Positions 1 to 64,000 of a stretch of DNA of 64,000 nucleotides are shown piece after piece (positions within the stretch are counted from its first letter, which is position 1; each line of letters begins with the position of its first letter). The notes under the pieces were generated by a model, which ran no database searches, was not told the origin of the DNA, and worked only from the letters and a program-made list of their open reading frames with translations. Both the position numbers and the translations under genes were made by a program. This stretch comes from Tidjanibacter sp. (GTDB lineage Bacteria > Bacteroidota > Bacteroidia > Bacteroidales > Rikenellaceae): NCBI GenBank assembly GCA_963640325.1, contig CAVHXY010000007.1:29668-93667 (forward strand). Direction: 5' to 3'.

Positions 1-552
1 AGCCTCTCGACCATTCCCATTATCATGCTCACCGGAAGGAATGAATCCAATACCGAACTGAAAAGCCTCATGCTGAATATTGACGCATTCTTTGTCAAGC
101 CTTTCGATCATACTCTATTGCTTGCCAAAGTTTTCCAACTGCTTTCCAGCAAATCAAAGATGAGGGAACAGGTGAGAATAGAATCGATAACTGTAAATGA
201 CGAGAAAGAGTGCATTTCATCCGATGAGCAGTTCTTGCGTAATGTCACCAAGATCATTGAGACCGAAATTTCCAATCCCGATTTGACCGTAACGTTCCTC
301 ACCCAAAAATGTGGCATGGGAGAGAAACAGCTCTACCGAAAAATAAAATTACTTACAGATCTTTCCACTTCAGAATATATTCGGTCAATCCGATTGAAAA
401 AGGCCAGCGGACTGTTCCAGTCCACCGGCCTCACTGTGAGTGAAGTGATGTATAGAGTCGGTTTTTCCAACGCATCCTATTTCACCCGTTGTTTCAAGAA
501 AGAGTTTGGATGCACTCCCATGGAGTATACAAACCGGTACCGCAAAAAGTAG
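1..552 (+). CDS. Hybrid two-component system sensor/response regulator, C-terminal part (receiver end + AraC HTH); 5' end lies outside the window
   Basis: Frame is open from base 1 (..IPIIMLTGR..KPF receiver motifs), followed by AraC HTH (LYRKIK..IRLKKA..VGFSNASYFTRCFKKEFG). Confidence 0.9.
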   Translation, partial: SLSTIPIIMLTGRNESNTELKSLMLNIDAFFVKPFDHTLLLAKVFQLLSSKSKMREQVRIESITVNDEKECISSDEQFLRNVTKIIETEISNPDLTVTFLTQKCGMGEKQLYRKIKLLTDLSTSEYIRSIRLKKASGLFQSTGLTVSEVMYRVGFSNASYFTRCFKKEFGCTPMEYTNRYRKK

Positions 553-575
553 GTGACTTTTTGAAAATACAGGCT

Positions 576-1670
576 TTATTGTTTTTCAATAAAGCCATCC
601 ATTATGACGGTCGGGGTGCCTGTGCTGTCGAAAGCCCCCAATTTGTAACCGCCCGGCAGACATTGTGGCTCCCAGTAGAACACTCCTTTGCAATGTCCGT
701 CAGTCTGATAGTGGGCTTCGCGAATCACTCTGGCCAGTTGGTCTCTTCCCTGCTCCATCAATTCGGGACGGCTTTCATCCACTTCATAACCTGTTTCCAC
801 TATCATTACATCGCAGTTGAATTTCTTCGCAACCCTACGGATGTTGGCCATGCAGTTAGTGATGGTCTCGTCAGCGGTTTTCTGCTTTTTCCCATCTAAT
901 GCCCAATAAGGATAAAGGGACATGCCTATCATATCAAACTTGCCTCCATATTTCAGTATTGTCCCCAGATTGTAGTCATACAACTTGGCATCAAATCCAT
1001 CGTCGAGATGTACAATGACCGTTGTTTCCGGGAATACTGACTTCACTGCATCATAACCGGCACGTATGAATCCAGCATATTGTTCCGGATGAGTTTCAAT
1101 GTACCCCATTGAATAGCCGACTACTGTTTTCCCGTTTTCATCTTTTATGGCCATTCCATTTTCATCGGTCTTGACATTCCACAACATGCCTCTGGATGTC
1201 TCGTTGCCGACTTGCGCCCATCTGGGCTGAATGCCATTCTCTTTGAGCAGAGTGAGAACTTCAACGGTATGGTCGGTAATGTCCCTCTTCATCTGTTCAT
1301 AGTCGTGCCCCATCCAATCCTTGGGAATTGGCTGCTTGGCAGGATCTGACCATGAATCGCTGTAGTGGAATGAAAGCATCACATCCATTCCTTTCGCCTT
1401 TGCCCTTTTGGCCATTTGAAGAACTTCCTCCTTTCCGTTGGAGCCCATTGTGGGATTAACCCATACACGCAGGCGCACTGCGGAAATCTGATAGTCCTGC
1501 AACAGATCAAGACACTCGCGCTCATTCCCTTTTGTGTCATAGAATTTCTGGCCATGCCGTTCCTGCATGGTAAGGAAGCCCACATCAGCACCCTTTACAA
1601 AGTCATCCTGGGCATAAATCGACAGTCCGCTTAGGAACATCATTCCAATTGTTGCCAATAATTTTTTCAT
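576..1670 (-). CDS. Glycoside hydrolase family 53 (arabinogalactan endo-beta-1,4-galactanase)
   Basis: Signal peptide MKKLLATIG; motifs KGADV, VRLRVWVNP, FHYSDSWSDPAKQ, QVGNE, GVFYWEP. Start moved to ATG 1670. Confidence 0.9.
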   Translation of the reverse strand: MKKLLATIGMMFLSGLSIYAQDDFVKGADVGFLTMQERHGQKFYDTKGNERECLDLLQDYQISAVRLRVWVNPTMGSNGKEEVLQMAKRAKAKGMDVMLSFHYSDSWSDPAKQPIPKDWMGHDYEQMKRDITDHTVEVLTLLKENGIQPRWAQVGNETSRGMLWNVKTDENGMAIKDENGKTVVGYSMGYIETHPEQYAGFIRAGYDAVKSVFPETTVIVHLDDGFDAKLYDYNLGTILKYGGKFDMIGMSLYPYWALDGKKQKTADETITNCMANIRRVAKKFNCDVMIVETGYEVDESRPELMEQGRDQLARVIREAHYQTDGHCKGVFYWEPQCLPGGYKLGAFDSTGTPTVIMDGFIEKQ

Positions 1671-1867
1671 TTCATTGTAGTTTAGTTGATTAAGGTTTTG
1701 ATTACTCTTGTAAGACAAAAATATGGAAATTGTGGCTCTGTCATTGGTACAAAAAAGACAAAATCTGACACAAAAAGTCATTCGATGTTGACTCCGTGAA
1801 ACACCAGTCCCCGAAAAACTTGTCAATTGCCCCTCTGCGGCCGAATACTTTGGAGGTTCCATGAACA

Positions 1868-1983
1868 ATTATTGACAATTGTCAATAATCAATGTTGATA
1901 ACTGTTAATGACTGTCAATAATTCAAGCGACACTCTTTCCAAAACATTAAAAATGTTTATAAGCGTCGCCTTTTTGTTGATAA
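1868..1983. promoter_or_regulatory. Cluster of DnaA-box-like 9-mers (TGTnnATAA) including a 22-bp perfect palindrome, upstream of dnaB
   Basis: ATTATTGACAATTGTCAATAAT at 1868-1889; TGTTGATAA at 1893 and 1975; TGTCAATAA at 1880 and 1913; TGTTTATAA at 1954. Confidence 0.55.
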
Positions 1984-2044
1984 CTCATGTTTTTTTGTTC
2001 AGCCATTGTTTACTATAAACAACCATAAAAGGCGAATTATTTCT

Positions 2045-2052
2045 TAACTTTG
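2045..2052 (+). promoter_or_regulatory. Bacteroidota -7 promoter element for dnaB operon
   Basis: TAACTTTG matches TAnnTTTG, about 20 bp before the ATG. Confidence 0.6.
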
Positions 2053-2071
2053 AATTTCAAAACCGAAACAA

Positions 2072-3601
2072 ATGGCCAAAACACGCGAAAACCCAAACGA
2101 CAAACGATATGAAGAACTTACGGGGCTAAGTGCCACCATGCCTCCGCAAGCGCTCGACCTCGAAGAGGCAGTGCTTGGCGCATTGATGCTCGAAAAGGAT
2201 GCGATTATCACCACCCAGGAATTCCTGACGGCCGATGCCTTCTACGATGAGGCCCATAAAATCATATATAGTGCCATAGAGGAGCTGTCGGTAGAATTGA
2301 AACCTATCGACTTGATGACCGTTACTGAAAAGTTGCGCCAGAAGAAGCAGCTTAAGGCTGTGGGGGGCGCCCCCTATCTGGCCCGCCTGACCCAGAAAGT
2401 GGCCTCGGCAGCCCATCTGGAATACCATGCATCCATCATTGCCCAGAAGTATGTCCAAAGAGAGTTAATCAGGGCATCCACCGAGATACAGCGCCGCTCT
2501 TATGACGAATCGACCGATGTAACAGATTTGATTGATTTTGCAGAGTCGGAGATATTCAATATCACCGAGAGCAACATCAAACGCGATGTGCAGTCGTCCA
2601 AAAGCATTTGGGCCAAGGCCTTTGCAATAATCGAAGAGGCGAGCAAGAACGAAGGCACAATAAATGGAGTGCCATCGGGATTCACAGCCATTGACCGTAT
2701 CACATTGGGATGGCAGCCCTCTGACCTGATAATCATTGCAGCACGTCCTTCGATGGGTAAAACGGCTTTTGTGCTCACCATGGCACGGAATATCGTCATA
2801 GAACACAACTGCGGTGTGGCATTCTTTTCTCTCGAAATGAGTGCCATCCAATTGATGATGCGTCTGTTCGTGTCCGAATCGGGACTTACGTCCGAAAATA
2901 TACGTAGCGGGCACTTGACCCCCGAAGATTGGAACAAGTTGGAGCAGTCAACCAAGCCTTTGGCCGATGCCCCTCTGTTCATTGATGACACACCGGCATT
3001 GCCCATATCGGAACTGCGGTCCAAAGCACGACGTCTGAAGACGCAATATGGTATAAAGCTGATCATCATAGACTATCTTCAATTGATGACCGTTGGCAAC
3101 AGCAACACAAAAGGCAACCGAGAACAGGAAGTGGCATTGATCTCCCGATCGCTCAAGGCGATTGCCAAGGAATTGGAACTGCCCATAATAGCCCTGTCGC
3201 AGTTAAGCCGTAACGTCGAGACACGTGGCGGTTCCAAACGGCCGCAACTCTCCGACCTGCGTGAGTCGGGAGCCATAGAGCAGGATGCCGACATTGTGGC
3301 ATTCATTCATCGCCCCGAGTATTATGGGCTTACAACTGATGAGGAGACTGGTGCATCAACAGCAGGCATGGCCGAGATTATCATTGCCAAGCATCGCAAT
3401 GGTCAAACGGACAACGTAAAATTGAAGTTCCGCAAGGAGCAGGCCAAATTCAGCGATTACGATGATGTGGAGATACAGGCTGGCGAGACATACAACAATA
3501 TAGACAGTGCAGGATTTGCCATGACCGGGGTTAGGGATTTCGACATCAGCGATGCACCCGTATACGGGCCGATGAATGACAATGATGCCCCACCATTCTA
3601 A
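2072..3601 (+). CDS. dnaB: Replicative DNA helicase
   Basis: PPQALDLEEAVLGALM, Walker A AARPSMGKT, IIDYLQL, SDLRESGAIEQDAD. Confidence 0.98.
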   Translation: MAKTRENPNDKRYEELTGLSATMPPQALDLEEAVLGALMLEKDAIITTQEFLTADAFYDEAHKIIYSAIEELSVELKPIDLMTVTEKLRQKKQLKAVGGAPYLARLTQKVASAAHLEYHASIIAQKYVQRELIRASTEIQRRSYDESTDVTDLIDFAESEIFNITESNIKRDVQSSKSIWAKAFAIIEEASKNEGTINGVPSGFTAIDRITLGWQPSDLIIIAARPSMGKTAFVLTMARNIVIEHNCGVAFFSLEMSAIQLMMRLFVSESGLTSENIRSGHLTPEDWNKLEQSTKPLADAPLFIDDTPALPISELRSKARRLKTQYGIKLIIIDYLQLMTVGNSNTKGNREQEVALISRSLKAIAKELELPIIALSQLSRNVETRGGSKRPQLSDLRESGAIEQDADIVAFIHRPEYYGLTTDEETGASTAGMAEIIIAKHRNGQTDNVKLKFRKEQAKFSDYDDVEIQAGETYNNIDSAGFAMTGVRDFDISDAPVYGPMNDNDAPPF

Positions 3602-3618
3602 TACACACCGACACAGCC

Positions 3619-5157
3619 ATGTTTACAAAGTGTTACGCAAGTACCATCGCAGGCATTGACGCTCTGACAGTAGAAGTCGAGGCGAATGTTTCGCCTGGGC
3701 TCGGTATGTCCCTTGTCGGTCTACCTGACAATGCCGTCAAGGAGAGCCAGGAGCGCATACGCTCAGCATTCATTAACAGCGAGTTGCGCATGCCAGGAAA
3801 AAGGATTATCATCAATCTTGCTCCTGCCGATGTCAAGAAAGAGGGTTCAGCACTCGACCTGCCGATAGCGGCCGCCATATTGGGAGCGACAGAGCAGGTA
3901 AAAAGCAGCAAGTTCAACGACTATATAATAATGGGTGAGTTGTCGTTGGACGGAACAATAAAGCCCATAAAGGGTGCTCTGCCAATAGCTGTAAGCGCCC
4001 GAGAAAATCATTTTAAGGGGTTTGTCTTACCACGCGAAAACACGGAAGAAGCTGCCGTTGTAGATGGCCTTGAGGTAATCAGCGTAAGTTCCTTGGTAGA
4101 ATTTGCGGAGTGGCTCAATGGCGAAAAAGAGATTGAACCGACAACAAGCGATCAGAAGCACACCTATGACATTACCGGCACTCCATACACGGAAGACTTT
4201 GCAGATGTCAAGGGGCAATTGTATGTAAAGCGCGCCCTGGAGGTAGCTGTGGCAGGAGGCCATAATGTGATTATGATAGGTTCTCCAGGATCGGGCAAAA
4301 CAATGCTGGCCCGCCGAATGCCCACAATAATGCCACCATTGACACTTGACGAAGCATTGGAGACAACCAAGATACACTCCGTAGCAGGCAAATTGGGCTC
4401 GGAAAGCGGTCTGATGAAACACCGTCCTTTCCGTGCGCCACACCACACCACGTCGCCGGTAGCGCTTGTCGGTGGTGGCAGCAACCCGCAACCAGGCGAA
4501 ATATCGCTGGCCCACAACGGAATTCTGTTCCTTGACGAATTGCCAGAATTCGGGCGAAATATTCTGGAGGTATTGCGCCAGCCTCTGGAGGAGAAGAGAA
4601 TTACCATTTCAAGAGCCAAATACAATGTGGTCTATCCGGCAAACTTCATGCTGGTTGCAGCCATGAATCCTTGTCCTTGCGGATACTACAATCATCCCAC
4701 AAAAGAGTGCGTTTGTTCTGCGGGAAGTGTATTCAAATACATCAACCGCATTTCGGGCCCGTTGTTTGACCGAATAGACCTGCACATCGAAGTGACTCCC
4801 GTATCGTTCGAGGAGATGGCGGACAACACTCCTGCAGAGAGCAGTAGCACCATCCGGGAACGCGTAATCAATGCCCGTCACATACAGAATGAAAGGTTTG
4901 GAGAAATAGACGGCATTCATACGAATGCCATGATGAATTCGGCCATGATAAAGGAGTTCTGTCCTCTGAGTGCACAATGCTCCGCTTTGTTGGGCAAGGC
5001 AATGGACAAGCTGAGCCTTTCGGCCCGCGCCTATGACCGCATCATAAAGGTTGCACGTACCATTGCCGATTTGGATGCATCGGCCGATATTCAGCCACAG
5101 CATATTGCCGAAGCAATTAATTACAGAAGTCTCGACAGGGCAAACTGGGGCCGATGA
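3619..5157 (+). CDS. comM: YifB/ComM family Mg-chelatase-like AAA+ ATPase
   Basis: VGLPDNAVKES, INLAPAD, GSPGSGKT, PFRAPHHT, GEISLAHNGILFLDE, MNPCPCG. Confidence 0.93.
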   Translation: MFTKCYASTIAGIDALTVEVEANVSPGLGMSLVGLPDNAVKESQERIRSAFINSELRMPGKRIIINLAPADVKKEGSALDLPIAAAILGATEQVKSSKFNDYIIMGELSLDGTIKPIKGALPIAVSARENHFKGFVLPRENTEEAAVVDGLEVISVSSLVEFAEWLNGEKEIEPTTSDQKHTYDITGTPYTEDFADVKGQLYVKRALEVAVAGGHNVIMIGSPGSGKTMLARRMPTIMPPLTLDEALETTKIHSVAGKLGSESGLMKHRPFRAPHHTTSPVALVGGGSNPQPGEISLAHNGILFLDELPEFGRNILEVLRQPLEEKRITISRAKYNVVYPANFMLVAAMNPCPCGYYNHPTKECVCSAGSVFKYINRISGPLFDRIDLHIEVTPVSFEEMADNTPAESSSTIRERVINARHIQNERFGEIDGIHTNAMMNSAMIKEFCPLSAQCSALLGKAMDKLSLSARAYDRIIKVARTIADLDASADIQPQHIAEAINYRSLDRANWGR

Positions 5158-6680
5158 AAAACAATGGCGATGACATAGGTGGCGTGCCTTTTCTGAGGGT
5201 ATTGCCATTCGTGATTGCAGGAATCGTCGCTGCCAATCTCGTGCACATACCCTTGGCTGTGTCGGTCCCTCTTGGCATCGCATGCATGGTGGTGTGTTTC
5301 CTGGGGACACACCGACAATGGGGTCAAATTGCCTTGTGTATTCTCCTTTTTGCCTGTGCTGCCACAATGGCAGAATTCAGAACCACACGTGCAGTTGTTC
5401 CTCAAGGACGCAAAATCATGGTTTCGCTAACAGTGGAGGAAAATCCTGTCATCAAGGGCCGTTGGCAACGCTGTAGTGCACAGGCAGAAGATTACTGCGA
5501 AGACGATGCCGAAGAGTGGCACAATGCCAACGAGAGGGTAATGGCATACATTGACACTTGTTTCCATGTCTCGGCCGGAGACCGACTTGTTGCCGTAACA
5601 TACTTCAATCCCATCTCGGCAGATTCCTTATCCGGATATGCCAAATTGATGTGGCGTCGAGGTTATACGGCAAAATGTTATGTAACTTCCCGTCTGCCAG
5701 TCGTAGAGTTGCCCCGCAAGGCACACGGTCTTCGCATTGCGGCGGCCCATATGCAGAAAAAAGCCACTGACCGTTTCGACCGGCTGACACTCTCCTCCTC
5801 CACCGAGGCTACGTGCAAGGCAATGACATTCGGGGACAAACGTGGTCTTGACAGTGAGCTGAAAGAAGATTACTCCCTAAGCGGTACGGCTCACCTGTTG
5901 GCCGTCTCCGGACTGCATGTCGGCATAGTGGCCATGTTAGTGAATGCTCTACTGGTCCTTGTCCCTTTTTTGCGATATGGCCATATCATAAAAAACATTG
6001 TCGCCATTGTAATGATCTTGCTATATGCCATGATGGCCGGACTCTCGCCTTCGGTGATTCGCGCAGCCATTATGTTTTGCGGATTCCAGATAGCCATGGC
6101 CACCTCTCAAAAGAGCAATCGTATCAATATCATGGTCGCCACAGCAACTGTAATGCTTGTTTTTAACCCCAACTATCTGTACGACATTAGCTTCCAGTTA
6201 TCATTCCTGGCAGTTGCCGGCATAATGGTGATGTATGCACCGTTATACCGATATTTCAAGTGCCGTTACAAAATTCTCAACATGCTAACAGGCGTGGTAA
6301 TAGTCGGGTTGGCAGCAACGTTCTTCACAGCCCCTGCTGTTTCTGCCCAATTCGGGCGAGTGAGTCTGGTTGGAATATTCATCAATCCCATCGTGCTAAT
6401 TACAGCCAATATTATTGTTCTCATCTCGCTGGCCTACACCATTTTCCCTATCGGATTCTTGACAGTTCCCGTAGAAAAAGTGCTGGAATTCGCTGCCGGC
6501 CTGCAAAACAGACTGGTCTCCTTTAGCGGCAGTCTCCCTTGGGCCTCTTTGAATTTCAGGTTGCCTCAATGGGCAGCAATCACAATATATGTTTTGCTTG
6601 CAGTCGCATTGCTGGCAGTAGTGGTACGCAACAGCAACACAAAACAGAGTACCTCAAAACTCAAACCCCGAGAATCATGA
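5154..6680 (+). CDS. comEC: ComEC/Rec2 family competence membrane protein
   Basis: HLLAVSGLHVG, SPSVIRAAIM, SFQLSFLAV; multiple transmembrane segments. Confidence 0.92.
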   Translation: MKNNGDDIGGVPFLRVLPFVIAGIVAANLVHIPLAVSVPLGIACMVVCFLGTHRQWGQIALCILLFACAATMAEFRTTRAVVPQGRKIMVSLTVEENPVIKGRWQRCSAQAEDYCEDDAEEWHNANERVMAYIDTCFHVSAGDRLVAVTYFNPISADSLSGYAKLMWRRGYTAKCYVTSRLPVVELPRKAHGLRIAAAHMQKKATDRFDRLTLSSSTEATCKAMTFGDKRGLDSELKEDYSLSGTAHLLAVSGLHVGIVAMLVNALLVLVPFLRYGHIIKNIVAIVMILLYAMMAGLSPSVIRAAIMFCGFQIAMATSQKSNRINIMVATATVMLVFNPNYLYDISFQLSFLAVAGIMVMYAPLYRYFKCRYKILNMLTGVVIVGLAATFFTAPAVSAQFGRVSLVGIFINPIVLITANIIVLISLAYTIFPIGFLTVPVEKVLEFAAGLQNRLVSFSGSLPWASLNFRLPQWAAITIYVLLAVALLAVVVRNSNTKQSTSKLKPRES

Positions 6681-7837
6681 CCAAAGAAGAACTCGCCATA
6701 ATCGACACTCCTGCATTTATTGAAACGGTAAGGCAGAATCTTGCCAACGACCCTTTGAAAGTTGCGTTGAACCGCAATATCCCACATGCATCATTGGTGG
6801 CGACTCAAGTCAAATATCTTCAGAAAGCGCAGAAAAAACTCCCGACCTACTACTCTGCATGTGCCATATTGACACAGAAGTCGTTTGAACAGTCAAGCAG
6901 CGAACAGAGTGCATTTCGTAAACATTTCACAGGAGACACTTGTATAGACCTCACTTGCGGAGTGGGTGTAGATTCACTGTATCTGTCAAAAGGATTCCGT
7001 CGTATCGTGGCGGTGGAAAGAGATCCGGTAGCTGCCGAAATCGCACGAATCAATTTCAAGCGCATGGGTGTAGACAATGTCGAAGTGGTGTGTGACAGTG
7101 CCGAGGAGTATCTGAACCGGTGTCCGAAAGCCGACACGATCTACATTGACCCCGACCGGCGCGATGCCGGCAACAATAGGCTTTCGGCACTTGAAGAGTG
7201 CTCGCCGAATGTTTTGGAGTTGCAGGAAAGCTTGCTTGAAAAATGCGACAGACTGGTCATCAAATGTTCGCCGTTGTTCGATGTAAACGAAGCCTTCAGA
7301 CTGTTCGGTCATAATGTACGAGTGAATGTTATTTCGGTACATGGCGAATGCAAGGAGGTGCTTGTTGAGATAAGCGAAAGCATTGGGGGGCCTATGGTTT
7401 GCGCCACGTGCGATTCAGGTTGTTTTGAAACCGGATTCAAGCCGGAAGTCCGCATTTGTTCCGACTCTGAATTCAGAACGGATTTGAAATGTCTTTTGGT
7501 TCCAGACGTAGCTTTGCGCAAAGCCCGTATAGGCAATGAATATATGCATAAAATGGGAATAGACTATTTCGACAACGACAGTGTCGGACTTTCTCAGTGC
7601 TTGCATGAAAACTTTTTGGGCAAGCAGTACGGAATACTGCAAATCTGCGAATACAAGCCAAAATCATTACGACATATTGTCAGCAAATCCGCAGAGATCC
7701 TAAGGCTCAATTTCCCCTACTCCACGGCACAGATATGCAAATCGACAGGTATACGAGAGGGGAACGGGGCAAAATGGATGTTCTGCGGACTCGCAGGAAA
7801 ACTTTGGGCAATAGAGATAAAAGAGTTAACTTTGTGA
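6677..7837 (+). CDS. Class I SAM-dependent methyltransferase with THUMP-like C-terminus
   Basis: EQSSSE, DLTCGVGVD SAM motif, YIDPDRRD, KCSPLFD. ATG 6677 overlaps the comEC stop. Confidence 0.8.
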   Translation: MTKEELAIIDTPAFIETVRQNLANDPLKVALNRNIPHASLVATQVKYLQKAQKKLPTYYSACAILTQKSFEQSSSEQSAFRKHFTGDTCIDLTCGVGVDSLYLSKGFRRIVAVERDPVAAEIARINFKRMGVDNVEVVCDSAEEYLNRCPKADTIYIDPDRRDAGNNRLSALEECSPNVLELQESLLEKCDRLVIKCSPLFDVNEAFRLFGHNVRVNVISVHGECKEVLVEISESIGGPMVCATCDSGCFETGFKPEVRICSDSEFRTDLKCLLVPDVALRKARIGNEYMHKMGIDYFDNDSVGLSQCLHENFLGKQYGILQICEYKPKSLRHIVSKSAEILRLNFPYSTAQICKSTGIREGNGAKWMFCGLAGKLWAIEIKELTL

Positions 7838-7838
7838 T

Positions 7839-8612
7839 ATGAATACAGTAATTATCGGCAGTGGAAATGTTGCAGAGGCCATAGCCCGGGCAATGGCGGA
7901 ATCTCAGACACGGCTTTTGGGAATTTATGCCCGCAACTCACTGCGTGGCAGGGAAATTGCCGCCATGTGCGGATGCAGACATTTTCCTTACGGGGCGACA
8001 TTGCCGGTAGCGGATATATACATAATGGCCATATCGGACAGTGCGATAAGTAAAGTCTCTGCCGAGACGGCTTTTCCGGTTGATGCGATTGTGGCACACA
8101 CCTCCGGCGGTACTGCAATAGAGGCTTTAAGCGACAGGATTGCTCATCGGGCCGTGCTCTACCCCCTTCAGACATTCACCAAAGGCCGCCCAGTGGATTT
8201 CCGTCACATCCCTCTTTTTATAGAGGCAAGCGATGAGCCTACCACAGAAAGGCTCCATACGTTTGCGCACACTCTCTCCGAAGCAGTCTATAGAGCCGAT
8301 TCACAACTGCGGGCGCAGATTCACGTGGCGGGTGTCTTTGCGAACAATTTTACCAACAGAATGTATGGGATAAGCCGGGAAATAATCTCTCGGGCCGGTC
8401 TGCCTTACGATATTCTGAAACCGCTCATAGCCGAAACCTGTGCCAAGGCGATTGAGGCCGAAAACCCTGCGGCAGTGCAGACAGGACCAGCCATAAGAGG
8501 AGACATCGCTACCCAAGAGAGGCATCTTGACCTATTGAAGGGAGACGAGACAAAGACAGAAATATACAAACTGATTAGCAAAGAGATATGGGAAACTTCA
8601 AAGAAGATATAG
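7839..8612 (+). CDS. Rossmann-like and DUF2520 domain oxidoreductase
   Basis: IIGSGNVA, HTSG, YPLQTF, QTGPAIRGD. Confidence 0.85.
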   Translation: MNTVIIGSGNVAEAIARAMAESQTRLLGIYARNSLRGREIAAMCGCRHFPYGATLPVADIYIMAISDSAISKVSAETAFPVDAIVAHTSGGTAIEALSDRIAHRAVLYPLQTFTKGRPVDFRHIPLFIEASDEPTTERLHTFAHTLSEAVYRADSQLRAQIHVAGVFANNFTNRMYGISREIISRAGLPYDILKPLIAETCAKAIEAENPAAVQTGPAIRGDIATQERHLDLLKGDETKTEIYKLISKEIWETSKKI

Positions 8613-9130
8613 CGCACACCGAAGCGTTCGTATTTGATGTAGATGGTGTGTTTACCGATGGAAGCATTACACCTACGCCAGACGGAGATTTTCTGAGAGC
8701 ATACAACACCAAAGACGGATTCGTAATGCGATACACCCTAAAAAAGGGACTGCCTGTATTTATCATAACGGGAGGGCGAGGCATCAACATCGAAAAACGT
8801 TTTACAGATCTAGGGGTCACAAGAATATACCAAAACGCAGATGACAAACTGACCATTCTGAAAAATATAATTGACGAATATGGATACAATCCCAAGTATG
8901 TCGTATTCATGGGCGACGATATTCCTGATCTGGAATGTATGCTGCATGTCGGACTGCCCGTCTGCCCGGCCGATGCAGTGAGTGACGTGCTGGCTGCAGC
9001 CCGTTACGTATCGGCTTTCAATGGAGGCAGAGGATGTGTCAGGGACATCATGGAGCAGGTCTTGCGTGCCCAGGACAAATGGATAGACACATCCCGTTTC
9101 AATGATGCGAAAGACATTCGCTCGGTCTGA
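8588..9130 (+). CDS. kdsC: KdsC-family HAD phosphatase (KDO 8-phosphate phosphatase)
   Basis: FDVDGVFTDG, KDG, MGDDIPD, GGRGCVR. Confidence 0.88.
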   Translation: MGNFKEDIAHTEAFVFDVDGVFTDGSITPTPDGDFLRAYNTKDGFVMRYTLKKGLPVFIITGGRGINIEKRFTDLGVTRIYQNADDKLTILKNIIDEYGYNPKYVVFMGDDIPDLECMLHVGLPVCPADAVSDVLAAARYVSAFNGGRGCVRDIMEQVLRAQDKWIDTSRFNDAKDIRSV

Positions 9131-9345
9131 CAATACGATCAGATATGCCTAGAGGTGTCTGCCGCCAAGGCATTTGTATCGGATTCGTTCAAACCTGTTT
9201 TCGACTTTTTTCTGATTTAGATTAGACCAATTTAGTGCAAGAAAATAGGTCTATATGAAACATACTTTAGTCTATTGGCAGGAATATCTGCAGAAAACAA
9301 AATTAATCGCAGATATTTGCATTGTAACAACAAAAAGATTTCACG

Positions 9346-10260
9346 ATGAAAAAGGAGGAGATGGATGCAATTCCATACGATAAGGCCGATGTTCAAGATC
9401 TGTTTTTCGGAGAGTTCGATGCTTCGATAATCAAAGAGCAGATAAAACGGTATGGCCATCTACCTTACCGGACCGACTGTCTTTCCCACATCTACATCAC
9501 CCAAGGAGAGGTCGGCATTGTGCTTGATGACCACGAATACATATTGAATGGAAATAGCGACAAGAGCTGTCTTCTGGTCATTTTCCCAGACAATAAGGCA
9601 TTGCCGCTATCTTACAGCAGCAACGCAAAAGGCTATTTCCTCGGCATCCATCAAAAGATGTTGGAAGAGATACTGTTTCATATAAGGGAGAATCTGCTCA
9701 TTCCATGGCCCAAAGTAATAGCTACATTAAGAGGCGAAGTTCCTATCCGCAACTTTACAGACAAGGACAATGAAGTACTGCTACTCTCATTGGAGCATGT
9801 CAGGAACATATATGCACGAAAAGATTTCGGATTCCGCGACGTAATGATAAAATTGGCAGTAGGTGAATATCTGCTGGAACTGTGGAATATCATATTGCCA
9901 CAATTATCAAACGATGCCACATTAAGCAGGAAAGTGGGCTACAAGGAGAAAATCTGCAACGATTTTATAGTCATGGCCATGGACAATCACCGCAAGTATC
10001 ATGCTCTGAACTACTATGCCGACCGTCTGAACATCTCGCCACAATACCTGACACATTTGATGAAAAGCACCCAAGGCATGACAGCCAATAAAATCATAAA
10101 TGATATGATTCTTTTGGATGCCAAGGCGATGCTGAAGATTCCCACAAAGTCCATCAAGGAGATTGCATTTGAACTCAATTTCGCCGACCAGTCTTCATTC
10201 GGCAAGTTCTTCAAGAAACACACGGGAATATCTGCATCAAAATTCCGCAAACAGAGTTAG
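9346..10260 (+). CDS. AraC family transcriptional regulator
   Basis: C-terminal YYADRLNISPQYL..IKEIAFELNFADQSSFGKFFKKHTG. Confidence 0.92.
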   Translation: MKKEEMDAIPYDKADVQDLFFGEFDASIIKEQIKRYGHLPYRTDCLSHIYITQGEVGIVLDDHEYILNGNSDKSCLLVIFPDNKALPLSYSSNAKGYFLGIHQKMLEEILFHIRENLLIPWPKVIATLRGEVPIRNFTDKDNEVLLLSLEHVRNIYARKDFGFRDVMIKLAVGEYLLELWNIILPQLSNDATLSRKVGYKEKICNDFIVMAMDNHRKYHALNYYADRLNISPQYLTHLMKSTQGMTANKIINDMILLDAKAMLKIPTKSIKEIAFELNFADQSSFGKFFKKHTGISASKFRKQS

Positions 10261-10312
10261 ATTCGCACAAAGCCACAATCCGGACACTGTTCAACAGTTG
10301 GGTTTTGCCTAT

Positions 10313-10357
10313 AAAACGACAAGTCCCGAGGTTTTGCACCTCGGGACTTGTCGTTTT
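10313..10357. terminator. Bidirectional intrinsic terminator (AraC / nadB)
   Basis: AAAACGACAAGTCCCGAGGT-loop-ACCTCGGGACTTGTCGTTTT between convergent genes. Confidence 0.85.
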
Positions 10358-10375
10358 CACATTCTTGCACAGAAA

Positions 10376-11953
10376 CTATTTCTCGTCAAACTTTGTCATC
10401 GGGTAATCGATTGAATAATGCAGACCCACACTCTCGTGCATGGCCTGTGCATGTTTGATTATGAGATATCCGACCTCTATCAAGTTTCGCAATTCGCAGA
10501 GTTTCTGGTCGAGTTTACTCTTCTGGTAGAGTTCCTCCGTCTCCTTATATATAAGCTCCATACGACGGAACGCCCTCTCCAGGCGCAAATTGCTCCTGAC
10601 GATACCTACATAGTAACTCATTATCTGTTGCATCTCCTTGTAGTTCTGCGTAATAAGAATCATCTCCTCGGTTGCCACCATGCCGTCATCATTCCAGTCG
10701 GGTATTCCCTCGCAAATGGCAATGTTGTCCACCTGGCTTATGGCATGCTTGGCCGCCTGGTCGGCATACACAGCCGCCTCTATCAAGGAATTGGAAGCCA
10801 AACGATTGGCTCCATGCAATCCAGTGCAGGAAGTCTCCCCCAATGCGTATAGGTGGTGTATATTGGTTTCACCGTTGGTGTCGACTCTGGCGCCACCGCA
10901 ACAGTAATGGGCGGCCGGAGCTACCGGAATCATGTCTTTGGTGATATCTATTCCTATCGAAAGACATTTCTGGTATATATTCGGGAAGTGGTTTATTATA
11001 TCCTGGGCATCCTTGTGCGTGACATCAAGATATAGGAACTCATCACCATGTATTTTCATCTCATGGTCCATGCAACGCGCCACCACATCACGTGGTGCCA
11101 GCGACCCCATCGGATGGTATTTGTGCATGAATTCCTCCCCATTCTGCAGACGCAGTATTGCACCGAATCCACGCATGGCCTCCGTTATCAGAAATGCAGG
11201 ACGCTCACCAGGATTGTATAGGGATGTAGGGTGGAACTGTATGAACTCCATATTCTCTATCACACCCTTGGCTCTGTGTATCATGGCGATACCGTCACCT
11301 GTGGCCACATTGGGATTGGTCGTGGTGTGATAAAGGTTACCCACTCCTCCGGTAGCAACAACGGTTACTTTAGACAGAATGGTGAAGATTTTTTTCTTCT
11401 TCAGATTAAGCACATAGGCGCCATAACACTCAATATCGGACATATGGCGGTTCACCTCACGGCCCAAATGGTGCTGCGTCAGCAAATCGACCGCAAAATG
11501 ATGTTCATACACATCTATATTGCGATGTCTTTTGACCTGGGAAATCAATGCCCGTTCAATTTCCGCACCTGTCAGATCCTTGTGGTGAAGAATCCTGTGC
11601 TCCGTATGGCCTCCTTCGCGGTTGAGTTCATACTTGCCTTCGGGTGTCTTGTCAAAACGGGTTCCCCAACGAATCAAGTCCTTTATCAATTCCGGGGCAC
11701 GTGTCACAACAAGTTCCACGGCCGCCTGGTCACACTTGCCGGCACCACACACCAAAGTATCATGAATGTGTTTTTGGAAATTGTCAGGCGGATAAGTGAC
11801 GCAACATATGCCACCTTGTGCATAGTTGGTATTGCACTCGTTCATTTCCCCTTTTGTGACGATCGTCACATGCCCTTTTTCGGCAGCTTTGAGCGCGAAA
11901 CTCAAGCCGGCGATACCGCTGCCAATAACCAGAAAATCGGTCTTGATATTCAT
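10376..11953 (-). CDS. nadB: L-aspartate oxidase
   Basis: GSGIAGL, YAQGGI, REGGH, QFHPT, LAPRDVVAR, GLHGANRLASNSL. Confidence 0.97.
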   Translation of the reverse strand: MNIKTDFLVIGSGIAGLSFALKAAEKGHVTIVTKGEMNECNTNYAQGGICCVTYPPDNFQKHIHDTLVCGAGKCDQAAVELVVTRAPELIKDLIRWGTRFDKTPEGKYELNREGGHTEHRILHHKDLTGAEIERALISQVKRHRNIDVYEHHFAVDLLTQHHLGREVNRHMSDIECYGAYVLNLKKKKIFTILSKVTVVATGGVGNLYHTTTNPNVATGDGIAMIHRAKGVIENMEFIQFHPTSLYNPGERPAFLITEAMRGFGAILRLQNGEEFMHKYHPMGSLAPRDVVARCMDHEMKIHGDEFLYLDVTHKDAQDIINHFPNIYQKCLSIGIDITKDMIPVAPAAHYCCGGARVDTNGETNIHHLYALGETSCTGLHGANRLASNSLIEAAVYADQAAKHAISQVDNIAICEGIPDWNDDGMVATEEMILITQNYKEMQQIMSYYVGIVRSNLRLERAFRRMELIYKETEELYQKSKLDQKLCELRNLIEVGYLIIKHAQAMHESVGLHYSIDYPMTKFDEK

Positions 11954-12065
11954 TCTGTACGTTTTATTTTCCTTGCGGAAACCGCTCCCGTTGTAGCAAA
12001 CGGGATTCGGACAATGTTTTCAGACTTCAAAATTAGCATTTTTTGCGATTATTCCATAATAATCT

Positions 12066-12908
12066 TCATTGTCTCTTGGTACAATGCAGAGCCGCCCAAC
12101 CGTCACGGCAAACGGAATAAGCCAAATCAAGTCCGTTTTTGTCGGCACACTCTGCCACAGTATCTATGTCCCGTTCAAGTATTCCGCTCATTATCAAATC
12201 ACCGCCAGCACGCAACAGCTGTGCATAAGACGCCATGTCCCCCAGGAGGATATTGCGGTTTATGTTGGCCAACACGAAATCATACTCCCTGCCCTGCAAT
12301 GCATTTACATCACCGAGCATAACAGAGATATTGTCTGACACACGGTTCTCGGCAATATTTTCAAGACAGTTTTCATATGCCCATGTGTCGATATCCACAG
12401 CATCCACATGTTTGGCACCGCATTTCATGGCTGTTATGGCCAACACTCCTGTGCCGCTCCCCACATCTGCACCGCACTTGCCCTTAATGCCAAGTTTCAT
12501 AATCTCTCCTACCATGAGACAGGTGGTTGCATGGTGCCCCGTCCCAAATGACATTTTGGGCATTATAACCACATCTATTCCGCTTTCGGGTGCAGGAGCG
12601 AACGGTGCCCGTATTCTGCACAGTCCATCTACATCGACCGATTTGAACTCAGCCTCCCATGCGGCATTCCAGTCTTTCTGCTCTATCTCTATATATGCGG
12701 CATCCTTCACCCCATACTCTGCCAACAGTGCGTCAGTAGCATCCTTGCAATCTGCAAGCTTATCTTCCAAGATATAGGCTTTCAGCGTATTGTTTTCAGT
12801 CATGAAACTGTCGAACGGATAGTCCGACAACATTGCCGTCAGAATGTCTCCCGTCTCTTGCGGGTTCTCAAAACCTTCAAGAGGGATATTGAGTTCTATA
12901 TAATTCAT
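12066..12908 (-). CDS. prmA: Ribosomal protein L11 methyltransferase
   Basis: PKMSFGTGHHATT, DVGSGTGVLA, LANINRNIL. Confidence 0.95.
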   Translation of the reverse strand: MNYIELNIPLEGFENPQETGDILTAMLSDYPFDSFMTENNTLKAYILEDKLADCKDATDALLAEYGVKDAAYIEIEQKDWNAAWEAEFKSVDVDGLCRIRAPFAPAPESGIDVVIMPKMSFGTGHHATTCLMVGEIMKLGIKGKCGADVGSGTGVLAITAMKCGAKHVDAVDIDTWAYENCLENIAENRVSDNISVMLGDVNALQGREYDFVLANINRNILLGDMASYAQLLRAGGDLIMSGILERDIDTVAECADKNGLDLAYSVCRDGWAALHCTKRQ

Positions 12909-12978
12909 AATTTTGTATTAATTTAGCGATGCGGTGTCCGCTTTCACCGCGGAGCGTTATGACAAAGATAACAACTTT

Positions 12979-13890
12979 ATGGACAGGTTAATCGACACGT
13001 GGCAAAAACCGCTGGACAAATTCCGGAACTACATCAAATTCGAACGGCGTCTCTCGAACAACACTGTTGCTGCCTACATGCATGATCTGAACGGCTTCGC
13101 CGAGAGCGTTATCGCCCAAGGCCGCACGTCTCCTGCCGAGGTCGACCCCGAAGCCATAGAGGCATATCTCGGCACTCTTTATGACAAAGGAGTGGGCAAA
13201 CGTTCGCAAAGCCGCATACTGAGTTGCCTGAAGAGTTTCTTCAAATATATGCTCCTCACGGAGACCATAACGGAGTCACCGGCAGAATTCATTGAGCACC
13301 CGAAACTGGGCCTGCACCTGCCTGATGTACTGACAGTAGAAGAGATTGGCCGTATCTTCAGTGCGGTGGATACCTCCACAGAAAAGGGGCAACGGAACCG
13401 TGCCATACTGGAGGTTTTGTATGGATGCGGCATACGTGTGTCAGAGCTCGTGGGAATGAAAATACAAGACCTTCATCTTGAGGACCGCGTTGTTTTTATT
13501 ACCGGCAAGGGCAACAAGCAACGTCTTGTGCCCATATGCGATGAGGCCATAAGGCAAGTGTGTGAGTACCTGCGTCAACGAGAATGCCCCGACAGTGCCT
13601 ATAGCCAATATCTGTTTCTCAACAGATTCGGCCGGCCGCTATCCCGCATAGCCGTGTTCGATATGGTAAAAGAAGTGGCAATGCTGGCCGGAATAACCAA
13701 AAGCATCAGCCCCCACACCTTCCGCCACAGCTTTGCCACCCACCTGCTGCATGGCGGTGCAAGCATCCGTCAGGTGCAGGTTCTGTTGGGGCATGAGTCC
13801 ATAACTACCACCGAGATATACACCCATCTCGACATTGAGTTTCTGCGCAACACCCTTGAGCAACACCACCCGTTGGCTTCAAAAGAATAG
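12979..13890 (+). CDS. xerD: Site-specific tyrosine recombinase XerD-like
   Basis: LYGCGIRVSEL, GKGNKQRLVP, SPHTFRHSFATHLL, LLGHESITTTEIYTH. Confidence 0.88.
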   Translation: MDRLIDTWQKPLDKFRNYIKFERRLSNNTVAAYMHDLNGFAESVIAQGRTSPAEVDPEAIEAYLGTLYDKGVGKRSQSRILSCLKSFFKYMLLTETITESPAEFIEHPKLGLHLPDVLTVEEIGRIFSAVDTSTEKGQRNRAILEVLYGCGIRVSELVGMKIQDLHLEDRVVFITGKGNKQRLVPICDEAIRQVCEYLRQRECPDSAYSQYLFLNRFGRPLSRIAVFDMVKEVAMLAGITKSISPHTFRHSFATHLLHGGASIRQVQVLLGHESITTTEIYTHLDIEFLRNTLEQHHPLASKE

Positions 13891-15116
13891 GACAGGCTTC
13901 CCAACACAATTGTTGATGTCGCAAATCCGGTGTTCCTTGTCGGTACCGAAAATGTCCGACAACTTCAACCAAAGACTCAGCTTGTTGCCGCAAAGCATTG
14001 CATTTATGCTGATATCCGTACGGAATGTAGACTTAAGTTCTGACAGATACTGGTGGTCCGTGCTGTTCCCCACACATCAAACGACAGATTTGTATTCTTG
14101 GTTATGCCGGAAGACATTATCCAACTCATACGCAAAATAAGGATTGCCATAACTCTGTCCGCCATATGTCATGTATTGCTTGAACAGCCTCACCTCCGCC
14201 TTTGAGCGCCAGAATTTTATAGTGGACTTATAGCTCAATGTTTTGTTTTTGCTCATATTGTCCAATTGCCGCAAAACACTGACTGCCGAGCCGTTGCTGT
14301 CAAAGCTCAAATCATTTCTGTCGTGGGGTGTCTTGTGGCCGCGCTGAGCCGTAAAATCCCCGGAGACATCCCATTTACCCTTGGGATAATTTATGCGTCC
14401 TATTCCCAGACCGTTAAAATGCATGGTTTGATTATCCTGCACCGTCAGCGAAGCACTTAAGCCCTCTTCGGGTTTAATCGTTACAATTCTTACCGCCGCC
14501 CGGACATCACTCCCGTAGACCACTCCGGATTGCAAATCAGTCTCCACGCTCTTTATCTCATTGCTTTGGATTTTCTGCAAATCCCCGAGGTCCGTAACCT
14601 TGCGGTTGTCGATATACATAAGCGGTGTTCATCTTCCGAAGACCGATACTCCTTCGTCGCTGCAGCTCACGAAAGGTATGAGAGAGAGTATCTGTATGGC
14701 ATTACCGGTATTGGACAATTTGGTGTGCTCCACACTGACCTTCAGTTTGCCGTTGTTCTTCTTTACCGACGGCCGCTTGGCCTTCACCGTAACCTCATCC
14801 ATCATATTCAATGCCTCATCGTACCCATATCGTAAGTTGGTTTAAGACAGAGCGTATTGAAACCAAGGCTACTATCCTTGGGTATTGATTCATTGAGTGC
14901 TGTATTGCCGGGCAAGTTGAAGATTCCGTCCTCAATGCTCACCACCCCTGAACGACCGTGCTGTCGGCTTTCGACATCAAAGAGATAGCTGATTGGATCC
15001 TGATATTGGTCCACGACACGACCTCTGATGTTTTGCGCCACTGTCGGCACAACTGTAAGCGTAAATAGAACCACCAGAAGAATTTGACGTCTAAAAATCC
15101 GAATCATTTTATTCAT
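13879..15116 (-). pseudogene. Fragmented outer-membrane beta-barrel / TonB-dependent receptor-like gene
   Basis: Successive minus-strand fragments in different frames: signal peptide + IRGRVVD (15116-14808), EVTVKAKRP..LSLIPFV (14811-14629), YIDNRKV..IKSVE (14619-14077), and a short tail. Much shorter than an intact receptor. Confidence 0.7.
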
Positions 15117-15375
15117 CTAACAACCTTATAATCTGTCAGCAGCATTCATGGAGCAAGAAGATGGCGCCAACGGATGGTTTTGACGAATGTCTCTCTTGCC
15201 CGTTTCTTATGCTGTGATATCAATTTTTGTCCATGTCTCGGCAAGTGCTTGCCGCTCGCCATCAAAACACTGTCAATCAATACGAATTACCCACAATTCA
15301 CTTTTTTCTCGTTACCTGCTTTAGTATGACTCACCAAAACCACATGGTCTCCAAAAACGACATTGAATATGTTTA

Positions 15376-15417
15376 AATAGAGAAATGGAGACCTTTGCGG
15401 GTCTCCACTTCTCTATT
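15376..15417 (-). terminator. Intrinsic terminator after DUF2795 gene
   Basis: AATAGAGAAATGGAGACC-TTTGCG-GGTCTCCACTTCTCTATT hairpin. Confidence 0.65.
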
Positions 15418-15439
15418 CCTCGTGCCAATTAATCACCGA

Positions 15440-15661
15440 TCAATACTCATCTTCGTTGAAGAAGAAATCATCCTTGCTTGGGTAGTCGGGCCATACATCT
15501 TCTATACTCTCATATATGTCGCCCTCGTCTTCGATCTCTTCCAAATTCTCAATCACCTCCAACGGTGCTCCAGAACGTATTGCATAATCAATCAACTCTT
15601 CTTTTGTTGCAGGCCAAGGTGCATCCTCAAGCTTTGAGGCCAATTCCAACGTCCAATACAT
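15440..15661 (-). CDS. DUF2795 domain-containing protein
   Basis: MYWTLELASKLEDAPWPATKEELIDYAIRSGAP..FFFNEDEY, a conserved small Bacteroidota protein. Confidence 0.9.
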   Translation of the reverse strand: MYWTLELASKLEDAPWPATKEELIDYAIRSGAPLEVIENLEEIEDEGDIYESIEDVWPDYPSKDDFFFNEDEY

Positions 15662-15745
15662 AATCAATTGCAGTTTAATGTGTTACACAAATATGCCCTA
15701 AACTTTATCCGACAAATATAAGAATTTTTCCAATATATCAAAATA

Positions 15746-16297
15746 TTATCTCGGCATCCAATAATTTTCCGCCACCCCTATCAGTTCGTACGCCCTGCGT
15801 CCAAGCACATATAGATAGTCCGAAAGACGGTTAATATAGGCGCTTACCACCACAGAGACACTACGGACATTACCCACTTCTGCGATACGGCGTTCGGCCC
15901 TACGGCAAACCGTACGGCACACGTTTGCCTGCGAAATCACCTTGTCTCCGCCTGGCAAAAGAAACTTGTGGACCTTGGGCAACAAGGCGGAAATCTCATC
16001 GATTCTGCTCTCCAACCACTCAACCCGAGTCTCATCCATGTCCTTCACCTTTCCGCCGCCACATTCGCCAACAGCCAACAATGCCTCCACATCCATGAGG
16101 TCATTCAAAATAGAAAGGATATCATTCGAGAACTCCTCAATCTGTATCTCCTTCATGATATCCATCAACAATGCAACATGTGCGCTCAATTCATCCACCG
16201 TGCCGTATGCCTCCACACGTTTGTCGTATTTAGGCACCCTCTCACCGCCTATGAGAGAAGTCGTTCCCTTATCGCCCGTTCTTGTATAAATTGCCAT
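15746..16297 (-). CDS. PduO-type cob(I)alamin adenosyltransferase
   Basis: IYTRTGDKGTT, AYGTVDEL, RTVCRRAER, YINRLSDYL. Confidence 0.93.
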   Translation of the reverse strand: MAIYTRTGDKGTTSLIGGERVPKYDKRVEAYGTVDELSAHVALLMDIMKEIQIEEFSNDILSILNDLMDVEALLAVGECGGGKVKDMDETRVEWLESRIDEISALLPKVHKFLLPGGDKVISQANVCRTVCRRAERRIAEVGNVRSVSVVVSAYINRLSDYLYVLGRRAYELIGVAENYWMPR

Positions 16298-16303
16298 AAT
16301 GTC

Positions 16304-16825
16304 TTATAATTTGATGTGTTGTTTCTTTTTCATGTCATTATAGAGATATAGCACGAAGCCAATATTGTCCAAACTCATCCCGCGATGCCCCTTTATCAGC
16401 CTGCGGCAGAACTTGAGTCGCTCCTTGTTGTACCGGGGATACATCACGCACAAGGTAAGCCTGACATCACCCACCCTCGATACGAAATGCCATATCTGCT
16501 CCGGCGTGCTGTTCATGGTAGCGATATAAAGTCCGTTCTCCGAAATGGCGCACTCCTCCAGATTGTCTACGGCATATGTTCCATAGTTGCAATAATGGTA
16601 CATATTCTGCATCTGCACCGCGCGGCGGTTGCCCACACGGGCTACCCGCAACAGCCTGTACAAATGTCTGTCTTCGCACAAGAACTCTTTTTTGAGAAAG
16701 ACATCACGCTCAAGTGCATAAGCATATGGCGAATGGACCCCATAGCCACGATAGTGCCGCAAATGTGACACTGTCCGCGAATAGCGCAATGCTCTCAAGA
16801 ATTTTTGAACAATATTCAGTTTCAT
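16304..16825 (-). CDS. Conserved hypothetical protein
   Basis: RGYGVHSPYAY motif typical of a Bacteroidota family; overlaps the upstream gene stop in the operon. Confidence 0.7.
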   Translation of the reverse strand: MKLNIVQKFLRALRYSRTVSHLRHYRGYGVHSPYAYALERDVFLKKEFLCEDRHLYRLLRVARVGNRRAVQMQNMYHYCNYGTYAVDNLEECAISENGLYIATMNSTPEQIWHFVSRVGDVRLTLCVMYPRYNKERLKFCRRLIKGHRGMSLDNIGFVLYLYNDMKKKQHIKL

Positions 16826-18087
16826 CTCTGTTTTCTCAACTGTGCCGCCAAATGCCCCGTAGAAAATGCCATCTGCAAATTATAGCCTCCTGTGTTGGCA
16901 TCTATATCGAGTAGTTCTCCGGCAAAATAAAGTCCTTTTACGAGCTTCGATTCCATGGTCTCCGGCCACACCTCATTCACATCCACACCGCCAGCCGTAA
17001 CTATTGCCTCTTCAAAGGGTCGATAGTCCGTTATATGCAGCCTGAAGTCTTTCAGCAATGCAGCAAATCTCTTCACAGCCTCGTCCGTCAAATCCGACAT
17101 CGGGCGGCGGACATTCAGTCCCAGACATTTCGCCATTGGCAACACCAGTTCGCGCGGAACTATTTTCCTCACCAACTCGCCGACTGTGAGCGTTGCCGGT
17201 TGCTCGTTTATCTCACGCAAGATGCGCTTCTCAACATCCTCTACCACCAAGGCAGGTTTCAGGTCTATCGAAATATCAACGTTATGCCCATCTATAAGGG
17301 CATCCACTGCAAGTCGGCTTACACGCAAAATAACAGCCCCTTCAATTGCACGTTTTGTAAATGCCATCTCTCCGAACTCCTCGACCGCTTTCTCTCCGTC
17401 AATGAGCAACGAGAGATTGATGTTTTTCAACAACAGGCCGGCCATGTAGGGCAATTCGTGATAGTCCGACTCAAGAGGAACCAACGACGGACGTATGGCA
17501 ATGATGTTGTGTCCCAAACGATGCGCCAGTTTATACCCGTCCCCTGTCGAACCTGTGGCCGGATATGTCGCGCCGCCGGTGGACAATATCACATTGGGAG
17601 CCTCTATGCGCCTAATGAATCCGCGGGAGTTCCTATATTCCACACCCAATACTTTATTATTGATTGTCAATATATTTTCCACCTTCGCTTCGCACTCAAT
17701 GGTCACCCCCAATTCACGGCACCAATCAACCAGGGCCTGGGCTATATCCCATGCCTTGCCGCTCTTGGGAAAAACGCGGCAACCGTGCTCCACCTCAACT
17801 TTCACTCCGAGCCGCTCGAAGAAATTCATCAAAGCCGTATTGGGGAATGCCTTGAATGCAGGCCGGAAGAATTCGGCATTGCACTGCACCTTTTCCAAAA
17901 ATTCCTCTTCACTCCGGGTGTTTGTCAAATTGCACCGCCCCTTTCCGGAGATACGGACCTTGCGCCCGGTCTTCTCCATTTTTTCGAGCAATATCACCGA
18001 CTGGCCACGCCCTGCGGCTACACCGGCAGCCATCAAACCTGCTGCACCACCGCCAACCACGACCAAATTATATTCCTTATTCTCCAT
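16822..18087 (-). CDS. HI0933/YhiN-family NAD(P)/FAD-dependent oxidoreductase
   Basis: GGGAAGLMAA, SGKGRCNLTN, TGSTGDGY, VTAGGV, TGGYNLQ. Confidence 0.92.
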   Translation of the reverse strand: MENKEYNLVVVGGGAAGLMAAGVAAGRGQSVILLEKMEKTGRKVRISGKGRCNLTNTRSEEEFLEKVQCNAEFFRPAFKAFPNTALMNFFERLGVKVEVEHGCRVFPKSGKAWDIAQALVDWCRELGVTIECEAKVENILTINNKVLGVEYRNSRGFIRRIEAPNVILSTGGATYPATGSTGDGYKLAHRLGHNIIAIRPSLVPLESDYHELPYMAGLLLKNINLSLLIDGEKAVEEFGEMAFTKRAIEGAVILRVSRLAVDALIDGHNVDISIDLKPALVVEDVEKRILREINEQPATLTVGELVRKIVPRELVLPMAKCLGLNVRRPMSDLTDEAVKRFAALLKDFRLHITDYRPFEEAIVTAGGVDVNEVWPETMESKLVKGLYFAGELLDIDANTGGYNLQMAFSTGHLAAQLRKQR

Positions 18088-18201
18088 AGTTAACTGCAAA
18101 TTTAACCATTTATTTTCATTTAATATCCAATATACGATACTTTGACACCGAATGATTCAAAATTTGATTATCTTTGCCGGCGAAACTGTTCTGAAGTTTA
18201 T

Positions 18202-19140
18202 ATGTTAAGTCGAAGGTTCTTAAGAATAAAAGTCGTGAAGGCTCTCTATGCCTTCTACAAATCCGGTTCAGACAAACTGGATGGTGCCGAAAAGGTTCTA
18301 TTGGCAAGTATCGACAAATCGTATGACCTCTATCTGAAAATGCTTGCTTTGGTACCGCAGATTACCCAGTATGCCCAAGAGCGTATTGAGATTGCCCAAA
18401 ACAAGAAGCTACCCACTTTTGAAGACCTCCACCCCAACTACAAGTTCGTCAACAATCGTGCAGTGGCACAAATTGCGGCCAGCCATGACCTTGAAGTCTT
18501 GGTTGACAAGAAAGGTTTGGGCTGGAGCAAGAACCCCGAAATCATAAAGCACCTCTACAACCAACTCATCGAAAGTGACTATTACAAGGAGTACATGGCT
18601 GACAGCGAAGAAAGCTACAAGAAAAGTGTAGCATTGGTGCAGGATTTCTACATCAACACGGTGCAGGACAACGAACAACTTGAGCAGCTATTGGAGGACG
18701 AATCCATACTGTGGATGAACGACCTGGACTTTGCCCTAATAATGGTTATGCGCACGCTGGACAACCTGAGGGCCAAGCAGACAGACATTTCCATTCTACC
18801 GAAATTCAAAAGCAAGGAAGACGAGGACTTCGTCAAAAAATTATTCCGTTCGGTTATCGCCCACTATGACGAATATATAAAGTACATTGAACAATACACC
18901 AGAAACTGGGATGTGGAGAGAATCGCATTCATGGACAATCTCATCATGGCAACCGCCATGGCCGAATTGATAGAGTTCGACACCATTCCAGTAAAAGTGA
19001 CGTTCGATGAGTACATCGAAATTGCCAAGCACTACAGTACTGCAGGCAGTGGTGTCTTCATCAACGGCATTCTTGACAAGATTGTCAAGTCACTCACCAA
19101 CGAGGGCAAGATCAACAAATCGGGACGAGGCTTGATTTAG
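18202..19140 (+). CDS. nusB: Transcription antitermination factor NusB
   Basis: MLSRRFLRIKVVKALYA, NWDVERIA, EYIEIAKHYST..FINGILD; TATCTTTG promoter at 18169. Confidence 0.93.
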   Translation: MLSRRFLRIKVVKALYAFYKSGSDKLDGAEKVLLASIDKSYDLYLKMLALVPQITQYAQERIEIAQNKKLPTFEDLHPNYKFVNNRAVAQIAASHDLEVLVDKKGLGWSKNPEIIKHLYNQLIESDYYKEYMADSEESYKKSVALVQDFYINTVQDNEQLEQLLEDESILWMNDLDFALIMVMRTLDNLRAKQTDISILPKFKSKEDEDFVKKLFRSVIAHYDEYIKYIEQYTRNWDVERIAFMDNLIMATAMAELIEFDTIPVKVTFDEYIEIAKHYSTAGSGVFINGILDKIVKSLTNEGKINKSGRGLI

Positions 19141-19160
19141 CGGCAAACCTTCCCATATAA

Positions 19161-19204
19161 CAATAAAAAAAGGAAGTCTTAAATGAGGCTTCCTTTTTTT
19201 ATTG
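19161..19204. terminator. Bidirectional terminator (nusB / yajC)
   Basis: A-tract-GGAAGTCTT-loop-GAGGCTTCC-T-tract. Confidence 0.8.
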
Positions 19205-19218
19205 TCCAACTATGCTGA

Positions 19219-19545
19219 TTATCTGGGGCCCAGATCGCTGGGATCTTTCATAATCATAGTCTTGTCCACTCGGATTGAAACATTGTTGTCCACCTCAATC
19301 AGGACATAGACCTCCTTGACCTCCTTGATTGTTCCGTAGATTCCTCCGGCCGTTATAACCTTCTGCCCCTTCTCAAGCGAATCGCGGAATTTCTGCAGTT
19401 CTTTCTGGCGTTTCTGCTGCGGACGGATCATAAACAGCCACATGACAATAAAGATCAATACAATCATTATCAGGAAACTACCGCTGCCACCCGTGCCCTG
19501 GGTCGTTGCTGCCTGTGCAGGCAATAAAATCGTTGTAAAATTCAT
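19219..19545 (-). CDS. yajC: Preprotein translocase subunit YajC
   Basis: TM segment + FMIRPQQKRQK, KVITAGGIYG. Confidence 0.96.
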   Translation of the reverse strand: MNFTTILLPAQAATTQGTGGSGSFLIMIVLIFIVMWLFMIRPQQKRQKELQKFRDSLEKGQKVITAGGIYGTIKEVKEVYVLIEVDNNVSIRVDKTMIMKDPSDLGPR

Positions 19546-19663
19546 TGTGTTAAAAATTATTTGTTATACTCGTTCTTTTCTCGCTTCAAGCCAACAAATA
19601 TAGTTAATGTTTTCTGATGTTCCAAGTGCATGCACACACTAAAATCTGCAGGACATGGCAGCC

Positions 19664-20362
19664 TTATTGCTGTCCGTAACAATCTATAATCTTCTTCACC
19701 ACCTGCGGAGTCCCTTCGGCCGAGCGCATACGAAGATGCTCCACCACATTCGCCGAGCCATAATCCGGTTGTCCGGGGTCCACCACATAAATCGGAACCT
19801 GTGGCTTGGCATACCTTATCAATGAAGCTGCCGGATACACCGCCAATGAGGTGCCGACCACAAGCATTATATCAGCCGATGCCGCTATGCGGGCGGCACG
19901 GTCAAACATGGGCACCGCCTCACCGAAGAAGACTATATGAGGGCGCAATAACGTTCCATCGTCCGCACGTGCATCCAATTCCTGCTTCCACCCTTTCAGA
20001 TTGTATATATCATCCGGGGTAGCCGAACTGCGCAACTTGGTCAATTCACCATGCAAGTGCGTCACATGACTACTTCCGGCACGCTCATGCAGATTATCCA
20101 CATTTTGGGTAACCACCTCCACATCAAAATATTTCTCCAACTCAGCAATGGCATAGTGCCCTGCGTTGGGTTTGCTTTCAAGCATCTCCTTGCGACGCTT
20201 ATTGTAGAATTCCAGCACAACAGGACGGTTGGTCACCAATGCCTCGGGTGTACAAACATCTTCTATCCGATAGTTGGCCCACAAACCGTCACTGCCCCTG
20301 AAAGTTGCGATGCCGCTGTCTGCGCTCACGCCGGCGCCTGTAAAAATTACTATTTTTTTCAT
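19664..20362 (-). CDS. cobB: Sir2-family NAD-dependent protein deacylase
   Basis: TGAGVSADSGIATFR, TQNVDNLHERAG, HLHG, VGTSLAVYPAA. Confidence 0.94.
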   Translation of the reverse strand: MKKIVIFTGAGVSADSGIATFRGSDGLWANYRIEDVCTPEALVTNRPVVLEFYNKRRKEMLESKPNAGHYAIAELEKYFDVEVVTQNVDNLHERAGSSHVTHLHGELTKLRSSATPDDIYNLKGWKQELDARADDGTLLRPHIVFFGEAVPMFDRAARIAASADIMLVVGTSLAVYPAASLIRYAKPQVPIYVVDPGQPDYGSANVVEHLRMRSAEGTPQVVKKIIDCYGQQ

Positions 20363-20401
20363 AACTGCACAATAACAAATGTCTTCTACAAATATAATGG
20401 C

Positions 20402-20431
20402 TTTGGGCGGAATCTCACAATTCCGCCCAAA
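20402..20431 (-). terminator. Hairpin/terminator after Arc-like gene
   Basis: TTTGGGCGGAAT-loop-ATTCCGCCCAAA. Confidence 0.65.
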
Positions 20432-20439
20432 ATCCTATT

Positions 20440-20601
20440 CTATTTCTTTTTGCGCCCGCTGCGTTTGAGTGCCTCGGCGATTATCCACTGCAGTTGGCCG
20501 TTTATGCTGCGGAACTCATCGGCAGCCCATTTTTCGAGAGCATCCATCGTCTGGACATCCACTCTGAGCACGAAGCTTTTAGTCTTCTCTTCCTTTTCCA
20601 T
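20440..20601 (-). CDS. Arc-family (ribbon-helix-helix) DNA-binding protein, 53 aa; absent from the ORF track
   Basis: Manual translation: MEKEEKTKSFVLRVDVQTMDALEKWAADEFRSINGQLQWIIAEALKRSGRKKK; starts 4 bp after the upstream stop. Confidence 0.88.
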   Translation of the reverse strand: MEKEEKTKSFVLRVDVQTMDALEKWAADEFRSINGQLQWIIAEALKRSGRKKK

Positions 20602-20605
20602 ATAA

Positions 20606-21097
20606 TCACGGTCTCTTCATGCATTCCAAGGCTTTCAACAACTCTCCCGCCTGTTGGCAAGAGACAACATATTTCACATCCGATGTCTCTATCAGAACAA
20701 GCCCCTTGAGGTCCGTCGCATAGACTTTCACACGGCCCAATTTCCTATTTCTGTAATCGCCAGTATAACCAAACAATCCGCCATTCCCAGCCAGTCTGAC
20801 AAACTTGATACCATCGTCAAGTTTCTTTACCGAAACAATTTTATAAGCCGGTATCACGATGCTGCCCACGTAGCGGGATATAACCACCCCACTCTGCGAG
20901 ACTGTCATACTATTGGGAGCCGTAATCCGGCACCCGACCAACAATCCGATACAAACAAGTACATACACCAACAACAACAGCCACGGAATTCCTTCCGTAA
21001 AACACATTATCAAGCCGGCAACGATCAGAACGGCAAAACTGAATATCGTACTGAGCCACACTCGTTTGCTTCGCACGAATGTAAAAGTAGCACTCAT
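20606..21097 (-). CDS. Bacterial PH domain-containing membrane protein
   Basis: Two TM segments followed by RLAGNGGLFGYTG motif. Confidence 0.75.
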   Translation of the reverse strand: MSATFTFVRSKRVWLSTIFSFAVLIVAGLIMCFTEGIPWLLLLVYVLVCIGLLVGCRITAPNSMTVSQSGVVISRYVGSIVIPAYKIVSVKKLDDGIKFVRLAGNGGLFGYTGDYRNRKLGRVKVYATDLKGLVLIETSDVKYVVSCQQAGELLKALECMKRP

Positions 21098-21103
21098 TGT
21101 ACA

Positions 21104-22036
21104 CTAATTGTATATCGTCCCTGTATTGACCACCGGTTGTGCCGCCTCATCTGCGCACAGCACTACCAGCAAATTGCTGACCATAGCGGCCCTTCTCTCC
21201 TCATCGAGCTCCACAACGCCCTCTTGCGCAAGTTTACCCAATGCCATCTTGACCATCGAAACTGCGCCCTCCACTATCTTTTCACGCGCTGCGATTATCG
21301 CATCGGCCTGCTGACGACGAAGCATCACAGCCGCTATTTCGGGAGCATATGCCAAATAATTGATTCGTGCCTCCACGACTTCCATTCCTGCCAAAGCAAG
21401 CCGCTCATTGAGCGTTGCAACAAGGAACTCATTGATCTCATCTGCGCCCGACCGCAGTGTCACCTCGTCCTCGACATTCGTCTCGTCGTAAGCATATCGG
21501 CCAGCCACCTGACGAAGCGCCGCATCACTCTGCACACGTACAAACTCTTCAAATGCCGACATGCGGGATGCCGCCGTAGCACCTACCGCACCGGCTCCGG
21601 CCATTGTCTGCGAATCTATCTCAAAAAGAGCCTTATAGAGATCCTTTACTTTCCATACCAACACGAGGCCTATCATTATAGGACTACCGCTCTTGTCATT
21701 CACCTTTATAGGCTCCGCATTGAGATTTCTGGCACGCATCGACACGCTTTTTTTGGAATAGAAAGGATTGACCCAATAAAAACCAGTATGAGTAAAATTT
21801 CCCTTGTATTTGCCGAAGAAAACCATCGCCTTCGCCTCATTGGGCTCAAGCATCACAAAACCGCACAGCATCAATACCCATACTACATACAATATCGCTG
21901 CAGCCACTATAAACACCCATGAGGCAGCAGTCAATACAGTGCAAACGACAGCCACACCAAGCACCACAAAACTCAAAGCCAACATCAAGAAGCCATTGGC
22001 CTTAAAACCATCAAACTCAAAATTACCGTTTTCCAT
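21104..22036 (-). CDS. SPFH/band 7 domain protein
   Basis: FFGKYKG, KVNDKSGSPI, LAYAPEIAAVMLRRQQA, MVSNLLVVLC. Confidence 0.93.
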   Translation of the reverse strand: MENGNFEFDGFKANGFLMLALSFVVLGVAVVCTVLTAASWVFIVAAAILYVVWVLMLCGFVMLEPNEAKAMVFFGKYKGNFTHTGFYWVNPFYSKKSVSMRARNLNAEPIKVNDKSGSPIMIGLVLVWKVKDLYKALFEIDSQTMAGAGAVGATAASRMSAFEEFVRVQSDAALRQVAGRYAYDETNVEDEVTLRSGADEINEFLVATLNERLALAGMEVVEARINYLAYAPEIAAVMLRRQQADAIIAAREKIVEGAVSMVKMALGKLAQEGVVELDEERRAAMVSNLLVVLCADEAAQPVVNTGTIYN

Positions 22037-22275
22037 AGCTAATAAATTTAGTTTTTAATATCATTTTGATATCACAAATATATCACAGGAATTTTAAACG
22101 CCCAAATTTTTCTCCTCATTTTTTTGCAGCCATCACATCCATGCCTGCATCGGCACACACTTCCCTCTTATAGAGCCCAACTGCACAAACGAGGCATCCT
22201 CTGCCCGACAAAAAACTCCGGACATGTATTTTTAATTCCGCAAATGTTATTATTTTTGCACCATATAATAAAAAA

Positions 22276-22350
22276 CGAGGTGTAGCGCAGTCCGGTTAGC
22301 GCACCTGCTTTGGGAGCAGGGGGTCCCGAGTTCGAATCTCGGTACCTCGA
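22276..22350 (+). tRNA. tRNA-Pro (TGG)
   Basis: Cloverleaf CGAGGTG..TACCTCG, anticodon loop TTTGGGA, T-loop GTTCGAATC; TATTTTTG promoter at 22251. Confidence 0.96.
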
Positions 22351-22520
22351 CAAACGGGGGCACCCCCACGCACCAAGCCACCTTTAACAGGTGTCTTGGT
22401 TTCATTATAACCATCCCCTAATAGCATAGACGCTGTGGTCTTACTAGTCCACCCGGGGATTTCCCGCTGTCGCATAATTTTATTACTTTTGCATCGGAAC
22501 AACCGTCAACAAGCAGCCAT

Positions 22521-23375
22521 ATGAACTACAAGATATACCACGAGCAAGAACTGCTCAAATTCCTTTTCGAAAGGATGACCGACAAAAGCCGTACTACCGT
22601 AAAATCATTCCTGACACATGGACAGGTCTCCGTCAACGGTTGCGTAACGACTCAGTTCAATGCCATGTTGCAACCAGGCGATGAGGTAAGCATAACGAGC
22701 CAGCGCCAGGAAGCGGTATTCCATCACCCCATGATGCGTATCATATACGAAGATGACTGGATTGTCGTCATTGACAAGCGCAATGGACTGCTTTCGATTG
22801 CCACAGAAAAACAACCTCAGAAAAACGCATATTATATCTTGAGTTCTTACCTTAAGAGCCGGAATCCACAGAACAAGATCTTCATAATCCACCGTCTTGA
22901 CCGTGAGACTTCGGGTCTGATGATGTTCGCCAGAAACGAGCAGACCAAGGAGCGCATGCAACGGCATTGGCAGGAGCTCGTGGCCGACCGTCGCTATGCA
23001 GCTGTCATTGAAGGACATCTTCCAGCCAAGTCGGGCAACATTGAAGCCTGTCTGACCGAGGATGCCAATCACAAGGTATGGGTGACACGCGAAGGTAGTG
23101 GCAAGAAGGCCGTCACACATTACTCTGTACTGAAGACCACACAAGACTACTCTCTCGTGGATCTCAAGCTTGACACCGGGCGCAAGAACCAGATTCGCGC
23201 ACATATGGAGTGGATGAAAACCCCCATTGTCGGCGACAAAAAATACGGAGCCAAGACCAATCCTTTGGAGCGTGTCGCCCTGCATGCATACAAACTCGAC
23301 ATCATCCATCCGGTAACCGGTGAGCGACTCTCCTTCTCAACACACATACCGGTAAATTTCGAAAGCCTGTTTTAG
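22521..23375 (+). CDS. RluA/RluD-family pseudouridine synthase
   Basis: S4-like N-terminus, HRLDRETSG catalytic motif, TGRKNQIRAH, LHA. Confidence 0.94.
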   Translation: MNYKIYHEQELLKFLFERMTDKSRTTVKSFLTHGQVSVNGCVTTQFNAMLQPGDEVSITSQRQEAVFHHPMMRIIYEDDWIVVIDKRNGLLSIATEKQPQKNAYYILSSYLKSRNPQNKIFIIHRLDRETSGLMMFARNEQTKERMQRHWQELVADRRYAAVIEGHLPAKSGNIEACLTEDANHKVWVTREGSGKKAVTHYSVLKTTQDYSLVDLKLDTGRKNQIRAHMEWMKTPIVGDKKYGAKTNPLERVALHAYKLDIIHPVTGERLSFSTHIPVNFESLF

Positions 23376-23572
23376 ACAGAGACGCGGCCTGTCTGACACA
23401 CAGACAGAACATATAATACACAGCATAAACAGGCGAGTCTTCCATGTTCCATGCCACACATGCTCCAAATAGATCTTATCTCAAATCCTTTTCAGAATAT
23501 CGGATGCAACATTTCGCCCGCCCATTGCATCAATTCATATGTAAAAGAAACAATAAAAACACCCACTACAAT

Positions 23573-24322
23573 ATGAAAAAGAGTTTAAGACTAGTCACCA
23601 TTGTTCTGGCCACAACCTTTATGCTCTGTGCCTGTGAGGATGACAAGAACTACGCCACCCTCAGCCAGACATATGGCGAGATAACCGACGTTGCCACTGA
23701 CGGGCAATACACGATCTTGTCGGATCTCAACAACACTCTTGTTGCAATCAATTCGGTCAAGCCGTCATTCGAACTTGAGAAAGGCCAACGTGTTTATGCT
23801 CAAATAGGCATAGAGAACGACAATGGGACTGAGAAGCTTGTAAATGTTTATTACATAACGAAGATTCTGACCAAGGCACCCATTTATTTTTCGGAAATGA
23901 CCGCTGCCGAACAAGAAGAGGTGGGCAATACCCCGATTGATGTGGTTGATGCTTGGTTCAGTTGCGGCAAGTATCTCAATATCAAGTTTGCCGTACTTAG
24001 AAACGACAGTGACACATCGCATTTCATCAACCTGAAAGTGGACGAAGAAAACTCCACTGCAGAGAGGGTTGTCGTGGAATTCAGACACAACGACTACAAC
24101 GAGACCCGGCTGTATCGCGCTTATGGCCTCGTCTCATTCGACATCAGCAAGCTTGTACCAGCCGGACAGGATTCTGTCATGATTGAAATCCACTGGACCG
24201 ACTACAACGATACACCGACGAGTGTTGACGGCAAATTCTCTTTAACAGAGAGCGCAGAGCATACAATCTGCCATAGTGGCGAAGTAATCACCAGTGACAC
24301 CTATACAAACAAAGACAAATAG
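23573..24322 (+). CDS. NigD-like lipoprotein
   Basis: Lipoprotein signal (..FMLCAC-EDD), GQRV, HFINL, EFRHN, VSFDIS. Confidence 0.75.
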   Translation: MKKSLRLVTIVLATTFMLCACEDDKNYATLSQTYGEITDVATDGQYTILSDLNNTLVAINSVKPSFELEKGQRVYAQIGIENDNGTEKLVNVYYITKILTKAPIYFSEMTAAEQEEVGNTPIDVVDAWFSCGKYLNIKFAVLRNDSDTSHFINLKVDEENSTAERVVVEFRHNDYNETRLYRAYGLVSFDISKLVPAGQDSVMIEIHWTDYNDTPTSVDGKFSLTESAEHTICHSGEVITSDTYTNKDK

Positions 24323-24497
24323 GCATCTGACACATCCGATTATGATAGAACACGAACGGCCGGCGCATTGAGTACCGGTCGTTTTTCTTGTCAAACTATC
24401 GATGGGAATCGCCATAAAAAATTCCGACAATTAAATTTCCGCAGCCAAAAAGATAGTTTCAAAAATAATAATTACTATATTTGCACTCGCAAATGTT

Positions 24498-24572
24498 CGG
24501 GATGTAGCACAGTCCGGTTAGCGCGCCAGCTTCGGGAGTTGGAGGTCGCTGGTTCGAATCCAGTCATCCCGA
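24498..24572 (+). tRNA. tRNA-Pro (CGG)
   Basis: CGGGATG..CATCCCG acceptor stem, anticodon loop TTCGGGA, T-loop GTTCGAATC. Confidence 0.95.
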
Positions 24573-24573
24573 C

Positions 24574-24607
24574 AAAAAGGCAATCCGCAATGCGGATTGC
24601 CTTTTTT
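24574..24607. terminator. Bidirectional terminator (tRNA-Pro / GDSL esterase)
   Basis: AAAAAGGCAATCCGCA-A-TGCGGATTGCCTTTTTT. Confidence 0.85.
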
Positions 24608-24624
24608 CTTTGATAGCGTACCTG

Positions 24625-25281
24625 CTATTTCGTACCCATTATTGCCCTATAGGCCTCGGCAGCAAGCAACACTGCACCCTGTGCACTCGGATGAATATTA
24701 TCGGGGAAGAGCGGATTTACGCCACGGGTAGCCGTATGCATGTCTATCACGTCTACAGCCTTCTCCTTGGCAACCTTACCTATAATAGGTATTACGTCAT
24801 TCACTATTGTGCTGTCATTAATGCCCCACTTTATCTCGTATGCAGTAGCCGGGTAGCAAACAAATATCTTAGGCGAAGATGGCAACTTCTCGAATGCCTC
24901 TATCATGGTCTTGAGATCACCGGCAAACTCATCACGATAGGCCCAGTTCTGAGGTTTGGAGTCATTGGTACCGAACTTTATTATAACAAAGTCGGGATTG
25001 AAGGTCAATGCATCCCGGAACATCTGTTCCTTCATATATGGATGATCGCCCTTATTGAGCAGAGTCCGTGCCCCGAAGCCAAAATTCACAACCTCATAAC
25101 CATCACCCAGCATACTCCCCAGTACAGCGGGATAGGCATCAGTAGTATTCCCTCGTGTAATACTGTCTCCGACACACGCCACTCGGATTTTTGAATTGTT
25201 CTTCTCTTGCGCAAAAGCTGCCGTCGTCGCAATGCCACACAACACTATGGCCACAATCATTTTTACTGACAAGTTTTTCAT
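24625..25281 (-). CDS. SGNH/GDSL-family esterase, secreted
   Basis: Signal peptide, CVGDSIT, GTNDSKP, DNIHP. Confidence 0.9.
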   Translation of the reverse strand: MKNLSVKMIVAIVLCGIATTAAFAQEKNNSKIRVACVGDSITRGNTTDAYPAVLGSMLGDGYEVVNFGFGARTLLNKGDHPYMKEQMFRDALTFNPDFVIIKFGTNDSKPQNWAYRDEFAGDLKTMIEAFEKLPSSPKIFVCYPATAYEIKWGINDSTIVNDVIPIIGKVAKEKAVDVIDMHTATRGVNPLFPDNIHPSAQGAVLLAAEAYRAIMGTK

Positions 25282-25365
25282 AATCTCAAGGATATTAAAG
25301 GCGGTTCAACCATAACAATCGAACCGCCCGAATTATTATTATTTATTGTAGTCCGTATTTTCGCC

Positions 25366-27210
25366 CTACTCCAGCACGATTATCGGCGCCTCGGCAGCAA
25401 CTTCTTCGCCCTCTGCGACAAGCAGCTCCTTCACCACTCCGTTAAACTCGGTGGGAATGTGGTTTTGCATGCCGAGAGCATCCATAATGGCAACTTCCTG
25501 CCCACGTTTTACAGTGTCGCCCGGCTTAACCGCATACTTGAGCATCGTACCGCCCACAGGCACATACACTGCATTGCCTTCTATTTTTATGGCCGGCTTC
25601 TTCTTTGCCTCCTCTTCGGCAGCACGTTTAGCCAACTCTGCTTCCCACAACGCACGTTTCTTCTTCGTAAGAAAATCCTTGGCAACCTGCGGGAAAAGTT
25701 CAAGCAACAGCTCTTCCTTCTCGTTCTCGGCCAATTTCACACCACCACAGTCCTCCAACACAGGATTGGGTTGCATCTTGTATTTGCTCGTATCATAGGG
25801 GGTTTCCTCTCTGACACCGGCTATTTTCAAGCGGAACTCCGGATCAACCTTCACAGGAGTCTTTCCGTACTCACCTTTCACAAGATTAACAAACTGGTTC
25901 GAAGTATTGGCATATTTGGGCTTACCGTTACTGAGGCTTATCGCACAATTGACAGCCTGGGCACCCACGATCTGGCTTGTGGGGGTAACCAACGGAGGCA
26001 GACCTGCAGCCAAACGAACCGAAGGGATAAGTTTCATTGCAGGCTCCAGCAGGTTTTCGCACTTGAGCGCTTTGAGCTGGGCCACCATATTGGTATACAT
26101 ACCACCGGGGATCTCTGCCTTCTGCACCAATTCATTAGGTGCCGGGAAGTTGAAATAGGCCTCAATCTTGTGGCATGCTGCTATCAATGTAGCCTCATCA
26201 ACCTCCATTGCAGCCTTTACAGCACGGTCGAACTCTGCTTCTATCTCGGCGGGCAGTTTGTCAGTCATGGGATCAAACGGTTTCGGAAATTGTTTTACTG
26301 CATCGTATGCATCCAACTCCTTGCGTATGCCATAGAGTTCCTCGTTGATTTTGTGCACGGCAGCCATATCAATATCAAGGCCAACGCCCATCTTCTGGCA
26401 GAAGATATACACAAGCTCTATCGCAGGAGCAGCAGGACCACCGGCAAAGTTCCAGATATTGGTATCCACAATATCCACTCCGGCCGCAATTGCCGAAATC
26501 ACCGAAGCAAGGCCGTATCCAGGTGTACAGTGCGTATGGAAATCAATGGGAATCGAAACGGTTGCCTTGATTTTCCTTATCAAGTCATAGACCCTCTTGG
26601 GAGGAATCAGACCGCTCATATCCTTTATGGTAATCATGTCCGCGCCCAAAGCAGCCATCTGCTTGGCCTTGTTCACGAAATAATCGTCCGTAAATACGGG
26701 CTCAGGATTCTTCTTACCCCTCAGTTTGTCCCAGAAGCCAAGCTCCGGATACTTGGGGTCAATCGTGTAACAAACGGCACAATCGGCAATACCACCGTAC
26801 TTCTTAACGTATTTGATGGTTGATTTTACATTGTCAACATCATTGAGCGCATCGAAGATACGCATGATACCAAGGCCCGATTCTATCGCATTACGGCAAA
26901 ATCCCTCAATGATTTCATCCGTATAAGGGGCATAGCCGAACAGGTTTCTGCCTCGTGAAAGCGCCGTGAGCTTCGAAACATCGCCCACAGCCTCATGAAT
27001 CGTTTCAAGTCTTGTCCAGGGATTCTCCCCAAGGAATCTCATTACCGAGTCAGGAACCGCACCTCCCCACACTTCCATTGCGTAGAACTTTGCGTCCTTG
27101 TAGAACGGAAGTACTCTGTTGATCTGCTCTTGTCTCATTCGAGTAGCAAATGCGGACTGTTGTCCGTCTCTCAGAGTCAAGTCTCTAATCTTAAGTTTTC
27201 TTTCTGACAT
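25366..27210 (-). CDS. Oxaloacetate decarboxylase alpha / pyruvate carboxylase B-like carboxyltransferase with degenerate biotinyl domain
   Basis: LRDGQQS, EVWGGA, IKDMSG, HTHCT, PGGMYTN, LVTPTSQIVG; C-terminal biotinyl/lipoyl-like fold. Confidence 0.88.
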   Translation of the reverse strand: MSERKLKIRDLTLRDGQQSAFATRMRQEQINRVLPFYKDAKFYAMEVWGGAVPDSVMRFLGENPWTRLETIHEAVGDVSKLTALSRGRNLFGYAPYTDEIIEGFCRNAIESGLGIMRIFDALNDVDNVKSTIKYVKKYGGIADCAVCYTIDPKYPELGFWDKLRGKKNPEPVFTDDYFVNKAKQMAALGADMITIKDMSGLIPPKRVYDLIRKIKATVSIPIDFHTHCTPGYGLASVISAIAAGVDIVDTNIWNFAGGPAAPAIELVYIFCQKMGVGLDIDMAAVHKINEELYGIRKELDAYDAVKQFPKPFDPMTDKLPAEIEAEFDRAVKAAMEVDEATLIAACHKIEAYFNFPAPNELVQKAEIPGGMYTNMVAQLKALKCENLLEPAMKLIPSVRLAAGLPPLVTPTSQIVGAQAVNCAISLSNGKPKYANTSNQFVNLVKGEYGKTPVKVDPEFRLKIAGVREETPYDTSKYKMQPNPVLEDCGGVKLAENEKEELLLELFPQVAKDFLTKKKRALWEAELAKRAAEEEAKKKPAIKIEGNAVYVPVGGTMLKYAVKPGDTVKRGQEVAIMDALGMQNHIPTEFNGVVKELLVAEGEEVAAEAPIIVLE

Positions 27211-27329
27211 ACCTAGTGTTCTTATCTGTTTATTTACTAACTATCCTTTCCCTACAAAAATACGAATTGTTTTCGTTCTTCTCAAAAACTATTTATAAAA
27301 TTTATTCAAAATTAACTTTCCCAAGACAT

Positions 27330-30182
27330 TCATTTGTCCGTTCGAACATTAATTTTCATCATTTCAGCCAAATATTGCCCCGTGTAGCCACGTTTTCGGG
27401 AAGCTATTTCTTCGGGAGTTCCTGTATCAACCACCTCGCCTCCGGATTCGCCCCCCTCCGGCCCCATGTCTATCACATAGTCGGCATATTTCACTACATC
27501 CAGATTGTGCTCAATGACTATAATCGAATTGCCCTTGTCTGCCAATTTGTCCAACACGGCAAGCAGTTGCCGTATATCTTCAAAATGCAGCCCGGTAGTG
27601 GGTTCATCGAATATATAGAGAGTCTTGCCGGTGTCCCGCTTGGCCAATTCGCCCGCAAGTTTTATGCGCTGGCACTCGCCTCCTGAGAGAGTCGTGCAGG
27701 GCTGTCCCAACTTCAAGTAACCGAGACCCACGCTCTGCACCGCATGCAATTTGGTGTAAATCGATGGGATGTTGGCAAAGAACTCCGTGGCATCATCTAT
27801 GGTCATGTTCAGCACATCATAGATATTCTTCCCCTTGTACTTCACCTCCAAAGTCTCGCGGTTGTAGCGTTTTCCATTGCAGCTGCGGCATGTAACGTAC
27901 ACATCGGGCAGAAAATTCATCTCTATGGTCTGGACACCCGCTCCATGACAGGCCTCGCAGTGTCCCCCTTTTACATTAAAAGAGAACCTACCTGCCTTGT
28001 AACCTCTAATCTGTGCATCGGGAGTCATCTCAAACAGTTTTCTTATATCGGCAAACACGCCTGTATATGTCGCGGGATTGCTACGCGGTGACCGGCCTAT
28101 CGGCGACTGATCCACCACCACCATTTTGTCAATGTTCTCCATGCCTTCTATGGAGTCATACTCCAGAGGTCGGCTGTACGAGCGGTACAATTCCCGGCTC
28201 AAAGCCAGACGCAGCGTCTCGTTCACAAGCGTAGACTTGCCGCTTCCGCTCACTCCTGTCACGCACACCATTTTGCCAAGCGGAAACTCAACGGTGATAT
28301 TCTTCAGATTGTTTCCCCGCGCACCACGGACCACGATTGACTTGCCGTTGCCCTTACGTCTTTGGGCAGGAATCTCTATTTTTCGCTGACCGTTCAGATA
28401 ATCGGCAGTAAGCGAACCGCTTTTGAGTACCTCGTCGAATGTTCCGGCAGCCACCACATTGCCACCGCTCACGCCTGCCCCGGGACCGATATCCACAATA
28501 TAGTCGGCATTGCGCATCATCTCCTCGTCGTGCTCGACAACAATCACCGAATTGCCAATATCGCGCAATCGGTGCAGCCCCCTAATCAGTCGCACATTAT
28601 CCCTTTGGTGCAAACCGATGCTCGGTTCATCGAGAATATAGAGCACATTCACCAGTTTCGACCCTATCTGCGTGGCAAGCCTTATGCGTTGGCTTTCGCC
28701 GCCCGACAGCGAACGAGACGAACGGTTAAGCGTCAAATAACCGAGTCCCACATCTGTCAGAAAGCCGAGCCGTTCATTTATTTCCTTCAGAATTTCACTG
28801 GCAATAAGACGCTCCTTGTCGCTCAATTTCTCCGGCAATGCTTTCACCCATTCAGCCAGGCGATTGATACTCATAGAAGAGACATCCGCTATATTCAACC
28901 CATTTATCTTGAACTGCAATGCCTCTTTTTTCAAGCGCGTACCACCGCACTCACTGCACGGACGCGTATTCACAAACTGCTCCAGCCACTTGCCGGCTTT
29001 CTTACTTGAATTGGCAGCGAATTCATCCTGTTGTTGAATGTACTCTGCCACCCCCTCCCAGGCTATCATCCGATTGTATGTCACGCCCGAAATCTCGTGC
29101 ATGTCTACCGTGAGCGGTTCGGCTTCTCCATACAGCAATGCCGACAATGCCTCTTCGGAGAGCGATTCGACAGGCTCGTCAAGCGAGAATCCGTAACGAC
29201 GCCCGAGTGCCTCCAATTGCGCATCCAACATTTTGTCCTTGTAGTACGACAGAGGCTCTATTGCCCCATTCCGTATGCTTTTGGATTTGTCCGGTACAAT
29301 CTTGTCCATATCGAATACCGTCTCTTCGCCCAAACCGTTGCAGTGCGGACACGCCCCTTGCGGAGAGTTGAACGAAAAAGTATGTGGTGCCGGGTCATTG
29401 AATGACACTCCCGTCATGGGACACATCAGGTGACGGCTGTAGAACTTCACTTCTCCATTGTCGTACTCATACACAGCTATCGTACCTTTGCCTTGTCGCA
29501 TCGCCTCGCGCAAGCTCGTGAGAAGACGCTCGTCCACCCCTTCCTCTATTACCAAGCGGTCTATTACGAGCTCGATATTGTGTGTCTTGTAACGATCCAG
29601 CCGCATCCCCCGCGACATCTCCTCTATATTACCGTCTATGCGGACATAGAGGTACCCCTTCTTTATGAACCCCTCGAAGAGTTCTCGGTAGTGTCCTTTG
29701 CGACCGCGCACCACCGGAGACAGGAGTGCCACTCGTTTGCCTGCATAACGTTCCTTTATCAGCCCGATTATCTGTGTGTCGGTAAAATGGACCATTTCCT
29801 CACCAGTCATGGGAGAATAGGCCCTCGACGCACGGGCATAAAGCAGACGCAGGAAATCGTATATTTCCGTAACTGTACCCACCGTCGAACGCGGATTCCG
29901 GTTGGTGGTTTTCTGCTCGATAGCCACCACTGGGCTCAGACCGTCTATTTTGTCCACATCGGGACGCTCCATGCTGCCGATAAACTGCCGTGCATATGCC
30001 GACAATGTATCCATATATCGCCGCTGCCCCTCCGCATAAATGGTGTCGAATGCCAATGAAGACTTTCCCGAGCCCGACAAACCGGTTATCACCACAAGCT
30101 TGTCGCGCGGAATCTCCAGGTCAATATTCTTTAGATTGTTGACCCTGGCCCCTGTTATTATTATCGAATTGTTGTTATTCAA
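27330..30182 (-). CDS. uvrA: Excinuclease ABC subunit A
   Basis: [15 protein letters not shown], two ABC cassettes, LSGGE, zinc fingers; TTG start overlaps the upstream stop. Confidence 0.97.
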
Positions 30183-31117
30183 CGTTTTCTAAAATTTTCA
30201 TCCGGTATTCTCACCACGAAACGATATCCTCTGGTGTTTTTGTATGTATAGTCGCGTATCCAGTTGTTCAACGCACGCAACATTTTGTACGTCGTACCAT
30301 TCTCTGCCGCCACTGTTGCCCAGTTGATATCTGTGCCACCAACCTCTATCTCCCGCCAACCGCTCAATGGACGGTAATAATCGCCGTGGCTTATGCGATA
30401 GCCGTATTTCTCCGGACCGTTCTCAATCAGTTCCTTGAATGACAGGATTCTGAATATGTATCTACGGGTCTCCAAGGGGAAATATGCATCGTAATAAAGG
30501 TCTTCGTTGTTCTGTTGTTCCAGCCGCCTTGCCACACCGGCCGCACCGAGGTTGTAGGCAGCCGCAGCCATGGTCCATGAGCCGAATTTGGCGTATAGTT
30601 CCTTCAGCATTTCGCATGCAGCCACCGTCGCTTTCTCTATGTTGTAGCGCTCATCTATGCCAGAATCAACCACAAGTCCATAGCTCTTGGCTGTCGCAGA
30701 CATAAACTGCCACAGTCCCCCTGCCCCGGCTGCTGACACGGCATCCTCATCCAGCCCGCTTTCAACGCAGCACAGATACTTGAAGTCATTGGGGATATCA
30801 TACTCTTTCAGAATTGGTTCTATGATATGAAAGTAGCGTTTGGTCTTCAATAGCGTGAGCGACGTTTTGGAATGCATGTATATCGTAACCAGCATCTCGC
30901 GCTGAAAGCTCTCGGCCACATCGTTATACTCCAACGGCACCCGCTCTCCCGCAAATGACATCTGCCGTGGTACTGATGGAATCCTCACCTCGGCAAAATC
31001 ATGGTTTTGGTTTTTCAACAATTCATAGGCACTGCGCTGTGCACTGCACATTGCGGCCATAAGCAGGAACAGGATGCTCAAAACAGACTCTCTCATAACC
31101 ACCAACTCTTTACTCAT
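30179..31117 (-). CDS. Lytic transglycosylase (SLT/MltD-like)
   Basis: [25 protein letters not shown]. Start uncertain (31117 or 31096). Confidence 0.9.
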
Positions 31118-31359
31118 TGCCCGCCATTCGGCAAAACATGTTGCAAATTTAATGAATTGTATTGAACTTTCTCTGCCCTTGAGGCGCAATTTTAATCTCT
31201 GTTACATCCTTGTTTCCCATAGAATGCATGACTCACTCCATTCCACTAATTTCCGGGACATATCATCTTGCATCCGTCTTTATTGCGATGCATCAAAATT
31301 CATCTTCCACGGCAAAATCGCACAAAAATGACTATTTTTGTAAAAACAATTCCACTCAC

Positions 31360-32205
31360 ATGCTGACAGCCGGATATTACCACACTCTCAAAATAGCCCG
31401 CGTCTCCGAATTCGGTCTTTACCTCGCCGATGAGGAGGGCGAGGAAGTACTCTTGCCCAACCGTTACGTGTCACTCAACGACAAAGAGGGAGACAAAACA
31501 ACTGTTTTCGTCTACCACGACTCTGAGAGCCGTCTTGTTGCCACCACCGAGAAACCTCTCGCCACAGTGGGACAGGCAGCCTACCTGACGGTCGTGGACA
31601 AAAATATGTATGGACATTTCCTTGACTGGGGGCTTTCGGCCAAACATCTGTTCGTTCCCAACAGCAACCAGAACGAGCGCATGGAGATAGGCCGCAAATA
31701 CACAGTATACCTTTACAACGACAACATCACAGGTCGAGTCACCGCTACAGCCCGGCTCAACGGTTACATCAACAACAATGAAATAAGCGTACGCTCCGGA
31801 CAACAGGTCGAATTGCTCGTTGCCCGACGGCTCGAAAGAGGTTATAGGGTAATCATCGACAACCGCCATTGGGGCATGATTTACGACGACCAGATTTTCC
31901 GGCCGGTATCCGTCGGCTCTCACCTTACAGGCTACATAACGAAAATAACCGATGACAAACGCATTGATGTTTCGCTGACCCAAACAGGATTCGATGAGGT
32001 GGTTGTGTCATCACAGCAACTCACAGAAGCCTTGCGCAAAAATGATGGTAAGATAAACCTCAATGACAGCTCATCGCCAGAAGAGATTAAGGCACAGCTG
32101 CAAATGAGCAAGAAATGTTTCAAGCGGGCTGTAGGACACCTTTTGAAGGCAGGCAAAATCGCGATGGACGACAACGGCATAAAACTCACCGCTGACCATG
32201 AATAA
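31360..32205 (+). CDS. S1-like domain RNA-binding protein (CvfB family)
   Basis: FGLYL..EVLLP, VFVYHDSESRLVAT, FLDWGL, MSKKCFKRAVGHL. Confidence 0.9.
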   Translation: MLTAGYYHTLKIARVSEFGLYLADEEGEEVLLPNRYVSLNDKEGDKTTVFVYHDSESRLVATTEKPLATVGQAAYLTVVDKNMYGHFLDWGLSAKHLFVPNSNQNERMEIGRKYTVYLYNDNITGRVTATARLNGYINNNEISVRSGQQVELLVARRLERGYRVIIDNRHWGMIYDDQIFRPVSVGSHLTGYITKITDDKRIDVSLTQTGFDEVVVSSQQLTEALRKNDGKINLNDSSSPEEIKAQLQMSKKCFKRAVGHLLKAGKIAMDDNGIKLTADHE

Positions 32206-32989
32206 GATACAGACCGCCGAACGGGTATCACAGACAGACCCTTCTGACAACTTCGTTTTCCAACGTTCCTTGTTGGCTTATCACAAAGCTGCAAGGATGG
32301 TTTATGGCCAAGTGCTTGAAATCGGTACTGGCAGTGGCTATGGAGCGGCATTGATTGCACCGCACACGGGACATTTCACGACGATAGATAAATTCCGTAC
32401 GGAGAATGCAGAGCTCAGGGCATTGCCCAATGTGGACTTTGTGGAGATGTCTGTGCCTCCGCTCAGTGGTTTCGCCTCGGAAAGTTTTGATTTTGTGGTC
32501 TCTTTTCAGGTAATAGAACACATTGAGCATGACTGCGAGTTGATTGCAGAAATGGCGCGTGTCCTCCGTCCTGAAGGACGTCTTATTCTATCTACCCCCA
32601 ATCGCCTCATGTCTCTCACACGCAATCCATGGCACGTAAGGGAATACACGGCGCCGGAACTTGCCGACTTGCTTTCCGGTCCGTTCGGACATGTAGATGC
32701 CATGGGCGTATTCGGCAATGAAAAGGTAACGGAGTATTACGAACAAAACCGTAGTTCGGTAAGGCGAATTACCCGTTTCGACATATTCGACCTGCAGCAC
32801 CGGTTACCACGTCGTCTGCTACAGATTCCCTACGATGTTGCCAATCGCATAAACAGACGCAAGCTACTCAAGGAAAACCGAGCACTCACATCTTCCATTA
32901 CGATGGATGACTATCGCATCGCCCCTGCCAATGAGCAGTGCTTCGATCTTTTTTTTGTGGCTCAGAAAAAGGGAGACGTTATCGGGTAA
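32198..32989 (+). CDS. Class I SAM-dependent methyltransferase
   Basis: VLEIGTGSGYG, SFQVIEH, STPN, NPWHVREY. Confidence 0.9.
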   Translation: MNKIQTAERVSQTDPSDNFVFQRSLLAYHKAARMVYGQVLEIGTGSGYGAALIAPHTGHFTTIDKFRTENAELRALPNVDFVEMSVPPLSGFASESFDFVVSFQVIEHIEHDCELIAEMARVLRPEGRLILSTPNRLMSLTRNPWHVREYTAPELADLLSGPFGHVDAMGVFGNEKVTEYYEQNRSSVRRITRFDIFDLQHRLPRRLLQIPYDVANRINRRKLLKENRALTSSITMDDYRIAPANEQCFDLFFVAQKKGDVIG

Positions 32990-33216
32990 CGTTCCCTGCC
33001 CCGCCTGTTGAGGGGAACGAGAGCACGGACTATTACTTTTACAGTCTGGCGGCAATATACGAACGGTTCACGCCCGAACAGATAGGCTGTAAGGTTGAAC
33101 GCCTTTGGGCGGTGGGCGTGTCTGACGGAAAGGTTTACACCAACTCCAAAGTAACGATAAGCCGCCAAGAGATAATAAGGAAGAAACAACGACACCGCAA
33201 CGGGGTTACAGCGTAA
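32938..33216 (+). CDS. Phage-type hypothetical protein, probably N-truncated at the insertion junction
   Basis: YRVTF..DYYFYSLAAIYERFTPEQIGCKVERLW; lacks a convincing start and its 5' end overlaps the methyltransferase gene. Confidence 0.5.
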   Translation: MLRSFFCGSEKGRRYRVTFPAPPVEGNESTDYYFYSLAAIYERFTPEQIGCKVERLWAVGVSDGKVYTNSKVTISRQEIIRKKQRHRNGVTA

Positions 33217-33230
33217 GCGGAAAAAGTTAA

Positions 33231-33455
33231 TTATATGGTGCTCATAATGTCAAGACTTTCCTGCCAATCATTCGTCCAACGCAATTTACCGTCCTTGTAG
33301 AGAATGTATTGCGGAAAGCCGATAAAATGTGTTTCCCCGTCGGTAAAGATTGGCTCAATGACTTCGTATTCTTTCCACATTCCAACACGTTTCGCATCGT
33401 GATACCCGGCTTCTCTCGCCATTTTTTTCGCTTCAAGTAAAAATTTTTGCTTCAT
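33231..33455 (-). CDS. 74-aa protein, candidate immunity protein (copy 1)
   Basis: Directly downstream of the toxin-like ORF; 60/74 aa identical to 63019-63243. Confidence 0.75.
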   Translation of the reverse strand: MKQKFLLEAKKMAREAGYHDAKRVGMWKEYEVIEPIFTDGETHFIGFPQYILYKDGKLRWTNDWQESLDIMSTI

Positions 33456-33481
33456 ATTGTTGTATGTATTTATTTTGTTCG

Positions 33482-33489
33482 TAAATTTG
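33482..33489 (+). promoter_or_regulatory. Bacteroidota -7 promoter driving the candidate small RNA
   Basis: TAAATTTG, with TTG 19 bp upstream (33460-33462); the same element is conserved at 62986-62993 on the minus strand. Confidence 0.6.
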
Positions 33490-33495
33490 CGACAT

Positions 33496-33574
33496 ACAAG
33501 AAACCCTTGAGCGTAAGGGGGGATGTGAACCCCCAGTACTTAGATGTGCATCGTTCAAGGGTTTCTTGTTTTTA
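33496..33574 (+). ncRNA. Candidate structured small RNA, antisense to the toxin 3' end
   Basis: 18-bp outer stem (33496-33513 / 33552-33569) enclosing two hairpins, followed by a U-tract; G-U wobbles favour the + strand. Confidence 0.55.
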
Positions 33575-34922
33575 CCATACAATAGAATTGTTCCATGCCA
33601 TTATCCAATACTTCCAGCTTTACATTCCACGTTGTTCCGTTGTAATCGAATTTGTACAAATTATAGTGCGTCACATGTCGCTTGATTTTATTTTTTATGT
33701 TTTTCTGCGCACTTGGTTTTGTCATATCTTTTACTGCACCCATTTCGCTTCTTTCAACAAATTTCAAAACATTTGGGTTGTTCCACGCATATTCAGCAGC
33801 ATGAACTTCTTCTTTGCTGTATAAATGGTCAATAAGATTCTTCCGAGGTTCACCGCTCCTCTTCAATAAGCCTGTTTGTAAATTTTTGACTGTGGAAATT
33901 TCAGAAACCTTGAATCGTTCTCTATCACGGCGAAGTCCTTTTGTGGTTTCCAGCATTTTCTTATTAAAGCTGTTTACACTTCCTTCCGTTTTCTTCGTAA
34001 CATTCTTTATCCACCAAGCCTTTTGCTCTACGGTCATTACGGGTGTTGCCATAGTGCTACCCGCTTTCTTTACCACACCCTTAACAATAAGTGAATTAGG
34101 CTGCAAGTTATCAACACGGTAAGCCCGTATGCCTGCCTTGAAGTCAATGGCCGTTTTTTTGCCGATTCCTGCCCACGGCAAAATGTTCTTTGCCTCTATC
34201 CCCGTCTGTGGGTCATAAAATCGGCGTGTACCGTCTGCAAAGGTCTCCATCGTAATAATGTGGCCTTTCTCTTTTCCAGCCCATCTCCAACTTACATGAT
34301 ATCTGCCCTCCTGCGATGTTTGTGCCAAGAAGTCCCTCCACACGTCTCCCTCTGTCGTGTATGTGGCTCTGACATATCCCCGTCTATCTACGGTACGGCT
34401 CTTTACTGTCTGTCTGCAAACAATCGGAGTCGGTATATTTCCATTGGCATCCGTCCATGCCGCTCGAGTATTCCCACGGAGCAATGTTCCCACACCGTCC
34501 GCTGTTCGTCCAAAGGCTTCAACGGGAAGGCCTCGTCTGCGCAATTCGTAAGCCACAACAGTACTTTGACAATTCACGCGGTACTGTTCGTCCTCTTTGT
34601 AATGTGGATTCGGGTGCATCATGTCGGCTTGTTCGTGCGTCATAGGTGCGCCCACATCAACTCCAATAGCCTTTGCCAATTTGTCTATTTCTGTGACCGT
34701 TGTTTGTGTTGGTGCTGCTCCTTTGATTAGTCCTTTATTGTCACTCAAAAAGTAAGGCAATGACTTTGCACCCTCTATCCGCTTTTCATTGTTGGCTACC
34801 CATTCGCCAAAACGGGCAATGCCGCTGTCACTCCCCGAATAATCCCTGCCGATATAGTTCTTGCTCTCGCTCTCTTTTGTGGGTTCTTCGCCGTTCAATA
34901 TCCGTTCGGTGTCGGCTTTCAT
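33555..34922 (-). CDS. N-truncated MuF/phage minor-head-like polymorphic toxin: papain-fold (Tox-PL-like) domain plus probable C-terminal nuclease-like domain
   Basis: EMKADTERILNGEEP..WVANNEKRI..SLPYFLSDN resembles the post-MuF linker; NPHY..NCQSTVVAYELRRRG, GHII and FYDPQTG give a Cys/His/Asp triad; basic ~135-aa C-terminal domain. Confidence 0.7.
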   Translation of the reverse strand: MKADTERILNGEEPTKESESKNYIGRDYSGSDSGIARFGEWVANNEKRIEGAKSLPYFLSDNKGLIKGAAPTQTTVTEIDKLAKAIGVDVGAPMTHEQADMMHPNPHYKEDEQYRVNCQSTVVAYELRRRGLPVEAFGRTADGVGTLLRGNTRAAWTDANGNIPTPIVCRQTVKSRTVDRRGYVRATYTTEGDVWRDFLAQTSQEGRYHVSWRWAGKEKGHIITMETFADGTRRFYDPQTGIEAKNILPWAGIGKKTAIDFKAGIRAYRVDNLQPNSLIVKGVVKKAGSTMATPVMTVEQKAWWIKNVTKKTEGSVNSFNKKMLETTKGLRRDRERFKVSEISTVKNLQTGLLKRSGEPRKNLIDHLYSKEEVHAAEYAWNNPNVLKFVERSEMGAVKDMTKPSAQKNIKNKIKRHVTHYNLYKFDYNGTTWNVKLEVLDNGMEQFYCMVKTRNP

Positions 34923-35047
34923 CTCGGCCGGCAATTTTCCGCATGGGGAAAACAACAAAATAGTACATCTGTTTTTGCAAAAAAAACATTCTTTTTTAAA
35001 GCAATAAGGGGTATTTTTGCATTACAACTATTAACCGATTTCATACA

Positions 35048-36436
35048 ATGGAAAACTTCAACAAAAAATTCATCTATTTTATCTGTCTTGTTTCAGCCAT
35101 GGGCGGGTTGCTCTTTGGTTATGACTGGGTGGTAATCGGTGGTGCCAAGCCGTTCTACGAAGTCTTTTTCGGAATTGCGGACAACCCCACGCAACAGGGA
35201 CTCGCCATGTCCATTGCCCTTGCGGGTTGCCTTGTAGGAGCAATGGTTTGCGGTTCCTTGGCTGACCGTATAGGCCGCAAGCCTCTTCTGATAATCTCGG
35301 CATTCATATTTCTCGCCTCGGCCTATGCCACGGGAGCATTTGACACATATACCACATTCCTTTGCGCACGTTTCATAGGTGGCATAGCAATCGGCCTGGC
35401 TTCGGGTCTGTCGCCCATGTACATTGCCGAGGTTGCGCCAAGCCATGTTCGTGGCAAACTCGTAACGCTCAACCAGATGACCATTGTACTCGGTATACTT
35501 GCAGCACAAATAGCCAATTTTGCGATAGCGGAACCCATGCCTGATGGTACCGCCACGCCACCGGCCGACTCATGGAATGTTCTTATGGGGTGGAGATGGA
35601 TGTTCTGGAGCGCAGCATTCCCCGCCGGAGCATTTCTGCTGTTGGCCTGTTTCATTCCCGAAAGCCCCCGTTACCTCATAATGAAAGGGGAATTCGGAAA
35701 AGCTGCCACAGTGCTTGGCAATATAGGCGGTGCAGACTATGCCAACAATGAGGTGAATGCGGTAAAAGCAACCGGCAAGGAGACCGAAAAACAAGGCGGA
35801 CTGGGACAACTGTTCAGCCATCCTTACCGAAAGGTATTGTTGCTCGGACTGGTAATTGCTGTTTTCCAGCAATGGTGCGGCACCAATGTCATCTTCAACT
35901 ACGCACAGGAGGTATTCGCCAATGCCGGATATGACCTTGGCGAAATCATGTTCAACATTGTCCTTACGGGAGTAGTGAATGTAGTATTCACCATTGTCGC
36001 AATCTACACTGTGGAGAAACTCGGCCGGCGCAAACTTATGCTTTGGGGCGCAGGGGGGTTGGCTGTGATTTACGCCCTGTTGGGTGCAGGATATTTCTTC
36101 CACATAACCGGACTGTCGATGATTATCCTTGTGGTTGCCGCCATCGCTTGCTATGCAATGACGCTCGGTCCCATCACCTGGGTGCTCCTGTCGGAGATAT
36201 TCCCCAACCGCATACGTGCCGTGGCCGTTGCGACATGCACATTCGCCCTTTGGGTCGGATCGTTCACTTTGACATATTCGTTCCCGTTGCTCAATGCATC
36301 GCTCGGTAGCTATGGAACATTTTGGATTTATGCTCTGATTTGCGGTGCCGGATTCCTTTTCTTCCATTTCCGCTGTCCAGAGACCAAAGGCAGAAGTCTC
36401 GAACAGCTTGAAGAGGAACTTATAGACAAGCAATAG
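35048..36436 (+). CDS. Sugar porter family MFS transporter (XylE-like)
   Basis: GGLLFGYD, DRIGRK, PMYIAE, PESPR, QQWCG, PETKG. Confidence 0.95.
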   Translation: MENFNKKFIYFICLVSAMGGLLFGYDWVVIGGAKPFYEVFFGIADNPTQQGLAMSIALAGCLVGAMVCGSLADRIGRKPLLIISAFIFLASAYATGAFDTYTTFLCARFIGGIAIGLASGLSPMYIAEVAPSHVRGKLVTLNQMTIVLGILAAQIANFAIAEPMPDGTATPPADSWNVLMGWRWMFWSAAFPAGAFLLLACFIPESPRYLIMKGEFGKAATVLGNIGGADYANNEVNAVKATGKETEKQGGLGQLFSHPYRKVLLLGLVIAVFQQWCGTNVIFNYAQEVFANAGYDLGEIMFNIVLTGVVNVVFTIVAIYTVEKLGRRKLMLWGAGGLAVIYALLGAGYFFHITGLSMIILVVAAIACYAMTLGPITWVLLSEIFPNRIRAVAVATCTFALWVGSFTLTYSFPLLNASLGSYGTFWIYALICGAGFLFFHFRCPETKGRSLEQLEEELIDKQ

Positions 36437-36496
36437 ATTCTTATTCCCGGACAATACGGGAAATAACCACAAAGCCGAACCGGCCCGTTTCCATGC

Positions 36497-37612
36497 TCAC
36501 TTTTTGAATGAACGGCCGATTCGGCTTTCTGTTTTGTCCTCGACGGCGTCGGGCAAAGTGTAATAGAAATCCAGCCCACATAACATTTCCACGCTGTCGA
36601 CTGTAACCTCATAGTCCTTCCACGGCCCCGATACCGTCGTCGTATTGGGCATCACGAAACCCGCCGACTGCCATTCGCCGTCCACTTTCGCAAGTACCAC
36701 TTTATAGAAATAGCGCGGTATTCCAATACCGTTCATAAATTCGAGATCATCATCCAACACACCCCCTGTAACCACATACACCGAATCGAGCCTGACCGCC
36801 CAACGGCGCACCTGTTCCTCAAGACGTTTCCATACGCCACGGTTGAGTGCCGGAGTTTGTGGCGAGATATTGGACATGAGAAATGTAGCCCTGTTTTCGG
36901 ACTCATTGTCATTACGGTCTGCCGACGGGCACAGATGTCCACGGTCATAGCCAGAGTTGGCGTAGTCAGCCGTTTCTGCCCAAGGCCACCCTTTTTCTAC
37001 CACCTTGCCATCCACTATAAAATCATCCGAACGCTCCGCCCCATTCGATTCCATATCGCTGGCAGTGAGCAGATATGCGACCCAAGCCGACTGACGGTAG
37101 GTCGTGTCATAACGGAACATATACCGTCCTTCGTCACAACTGACTACATATTCATCATTCTCGGCAAAAGGCAAGTATAGACTTGAATACCATACATTTC
37201 CAATCTCCTTGTCTGCAGTACGGGAATTGGATGGGGTTTCAGCCCCTATAGAAATCTCTCCATGTGTATCATCGGCAGATGTGGGAGTTGTTGCGTCTCG
37301 GGAAACATCACCGCCATGGGCTTTCCCGATTATTGTAGTTCCCGACTCCGTGTCGTTGGATTCCAAATCGGTGCCGTCATGACTGACCCTTGCCTCCGAA
37401 GTTGCAGGAGTCACATGCTCTGTATGGGCTCGTCCGTGCCGATATCGTTCCGGATGCGCAGCGTAGAATATCAATATGGCCAACGCAGCCGCAAAGAGCA
37501 CAATCAGCACACATGCCCAAAAGCCGTTGTCTCCCCTTTGAATATTTCCCGCTGTATCGTCATGCGGTTTAGAACTGTCTGCCCCAATATTATACTCCTT
37601 TCTTTTTGCCAT
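36497..37612 (-). CDS. DNA/RNA non-specific endonuclease (His-Me finger), membrane-anchored
   Basis: N-terminal TM; WVAY, SGYDRGHLCPSAD, TFLMSNISPQ..LN.GVW..LE. Confidence 0.93.
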   Translation of the reverse strand: MAKRKEYNIGADSSKPHDDTAGNIQRGDNGFWACVLIVLFAAALAILIFYAAHPERYRHGRAHTEHVTPATSEARVSHDGTDLESNDTESGTTIIGKAHGGDVSRDATTPTSADDTHGEISIGAETPSNSRTADKEIGNVWYSSLYLPFAENDEYVVSCDEGRYMFRYDTTYRQSAWVAYLLTASDMESNGAERSDDFIVDGKVVEKGWPWAETADYANSGYDRGHLCPSADRNDNESENRATFLMSNISPQTPALNRGVWKRLEEQVRRWAVRLDSVYVVTGGVLDDDLEFMNGIGIPRYFYKVVLAKVDGEWQSAGFVMPNTTTVSGPWKDYEVTVDSVEMLCGLDFYYTLPDAVEDKTESRIGRSFKK

Positions 37613-37682
37613 CGAAATCCCTATTTTCAGCACAAAAATAAAAAATTATTATCTTTGCATTCCAAAATAGATTGGTTTCAAT

Positions 37683-38684
37683 ATGGCTTCATCCAATTTC
37701 GTAGACTATGTCAAGATATTTTGCCGTTCGGGAGCAGGAGGCGCCGGTTCGGCACATTTCCGTCGCGAGAAATTCGTGGCTTTCGGTGGCCCCGACGGTG
37801 GCGACGGCGGTGACGGAGGCAGCGTGGTATTGCGTGGAGACAAGCAATATTGGACTCTCATTCACCTCAAATACCAGCGTCATGTGTTTGCCAAGGACGG
37901 CGAGGCCGGCAGCGGTGCACGCAGTTCCGGCAAGACAGCTCCCAACGAGGTAATTGTCGTGCCTCTCGGCACTGTGGCACGTAATGCCAATACGGGTGAA
38001 ATCGTAGGCGAGGTCACCGAAGACGGAGAGGAATTGGTGTTGCTCAAAGGAGGTCGCGGCGGTCTGGGCAACTGGCATTTCAAATCGGCCACCAACCAGG
38101 CACCACGATATGCCCAGCCGGGCGAAGACCGTCAGGAAGGCTCCTTTGTACTGGAGTTAAAGATTTTGGCAGACGTGGGACTTGTGGGATTTCCCAATGC
38201 CGGCAAATCAACCCTCCTTTCAGTAGTGTCGGCAGCCAAGCCCAAGATTGCCGACTATGCATTCACCACGCTCGAACCCAATCTTGGTTTTGTGGAGTGG
38301 CGAGACGGACGTTCGTTCGTGATGGCCGACATTCCCGGAATAATAGAAGGGGCACATGAAGGCAAGGGTCTGGGACTCAGATTCCTGCGTCATATAGAGC
38401 GTAATTCCATACTCCTGTTCTGCATTCCGGCAACCGCAGAGAGCCTGCGTAAGGAGTATGACATATTGCTCGGTGAACTCACCAAATACAACCCCGAATT
38501 GCTTGACAAGAAACATCTCATTGCAGTGACAAAATGCGACATTGCGGACAAGGAGACGTTGGCGCACATGAAAAGCGAGATGCCCTCAGGAATTGCCAAC
38601 ATATTCATCTCTTCCGTAAGTGGCTACCACATAAGCGAACTGAAGGACATGCTTTGGTCGGCCCTGCAGGAAGATACAAAATAG
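37683..38684 (+). CDS. obgE: GTPase ObgE
   Basis: [35 protein letters not shown]. Confidence 0.97.
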
Positions 38685-38720
38685 CAGAACATTGACAAGG
38701 GACAGCCTACCCTACTCCTA

Positions 38721-39506
38721 TCAGAAGCGTGCATTTTCCATATCGACATCCGTAAGCCGGCACACTAAAAGCTGATAAGATTTATTGAAATAGGACAACA
38801 CTCCGCTTATTGAACCGCTTCCTATAGGCAACAGTTCTCCGGCAAACATTGCTCTCGCAGATGTCCTGACAGCTATTGTATTACCGTGCTTGTCTGTCAG
38901 TATTCTGTCGGTTGCTTCATCGCCTTCCGTCCAACATCTCCCGCCACCGGTCTCAACGAACTGCACTCCCTCAAATTTCACAAAACGAGATATGTGGCTA
39001 TACTCCAACGCATCCATTGTCAGCACCAATGGCTCCACGCTCGGAGCCTTTCCTCCCGTAGAAATCAAGTGATGCTCTATGTCACTGGCTGCAATGTAGC
39101 TCGTTTCATATCCATCAACAGATGCTCCGCCCAACTGTACCAGACCTCCATAAGCCCCGAGAGTAAGTCCATAGCAGTTCACCACCACCGAATCGCCGAC
39201 AAAATAGTCGTTGTACAAGTCCTGTCTGTCAAGCTTGATCTCTAGACCTCCCGATGAATCCTCCACCACAATGCGCTTGTATAGATTGCCATAGCGGTCA
39301 TTGGCGGTAACTACCCCTCTAAGAAAGCACTCTCCGGAAAATGTATACGGATATCCCTCATAGAGGCTCTTGGCATATGCTATGGAGCAGAAACGTTCTT
39401 TTCCTCCCCCTTGTAGTGGAGTCACATAATCAGACGTCACATCGCACGACACCGCTACCGATGCCATGAATAGAAGTGACATATGCCTCTCAATAAGTCT
39501 CCACAT
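38721..39506 (-). CDS. DUF5689-like OB-fold lipoprotein
   Basis: Lipobox VAVSC; GVVTANDRYGNLYK, VRTSARAMF, YQLLV. Start uncertain. Confidence 0.75.
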   Translation of the reverse strand: MWRLIERHMSLLFMASVAVSCDVTSDYVTPLQGGGKERFCSIAYAKSLYEGYPYTFSGECFLRGVVTANDRYGNLYKRIVVEDSSGGLEIKLDRQDLYNDYFVGDSVVVNCYGLTLGAYGGLVQLGGASVDGYETSYIAASDIEHHLISTGGKAPSVEPLVLTMDALEYSHISRFVKFEGVQFVETGGGRCWTEGDEATDRILTDKHGNTIAVRTSARAMFAGELLPIGSGSISGVLSYFNKSYQLLVCRLTDVDMENARF

Positions 39507-40329
39507 CATTGACATCACGCAACAACAACGCATAAATATCTTTGCTCCCATCAAACTTTCCGCACATAAGAATACCGGTCAATGACACTCGTGTCTGCGG
39601 GACGGTCTCTCCGGCAAAAGAGGCATACCGGCTCGTAGCCACCCAAACCTCTGTCCCACTGTCTGTCAAAAATTTGCGGGTACAGTAGGTAGGGGTATAA
39701 TATGCCTCCGGGGAGACGTAATACCACTTTACATTCTCGCCAGTGGCAGAAGCCTCAATAATTTCCTCTGCTGCCAAGGTCAAGCCGTCAATACGTACTA
39801 GCCTTCCACACATCCCCGCCTCTAAATTCTCCGCCGACACACTGCGTGCCACAGGCTCTGCAACTTCCGCATCCCGCACGACATATTTGTCTATCACTAC
39901 CCGAGAACCGAAATCCTTCACGCGCCCCGCGCCCCAACTGTCAGGCGCAAGCCCCAAACACAGCACTCCGTTTTCCATACCGATGGCGCAGCCACGCAGG
40001 GAGACCTTAACCCGTTGGCCTTCACGGTAAATATTGTGCAGGTCATACATGCCGGCACAAATTTCCAAGGCTCCGGAAGCATCCTCCACTATAAAACTCT
40101 TGTACAAGTTGCCTGACCGGTCGTTGGCAGTCACGGTTCCCGCCACCACCATGGCATCTTTTACAGTTACGGCCATACCATAGTACATGGACCGGATTGT
40201 CGCTATGTCGGTGTTGGCCGCCATGCCCGAATTGCCGAACGGCTCGTGCGCATCGAAATCGTTGTAACCACACGAGCAAATCATGACAAGCACCGCCAGC
40301 AAATACAATATTTTCCTATACTTCGCCAT
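39490..40329 (-). CDS. DUF5689-like OB-fold lipoprotein
   Basis: Lipobox ICSC; GTVTANDRSGNLYK, ATSRYASFA; paralog of the adjacent gene. Confidence 0.75.
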   Translation of the reverse strand: MAKYRKILYLLAVLVMICSCGYNDFDAHEPFGNSGMAANTDIATIRSMYYGMAVTVKDAMVVAGTVTANDRSGNLYKSFIVEDASGALEICAGMYDLHNIYREGQRVKVSLRGCAIGMENGVLCLGLAPDSWGAGRVKDFGSRVVIDKYVVRDAEVAEPVARSVSAENLEAGMCGRLVRIDGLTLAAEEIIEASATGENVKWYYVSPEAYYTPTYCTRKFLTDSGTEVWVATSRYASFAGETVPQTRVSLTGILMCGKFDGSKDIYALLLRDVNDVETY

Positions 40330-40331
40330 AA

Positions 40332-42785
40332 TCAGAATTCGTAGGTCAATGTAATGTAACAATTGCGCGGATAGGCATAGCAGCATTTGTTGCCATAGGG
40401 CTTGTAGTATGTTGTTGTGGAGGTGCGGGTCTTCTTGAATCGCATCTGTTCATACGAACCGTACACCGTGTCTCGTCTATCAAGCAGATTACGCACCGCA
40501 ACCGACAATGCCAGCGAACTTCCGCCCAATCGGAATTTGTGATACAATGAAACATCCAAATTCCCGGCGGCAGGAAGCTCCTCCTGGGCATGCCAGTTGT
40601 CCGCTTCCTCCTGCGACGATGCCATCGAAAGCATGCGGTCTGTACGGCGCAAGGCAGACACAGTAGCATAACGGCCCGCTGTGCAGGAGTAGTCTACATT
40701 AATCCACCACGAGCCGAACAGGTCATACGAAGCCCCCAGTAGGAAGAGTTTCTGCGGTGATTGTCCGGACACCAGACCTTTCATGCGGCTCGTCCCATCT
40801 TTCAGCAACAGTTCCCCGTCCACGTCACGGTAGATGTCCACTCGGGGATTGGTCGTATATTTATAGGAATTATAGGCTGCCGCCACCGTAAACGACAGTC
40901 GAGACGATACTTCCACTTCCATGCCAGCCTCCACCCCGCTATTCTGCGTGCCAACATCGGACAAGGTCATATCGCAATAGACTCCCAGGGCATCATCATA
41001 ATATCTCATAATGTCATTCGCGTTGTCCGTTCTGTTCCAATAGGCCGAAAAGTCGAACGACACTCCCCTCGCCTTGAGAGCCAATCTCGCATCCATACCA
41101 TAGACCGAAGTGTTCACCACCTTGTCTGCCATCTGATTCGATGCCTGCGGGGCAAGGAATATGTCATCGTAAGAGGGCTCGTACTCGGCTGCAAATGCAG
41201 AAAGAGCCACACTGCCGTTGGCAGATAGGGCATAACGCACAGCCGCCCGCAATGAATATGTTGTCATGGATATCTTATGCGAACGTCCCTGGTAACCGTC
41301 GGCCACCGTTTCCTTGCGGAAATGTCCCAACCGCTGAAGAGACACAAAAGAGAGCTCCCCACCAAGATCAAACCTCCAGCGTTCCTTGATGCGGGTCATG
41401 TTATCATAAACATTCAGAGCCCTTCGCTGCATGGTGTAGTTGTATCCGAATTCGTCTCCTTGATGCACCATACGATCGGGACGGTTCATATCGTTATGGA
41501 ACTTGTCACCATATTCGACATCGTCTATCAGATACTGGTCTATATCGTATATCCATTCACCGCCCAACATATCGTCCACCCGTTTGTAGTAACGGGAACT
41601 GTCGTTGCGGTATCTGATGCCATAGGCGTTTTCCACACCGGCCGGTGAACGGCTCGTACCCGTCAAGGCAATCTGGTAGTCACTCTTGTGCTCCACACGG
41701 TCATCCAGCACATAGACTGCCCTTCCGTCTCCCATGGAGTTCTGATACCACATTTCGTCCCATCCGACCTGCGTATAGCGTTCGTCACCATGACGCCATG
41801 CATCAGCCACCTCCTGGCCAACCGTCTCATCGGTATAGCTGCTCGGCAGATATGCATATGTATCCGGCAGAGGCGAAAGCGCATCAAACCATGTAAATCC
41901 GCTACGGCTACGGTATCCCGAGCGATACATTGCCGAAACGGAGAGTATAGTGTTATCAATGGGAGCGAAATCATATGTCAAAGCCGACAAACCGGTAAAC
42001 TCCTTACGCACATTGGAACTACGCTCGCGACCGTCATAAAATCCCCACGAAGGGTTGTAAAGATTGTCTGCCGTCAAATCGAAAGTTTCCTGTACTGCCC
42101 ATGAACGCATGCCCCGTAATGATGGTGCAGCCAACAGGAATACTGACAGATTGTTTCCGTCTGAGAAATGGTGTTCCAGATCCAACGATGCATTGGCTGC
42201 CTCGGTAAACACTCCACGTACAAAACGGTCGCGCCCTGCACGGCCTGCGACATTGATGGCATAATCGGTTTTGCCTGCCAATCGTCCTGCAGACGAAAAA
42301 GTCACGGAACCACGGTAGTTGCGCTCGGCATATTGCAACCGCAGGCGATGTCCCTCTCTCATGTCCGATGCCCTCACCGAATATGTCTCCATGGAGGCAT
42401 CCGACATCGTGCCGAACTGTGCTCCTGTACCCGCATTGGCCACCGAATAATACGGCTGCACTCGTCTCAATAAAGACACGAGAGAGTAATCCGGATAGCG
42501 GTCAAATGCAGACGAGAGTTCCAGGCCATTGAGAAAATAGCGTTCATGGCGCGGTTCTGACGCACGGTGTGAATGGTTCACGAACGAGAATCCGTAGCGG
42601 GATTCACGTTCAAGCAACGTTTCGCTGCCCGCAAGCGGCAACCGGTAAAAAAGAGTGTCGCTTGTATCCAGTTCCCAACGGATATTCTCTTCGGGATTCT
42701 CTTCGTAATACTTGCTGCTCATCTGCTGTGCACACAGCGGTACCGTAAATAGCAGAGTAATTATGGTGATACCGTTCCTGTACAT
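40332..42785 (-). CDS. TonB-dependent receptor-like outer membrane protein
   Basis: Signal peptide, YNPSWG, DMLGG, VRNLLD, C-terminal YITLTYEF beta-signal. Confidence 0.8.
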   Translation of the reverse strand: MYRNGITIITLLFTVPLCAQQMSSKYYEENPEENIRWELDTSDTLFYRLPLAGSETLLERESRYGFSFVNHSHRASEPRHERYFLNGLELSSAFDRYPDYSLVSLLRRVQPYYSVANAGTGAQFGTMSDASMETYSVRASDMREGHRLRLQYAERNYRGSVTFSSAGRLAGKTDYAINVAGRAGRDRFVRGVFTEAANASLDLEHHFSDGNNLSVFLLAAPSLRGMRSWAVQETFDLTADNLYNPSWGFYDGRERSSNVRKEFTGLSALTYDFAPIDNTILSVSAMYRSGYRSRSGFTWFDALSPLPDTYAYLPSSYTDETVGQEVADAWRHGDERYTQVGWDEMWYQNSMGDGRAVYVLDDRVEHKSDYQIALTGTSRSPAGVENAYGIRYRNDSSRYYKRVDDMLGGEWIYDIDQYLIDDVEYGDKFHNDMNRPDRMVHQGDEFGYNYTMQRRALNVYDNMTRIKERWRFDLGGELSFVSLQRLGHFRKETVADGYQGRSHKISMTTYSLRAAVRYALSANGSVALSAFAAEYEPSYDDIFLAPQASNQMADKVVNTSVYGMDARLALKARGVSFDFSAYWNRTDNANDIMRYYDDALGVYCDMTLSDVGTQNSGVEAGMEVEVSSRLSFTVAAAYNSYKYTTNPRVDIYRDVDGELLLKDGTSRMKGLVSGQSPQKLFLLGASYDLFGSWWINVDYSCTAGRYATVSALRRTDRMLSMASSQEEADNWHAQEELPAAGNLDVSLYHKFRLGGSSLALSVAVRNLLDRRDTVYGSYEQMRFKKTRTSTTTYYKPYGNKCCYAYPRNCYITLTYEF

Positions 42786-42818
42786 GGCCGACTGTGAGGT
42801 TAATGGCACCAAGGCACA

Positions 42819-43613
42819 CTATGCCAGATATTTTTCAGGAACCTTGCAACACGGTATAGGCGACATCTTATGGGCATTGGCCCGCTTGCGACGGAGAAAT
42901 ATCTCATACACCTCGCGTTGTCTTTCGTTGAACTCACTGCCGTCAGCCCCAGATTCATACATCTCCATAGCCCATTCCAATTCGGGATACGATGCGCCTA
43001 TCTGGTCTTCGTCACTGCGGTCATCACCGAAAAGTCCGTCAGTGGGTTTGGCCTTTATTATCGACTGGGAAACCCCCAGATATTCTGCCAGTGTCCACAC
43101 CTGTGTTTTGGTCAGGTCAGCAATGGGGCTGATATCCACTCCTCCGTCTCCGTATTTGGTAAAGAACCCCACTCCGAAATCCTCCACCTTGTTGCCGGTA
43201 CCGACCACCAGGAGACCGTTTACGCCTGCAAAGTAATACAAAGCCGTCATACGCAGTCTCGACCGGGTATTGGCACAGGTAAGTTCCGTTGTGGCGCAAG
43301 CCTTTGTATTTGCCGGAAATGAGCCGATGAAACTATCATAGCTTCCGGTCAGATCAACATCTTCGCTCTCGACATTGGCATAATTGGCCTTCAGCCAATC
43401 GATATGCTCCTGAGCCCTATCGACATGCGACTGGGCCTGATGTATGGGTAATGTCACGCACAACGTACGGTGTCCTGTTTTGGCGGCCAGTGTTGAACAC
43501 AAGGCAGAGTCTATTCCGCCCGAAATCCCCACCACGAAGCCTTTTGCTCCGCAAGCATTACAATAATCATCCAGCCAACCGACAATGTATTCGGTCAATC
43601 CTTTGCAATCCAT
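42819..43613 (-). CDS. nadE: NH3-dependent NAD+ synthetase
   Basis: GISGGIDS, RSRLRM, TKYGDGG, PTDGL. Confidence 0.96.
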   Translation of the reverse strand: MDCKGLTEYIVGWLDDYCNACGAKGFVVGISGGIDSALCSTLAAKTGHRTLCVTLPIHQAQSHVDRAQEHIDWLKANYANVESEDVDLTGSYDSFIGSFPANTKACATTELTCANTRSRLRMTALYYFAGVNGLLVVGTGNKVEDFGVGFFTKYGDGGVDISPIADLTKTQVWTLAEYLGVSQSIIKAKPTDGLFGDDRSDEDQIGASYPELEWAMEMYESGADGSEFNERQREVYEIFLRRKRANAHKMSPIPCCKVPEKYLA

Positions 43614-43627
43614 AGCACTAAAAACCG

Positions 43628-45322
43628 TTAAAAGTTGATAATGACTCCCGCCATGACGTTAGCGCCGAGACAGGGGTAGTAATTGTATTCATAAAGCCTC
43701 TCCCCAAGCAGATTCCGGCCACGCAGGAAGACAACGATACTGTCACGTATCGAATAACGGCCCTCCACATTCAAATCCAGTGTGGGATCAACAATCTTTC
43801 CGTAATAGACCAATCCGTCATGATGGACTATGCTGCCCACATAGGAGTTGTCTGCAACAGAGGCGAAAGTTCTCTTGCCCAAGAGTTCCGCCCCCGCTTT
43901 AAGCGATAGTTTCCCATTGCGGTATCTTACATTAGCCTCTGCTCGGTATTCCGGAACTCCAGTTCCGTCATAAAGTTGCTGAAGGTTATAGTCTTCGGCA
44001 TCCTTCACCGTAACCGAATTATATCGTCCGGACACATCGGCAGAGAGTCTTCTGGAAACCCGCACATTGGCCTTGGCCGAGAAATATAGTATATTGACAG
44101 CCGTGCCGTAGATGGTGAAACGTGGCGAACGGTCTATGTTTACGAACTGGTTATATTTGTCATTTATGTCATAGCCGACATTCAGGTCCATATCGACTGT
44201 CGATGTCGTTATATTCAAGCCACCTTTCATGTTGAGATGGGCATTGAATTTGTCTATAAGCAATCCGTTGGACATGTACGGATTCTCGTATGCCAGGACC
44301 CGCATGCTGTTGTCCTCCACTCCTCCATCAATATCGATATATGGTTTTACCACCCCACCGATATTGTATCCCAACTTGAATATGGGGAATAGTGCATTGC
44401 GGTTTGTGGCATATCGCGCCCCTACATCAAAGGTAAACCGCTCGTCTCTACTCAGCGAGTATACGGCCGAGAACTTGTAGCTACTGCCGCTCTGTCCCTT
44501 CATGACACCGCCATCGGCTGCATGCAGCCATATAAATCCCAACATCAACGGTCTGCCCGCCACATTGACTCCTGCATCAATGAAGGTGTTCATCTCCCAC
44601 TGGATATACTTCTCGTCCAGACCTTTGGTGTGTTGGTTGAAATATATTCCCTGCACGCGGATACGGGCATTAAGACGGGAAAGGTCCGTAAAATCGCTGC
44701 CAATCGTAAAATTACCCACCACGTCATCGTACAAAAGCCGCGGGCCAGACGAGAAGTCGGTATTCATGAGCGAATATCCGCCATAAGGTGCCAGATCGCG
44801 GGTGCGGTATTCCATATCGAACTGCATGTTTCCTCCTCGCTCAAAACGGTTTTGCACGAAAGCCCCCAGACGGCTGTCTGCCGTACGTGCCGACAGTTTG
44901 TGGGACATGTCATTCTCTATCTTGGCGAACTGTCCTTCGTGATTGAGATAGGCTCCTATAGATATATTCTTCTGAGTATGGGGCGAATAGTATATATTGG
45001 CCAAACTCTGCAGGGGACCTCCCATTCCCAACTCGGCAAAGAGGCTACTGGATTCCTCCCATTTGACCACACTCACCCCCACGGCTGCAATCGGTTCGGG
45101 AGCATAGACACTCATCCATGCAGTGGGGGTAATGGAGTAGTCCACCTGCGGATGCAATTTGACGGTATCTGCCATACGTGGAGTGACATCTATTTTTTCG
45201 GCACGCTCGGCAGCAGGCACATAGTCTCTTGTAACCTCTATGCGCCGCGACAGCCCGTCATCCTGCGCCACCGCAAGTGTCACACTCAAAAGTGCCGATA
45301 TGGCTATAATCATCTTCTTCAT
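43628..45322 (-). CDS. Outer-membrane beta-barrel (TonB-dependent receptor-like) protein paired with TPR protein
   Basis: Signal peptide, IEVTRDYVP, RNLLG..Y, C-terminal GVIINF. Confidence 0.72.
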   Translation of the reverse strand: MKKMIIAISALLSVTLAVAQDDGLSRRIEVTRDYVPAAERAEKIDVTPRMADTVKLHPQVDYSITPTAWMSVYAPEPIAAVGVSVVKWEESSSLFAELGMGGPLQSLANIYYSPHTQKNISIGAYLNHEGQFAKIENDMSHKLSARTADSRLGAFVQNRFERGGNMQFDMEYRTRDLAPYGGYSLMNTDFSSGPRLLYDDVVGNFTIGSDFTDLSRLNARIRVQGIYFNQHTKGLDEKYIQWEMNTFIDAGVNVAGRPLMLGFIWLHAADGGVMKGQSGSSYKFSAVYSLSRDERFTFDVGARYATNRNALFPIFKLGYNIGGVVKPYIDIDGGVEDNSMRVLAYENPYMSNGLLIDKFNAHLNMKGGLNITTSTVDMDLNVGYDINDKYNQFVNIDRSPRFTIYGTAVNILYFSAKANVRVSRRLSADVSGRYNSVTVKDAEDYNLQQLYDGTGVPEYRAEANVRYRNGKLSLKAGAELLGKRTFASVADNSYVGSIVHHDGLVYYGKIVDPTLDLNVEGRYSIRDSIVVFLRGRNLLGERLYEYNYYPCLGANVMAGVIINF

Positions 45323-45335
45323 CTCTTCTCTACAT

Positions 45336-48320
45336 TTACTTTAGGTTCCTGATTCGCTCCTGGGCTTCGGCCGTTATGCCGTCATCGGCATTAGAATACC
45401 CGTCCACAATACTTTGGTATGTAGCTCTTGCCTGAAAAGCATCTCCCATATCGGAATAGATGTCACCCAGCGTTATGAATGCCTTGCCCAGCCAATAGGT
45501 ATGCGGCGAATTCTTGTCGGCAAAATCGTAAATCAACTCCTCGGCCCGTTTGCTGTCGCCCGTAGTGTAGGCATTCTCTATCATACGATAGGTCGCCTCT
45601 GCTCCCTCCTCGCTTGTTACATCCTTGCCCAATCGCTCATATATCTCCTGAGCCGCTGTATTATTGTCCTTGGCCGAAAGTGCCCGAGCTTTGGCATAGA
45701 GAGCCTTTCGCTCCACTGTGGCATCTACATCCGCATGTCCAAGCACCTCATCGGCTGCCGCTATGATTCTTTCATTGTCCCCCATAGCTACCGACATCTC
45801 CACATACTTGGCCAAAGCCCTCTGACGTGTGGCGGTGTTGCGTGACACCACACTCAACTTCTTGCTCGCCTCGGCTGCATTCTGATAATCATGCAGCTCC
45901 GAAGTCAAATCAATGAGACGTTCCAAACCTCGTTCCGTAAAATCATTGTAGGACAAATCCGAAAGGCGGGTCAGCAAATCCACCGCCCCGTTGCGGTCAC
46001 CGGATGATATGGCGCATTCACTGCCGTAATAATAGGATTGGGCGACATAGGCGCCCTTGGGATAGTTCGTAATGTATTTCCCGAATGCCTCTGCTGCTTG
46101 TGTGCGGTCTCCGTTCATGAAGAGACGCTGTGCAGCGGCAAACTCAAGCGAATCACGTTGCATCACCCCCATGTCGGTTTCCAGGCCTTTGCTTCTGGCA
46201 TATTTGAAGTATTCATCCACCTTGTTCTCATCGACATATATATTGCGGATTTCGTTGAGGGCATTCTTCGACTCTGCTGTCGAATACGCTCTGTCCACTA
46301 TCATCCCATAGTACTTCAGCGCCCGAGTGTTGTCATTGAGATTGCGATAGATCAATCCCAAGTTGGAGAGGGCTGTCAGATACTGTTTAGATGACGGATA
46401 TCTTGTCACATATTTTTCGAGCGTAGTCGCTGCCTGGGAGAACTGTTCCTGCACCATGTAGGTCCGCCCCAATTCATACATGGCATCGTCCACATAATCA
46501 CCCCTCCCCTGTGAAATTATCTCATTCAGAGACTCTATCTTGCGTGGCACCCTGTCAACCAGTCCCAACATCACGGCACGACGGTATGCAGCGTAATACC
46601 CCTCGTTGACAGATGAATTCAATGCTCCGTCATAATACTCTATGGCCTTCCAAAACGAACGGCCAGCTGCGGCAATGTCTCCCATTCTGTTGTACGCATC
46701 GGCTCTGAAACGGTCATTGTCGGTGTGCTGTTCTATGAACCTGTCAAACCAATTTTGGGCCTTTGAGAGATTGTTGTCATTGTAATAGGCATAGGCGGCA
46801 TTGTAGTAGGCATACGTGTGTTCCACCTCGCTCGCCGGCGAATTGCGCACGTACTCCTCATACTTGGCAGATGCACTCTTGTAGTCACCCTGACGGTAGT
46901 ATGTCTCCCCTATCCAGAAAGTCGCAAGTGCGGTATATTTTGCCGAATATTTATACTGGGCCGACTCGTTCAGATAGTTTTGCGCTGCACTGTAGTCACC
47001 GTCATTGAATGCCTCCAGTCCTCTGAAATAGGCAATCTTCTGCAAGGCCGATTTCATGTTGTTGTCGGGGTCGGGATATCGTTTTATGGCATCGTATGCC
47101 GCATTGTAATTCTTTGAATTGTAGTAAGCCGCAATCAGATACTCCTCTGCTTCGGCCTTGCGTAGTGACGACGGATAGAGCGTCAGATAGCGGTTCAGCA
47201 CATTGATTGCTTCGTCGAAATAGCCTCCACCCGAGGCATACTGCATCTTTCCGTAATTGAACAGAGCGTCCTCCTTGATGGTGTCATCGAAACCACTTGT
47301 CGAAGCAATCGAAAACGACTGCATCGCACGCTCCGTATCACCAAGCTTGAGATAACAGTCACCCAAATGATAGCTGGCATTCTGCGAAAGGGCATCATCG
47401 GGACCACATGCCTTCGAAAGATATCTCTCCGCCTCGGCATACTCATCAAGCATATAGTGGGCATATCCGGCCATATAGTTCTCTTCGCGGGCCATAATGC
47501 CTCCCATGGAGACATAACGCGTCATGAAATCACACACATTCTCCCATGCCTCCTTGGCGAACCACGCCTCGGACACCATTCGCACCACCTCGGCAAGTCT
47601 CTCGCCCACTGCGACCCTCATCACCTGCGCATAGTTATTCACCACATAGTCATAATTGCCCTCCAGGAACTCAATCTGCAACAGATAGAACAGCACCACC
47701 TCTCCATAAGATGCATCCTGCGCAAGCGAACCGAAATACTTCTTGGCCGACGGGTAGTTCTTGTTCATATAGTCCATATAGCCGAAATAGTAGGAAATGG
47801 AGGGGCCATATTCACCGGCAGTGTCAACATTGTCGAAATAGGCACGGGCTGTGTCGTAATCACCCTCCATGAATGAACAGTAGCCTATATTGAAATAGTA
47901 TTCGTCCATGTTGACATCCAGGTGTGACACCCGCACTTGTCTGTACAACTGTGCGGCCTCGTCATGACGACCTCGTTCAAACAGCATTCCGGCCAAACGG
48001 TATTTTACCTTGTCACTGTAGATTGAAGCGGAGTATCTTTCAAGATATTGTTCCAGCGGAGCAGTATTATCATTCATATAGGAAGAGCTCACAGCCTTGT
48101 AGTATTCCGTTTCATGCTCGGCGAACTTGTCGTTTCCTATTGTTTTCGTCGCTACGGTCATCTCGTGATAGGCATCGGAATAGTTGCCTTTCTCAAACAG
48201 TTCCACGCCATTGCGGAAATGGGTTTCGAAATCATCCGCCGAACCGATCGCCGCAGCATAGGATTGTCCAGCCAATGACATCAACGACACCATCATCACG
48301 GATGCCAATTTCTCTCTCAT
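45336..48320 (-). CDS. Large tetratricopeptide repeat protein
   Basis: Signal peptide and many TPR-like helical repeats. Confidence 0.88.
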   Translation of the reverse strand: MREKLASVMMVSLMSLAGQSYAAAIGSADDFETHFRNGVELFEKGNYSDAYHEMTVATKTIGNDKFAEHETEYYKAVSSSYMNDNTAPLEQYLERYSASIYSDKVKYRLAGMLFERGRHDEAAQLYRQVRVSHLDVNMDEYYFNIGYCSFMEGDYDTARAYFDNVDTAGEYGPSISYYFGYMDYMNKNYPSAKKYFGSLAQDASYGEVVLFYLLQIEFLEGNYDYVVNNYAQVMRVAVGERLAEVVRMVSEAWFAKEAWENVCDFMTRYVSMGGIMAREENYMAGYAHYMLDEYAEAERYLSKACGPDDALSQNASYHLGDCYLKLGDTERAMQSFSIASTSGFDDTIKEDALFNYGKMQYASGGGYFDEAINVLNRYLTLYPSSLRKAEAEEYLIAAYYNSKNYNAAYDAIKRYPDPDNNMKSALQKIAYFRGLEAFNDGDYSAAQNYLNESAQYKYSAKYTALATFWIGETYYRQGDYKSASAKYEEYVRNSPASEVEHTYAYYNAAYAYYNDNNLSKAQNWFDRFIEQHTDNDRFRADAYNRMGDIAAAGRSFWKAIEYYDGALNSSVNEGYYAAYRRAVMLGLVDRVPRKIESLNEIISQGRGDYVDDAMYELGRTYMVQEQFSQAATTLEKYVTRYPSSKQYLTALSNLGLIYRNLNDNTRALKYYGMIVDRAYSTAESKNALNEIRNIYVDENKVDEYFKYARSKGLETDMGVMQRDSLEFAAAQRLFMNGDRTQAAEAFGKYITNYPKGAYVAQSYYYGSECAISSGDRNGAVDLLTRLSDLSYNDFTERGLERLIDLTSELHDYQNAAEASKKLSVVSRNTATRQRALAKYVEMSVAMGDNERIIAAADEVLGHADVDATVERKALYAKARALSAKDNNTAAQEIYERLGKDVTSEEGAEATYRMIENAYTTGDSKRAEELIYDFADKNSPHTYWLGKAFITLGDIYSDMGDAFQARATYQSIVDGYSNADDGITAEAQERIRNLK

Positions 48321-48436
48321 AGCACAATCATTTAGACTTCTTCAAACATACAAATATAAAAAATAAAATCCATGCCCCAAGTCAACCCTGTACTATTATT
48401 AACGCCATTGCACTACAGTCACAACCAGAACAAACA

Positions 48437-48470
48437 AGACCGGAGATGTCCGCAAGGACATCTCCGGTCT
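48437..48470 (-). terminator. Intrinsic terminator hairpin
   Basis: AGACCGGAGATGTCC-GCAA-GGACATCTCCGGTCT. Confidence 0.75.
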
Positions 48471-48492
48471 GTTAGCAGGATTTCGGCCTTGT

Positions 48493-49635
48493 CTACTTTT
48501 CCGCCTTCTGCGACATTCGTTCGGGATTGATATACCAGAAAGTGCGCTTATCCTTTATCACACCGTCATGCAATGTCACCACACCGCCCTTGGCGCGCAT
48601 TAGGATATTGAGGGCCGAATCATCCATATTGTAGCACTTGACTTCGTAATCGCCAATCTCTATCAGATTGTCTTCAACCGCCGATGCCGTCACGCACACT
48701 ACCCGTTGGTCGTGCTCCTCGGCATACTTTATCAACTGCGAGAAGTGCGCTATCATATTGTCGCTGATCCGGTCCGTAGTCTGGATACAGATAACGTAAG
48801 TTGTCCCTTCATAATCGAGCAACTCCGATGTCACTTCGCCCTGGCTGTCGAACAAAATGAAATCATTCACCGTTATATCTACACTCTTCTCCTCGGCTCC
48901 GTCTACCCATGTCTCCACAAACTCCCATTTGTCCGTATCATACCATGTCGTGTCATCAAGAGTAAAGTTGACCACCTCGCCACTCTCTATATTACGGCAC
49001 CTTACGACTGTCTTGATCTCCTCGTCCGGAAGATTGGCCAATGCATAGCGCAAGTCGGTACCCTCCTTGAAAGGCAACAGGTCTATGATGGGCAAATGGC
49101 GGTAACAGTACGTACCGAGCAACCCCGTGAGTCCCATGAATACAAATGTAAGCACCCCCTCCCTCACTGTGAACGGGAAGAAATGACGGTCGCGCTCGGC
49201 CCACCACATTATCGCACTCATAGGCCACAGGACAAGATTCTTGAAGAATGACTGCCATGGAGTGAGTTTTATGGCAGCACCAAAACACCCACAATCCTTT
49301 ATGGGTGTGTAGATTGCCACATAAAGCGTCACGAATGTAAAAATAGTCATCGACACCACCGAAAATACTGAGATAAGTCTCAGGCGCACCCTGAACATCA
49401 GCATGCACCCCATCATCATCTCTGCAGCACACAGCCATATCGCAAGAGCCATCTTGCAATCCAGCAATGCCGTCCATCCCAGGACGGTCAGATATTCCTG
49501 CATTTTGAGTGATGTTCCCCACGGGTCAATGGTCTTTACGAAACCCGATATGATGAATATGACGGCTATCACATACCGGCAAATGTCCGGTATCCTGGTC
49601 GCCTTGAGTTTGGTTCTGAATTCTTGATTTAACAT
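48493..49635 (-). CDS. DoxX/MauE-like membrane protein (BT_3928 family)
   Basis: FIISGFVKTIDPWG, DCGCFG, HLPIIDLLPF. Confidence 0.85.
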   Translation of the reverse strand: MLNQEFRTKLKATRIPDICRYVIAVIFIISGFVKTIDPWGTSLKMQEYLTVLGWTALLDCKMALAIWLCAAEMMMGCMLMFRVRLRLISVFSVVSMTIFTFVTLYVAIYTPIKDCGCFGAAIKLTPWQSFFKNLVLWPMSAIMWWAERDRHFFPFTVREGVLTFVFMGLTGLLGTYCYRHLPIIDLLPFKEGTDLRYALANLPDEEIKTVVRCRNIESGEVVNFTLDDTTWYDTDKWEFVETWVDGAEEKSVDITVNDFILFDSQGEVTSELLDYEGTTYVICIQTTDRISDNMIAHFSQLIKYAEEHDQRVVCVTASAVEDNLIEIGDYEVKCYNMDDSALNILMRAKGGVVTLHDGVIKDKRTFWYINPERMSQKAEK

Positions 49636-49727
49636 CTATTCTCATTTACACCTCCCCCGAAGAGGCATAAGCTTTGTTTGTTGTATTGTTGTTGTTCCGT
49701 TTCTGCTTTATTCCATTATCGCCATTT

Positions 49728-50408
49728 TCACAAATAACGCTCCACATGCACAATGATGCGGCCAAATATCGTCTCCGCATCAGCCATTGCCCCGTTTGCA
49801 TCGCTGCAATCCACTATCTCCATGCCCGCACGTTCATCATCGGCAAGGCTCAGATAGGTCTCCCGGACCCTGCGCTGCAACTCCAACGATGACTCATGGA
49901 TGTCCTTGGCACCATTGAGATAATTGCGGTCATCTCCTTCTCGCACCTGCGTCAACCGACTGACAGTGAAGCCGAAAGGCACGTCCAAAAAGAGAGACAC
50001 GTCAGGTTTGGGAATCGCAAATTTAGCAAATTCCATGTTCAAAATCCAATCTTTAAGCGCATTTTTAGCCTCCGGGTCCTCTATCTTGGCGCACTGGTAG
50101 CCTATATTCGACAGAACATACCGGTCGGCTATCACGCAATGTCCTGCCGAGAGCCAGCCACGAATCATTTCTGCAGCCTCCGCCCGGTCGCCAGCATAGA
50201 GCAACGCAACGAGATAGGGGTTTACATCGGCCGTACCGCCGAACTCGCCTCGTAGGAATCGGGCTATCATATCACCATATACCGGTGTGTCGAAACGCGG
50301 AAAATGGAGCAGATCCACTTCTCGTCCCTTTTCGCGCAGCATATTCGCCAACATCTTTATCTGCGTCGACTTGCCCGCACCGTCCAGTCCTTCGAGTACT
50401 ATAAACAT
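49728..50408 (-). CDS. tmk: Thymidylate kinase
   Basis: EGLDGAGKST, DRYVLSN, DIHE. Confidence 0.93.
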   Translation of the reverse strand: MFIVLEGLDGAGKSTQIKMLANMLREKGREVDLLHFPRFDTPVYGDMIARFLRGEFGGTADVNPYLVALLYAGDRAEAAEMIRGWLSAGHCVIADRYVLSNIGYQCAKIEDPEAKNALKDWILNMEFAKFAIPKPDVSLFLDVPFGFTVSRLTQVREGDDRNYLNGAKDIHESSLELQRRVRETYLSLADDERAGMEIVDCSDANGAMADAETIFGRIIVHVERYL

Positions 50409-50414
50409 ATCGCC

Positions 50415-51638
50415 CTATCTTTTTTTCAACATCTTCACTGCACGTTCCACTCCGTTGCACAATGCTTCGGCTTCGGCCTCTGTATTGTATATCGCAAACG
50501 AGGCTCGGCACATGCCCTGCACACCATAGTGGCCCATCAACGGATCAGCACAATGCGCCCCAGTGCGTACGGCTATTCCCAGTTTGTCGAGAATCATGCC
50601 AAGATCGTAGTTGTGCACCCCTTCGACATTGAATGACACTATACTGCACTTGTGTGCCGCCTTGCCGTATATCCGTAGACCTTCAATCTTTTCCAGCTGT
50701 TCTGTGACATACTCCACAAGCCCCCATTCATGTCTTTCCACCTCTTGGAGGTCGAACCCTTTCAAATATTCAATCGCCTTTGCGAGACCTATTGCTCCAA
50801 TGTAGTTAGGAGTTCCGCTCTCGAATTTCAACGGTACATCGGCATAGGTAGTGCCTGTGAAAGAGACACGTTTTATCATGTCGCCGCCTCCCATAAATGG
50901 CGGCATCTTCTCCAACAGTTCCTTGCGTCCATAGAGTACTCCCGTACCGTTCGGACCATATAGTTTGTGCCCTGAAAATGCATAAAAGTCACAACCGATA
51001 CGCTGCACATCCGTCACACAATGCACCACCCCCTGACAACCGTCCAATGTAACCGGCACCCCCTTGGCATGTGCCTTACGGACGATGAGTTCCACATCGG
51101 GAATCGTGCCGAGCACATTGGATGCCTGTGTGACGGCCACCATTTTCGTACGGTCATCCATTAGGCTGTCAAGCATATCTATCTGCAGTTCTCCATCGTC
51201 ATTGATAGGCAACATGCGAATCTGCACTCCTTTCCGTTCGGCCACTATCTGCCACGGAACAATATTGGAGTGGTGCTCCATCTCGCTCACGATTATGTTG
51301 TCACCATCTTCAAATGCCAATTCGCCATAGCTGTAAGCCACCAGATTGAGCCCCGCAGTAGCCCCCGAGGTAAATATTATTTCCGACGGGGCTGCAGCTC
51401 CTATATACCCGGCCACCGTCCGACGCGCCTGTTCGTACAGTTCCGTACACTGTTCAGACATATAGTGAACACCACGGTGTACATTGGCATTCAGTTCACT
51501 GTACATCTTCTGCTCCGACATTATGACGCACCGTGGTTTCTGTCCCGTGGCGGCATTGTCGAGATAGACCAATGACCGGCCGTATACGGTGCGGGAGAGA
51601 ATCGGGAAATCGACCCGTATTTTATCTACATCGATCAT
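50415..51638 (-). CDS. sufS: Cysteine desulfurase SufS
   Basis: YLDNAAT, EHHSN, SGHK, RTGAHCA. Confidence 0.96.
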   Translation of the reverse strand: MIDVDKIRVDFPILSRTVYGRSLVYLDNAATGQKPRCVIMSEQKMYSELNANVHRGVHYMSEQCTELYEQARRTVAGYIGAAAPSEIIFTSGATAGLNLVAYSYGELAFEDGDNIIVSEMEHHSNIVPWQIVAERKGVQIRMLPINDDGELQIDMLDSLMDDRTKMVAVTQASNVLGTIPDVELIVRKAHAKGVPVTLDGCQGVVHCVTDVQRIGCDFYAFSGHKLYGPNGTGVLYGRKELLEKMPPFMGGGDMIKRVSFTGTTYADVPLKFESGTPNYIGAIGLAKAIEYLKGFDLQEVERHEWGLVEYVTEQLEKIEGLRIYGKAAHKCSIVSFNVEGVHNYDLGMILDKLGIAVRTGAHCADPLMGHYGVQGMCRASFAIYNTEAEAEALCNGVERAVKMLKKR

Positions 51639-52375
51639 ATCGAATTGAGTTTCCGTTCTACTGCCTCACGCAGACAGGACTGTACGTCCTCACCCTCGGC
51701 ATGCCATACAATCTCGTTGGCAAAGCCCTCGGTGAGAAGCTTGCGCGCTTCCGCCTCGTCTATGCCCCGTTGGCGCATATAGTATACCGCTTCATCCTCC
51801 ACCTGCCCCACGACGGCCCCGTGACTACACTTCACATCGTCGGCATATATTTCCAATTGCGGTTCTGTAAAAATCCGGGCTTCCGTATTGAGCAACAGAT
51901 TGCGGCTCTGCTGATAAGCCTCCGTGCGCTGTGCATCTTTGGCAACATATATTCGGCCATGGAACCGCCCCTCGCCATGAGATGCCGCAATGCCTTTCAT
52001 CATCTCTCCGCTACGGCAGTCGGCCACATTGTGCATTACGTTCAGCGATACATTCTTGTGTTCCTGAGAAGCGGCTATGTAAACTCCCTTGAAATCAAAC
52101 GAAGCGGCAGAGCCATTGAGAGCCACAGCGTAAGACAAATCCGTTGAAGCGTCACTCATATCAACCGAAACGAATGTCACACGGGAGTTCTCTGCAAGTT
52201 CGATGGAGACCTTGCAGGCGAGATCTTCGGCACCGCTACAGAGCAGCTGCAACACCAGCTCGGCATCGCGTTCCACTTTAAAGCGCCTCTCGCATGAAGA
52301 ACGCACTTCATATGTGCAACACGACCTATTGCCAGTGGCAACGACCACTTCTCCATTCTGCATCAAGTCAAACAT
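51635..52375 (-). CDS. sufD: Fe-S cluster assembly protein SufD (short form)
   Basis: AQRTEAYQ, PQLEIYADDVKCSHGA, YMRQRGI. Confidence 0.9.
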   Translation of the reverse strand: MFDLMQNGEVVVATGNRSCCTYEVRSSCERRFKVERDAELVLQLLCSGAEDLACKVSIELAENSRVTFVSVDMSDASTDLSYAVALNGSAASFDFKGVYIAASQEHKNVSLNVMHNVADCRSGEMMKGIAASHGEGRFHGRIYVAKDAQRTEAYQQSRNLLLNTEARIFTEPQLEIYADDVKCSHGAVVGQVEDEAVYYMRQRGIDEAEARKLLTEGFANEIVWHAEGEDVQSCLREAVERKLNSI

Positions 52376-52381
52376 CGCCCT

Positions 52382-53155
52382 CTATTTTTTCGATTTATAT
52401 TCGTGTATCAGCCAGTCGTAACCCTCTTTCTCAAGTTTCAGTGCAAGCTCCTTGTCACCTGTATATATAATTTTGCCGTCATACAGGACATGCACCACAT
52501 CGGGAACAATATAATCCAGCAGACGCTGGTAGTGCGTAATGAGCACAATGCCGTTTTCCTCGCTGCGCAGTTTGTCCACACCAGTAGCTACAATGCGGAG
52601 TGCATCAATGTCAAGGCCGCTGTCGGTCTCATCCAACAAAGCCAACTCCGGTTGCAGCATAGCCATCTGGAAAATTTCATTGCGTTTCTTCTCGCCACCC
52701 GAAAAGCCGGCATTCACGGCACGGTTCATGAGTTTCGAATCGAGTTCCACCACTTGGGCTTTCTCGCGCATATATTTCAAAAACTCAGCCGGCGTCAGCG
52801 GTTCCTGTCCCAAATACTTCCTTCGTTCGCCGACAGCCATGCGCATAAAATTCGACATGCTCACTCCCGGTATCTCCACCGGATATTGGAACCCGAGAAA
52901 CAAACCGGCCCTGGCACGCTCCTCGATACTCATCTCCCTCAGGTCTTGCCCCAGATACTCCACCTTGCCCGACACCTCTCCATACTTGGGACTGCCGGCC
53001 AGCACCGATGCGAAAGTACTCTTGCCAGAACCGTTAGGACCCATTATGGCATGCACTTCACCAGCACACACACGGAAGTTGAGACCCTTGAGTATCTCTT
53101 TGCCTTCTACCGAAGCATGTAGATTTTCGACATTCAATATAACTTTCTTCTGCAT
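52382..53155 (-). CDS. sufC: Fe-S cluster assembly ATPase SufC
   Basis: GPNGSGKST, FQYPVEIPGV, FSGGEKKRNE, LDETDSGLD. Confidence 0.97.
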   Translation of the reverse strand: MQKKVILNVENLHASVEGKEILKGLNFRVCAGEVHAIMGPNGSGKSTFASVLAGSPKYGEVSGKVEYLGQDLREMSIEERARAGLFLGFQYPVEIPGVSMSNFMRMAVGERRKYLGQEPLTPAEFLKYMREKAQVVELDSKLMNRAVNAGFSGGEKKRNEIFQMAMLQPELALLDETDSGLDIDALRIVATGVDKLRSEENGIVLITHYQRLLDYIVPDVVHVLYDGKIIYTGDKELALKLEKEGYDWLIHEYKSKK

Positions 53156-53235
53156 ATCGCTTATTCTTTTCTTTTCCATTCAACCGTTTTCCCAAGACAT
53201 CCGATGTCCATGACATCCAATGTCTTGTACCCCCA

Positions 53236-54684
53236 CTACCCCACACTGCCTTCGAGGCTTATTGAAAGCAACTTTTGGGCCTCCATGGCAAACTCCATAG
53301 GCAATTTGTTCAGCACCTCCTTGGCATAGCCGTTCACAATCATTCCCACCGCATCTTCGGTGGATATGCCACGCTGATTGCAATACATCAGCTGGTCATC
53401 GCTTATCTTCGATGTAGTGGCCTCGTGTTCCACCACCGCACCGCTATTCTTGACATCTATATAAGGGAATGTGTGTGCACCGCATTTGTCTCCGATGAGC
53501 AGAGAGTCGCATTGCGAATAGTTGCGGGCATGCTCTGCCTTGGCTGCAACCTTCACCAGACCTCTGTAACTGTTCTGACTATATCCGGCCGAAATGCCTT
53601 TCGACACGATGCGGCTACGGGTATTACGCCCCAAGTGTATCATCTTGGTACCCGTGTCGGCCTGCTGGTAATTGTTGGTCAATGCCACCGAATAGAACTC
53701 TCCGAAACTATTGTCGCCCGCAAGTACACAACTCGGATATTTCCATGTTATGGCCGAACCTGTCTCCACCTGTGTCCACGACAAGCGCGCATTTTCGCCC
53801 TTGCACAATCCGCGTTTCGTAACGAAGTTATAGACGCCTCCACGTCCTTGCTTGTCACCGGGATACCAGTTCTGCACCGTGGAATACTTCACCTCCGCAT
53901 CCTTCATCACCACAATCTCAACCACAGCCGCATGCAGTTGGTTTTCATCCCTCATAGGAGCCGTACAGCCCTCCAGGTAGCTCACATATGCCCCTTCATC
54001 GGCAACAATGAGTGTACGTTCGAACTGGCCTGTACCCGAAGCATTGATACGGAAATATGTACTCAACTCCATGGGGCACCTTACTCCCTTTGGAATATAG
54101 CAGAAAGAACCGTCAGAGAACACGGCCGCATTGAGTGCAGCAAAGAAATTGTCGGTATACCCCACCACGCTACCAAGATACTTGCGTATCAAATCCGGAT
54201 GGTTCTTTATGGCCTCGTTCATGGAACAGAATATTATTCCCTTCTCGGCCAGCGTATTTTTGAAGGTAGTCTTCACCGACACTGAGTCCATAACGGCATC
54301 GACAGCCACTCCCGACAGACGCATCTGCTCCTCCAAGGGTATGCCGAGCTTGTCGAAAGTCTCCTTCAGTTGCGGGTCCACCGAGTCCATGCTGTCGTGT
54401 TTCGGTGCCGTGCGGGGAGCCGCATAATATATTATATCCTGATAATCAATAGGAGGAATGTCCAGATGAGCCCATGACGGCATCTCGAGTCCTTTCCAAT
54501 ATTCATAGGCCTTGAGACGGTACTCCAGCATCCAGTCAGGCTCTCCCTTCTTGTGCGATATAGCCCTGATTATAGACTCATTGAGCCCAGTAGGCAACGT
54601 ATCGGTATCGATATCGGTCGTAAAACCGTACTTATACTCGCCCTCCGTGAAATCGTTTATTATAATATTGCTCTTTTCTGTCAT
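53236..54684 (-). CDS. sufB: Fe-S cluster assembly protein SufB
   Basis: [34 protein letters not shown]. Confidence 0.97.
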
Positions 54685-54884
54685 CGCCTTTCACATATCT
54701 TGCAAAATTAACCATTGTTGCAATAGCAACAAAATTTAAGTTGCAAATTACGCAAAAAAGCGTATCGTCCCATATCGGAGCTCACCCGACAATGGCAAGC
54801 GACATGCGCCCCCAAATACATATGAGGCAATCAGTAACCTGTCACAAAAAGGAGCAGTACAGACAATAATCAAAAACAAAAAAA

Positions 54885-54913
54885 GGCGGTTCGGCACAAT
54901 TGACCGAACCGCC
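54885..54913 (-). terminator. Intrinsic terminator after TPR gene
   Basis: GGCGGTTCGG-loop-CCGAACCGCC with an A-tract on its left (U-tract on minus). Confidence 0.75.
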
Positions 54914-54937
54914 CGAATCATTCCGTCAAGCAGACTG

Positions 54938-56266
54938 TTATTGATTCTTGCTTGCCTTGAACTCCTCGTTGTACTTGGTGTACTTGTCCATGATGCCGTC
55001 CTTGTAGTCTCTCAGACGGAAGCACAGGTTCTTGAGGTACTCCAGATAGGTAATCTCCGAGGGATTGAGCTCGTGAGCCTTCTCCAACGGTGCAAGTGCC
55101 TCGTAGTAAATAGACATGGCGTTGTCCAAAGCTGCATCATACTCGCTCTGACCCGAGAATGTCTTCTTGTTGAGCTCGTCTACGGCTGCATCTCCTTTGC
55201 GGATATAAAGGAGGCCGAGGCACCAATAACCGGTGTAGTCATTGGGAGTAAGTTCTGCCACATGCTTGAATGCATCGATAGAACTGTCGGTATCGCCAAG
55301 CTGGTCGTATACTCGTCCGAGGCCGATCCACAAATCCGCATTCTTGGGATCCTTGTCAATAGCCTCCTTTACGGTAGTAACGATGGTCGACGGGTCGCGT
55401 GAAAGTTCAACATAGAGGTCTATCATGCACTCGATTATCTTCGTATTGTTGGGATACTTGTTCAAACCGGTGGTAAGGTTCTCCTCCACGCCTGCCAGTT
55501 TCTCCTTGTCACCGTTGGCAAGACCTTTGTAGGCATGGTAGATGTAATAGTAAACATCACCGTCCTGCTCCTCACCGTTGTCACGGGCAATCTTCAGATT
55601 GTCATAGCTGGCCTGGTATTCGTTGCACAGGAGATAAGAAACACCGGCATTGCTGGCCGTGTAGTAATCGGGCTGAATACCAGAGTATGAAAGAGCCGAA
55701 ACTGCATATGCTTTTTGGAAATATTCACCTGCTGTCTTGTACTCACCGAGGTTGTATGCAGCCTCAGCCTTTTTGCTGAATGTATTGTAGATCTCTTTCA
55801 GCCCCGGCTGAATCTTGGAATCTGCAGCACCGAGTTCCTTGGCTTTCTCGTAGCACTCCAATGCCTCGTCGATAGCATTCTCGCGGATAATGTAAGTAAT
55901 CTCCCATGACAAGATGCTGGAACCGTCGGTGTAGGCATCAAAATAGGGATAAACTATTTTCGTGAAGGTGTTATTACCCTTCTTTACCTGACCTGCGTCC
56001 TGGCCGTTGCCGAACATCAGGTTGGCAGTCATGAGAGGCTGACCTTTGAATACATTGCCGAGGACTGCAGTTTCTGCATCCATAAGAGCGGATGCACGTG
56101 TAATCCACGTTGCGGCCTTGGTGTTCTTCTTCGGATTTGCAATGTCGGCATCCGACTTGGCTATTTTGGCCAAGATAGCATCCTTATTGACATTGACCTT
56201 CGTCTGTGCCATCATCGGAGCACCCAGAAACAAGGATGCAGCGACTAATAAAAAGAATTTTTTCAT
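54938..56266 (-). CDS. Tetratricopeptide repeat protein
   Basis: Signal peptide, TPR helices, directly downstream of gyrA. Confidence 0.85.
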   Translation of the reverse strand: MKKFFLLVAASLFLGAPMMAQTKVNVNKDAILAKIAKSDADIANPKKNTKAATWITRASALMDAETAVLGNVFKGQPLMTANLMFGNGQDAGQVKKGNNTFTKIVYPYFDAYTDGSSILSWEITYIIRENAIDEALECYEKAKELGAADSKIQPGLKEIYNTFSKKAEAAYNLGEYKTAGEYFQKAYAVSALSYSGIQPDYYTASNAGVSYLLCNEYQASYDNLKIARDNGEEQDGDVYYYIYHAYKGLANGDKEKLAGVEENLTTGLNKYPNNTKIIECMIDLYVELSRDPSTIVTTVKEAIDKDPKNADLWIGLGRVYDQLGDTDSSIDAFKHVAELTPNDYTGYWCLGLLYIRKGDAAVDELNKKTFSGQSEYDAALDNAMSIYYEALAPLEKAHELNPSEITYLEYLKNLCFRLRDYKDGIMDKYTKYNEEFKASKNQ

Positions 56267-56351
56267 ACTTAAAATTATTATTTGTTGTTAAACCCAATAT
56301 TTCTCTTTTTACCTATGTTCTTCCGGCTTGGTTCCGTAACGGCCGGAGTAT

Positions 56352-58853
56352 CTACTCCGACACTATCTCTCCTGCCGTTTCTCCCGAGACCTCGGGTGTC
56401 TCCTCGTCATCGTTTTTCGGCACTACAGTTACCGAAGCGATTCTGTCACCCTGGCGCAGATTGATAATCTTCACACCCTGTGTCGCACGACCTGCCACCT
56501 TAATGTCGGCAATCGGAGTCCGTATCGTTGTTCCGCTATGGGTGATTATCATGAGGTCGTAATTATCGCTCACTGCCTGTATCGAAACCAAAGCCCCAGT
56601 CTTGTCGGTAATCTGAAGTGTCTTGACTCCTTTGCCGCCACGGCTCGTCTGACGGTATTCGTCCAAATCAGTGCGTTTGCCGAATCCGTTCTCGCTCAAT
56701 GCCAGCACATCAAACTCGCTGTCAGGCTCTATGGCAACAATGCCGACAACATGATTGGTCGTTTCATCAATATCGATTCCGCGCACACCTGCAGCCGTAC
56801 GGCCTATGGGCCTTACAGAGCTGTCGTTGAACCTGATGGCCTTGCCCTCGTGGGTTGCGATGAGTATCTGAGCATTGCCGCTCGTAAGCTTCACATCCAG
56901 CAACTGGTCGCCCTCCTTTATGGTTATCGCATTCACTCCATTGGCTCTCGGACGCGAATAAGCCTCCAACAAGGTCTTCTTTATAATACCGTTGCGGGTA
57001 CACATGATAATGTAGTTGTTGTTTATGTACTCCTCATCGGTCAGTTTCTTCACATTCAGATATGCCATCACCTTGTCGTCGGGGTCGATCTGTACAAGGT
57101 TCTGTATGGCCCGTCCCTTGGAGGCACGCGTACCCTCAGGCAGTTCATAGACCTTAAGCCAGTAGCAACGGCCCTTTTCGGTAAAGAACATCATGGTATT
57201 GTGCATCGAAGCCACATAGAGGTGCTCTATGAAGTCCTCTTCCCTTGTTGCACTGCCCTTTATACCGATACCGCCACGGTTCTGTGTCTTGTACTCTGTG
57301 AGCGGAGTACGCTTGATGTATCCCATGTGCGATATGGTAATCACCATGTCATCATCGGCATAGAAATCCTCGGGATTGAACTCACCGGCACTCATCACAA
57401 TCTCCGTGCGACGCTCGTCGGCATATTTCTCCTTTATCTCTATGGTCTCCTGCTTTACGATGTCGAGTTGCAGCTCCACGCTGCTCAAAACATTCTTGTA
57501 TCTTTCTATACGCTCGCACAACGAGGCATACTCCTCATCGAGCTTGTGACGCTCAAGACCGGTCAGGGCCCGCAGCCTCATATCGATTATCGCACCTGCC
57601 TGCAACTCACTCAAACCGAAGCGTTCCATCAAGGCACTCTTGGCTTCGTCGGGGGTCTGCGCGCCTCTTATTATCCTTATAATCTCGTCTATATGATCCA
57701 GCGCAATCAACAGGCCCTGCACTATGTGGGCTCTTGCCTCCGCGGCAGCCAAGTCGAACTTGGTGCGACGTACCACAATTTCGTGGCGGTGCTCCACGAA
57801 GTTGGCAATCAAGTCCTTAAGGTTAAGCAACATAGGACGTCCGCCCACCAATGCAATGTTATTCACCGGGAACGAAGTCTGCAAGGGTGTATTCTTATAC
57901 AACGTGTTGAGCATCACGCTTGCCTTGGCATCCTGTTTGAGAATTATCACGATTCTCACGCCCTCCTTGTTACTCTCGTCGTTGATGTATGAAATACCCT
58001 CAAGTTTCTTCTCGTTGATCATGTCGGCAATCCGCTTGATCATGTCGGCCTTGTTGACCATATAGGGAATTTCCGTAACAACGATGCACTCTCTTCCGCT
58101 ATGGGTGTGCTCTATCTCCGTCTTGGCGCGCATCACTATCCGTCCGCGACCCGTTTCAAGGGCCTCCTTCACGCCCTCGTAGCCGTAGATTATGCCTCCC
58201 GTGGGAAAATCGGGCCCCTTCACATACTTGGCAAGTTCCGAAACATCCATGTCTCTGTTGTCAATGTATGCACATATTGCATCGCACACCTCTCCCAGGT
58301 TGTGGGGTGCCATATTGGTAGCCATACCAACTGCAATACCGGATGCTCCATTGACCAGCAACAGAGGAATCCTCGTAGGCAGCACGACAGGCTCCTTCTC
58401 GGTATCATCAAAGTTGTTTACGAAATCGACCGTATCCTTGTCGATATCGGCCATCACTTCATCCGTAATCTTGCGCATGCGCGCCTCCGTATAACGCATT
58501 GCCGCAGGGCTGTCACCGTCCATCGAACCGAAGTTACCCTGACCGTCCACCAACGGATATCTCAAGCTCCACGACTGCGCCATTCTGACCATGGCGTCAT
58601 AGACCGATGAATCTCCATGCGGGTGAAACTTACCCAACACATCACCTACGATTCTCGCACTCTTCCTGGTGGGCTTATTGGAATACAGATTCAATTCGTG
58701 GCTCATATCATACAGAATACGACGATGAACCGGTTTCAGACCATCCCTGACATCGGGCAAGGCACGAGAGACGATAACCGACATCGAATAGTCGATGTAG
58801 GCGGATTTCATCTCCTCCTCAATATTTATCCTTATGATTTTTTCTTCTGACAT
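56352..58853 (-). CDS. gyrA: DNA gyrase subunit A
   Basis: [29 protein letters not shown], GyrA-box-like QNRGGIG. Confidence 0.98.
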
Positions 58854-59162
58854 CTATTCGTTTTTGCCATTAGTATAACAGCGTAAAAGTATGGATTTTT
58901 TATCTTTCGACCAAAAAAATAGCAAACATAATTTCGCCCGGAATCATCTTTTACAGCATATTCATTGGCTTCTGCCGCAATTATCCGGCATGAGTAGAGA
59001 AAACAGCCGTACAAAGACTTTGAGTCTTTTTGCCAAGGAGACAAACCTTGGACAATAAACTGTTCTTAGAACGGTTTTTGAGTTTGTTGGGGACACACCA
59101 TGCAAAAGGATTTTACACAACTGTAGCCCCCCACAAGTGTCTGCGCACTGAAACGGAATAGG

Positions 59163-59789
59163 CTACCGGAAATCGATGACCTCATAACCCGAGTATGACT
59201 CGGGTACATACTTGAACAAGGAACTGTCTTCCACTGCCGGAAACGAAATTCTCTTCACAGAGAAGACGAGTTGCGAACCGTTGTAGTCATACGACAAACC
59301 CACCGGCAATGATGTCTCACTGTCCACATAGAGCATTATTCCGTTTGCACCGTTCAAGTCATCCGTCTTGGGCGAAAGCGACACCACCGCGCACCGCTTG
59401 CCATTGTGGCTCTCCGTTCCCTTGTACGTCATGTCAAACACCGCAGAGCTGAATTCAAATGCATGCACAGGATTGGTGAGAATGTCCGTCGACTCCGTAT
59501 CAGCATTGTCGATTATTACCTGGCGGTCAGCCCTGTTCACCTCATAGCGATAACGACCGTCGCTGAACTGCACCTGATCTCCTGCCGAAATACGGTATTT
59601 CTCGCCCGACACTGCAAGTTCGCCATCAATGGCGGCCATTCCGTCCACACCGGCCAAAAATGTCATTGCAAACCGCCCTTTCTCTACAAGGGCACTCCTC
59701 ATCCGTGCAACTGTCTCCTCAGACGCCTTGTCGGCCATCAGGTTTACAGATGCCAAAACAAAGACAACTAAAACGAACAATCTTCTCAT
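59163..59789 (-). CDS. lolA: Outer-membrane lipoprotein carrier LolA-like
   Basis: Signal peptide, GEKYRI, DG..Y, C-terminal EVIDFR; downstream of ftsK. Confidence 0.75.
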   Translation of the reverse strand: MRRLFVLVVFVLASVNLMADKASEETVARMRSALVEKGRFAMTFLAGVDGMAAIDGELAVSGEKYRISAGDQVQFSDGRYRYEVNRADRQVIIDNADTESTDILTNPVHAFEFSSAVFDMTYKGTESHNGKRCAVVSLSPKTDDLNGANGIMLYVDSETSLPVGLSYDYNGSQLVFSVKRISFPAVEDSSLFKYVPESYSGYEVIDFR

Positions 59790-59827
59790 AAGGTCCTCCT
59801 CTACTCTTTTCCTCTCCTTCGTGGCAA

Positions 59828-62737
59828 TCACAGATGCAGTTCGGCAAAGATGTCCTCCAGTACCGGCATGTCATACACAAGCACTTCGCGAGGCTTGCTG
59901 CCGTCCTGACGTCCCACAATGCCGGCTCTCTCAAGCTGGTCCATCAGGCGGCCCGCCTTGTTGTAGCCAAAACTGAAATTGCGCTGTATGGCTGATGTGG
60001 AACCCACCTGGTTGCTCACCACAAACCGGGCAACCTCCTTGAAGGCCGGATCGAACCTGTCAGCATCCATCGTATCACCGCCCATCGCCGGAGAGGCTCC
60101 GCCTTCGGGAGTATAGTCCGGCAAGGCATATGCCTCCGTATAGCTCTTCTGCTTGCTTATAAACGAAATGATGCGTTCTATCTCGGGTGTGTCAATGAAT
60201 GCACACTGCAGGCGGGTCATCTCTCCGTTGAGCAGCATGAGCATATCGCCCATTCCCACCAGCTGATTGGCTCCGGGCTGGTCAAGAATGGTTCGCGAGT
60301 CGACCATAGACATGACACGGAATGCAATACGGGCAGGGAAATTGGCCTTTATCAAGCCCGTGATGACCTTTACGTCCGGACGCTGTGTCGCAATTATCAA
60401 GTGGATACCAACTGCACGTGCCAGCTGTGCAAGGCGGGTAATGGGGGCCTCAACCTCCTTGCCTGCCGTCATAATCATATCGGCAAACTCATCTATCACC
60501 ACCACAATATACGGCAGGAACCGATGGCCTTTCTTGGGGTTGAGACGGCGATGGAGGAACTTGTCATTATACTCGGTTATTTTCTTTGCCTCGGCCATGC
60601 GCAACAGTTCGTAGCGCGCCTCCATTTCACTGCACAGCGAATTGAGCGTATAGACCACCTTCTGCGTGTCGGTCAGTATGGCCGTATCCTCGCTCTCCAT
60701 CTTGGCCAGGAAATATTTCTCCAGCTTGGAGTATATCGACAGTTCCACCTTCTTGGGGTCGACCATCACAAACTTCAGCTCGGCCGGGTGCTTCTTATAG
60801 AGCAATGATGCGATTATCACGTTAAGTCCTACAGATTTGCCCTGCCCCGTGGCTCCTGCCACCAACAGATGGGGCATCTTCGTGAGGTCCACCATGAATG
60901 TCTCGTTCTGGATGGTCTTGCCCAGCACCACCGGCAGCTCATACTTGCTCTCCTGGAACTTGAGTGACTTCACAACCGAATACATCGACACCGTCTGACG
61001 GTTGCGGTTGGGTATCTCTATACCTATCGTCCCCTTGCCGGGTATAGGCACTATCATTCGTATGCTCAATGCCTTGAGATCAAGGGCAATATTCGACTCC
61101 AGACTCTTGATGCGCTGCAGCTTTATGCCCTGCGCCGGTTCTATCTCATAAAGCGTAACCGTCGGCCCCACCGTGGCCTTTATCCTGTTTATCTTGATGC
61201 CGAAATTGTTGAGCGTGCTCATTATACGGTCCTTGTTCTCGTTGATCTCTTCGGTGGAATACTCTACATCGTCGTCACGGCGCTCCAATATCTGCAACGG
61301 CGGCCGCTTGTAAGTGGACAGCTCTCGGGTAGGATCATAAAGGTTTGCCTCTATATCGTCCTCATCGGCCTCCATATCGGTATTCTCGCGCATCACGACA
61401 GTCATTCCGTTTGCCCCCATTGACTCCACCACTCCACCCGCACCGAGTGTTGCCGTACCGGAATTCTCGTCATCAGCAGCAAAGTTCTCCTCTTGCCCGT
61501 CGGAGTTTGGAGTCAGCTTTTCTGTCCCTGCCTCAGGAACCACCTTGGTAGTCGGCGCACAAGTAGCAGTTGCAGCAACAGCGTCGCCCGAGTGAGTCGC
61601 ACCTATTGCCATTCCTGCCATTCCGGTCGATCCGTCCACAGTGGGGACCACCTCCAAATCATCACTCTGTGAAGAGCTTCTGCGACGTCCATACTCAGCT
61701 TGCGGACGACGACGGCTCTGCGCCTGCACCGGTTCTCCATCAAGCTCCACATATGCAGTCTCCTGCTCTGCATGTTCCTCCTGTTCCAATGACCTGCGCC
61801 ACTCTGCCTCCTCGGTTTTGTCTCTGAAAGGATTCACCACTACAGTGTCATCAATATCCACAGTCATATCATCCACCGTCGTTTCGTGATTGACCACGAT
61901 ATCGTCATCCTCCTGCTCATGATGCGAACGACCTATTTCGATCTCTTCCAACTCTTCGCCGGCGCCATTTTCTTCAGATGTTGTTGTCACCGGTCTTCCG
62001 ACCGTTATTGGTACTGACTGTTTCTGTTGTTCTCCTATAGGCTCCTGCAGTGTGTTGTCGGCAGTATCTGCCTCAACCGATTCCGTACGATGAAGAGTAA
62101 AGACGTCCACGGCCTTTTGTGCTACCATCTCACCTGCCTTGTTCACGACGTTTATCGTACGGCGGTTGAGATAGACAGCAAAGAGAATCCATGACATGAA
62201 CAACAGCAAGCCCTCGCCCCAGTTGATGTAATGCTCTATCTTGAGTGCCACCTGCCAACCGCACATGCCCCCCAGGCCAGAACCGAAAATACCCCAACTG
62301 TTCTTGAAAATATATCCAGCCGTGAGCGAACCGAGCAACATGACAATAACGGTGATTCGCAACGAACGTTCCAATACCAACGGACGGTAACGCATAATTC
62401 TGAACGCCAACAGCATCAGCACCACAGGCACACATACACCGAACACTCCGGCAAAGCGCGAAACCAAATAGTAGCCGACATATGCCCCCACACCTCCCAT
62501 GAGGTTGGAGAAGGAGATGTCGTTGAATTTAACCCCCTCGTTCTGGAAGAAAAGCTGGTCATCGCTCCATGTAAAATAGTAAGAGGCTATGGCGATAAAG
62601 ACAAACAATGCCAAAAACATCAGCACGAAACTGAACACCCAACGCCCCGTTCCGGTCGAAGGTTCTTTTGTATCGGCGACTTTGTCAATTTTCGGCGCCG
62701 GCGTCTGTTTTGTCTTTCCTGCCATAACGTTTTTCAT
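59828..62737 (-). CDS. ftsK: DNA translocase FtsK
   Basis: Four N-terminal TMs, linker, PHLLVAGATGQGKS, IDEFAD, ATQRP, gamma domain GYNKAGRLMDQLE. Confidence 0.97.
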   Translation of the reverse strand: MKNVMAGKTKQTPAPKIDKVADTKEPSTGTGRWVFSFVLMFLALFVFIAIASYYFTWSDDQLFFQNEGVKFNDISFSNLMGGVGAYVGYYLVSRFAGVFGVCVPVVLMLLAFRIMRYRPLVLERSLRITVIVMLLGSLTAGYIFKNSWGIFGSGLGGMCGWQVALKIEHYINWGEGLLLFMSWILFAVYLNRRTINVVNKAGEMVAQKAVDVFTLHRTESVEADTADNTLQEPIGEQQKQSVPITVGRPVTTTSEENGAGEELEEIEIGRSHHEQEDDDIVVNHETTVDDMTVDIDDTVVVNPFRDKTEEAEWRRSLEQEEHAEQETAYVELDGEPVQAQSRRRPQAEYGRRRSSSQSDDLEVVPTVDGSTGMAGMAIGATHSGDAVAATATCAPTTKVVPEAGTEKLTPNSDGQEENFAADDENSGTATLGAGGVVESMGANGMTVVMRENTDMEADEDDIEANLYDPTRELSTYKRPPLQILERRDDDVEYSTEEINENKDRIMSTLNNFGIKINRIKATVGPTVTLYEIEPAQGIKLQRIKSLESNIALDLKALSIRMIVPIPGKGTIGIEIPNRNRQTVSMYSVVKSLKFQESKYELPVVLGKTIQNETFMVDLTKMPHLLVAGATGQGKSVGLNVIIASLLYKKHPAELKFVMVDPKKVELSIYSKLEKYFLAKMESEDTAILTDTQKVVYTLNSLCSEMEARYELLRMAEAKKITEYNDKFLHRRLNPKKGHRFLPYIVVVIDEFADMIMTAGKEVEAPITRLAQLARAVGIHLIIATQRPDVKVITGLIKANFPARIAFRVMSMVDSRTILDQPGANQLVGMGDMLMLLNGEMTRLQCAFIDTPEIERIISFISKQKSYTEAYALPDYTPEGGASPAMGGDTMDADRFDPAFKEVARFVVSNQVGSTSAIQRNFSFGYNKAGRLMDQLERAGIVGRQDGSKPREVLVYDMPVLEDIFAELHL

Positions 62738-62872
62738 TTCATGCTTCGGGTGTAGTTGTCACATATGCATATGACAACTCCGAACGGACAAAAATAAGCA
62801 AAATTAAGGATATTCGGAAACTGTTTTGTCGCACATGGGCAATCTTCAGCGGCTGCTGTCTAAGGTTTCTTA

Positions 62873-62980
62873 TAAAAACAAGGAGTGTCGTACCTACACT
62901 CCTTTATGTCCCCTTCGCTTAACATCTACCCAATCGGTACTGGCAGCTTCGCCCGCCGGGGACAAGGTGGTTGCGATAAC
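62873..62980 (-). ncRNA. Candidate structured small RNA (copy 2) with its own terminator
   Basis: Minus strand: TAAATTTG promoter (62986-62993); TGTCCCC..GGGGACA stem enclosing two hairpins with CCAGTAC..TAGATGT; terminator AAGGAGTGT-loop-ACACTCCTTGTTTTT. Confidence 0.5.
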
Positions 62981-63018
62981 CAATGCAAATTTACGAACAA
63001 AAAATAATCGACCAAAAT

Positions 63019-63243
63019 ATGAAGCAAACAATTTTACTTGAAGCGAAAAAAATGGTGAGAGAAGCCGGGTATCATGACGCAAGACGAATCGGCACGTGGA
63101 AAGGCTTTACAGTCATAGAGCCGATATTTACAGACGGGCAAGGCTACTTTATCGGCTTTCCGCAATACATTCTCTACAAGGACGGCAAATTGCGTTGGAC
63201 GAATGATTGGCAGGAAAGTCTTGACATTATGAACACCATGTAA
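63019..63243 (+). CDS. 74-aa protein, candidate orphan immunity protein (copy 2)
   Basis: 60/74 aa identical to 33231-33455; no toxin gene adjacent. Confidence 0.75.
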   Translation: MKQTILLEAKKMVREAGYHDARRIGTWKGFTVIEPIFTDGQGYFIGFPQYILYKDGKLRWTNDWQESLDIMNTM

Positions 63244-63272
63244 TTAACTTTCCTGCTTACACTGTTCCCCCG

Positions 63273-64000
63273 TTATAGTTTTCTGCTCAACTGCTCCATG
63301 AGGACCGCATACTCTTCGTCTGCAGCCGTCATGAATTCATACTCGGCCACATGACCATGTTCTGCCGACAGCCCATACTTCTCCAACAGAAATTTCACTC
63401 TCTCGGCTACGGCATGCGATGGATCGACGAGGTGTATATCCCTCCCCCCTATCACCTCCTTCATGCGTTCAGCCAGAAAGGGATAGTGTGTACACCCCAA
63501 CACAATCTCATCCGCCCCCGCATCAATAAGCGGCTGCAGGACTTTGCGCACCTGCGCCAATGCCTCCGGAGAATCAATCTTGGAATTCTCCACCAATTCC
63601 ACGAACTTTTCACCAACAGCTGAAATAATCTTCACCTTGTCACCATAGCGGGCCGATGTATTGTGAAACAGCTCTCCCTCCAAAGAGCTCTTGGTAGCCA
63701 GAATGCCTATCACCCCGCTCTTGCTCTGCAATGCGGCCGGTTTCACTGCCGGCTCCATGCCTACGAATGGGATGTCGTAGTGGCTGCGCAGGTACTCAAT
63801 TGCCACCGCTGTAGCCGTATTGCATGCCAACACAATGAGTTTCGCACCACGGTCAAGCAACTGTTTCACAGCATCCTCCACATATCCGCGCAACTCCTCA
63901 ATTGGCTTGCCTCCATAAGGACAGTTCTTGCCGTCACCGAAGAACACAATTGACTCCTCGGGCAACAACGCCTTCACTTCCCGCCATACCGACAAGCCAC
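63273..64000 (-). CDS. murI: Glutamate racemase (5' end outside window)
   Basis: CPYG, LACNTAT, GMEPAVKPA, VLGCTHYPFL. Confidence 0.95.
   Translation of the reverse strand, partial: GLSVWREVKALLPEESIVFFGDGKNCPYGGKPIEELRGYVEDAVKQLLDRGAKLIVLACNTATAVAIEYLRSHYDIPFVGMEPAVKPAALQSKSGVIGILATKSSLEGELFHNTSARYGDKVKIISAVGEKFVELVENSKIDSPEALAQVRKVLQPLIDAGADEIVLGCTHYPFLAERMKEVIGGRDIHLVDPSHAVAERVKFLLEKYGLSAEHGHVAEYEFMTAADEEYAVLMEQLSRKL

Follow-up and report, generated by a model that had tools for sequence, protein, structure and literature searches.

What neutralises a phage-type toxin that carries two candidate toxic domains and is followed by one small protein gene? The question is raised by a cassette within a 64,000-nucleotide stretch of a Tidjanibacter sp. 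contig (hereafter the window), in which a 455-aa reading frame is separated by a spacer from a gene for a 74-aa protein (Table 1). The original prediction was that the small protein blocks a papain-like domain, and that a folded RNA specified by the spacer blocks a C-terminal, nuclease-like domain.

The cassette and its two toxin-like domains

The layout is as described: the papain-type triad motifs NCQS (C118), GHII (H221) and YDPQ (D237) are present in the 455-aa protein, its separate C-terminal domain is basic (pI 9.8, net charge +11), the spacer of 99 bp (33456-33554, expected as about 100 bp) holds a promoter box on the strand opposite to the toxin together with a stable fold, and the 74-aa gene follows it. 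NCBIfam returned nothing for either protein, and a search of 50,697 GenBank phage records gave no match.

Table 1. Features of the cassette and of a second module in the window.
Feature	Position	Strand	Remarks
Left flank, phage-derived: piece of convergent phage gene following MuF	33037..33195	+	96% identity to left flank of cassette on contig C5
Terminator-like hairpin 3′ of 74-aa gene	33192..33214	-	Weak: 2 in region vs 2.7 expected by chance
74-aa immunity protein for Tox-PL domain (candidate)	33231..33455	-	Linkage and complex model
Bacteroidetes -7 promoter box TAAATTTG for RNA, convergent on toxin gene	33482..33489	+	Sequence; consensus PMC7366714
Small structured RNA, inferred ends	33494..33575	+	18-bp outer stem, two inner hairpins, U-tract
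Toxin ORF, 455 aa: MuF tail, Tox-PL and BECR-fold domain, without MuF core	33555..34922	-	
Putative BECR-fold RNase, aa 316-455	33558..33977	-	No Pfam family; distantly LPD3/PBECR-like
Tox-PL/glutamine deamidase papain-fold core, aa 117-241	34200..34574	-	PF15644, E 4e-11; triad
MuF C-terminal tail, aa 1-78	34689..34922	-	99% identity to start of second cassette, contig C5, with other cargo
Possible 4-codon toxin-end remnant beside RNA2	62864-62875	+	Sole toxin trace there
RNA2, with separate terminator hairpin	62870..62985	-	Closest to RNA after CdiA_C-type nuclease of L025
Second-module -7 box TAAATTTG for RNA2	62986..62993	-	
Orphan copy of 74-aa immunity gene, 81% identical	63019..63243	+	No toxin gene upstream

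The proposal that this is a MuF-type toxin stands for the family and fails for the protein itself. Its N-terminal tail matches positions 87-155 of a MuF profile (A7; E 2.5e-5) and has a weak PHROG match to Bxa (E 0.0014), and the four closest homologues (581-748 aa) all have the MuF core, which is absent here. With its core lost and no promoter box on the toxin's own strand, the cassette in the window is a truncated orphan, and it does not lie in a prophage. Its neighbors are a methyltransferase and a sugar transporter, and neither a full-length MuF nor any match to capsid genes from six related phages' loci is present in the 85%-complete genome; location in a head and packaging module applies to homologues such as L011 and not to the window copy. 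The phage-derived left flank marks the cassette boundary, and the cassette on contig C5 shares the MuF tail and carries different cargo. Among surveyed MuF proteins generally, the C-terminal ends include ADP-ribosyltransferase, zeta, CdiA_C, LPD3 and Tox-PL domains.

The expected papain-like domain is a Tox-PL domain (PF15644, 44.4 bits against a cut-off of 24.1), with C118, H221 and D237 invariant in all 16 aligned homologues. The 74-aa family accompanies Tox-PL in 14 of 15 loci when the search starts from the small protein and in 37 of 39 when it starts from Tox-PL; among 47 distinct nuclease loci it is found at 7 of the 8 with Tox-PL and at none of the 39 without, and it is associated with 23 of 24 proteins ending in Tox-PL. 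At L078, which has Tox-PL, no homologue occurs within 2.5 kb; L199 and L239 lack one too, and the MuF scan, with 11 Tox-PL proteins, shows the family at none of them. A model of the 74-aa protein with Tox-PL scores 0.80, against 0.35 for the best of three controls (solved complexes attain the mark in 116 of 157 cases, mismatched pairs in 2 of 215); its runs share at least 97% of contacts, with a partner pLDDT of at least 89, and place the region of the invariant G46 against C118 and H221. PDB sequence searches (queries A5 and A8) returned nothing, and therefore no solved complex of this kind was seen for the pair. Linkage and model agree with the predicted pairing, and the 74-aa protein very probably plugs the Cys/His active site. 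A likeness is offered by Imm35 (PF15567), a small alpha+beta inhibitor tied to Tox-PL1 (Zhang 2012, PMC3482391); Imm35 is also the nearest named ESM cluster (0.77), which serves as a lead only, and none of 34 members of the 74-aa family matches PF15567 at E ≤ 1.

The C-terminal domain was expected to be BECR- or RelE-like, and comparison of its model supports a BECR fold at modest Z, a helix and a meander sheet of 4-5 strands agreeing with BECR structures. The model from 79 aligned rows has a pLDDT of 93.5 (38.9 from the single sequence), and its top 17 structure matches are chains of the RelE, ParE, BrnT, CdiA-CT and colicin D type; the assignment rests on the consistency of these matches, as each is weak alone (best Z 5.6, rmsd 2.9 over 74 aligned residues, every Z below 8; Foldseek gives nothing at E ≤ 0.001, with a best E of 0.11). 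Conserved residues are H366, K398, K412, R415, Y423, E444 and Y447. Of these, H366 lies in model helix 42-50 and is retained in 97% of 140 rows, and near the C-terminus no Ser or Thr is conserved at 45% or above, E444 and Y447 being 99% conserved instead. The Pfam profiles for PBECR1-5 and LPD3 place none of 79 family members above cut-off (L213 reaches 18.5 bits against 27 for LPD3), and two members have weak matches, one to LPD3 (E 0.0023) and one to PBECR3 (E 0.021). From the modelled fold we infer a nuclease activity.

The predicted RNA in the slot after the stop codon

The predicted RNA is framed by an 18-bp inverted repeat (33496-33513/33552-33569) that doubles as a terminator and encloses inner hairpins at 33518-33534 and 33536-33549, its 3′ arm overlapping the final 15 nt or so of the toxin ORF. 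The plus strand of the spacer folds into a three-way junction of -43 kcal/mol (z -7.9), with none of 200 shuffles as stable, and the minus strand folds less well (z -5.7). There is one such RNA, downstream of the toxin and on the opposite strand, with no repeat array at the locus. A sigma-70 scan, which is blind to Bacteroidetes promoters, found nothing relevant; Rfam has no match at gathering score in 20 loci, the best in the window (21 bits against 76) lying off the RNA.

Compensatory change is apparent within one set of six related RNAs that represent only three independent lineages, in which 15 of 23 pairs have changed on both sides (0 of 500 shuffles); these include 5 of the 10 inner-hairpin pairs, in both inner hairpins. 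UGA stands at the apex of 18 of 38 loops, where 6.8 are expected. Neither RNAalifold on 14 RNAs from different clades nor plain alignment across clades yields a consensus, and the RNA model R1 finds its own clade only (8 hits in 96 sources), with no further copy in its own genome. Mimicry of the tRNA-His anticodon by the window loop was rejected as a family trait, the triplet not being kept in the closest relatives, and general anticodon mimicry is not significant against shuffled loops (p 0.5 and 0.12; 0.078 and 0.154 in a re-centred window). Apical loops of single clades, compared with host anticodon loops, reach 7/7 for Asp and 6/7 for Tyr, Asn and Gln.

The slot after the stop codon was surveyed across homologous loci, and several features emerge. 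First, a strict convergent promoter box lies 40-85 nt past the stop at 41 of 47 nuclease loci, which are related and fall into about ten clades, compared with 5 of 151 control genes. Second, this box is followed by a stem-loop RNA of 53-83 nt, with a median gap of 4 nt to the stem; in 33 of 49 cases the RNA strand carries a U-tract, which the gene strand never does (0 of 49). Under the first rule adopted, promoter and hairpin occur together at 38 of 47 nuclease loci, with or without Tox-PL, and at 2 of 149 control genes, both of which are the ends of CdiA_C-like nuclease genes; under a rule refined afterwards the counts are 51 of 55 and 1 of 168. Third, the slot differs at other toxins: 47 of 60 MuF toxins have a convergent ORF in it, a convergent immunity ORF is present at 23 of 24 Tox-PL-terminal loci and at none of 15 in which Tox-PL is followed by a second (nuclease) domain, and promoter plus hairpin is seen at 1 of the 24 Tox-PL-terminal loci. 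Fourth, the form of the RNA tracks the nuclease clade; CdiA_C-type nucleases have a different RNA, and two true LPD3 fusions to MuF (L206 and L221) have the RNA slot as well. There are departures from the pattern, as an antisense ORF also ends in the slot at 6 of 47 nuclease loci, and the RNA rule is positive at four non-nuclease MuF loci (L105, L114, L141 and L159) and at L211. Linkage, on which the original prediction was to be judged, thus takes the form of a double dissociation, the 74-aa family going with Tox-PL and the RNA with the nuclease.

Possible roles of the RNA

We propose, with a probability of about 0.6 and chiefly from comparison of loci, that the RNA confers immunity in the manner of a type III antitoxin, within a three-part phage toxin-immunity module. 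The module would have its origin in the head-assembly operon of a temperate Bacteroidales phage, where MuF would bear two toxic domains one after the other. Immediately past the muF stop, an immunity slot would be transcribed from a convergent host-sigma promoter and filled by a small protein gene for non-nuclease toxins and by a structured RNA of 55-85 nt for nuclease toxins. The RNA is in all likelihood made constitutively, and would probably bind and neutralise the BECR-fold RNase, presumably offering its apical loop, often UGA-containing, as a substrate-like decoy. The orphan cassette and several further fragments of MuF immunity are kept by the host, most likely to guard against the toxins of incoming phages or to serve as recombination donors, and not as virion-loaded weapons.

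The position of the RNA, always on the opposite strand and right at the stop, is also what would be seen if convergent transcription lowered the muF message, by cis-antisense (type I-like) action or transcription interference, with the RNA never touching the protein. Antisense antitoxins that overlap the toxin 3′ end are known, and type I toxin-antitoxin pairs have extended antisense overlap with the small-toxin mRNA. Here stems overlap the end of the ORF by 2-22 nt in 26 of 49 loci, and type I candidates are mentioned in Bacteroides (PMC7366714). The median overlap is nonetheless 2 nt, with none in 23 of 49 (measured against the ORF only; the toxin mRNA may reach across the whole RNA), and with about three quarters of the stem span paired the RNA is a poor antisense seed. 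Such regulation, which we consider rather unlikely, leaves unexplained why RNA accompanies only nuclease toxins and a protein occupies the same slot at other MuF toxins, as well as the inner-hairpin covariation and the retention of RNA2 without a target. Quite unlikely too is a role as cofactor, guide or cargo, the domain and RNA being packaged in the head as a ribonucleoprotein active in the infected cell. One-to-one linkage and clade-specific RNA shape would fit any ribonucleoprotein, the nuclease domain is very basic, and Iyer et al. (PMC5512222) suggest RNA binding by inactive PBECR domains of MuF. However, the RNA takes the exact position and promoter of the immunity ORFs found at other toxins, it lacks a variable single-stranded guide, no target in trans within the host genome exceeds 13 nt, and the putative catalytic His is conserved, so that toxicity would be expected of an uninhibited domain.

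A further reading concerns the protein half: Tox-PL would be a peptidase that cleaves its own protein to release the nuclease from MuF, held in check by the 74-aa protein, and the nuclease would be the one toxin. Auto-processing is what Zhang et al. (PMC3482391) propose for Tox-PL1 domains in internal positions, MuF fusions included, and Tox-PL is internal in the 455-aa ORF; this reading is improbable given that the 74-aa family accompanies nearly all Tox-PL-terminal proteins (23 of 24), where there is nothing to release, and that for Alexei et al. (PMC11699363) the glutamine deaminase of Bacteroidales MuF proteins is a toxin whose immunity comes from a small ORF. Finally, the spacer could be what remained once an immunity ORF was lost, a promoter that leads into a terminator, and its RNA would then be functionless. 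Outer stem and U-tract do make a normal intrinsic terminator, and RNAs of different clades are not alignable, but the arrangement is kept at nearly every nuclease locus in about ten clades with its 4-nt gap from box to stem, and neither the compensatory changes in the inner hairpins nor the excess of UGA apices would be expected, which makes this very improbable.

Relation to known systems and orphan copies

Like MuF polymorphic toxins (Jamet 2017, PMC5576092) and the Bacteroidales Bxa family (Alexei 2024, PMC11699363), the module combines a MuF N-terminus, a variable C-terminal toxin and a small downstream immunity ORF, and the latter source includes a glutamine deaminase version whose partner is modelled as blocking the active site. 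Unlike them, it has two tandem toxin domains with one candidate partner each, one of these an RNA, and the window copy has no MuF core; the accessible portions of this literature describe protein immunity only, and both Bxa immunity proteins act on one domain (PMC5576092, PMC11699363). No described system with this layout was known at the outset; its protein half is already in print for Bacteroidales MuF toxins (PMC11699363). In type III systems (ToxIN, CptIN, TenpIN, AbiF and AvcID), too, the proposed antidote to a protein toxin, usually an RNase, is a structured non-coding RNA. In ToxIN, CptIN and TenpIN, tandem RNA repeats lie upstream of the toxin in one operon. RNA repeats are likewise given for type III systems in PMC8860590. 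Here, by contrast, the RNA is single-copy, lies downstream of the toxin under its own convergent promoter and has no Rfam match, the candidate toxin is a BECR-fold domain at the C-terminus of a head protein of the phage, and a second RNA class goes with the unrelated CdiA_C-type nuclease. The PBECR and LPD3 domains known from polyvalent proteins of phages (Iyer 2017, PMC5512222; preprint 10.64898/2026.08.28.747851) share the BECR fold, its fusion to MuF and the N-terminal-helix His; they differ in that no curated family reaches cut-off here, and the accessible text of these two sources gives them no RNA partner.

Immunity to polymorphic toxins is always protein in the accessible parts of the literature consulted (PMC5576092, PMC11699363, PMC3482391), and we found no paper on an RNA partner of MuF, PBECR, LPD3 or CdiA_C toxins, most subscription papers being out of reach; an RNA antidote for the RNA-cutting part appears to be new for this kind of toxin. 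Known RNA antitoxins form a few defence-type families, and this one, if correctly read, would add a large new family, would account for the apparent absence of an immunity gene at many MuF nuclease genes, and would make uncharacterised phage nucleases clonable, testable toxin-antitoxin pairs through the rule of a convergent promoter and hairpin past the stop. The RNA loops may then indicate nuclease substrates, and orphan RNAs would be acquired immunity to phage toxins that gene annotation does not see. More tentatively, at somewhat less than even odds, Bacteroidota phages may hold a large unannotated class of small RNAs that is the standard immunity for virion-borne nucleases belonging to two or more unrelated folds (BECR/LPD3-like and CdiA_C-type). 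Each RNA would co-evolve with its nuclease as a substrate-shaped decoy, be swapped with it as a cassette, work alongside protein immunity where a toxin has two domains, and be stored by hosts as an orphan that protects against the toxins of incoming phages.

Orphan cassettes and polyimmunity loci, in which C-terminal cassettes and immunity genes occur without a full toxin, are described in Zhang 2012 (PMC3482391), and differ from those here, which are scattered among housekeeping genes and include one orphan unit with an RNA. This unit is the second module of the window (Table 1), in which RNA2 and a 74-aa gene are kept without a toxin; RNA2 is a single case. In the samples compared, the 74-aa family is absent from 46 other genomes of the genus and the cassette is absent beside the methyltransferase in three relatives. 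The genome also holds other orphan MuF immunity genes, contig C16 begins with three immunity-like genes, and at L083 an array of cassettes and immunity genes lies inside a phage.

The toxin locus and its two domains

The layout originally noted, with a toxin ORF, an opposite-strand promoter and folded RNA, and a 74-aa gene, is borne out by the ORFs, the −7 box and the fold of the spacer RNA (see table). The consensus that the box fits is the one given in PMC7366714. An 18-bp stem begins 6 nt past the box and encloses two inner hairpins, and a U-tract completes the RNA (z −7.9; none of 200 shuffles is equally stable). The toxin ORF matches Tox-PL (PF15644) at aa 117–241 (E 4e-11), in agreement with the proposed papain-type domain. 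Its four closest homologues are MuF proteins of 581–748 aa carrying both domains; the window ORF starts just past the MuF core and lacks it.

A profile search with the last 140 aa retrieved 196 representatives. The nuclease-like domain lies no more than 15 aa from the C-terminus in 145 of the 154 proteins examined, 33 of which also match Tox-PL, and residues H366, K398, K412, R415, Y423, E444 and Y447 are 93–99% conserved. None of 79 members scores above the cut-off of any Pfam family, and a single relative matches LPD3 below cut-off (E 0.0023). The predicted structure (pLDDT 93.5) has a helix and a meander sheet, with BrnT as its top structural match (Z 5.6, rmsd 2.9, 74 residues aligned). 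We read the domain as an unclassified BECR-fold putative RNase: the top 17 structural matches are RelE/ParE-type toxins, CdiA-CTs and colicin D, which we take, partly from the literature, to be BECR members. The BECR-like fold expected of this domain is supported by the consistency of these matches; each Z is modest, and a Foldseek search with the model returned nothing significant.

Features of the window locus, the related cassettes and the surveyed loci
Feature	Location	Strand	Remarks
Toxin ORF, 455 aa	33555–34922	−	C118 in NCQS, H221 in GHII, D237 in YDPQ
Spacer, 99 bp	between 74-aa ORF and toxin ORF		holds promoter box and folded RNA
Promoter box TAAATTTG	33482–33489	+	fits Bacteroidetes −7 consensus
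74-aa ORF	33231–33455	−	next after spacer
Toxin-less module: box, RNA2, second 74-aa gene	62864–63243		inserted between host genes
Second MuF-tail cassette	G000:C5:34039–35436		acetyltransferase-like cargo; convergent small gene
Tox-PL gene, C-terminal half	G000:C20:6150–6622		broken convergent small gene; amid housekeeping genes
Run of three small MuF immunity-like genes	G000:C16:1–720		start of C16
Same leader as C16, decayed first gene	G000:C15:1–60		start of C15
Three MuF C-terminal cassettes in tandem	phage L083:1–4450		Tox-PL; Tox-PL + nuclease; peptidase-like
CdiA_C-type (PF18451-like) nuclease ends	L102, L160, L025/L180, L189, L190, L192, L193, L199, L060:612, L097:2012		

Protein or RNA past the toxin stop

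The slot directly past the toxin stop holds either an immunity protein or an RNA. An unbiased scan for MuF gave 60 distinct loci (from the best 80 of 517), and in 47 of them a convergent ORF ends at the toxin stop. Such an ORF follows 23 of 24 Tox-PL-terminal toxins versus none of 15 with a second domain past Tox-PL. Each of these 15 second domains is of a nuclease-like type (BECR family, LPD3 or CdiA_C), and ten of the loci pass the RNA rule (a box on the opposite strand, a long closing stem and a U-tract, with z ≤ −2). The remaining five are of CdiA_C type; their strict box stands 71–124 nt from the stop, and their RNA is longer, with the terminator as a separate element. False positives of the rule are L105, L114, L141, L159 and L211, those at L114 and L141 being ends of convergent ORFs.

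The predicted co-occurrence of nuclease domain and RNA is found among 47 nuclease loci (63 closed ORFs minus 16 exact duplicates; one open ORF excluded): 38 are positive by the fixed rule versus 2 of 149 control genes from these loci, each of the two being the end of a CdiA_C-like nuclease gene, though the loci are related (about ten clades) and their counts therefore overstate independence. A refined rule, made after inspecting misses and with eight loci added, gives 51/55 versus 1/168, and the strict box alone, 40–85 nt past the stop, 41/47 versus 5/151. An antisense ORF also occupies the slot at 6 of the 47. The slot RNAs are 53–83 nt long, with a median of 4 nt from box to stem and a U-tract after the stem on the RNA strand in 33/49 and on the gene strand in 0/49. 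The window's RNA clade, the only one with a second inner hairpin, shows changes on both sides of 15 of its 23 pairs, five of them in inner hairpins (6 sequences from three lineages; 0/500 shuffles; 1–3 pairs in slid controls). RNAs of different clades gave no workable alignment, and an Rfam search of the window and homologous-locus RNAs gave no match. UGA stands at the apex of 18 of 38 distinct loops (6.8 expected).

No ORF follows the CdiA_C-type ends listed in the table; in its place come a promoter in convergent orientation, a structured RNA of greater length and then a terminator. These RNAs are a second class. Two loci carry a tandem pair of structured RNAs past one nuclease gene (L097:2700–2900, L057:2887–3000), possibly a poly-RNA immunity array. 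RNAs of one nuclease sub-clade (L026, L184, L188, L213, L019) have a distinct common core, possibly with a pseudoknot or a long bulge beyond the reach of plain folding.

The 74-aa gene is tied to the papain-type domain, as the original prediction held. It has 42 homologues; Tox-PL is present in 14 of the 15 viral loci found from it (the fifteenth is cut at a contig end), and nine distant homologues are convergent to MuF genes whose last domain is Tox-PL. The family occurs in 37 of 39 distinct Tox-PL loci (best 80 of 296, minus open and duplicate ones) and, among the nuclease loci, in 7 of 8 with Tox-PL versus none of the other 39; of those 39, a few (e.g. L077) are short or cut. Co-folding with Tox-PL gives 0.80 versus 0.35 for the best control (the mark applied is reached by 116/157 solved and 2/215 mismatched pairs), with contacts agreeing to at least 97% and partner pLDDT at least 89; in the modelled complex, residues 43–47 would sit on C118 and H221. 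Against a strict pairing, the family was not found nearby at L078, L199 or L239, nor with any of 11 Tox-PL proteins of the MuF scan (best 80 of 517); other Tox-PL clades use other partners. In phage L011 (1457–3216) the homologue lies about 1.5 kb from its toxin and RNA, still linked, beyond two small genes and lysis genes.

The protein-immunity half is already in print: Alexei et al. (PMC11699363) describe MuF glutamine deaminases of Bacteroidales that have a small ORF beside them, together with a model of the complex at the active site. Zhang et al. (PMC3482391) tie Imm35 to Tox-PL1; Imm35 is the nearest named cluster to the 74-aa family by features (0.77), but none of 34 members has a profile match.

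Role of the RNA

The anatomy, linkage, structure conservation and mutual exclusion with immunity ORFs are observed. The explanation we favor, with a probability of about 0.62, is that both Tox-PL and the nuclease domain would be toxic and that the RNA would be expressed, bind the nuclease and block it. That the RNA is instead an antisense element is unlikely: its overlap with the toxin ORF is minimal (median 2 nt), its pairing is near-complete, it is specific to nuclease toxins, and RNA2, the window's second structured RNA, has no target. It is rather improbable that the RNA serves as a cofactor in an RNP, very improbable that Tox-PL has a processing role, and scarcely credible that the RNA is a vestige.

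Blocking of the nuclease by RNA would resemble the action of type III antitoxins. The layout of ToxIN, CptIN and TenpIN, in the descriptions compared, is not that of the MuF nuclease–RNA locus. By ancestry the family belongs with the MuF toxins, and the sections available of PMC5576092, PMC5512222 and the BECR preprint 10.64898/2026.08.28.747851 do not mention an RNA partner. A literature search covering mainly open-access papers found no description of a MuF nuclease toxin–RNA system.

Mimicry of anticodon loops, an idea prompted by single clades that match at 7/7 positions (tRNA-Asp) or 6/7 (Tyr, Asn, Gln), did not reach significance in two set-wide tests (p 0.5/0.12 and 0.078/0.154). One nuclease clade (L044:2889–2943 and relatives) has an RNA loop identical at 7/7 positions to the anticodon loop of the host tRNA-Asp, and its sister group is one base off. 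In two LPD3-terminated MuF loci (L206:3694–3761, L221:3643–3714) the inner hairpin of the RNA has a 5-bp stem, and its loop of 7 nt agrees with the anticodon loop of the host tRNA-Tyr/His at 6/7 positions.

Orphan cassettes

The source genome (1.9 Mb), its relatives and the phage homologues are Bacteroidota. The window copy, flanked by methyltransferase and sugar transporter genes, is an orphan cassette, and no full MuF was found in this 85% complete genome. The C5 cassette, its cargo labelled by likeness to L149/L157, shares ends of 236 bp (99%) and 160 bp (96%) with it; that both cassettes end at the same mid-gene points suggests either a duplication with later exchange of cargo or a defined mobile unit. 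An assembler could have exchanged cargoes between the loci because shared repeats bound both.

The second 74-aa gene (module at 62870–63243) is 81% identical to the first and is accompanied by RNA2 with an intact box, but by no toxin. Of 146 slots compared, RNA2 scores highest against that of L025 (63, where shuffled sequences reach at most 54). The second domain at L025 is CdiA_C-like (E 1e-8), and by this likeness RNA2 appears to belong to the CdiA_C-linked class. The toxin and the two 74-aa genes of the window have no promoter box ahead of them on their own strand, which leaves the RNAs as the sole genes with a visible promoter. In phage L083, the three tandem cassettes start at one same MuF point and each has a convergent partner.

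Follow-up and report, generated by a model that had tools for sequence, protein, structure and literature searches.

Between the core genes ftsK and murI (glutamate racemase), the 64,000 nt stretch of Tidjanibacter sp. DNA analysed here (the window) carries a phage-derived piece of 410 bases, which on balance is best explained as a captured, toxin-less pair of RNA antitoxin and immunity gene, kept as a protective module. It is very likely that the piece comes from the 3′ end of a phage MuF toxin locus and was inserted between murI and ftsK. Its RNA is probably the antitoxin of a missing CdiA-like nuclease, while retention of the cassette for protecting the host is a tentative reading whose chances fall a little short of even.

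The murI–ftsK gap is 535 nt long here and at most 185 nt at all 29 loci of relatives compared (the top 29 among the 44 congeners in which murI had a match), and ftsK follows murI in every one of them, which supports the insertion implied in the preliminary description of this DNA. The GC content of the cassette is 44%, against 52–53% in the flanking genes. The family of the cassette ORF was found in none of 46 congeners by profile search and in none of 60 relatives by single query; the former result and the short gaps in the relatives reject a core gene at this position. An assembly artefact is unlikely, since a second NCBI contig (16,329 bp) encodes an identical protein, extended upstream by the same 12 residues. 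The right junction lies 2 nt into the murI stop codon, at the end of a phage-derived tail in common with the region near 33.5 kb (63244..63274, + strand, by alignment). On the other side, an ftsK-proximal leader with a hairpin and two −7 boxes at 62796 and 62806 (62738..62861, − strand, z −4.4) is longer by itself than the entire murI–ftsK gap of most relatives. Its −7 boxes would permit ftsK transcription in spite of the inserted terminator.

At its left edge the piece preserves the 3′ end of the lost toxin gene, a feature overlooked in the preliminary description. At 62862..62875 (+ strand), AA GGT TTC TTA TAA reads G-F-L-stop in the frame of related toxin tails (GFL-stop, 62864–62875). The C-termini of such tails (L022/L098, L099, L114 and P0188–P0200) are KGFL(S), KGFF(R/K) or, once, RGHF, followed by the RNA in the same register. 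The GFL-stop stands in register before the A-tract; the piece thus starts within the final codons of a toxin gene distinct from that near 33.5 kb. The best structural match of the modelled tail domain (pLDDT 88) is the CdiA-CT structure 4G6V (Foldseek E 2e-4; Z 11.2, rmsd 3.1, 120 aligned), with an identity of 18–20%. The PD-(D/E)XK active-site residues E77, D85, D98 and K100 are invariant in the tail family, and the CdiA_C profile gives a weak match to 8 of 14 members (best E 0.001). According to the available text of PMC9086364, 4G6V is a tRNA-Ala acceptor-stem nuclease, and the same fold also takes in DNases. By its modelled fold and its active-site motif, the lost toxin is a CdiA-like PD-(D/E)XK domain, for which tRNA cleavage is predicted. 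Neither the tail nuclease (HMM, six frames) nor the MuF N-terminal domain (PF04233) has a match in this genome, which is 84.7% complete, so the cognate toxin could lie in an unassembled part.

Convergent with the toxin remnant is a predicted structured RNA of ~110 nt (62873..62984, − strand), identified by fold, family alignment and covariation as the candidate antitoxin. It consists of a 5′ hairpin, a P1 stem, an internal loop (GCGAAG / AUGUUAAGC), a P2 stem and a terminator; the MFE is −39.7 kcal/mol (z −2.4), and the RNA family has no Rfam match at E ≤ 5. The conserved core, GCGAAGC ... GATGTTAAGC (62917..62952, − strand), includes the P2 helix, in which three of the four pairs are changed on both sides and 91.7% of cells are paired, a value reached by 8 of 500 shuffles; this covariation comes from four distinct sequences and a structure picked by the analyst. 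An intrinsic terminator (62873..62904, − strand) is formed by a 9 bp hairpin (62904–62880) and a U-tract. The scan found this one against 0.6 ± 0.8 in shuffles, which is weak taken alone, and a hairpin with U-tract occupies the equivalent site in L098, L099, L122, L114 and L161. Promoters of Bacteroidota carry TTTG at −33 and a spacing of 19–21. By consensus match, the RNA has a sigma-A type promoter of this phylum (62985..63016, − strand), with TTTG at 63016–63013, a 19 nt spacer and TAAATTTG(C) at 62993–62986. The full consensus, TTTG-N19-TAAATTTGC, occurs at 105 sites in the genome (0.055 per kb); the −7 consensus, in the available text of PMC12632263, is TANNTTTGY. A sigma-70 promoter scan does not cover the phylum of the host, for which promoter motifs and the organisms named for related loci suggest a Bacteroidales species. 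A full promoter and a terminator for the RNA, against no recognisable promoter for the ORF, make the RNA more likely than the protein gene to be active in the cassette.

Behind the same tail family, the core GCGAAG ... GAUGUUAAGC is found again in phages L098 and L114 and in the stand-alone chromosomal tail and RNA pairs L099 and L122, and it is kept although the tails share only 39–41% identity; at L114 the adjacency of tail and RNA is partly built in, as the search pattern contained tail codons. Ahead of the scaffold gene, L114 carries MuF, tail and RNA and lacks both the papain domain and the protein gene, leaving the RNA as the sole candidate antitoxin. No protein immunity gene was seen adjoining L099 or L122. 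A member of the RNA family is also present, without a toxin, in phage L161 (43.5 bits, E 4e-12); it has both promoter and terminator, was found by the motif alone and stood outside model building. The tail of L123 belongs to the same family (38%) but has a different RNA core. Of 52 viral matches to the core pattern, 11 adjoin this tail (a single lineage, that of L114) and one is the orphan L161; the other contexts, with one locus searched for each distinct context, score at most 14.5 bits. The RNA model has no match in 150 other genomes of the order. The core pattern in 401 genomes was dropped as support, because its two matches are equalled by two in the reversed control and the pattern had been derived from those same sequences.

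Several further leads on the RNA were discarded. Mimicry of tRNA by sequence was rejected, the core showing no resemblance to any of 40 host tRNAs (longest match 9 nt). A motif common to the two RNAs of the window (ACATCTA/GTACTGG) has 11 viral matches, none adjoining a toxin or 74-aa gene, and was put down to chance. The CGCTTAACATC pattern gave 35 matches, the only genuine one being the already known L022 phage, and a 15 nt complement to the methyltransferase gene of the window is at about chance level (~0.4 expected, by the analyst's estimate). The window also holds two ordinary tRNA-Pro genes, at 22276–22351 (TGG) and 24498–24573 (CGG). The stand-alone chromosomal CdiA-like genes at L099:1385–2120, L122:1423–2155, L123 and L124 each have their own promoter and a convergent RNA, with no MuF or protein partner seen, and are candidates for new RNA-antitoxin TA modules. 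In L161:1736–2148, the RNA is followed by a small ORF 29% similar to the first ORF of an array on contig C16 (see below).

Relatives of the cassette ORF are found in phage head clusters, beside MuF genes whose products combine a Tox-PL1 domain of papain fold (PF15644) with a C-terminal tail of one of several kinds. Modules of the donor type, made up of the MuF N-terminus, a variable C-terminal toxin and an adjacent small ORF, are present in L001, L015, L022/L098 and L114, and the window holds only the 3′ remnant of one. Tail and ORF are separated by a spacer of ~100 nt, usually with an antisense TAnnTTTG-type box. Clustering of 23 loci gave five tail families, and the closest spacer came from the same family in all but L023 and L123 (21/23), although this agreement includes many related loci and linkage alone accounts for much of it among kin. 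The four spacers closest to that of the cassette all lie behind the CdiA-like tail family. The comparison shows the predicted RNA to be exchanged together with the variable tail, and the protein gene to stay with the papain domain. INPHARED phages and PLSDB gave no matches.

At six loci (L010, L021, L032, L034, L038 and L040), tails of LPD3 type are followed by antisense RNAs with an anticodon-arm-like hairpin and a 7 nt loop (TTGCAGT, TTGTAGT or CTGTAGT). In a second gut lineage (L033–L049), truncated MuF fragments lie in the chromosome at several places, among them the vicinity of galE and of a sugar transporter. Tails and matching RNAs swap between contigs there; the toxin parts are often frameshifted, and one is split by an insertion element.

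The ORF at 63019..63243 (+ strand) encodes a 74-aa protein of no Pfam, PHROG or NCBIfam family, predicted from co-occurrence and a complex model to inhibit the Tox-PL1 domain of MuF toxins. Of 42 loci that encode a homolog, 29 also have the papain domain; this count includes duplicates and leaves out L017 and L018 (weak matches) and the loci of this genome. Among the remaining 13, twelve are truncated on the toxin side by the contig end, ten with the gene within ~620 nt of that end and two starting inside the toxin tail; the last is L037, a fragment in the chromosome whose tail is broken. The fold is predicted with confidence (pLDDT 91), and fold searches turned up no solved structure at Z ≥ 5 or E ≤ 0.001, which does not establish a new fold. 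Modelled with the papain domain from the region near 33.5 kb, the protein scores 0.75 (best of three controls, 0.00); 116 of 157 solved pairs attain the mark used for such scores, as do 2 of 215 mismatched ones, a rough comparison because it was made with the analyst's own alignments. At least 96% of contacts are shared between runs, the partner pLDDT is at least 87, and residues 43–48 sit on the invariant C43, H146 and Q164 of the papain domain; the signature of Tox-PL1, in the available text of PMC3482391, is NC-H-DxQ. The model supports a protein that would plug the papain active site, at the level of the family and not specifically for the cassette copy.

No −7 box with one mismatch or fewer occurs on the + strand between 62738 and 63018, so that the 74-aa gene may be silent here; donor phages would express it as part of the MuF operon. 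The dN/dS between the two ORF copies of the window is 0.21, which may reflect selection in phages rather than in the host. In the second gut lineage, the gene has premature stops at 4 of the 16 loci read. The preliminary description had proposed immunity acquired against a phage-delivered toxin. A role in immunity is likely for the 74-aa protein; its retention for protection is weakened, and at most suggested, because the gene lacks a −7 box and carries premature stops in the other lineage.

The second copy of the ORF belongs to locus 1 (33231..34958, − strand), which by comparison consists of an N-truncated MuF tail, a Tox-PL1 domain, another C-terminal domain and the paralogous 74-aa gene, and is separately derived. 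Its neighbours are a methyltransferase and a sugar transporter: it is an MuF fragment between host genes rather than an intact phage locus, a point missed by the preliminary description. As a papain domain is present there, the 74-aa protein of the cassette is not strictly an orphan. Positions 33199–33490 and 62985–63274 form an inverted repeat with 85% identity over 294 nt (E 3e-88, far above chance), so the inverted similarity originally reported between 33.2–33.6 kb and 63 kb is real. It takes in the ORF (33231–33455 in locus 1; 60/74 aa and 191/222 nt, the 81% identity reported), the 18 nt GCAAATTTACGAACAAAA ahead of it and ~30 nt beyond its stop, and it overlaps the murI stop codon by 2 nt, where the repeat was said to end. 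No toxin ORF adjoins the cassette, again as described.

The same description regarded the RNA as a second copy of that of locus 1, which does not hold. The left ~110 nt has no useful alignment to locus 1, the fold differs, and the four closest spacers are all from loci with the other toxin tail, none being locus 1; the cassette as a duplicate of locus 1 is rejected on these grounds. The left-edge TAAAAACAAG is present in both loci but is poor evidence for shared descent, because it is an antisense U-tract in both and falls inside the last codons of the locus-1 toxin; between it and the 18-mer nothing useful aligns. The view that the host kept the protective parts of a related phage toxin locus stands as regards phage MuF-toxin origin and loss of the toxin, but the toxin variant is not that of locus 1. 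Locus 1 has its own antisense hairpin RNA (33492–33576, + strand, z −7.3), unlike that of the cassette. This RNA has a GGGGG-ATGTGAA-CCCCC arm; the related phages L001 and L015 have a similar layout with a different loop, which makes a reading as an anticodon arm insecure. As a single query, the locus-1 tail gave no viral relatives.

Further fragments of this kind are dispersed in the genome. The element at C5:34039–35448 (L219) has the same flanks as locus 1 (MuF tail 99%, 160 nt element 96%) and different toxin-like domains and small ORFs. Locus 1 and L219 each lie between host genes, and the pattern looks like cassette exchange via recombination at conserved ends. The 9-mer GCTGTCTAA at the left junction of the murI–ftsK cassette (62855–62863) is also found at C5:34000–34008, ~30 nt outside the C5 element, which may be chance. 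At C20:6170–6625, a broken papain-fold fragment is convergent with a broken small ORF. At C16:1–720 (L217), three small co-directional ORFs, one of them DUF7675 and one 47% identical to a C5 ORF, lie upstream of an integrase fragment. They resemble ORFs adjoining such MuF toxins and possibly form an array of orphan immunity genes. Contig C15 starts with the same 55 nt as C16.

In the favoured explanation, the donor MuF protein would have two toxic domains, the papain domain and the variable tail, and the host would have acquired the 3′ end of the locus by illegitimate recombination. The RNA would be transcribed constitutively from its intact promoter, perhaps also by read-through from murI, and would serve as a decoy that binds the tRNase-like domain once a phage delivers or makes the nuclease; the 74-aa gene may be silent in the host. 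The most serious alternative, though a somewhat unlikely one, is that the piece is neutral debris: a random stretch of phage DNA that illegitimate recombination or the decay of a prophage left behind, of no benefit to the host. Antitoxin-only scraps are to be expected from decay alone, because a toxin cannot outlast its antitoxin, and debris would suit a 74-aa gene without promoter, with broken relatives at C20 and in 4 of the 16 loci of the other lineage and with its family confined to one species of the genus; locus 1 and C5, moreover, keep intact toxin-domain frames that are superfluous for pure defence. A random fragment, however, would hardly run from the last codons of the toxin to ~30 nt past the immunity gene with RNA promoter, core, terminator and ORF all intact, and phage L161 likewise retains the RNA without a toxin. 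When 610 query ORFs from 31 loci were compared with the genome, the phage-derived matches were confined to MuF toxin/immunity regions, and the portal, scaffold and capsid genes of the donor phages had none.

It is improbable that the cassette is a backup antitoxin against toxins of the same cell, the protein acting on the locus-1 papain domain and the RNA on a tail nuclease in an unassembled prophage. The modelled complex with the locus-1 domain fits such a role, as do the incomplete assembly and the start of contigs C15 and C16 inside a related repeat; yet locus 1 already encodes a paralog of the protein, its toxin strand shows no consensus promoter, and both the tail nuclease and the MuF N-terminal domain are without a match in the genome. 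Slightly less probable still is an RNA that serves only as a cis element, limiting the toxin through antisense transcription or as a bidirectional terminator with no action in trans, in which case an orphan copy could not protect. The RNA invariably converges on the toxin gene and abuts it, and its terminator is strong, but it hardly overlaps the toxin mRNA. The internal-loop sequence is kept while the flanking helices covary, and the core changes with the tail family, which together indicate recognition by a protein; toxin-less copies, as in L161 and between murI and ftsK, also speak against action in cis only.

Capture of a protective module, the preferred reading, has partial parallels among known systems. 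In type III TA systems (ToxIN, CptIN, TenpIN, AbiQ) the antitoxin is a tandem-repeat RNA encoded ahead of the toxin gene in the same transcript. The present RNA is likewise structured and proposed to neutralise a nuclease directly, and on sequence grounds L099 and L122 would be stand-alone toxin and RNA pairs. It differs in being single, non-repeated, downstream and convergent, with its own promoter and no Rfam match, and the toxin is a CdiA-like PD-(D/E)XK domain instead of ToxN, CptN, TenpN or AbiQ. The CdiA-CT of 4G6V, structurally closest to the lost tail, differs in having a protein antagonist, CdiI, and in its export by type V secretion; for the phage domain tRNA would be a candidate substrate. 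Orphan immunity is known from proteins that counter toxins delivered by contact. In the available text of 10.1101/471110, the AID arrays of Bacteroidales are sets of co-directional protein-coding genes that counter T6SS effectors and are carried by mobile elements or placed behind a XerD-like recombinase. The cassette resembles AID and rAID systems as an immunity determinant without its cognate tail nuclease in an 84.7%-complete genome. It differs as one gene between murI and ftsK with no adjacent recombinase, with a GC content above the AID figure of ≤41% in that text, with relatives beside phage MuF genes instead of T6SS or contact-dependent effectors, with an RNA, and as a single phage-derived unit among several dispersed fragments. 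The cassette is thus like both AID orphan immunity and a type III antitoxin, yet misses defining features of each.

Closer to the donor are the MuF toxins of Bacteroidales prophages (Bxa family), which, in the available texts of PMC11699363, PMC3482391 and PMC5512222, combine a papain-fold glutamine deamidase with a downstream small ORF; the first of these has a small ORF modelled on the active site of a Bacteroides MuF glutamine deamidase toxin. The donor MuF shares the papain-fold domain and the downstream small ORF. The available text of PMC11699363 names protein immunity only, whereas here a tail-specific RNA is the candidate and sits toxin-less in a core-gene gap. Imm35 (PF15567) is a predicted Tox-PL1 inhibitor in the available text of PMC3482391 and the nearest named Atlas cluster to the 74-aa protein (0.75, a lead only). 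Both would be small alpha+beta proteins tied to Tox-PL1, here with inhibitor-like docking in the model and the 29/42 loci noted above, but PF15567 matches neither of the two copies and none of 143 relatives (E ≤ 0.01).

A literature search, covering mainly papers open without subscription and in part only their available text, gave no account of an RNA antitoxin that acts on a MuF or CdiA-like toxin, nor of a host that retains one toxin-less. If the proposed role is true, the RNA represents a new class of RNA antitoxin and accounts for MuF tails without an immunity protein. It would also offer a direct test of the role of MuF toxins in infection, as an RNA of ~110 nt should blunt a single phage toxin only. 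A broader and distinctly speculative view is that phages of Bacteroidales guard their MuF nucleases with tail-specific decoy RNAs, which hosts and rival phages steal, giving a dispersed and updatable archive of RNA antitoxins to virion-delivered toxins that acts as acquired anti-phage immunity.

The genome also carries five cassettes of a polyvalent-type phage protein: C2:62357–64261 (ART-PolyVal), C5:60.1–61.1 kb, C6:53.3–54.1 kb, C11:1–882 and C11:43.3–44.3 kb. These have conserved ends and variable middles, with an ORF of ~70 aa nested on the opposite strand.
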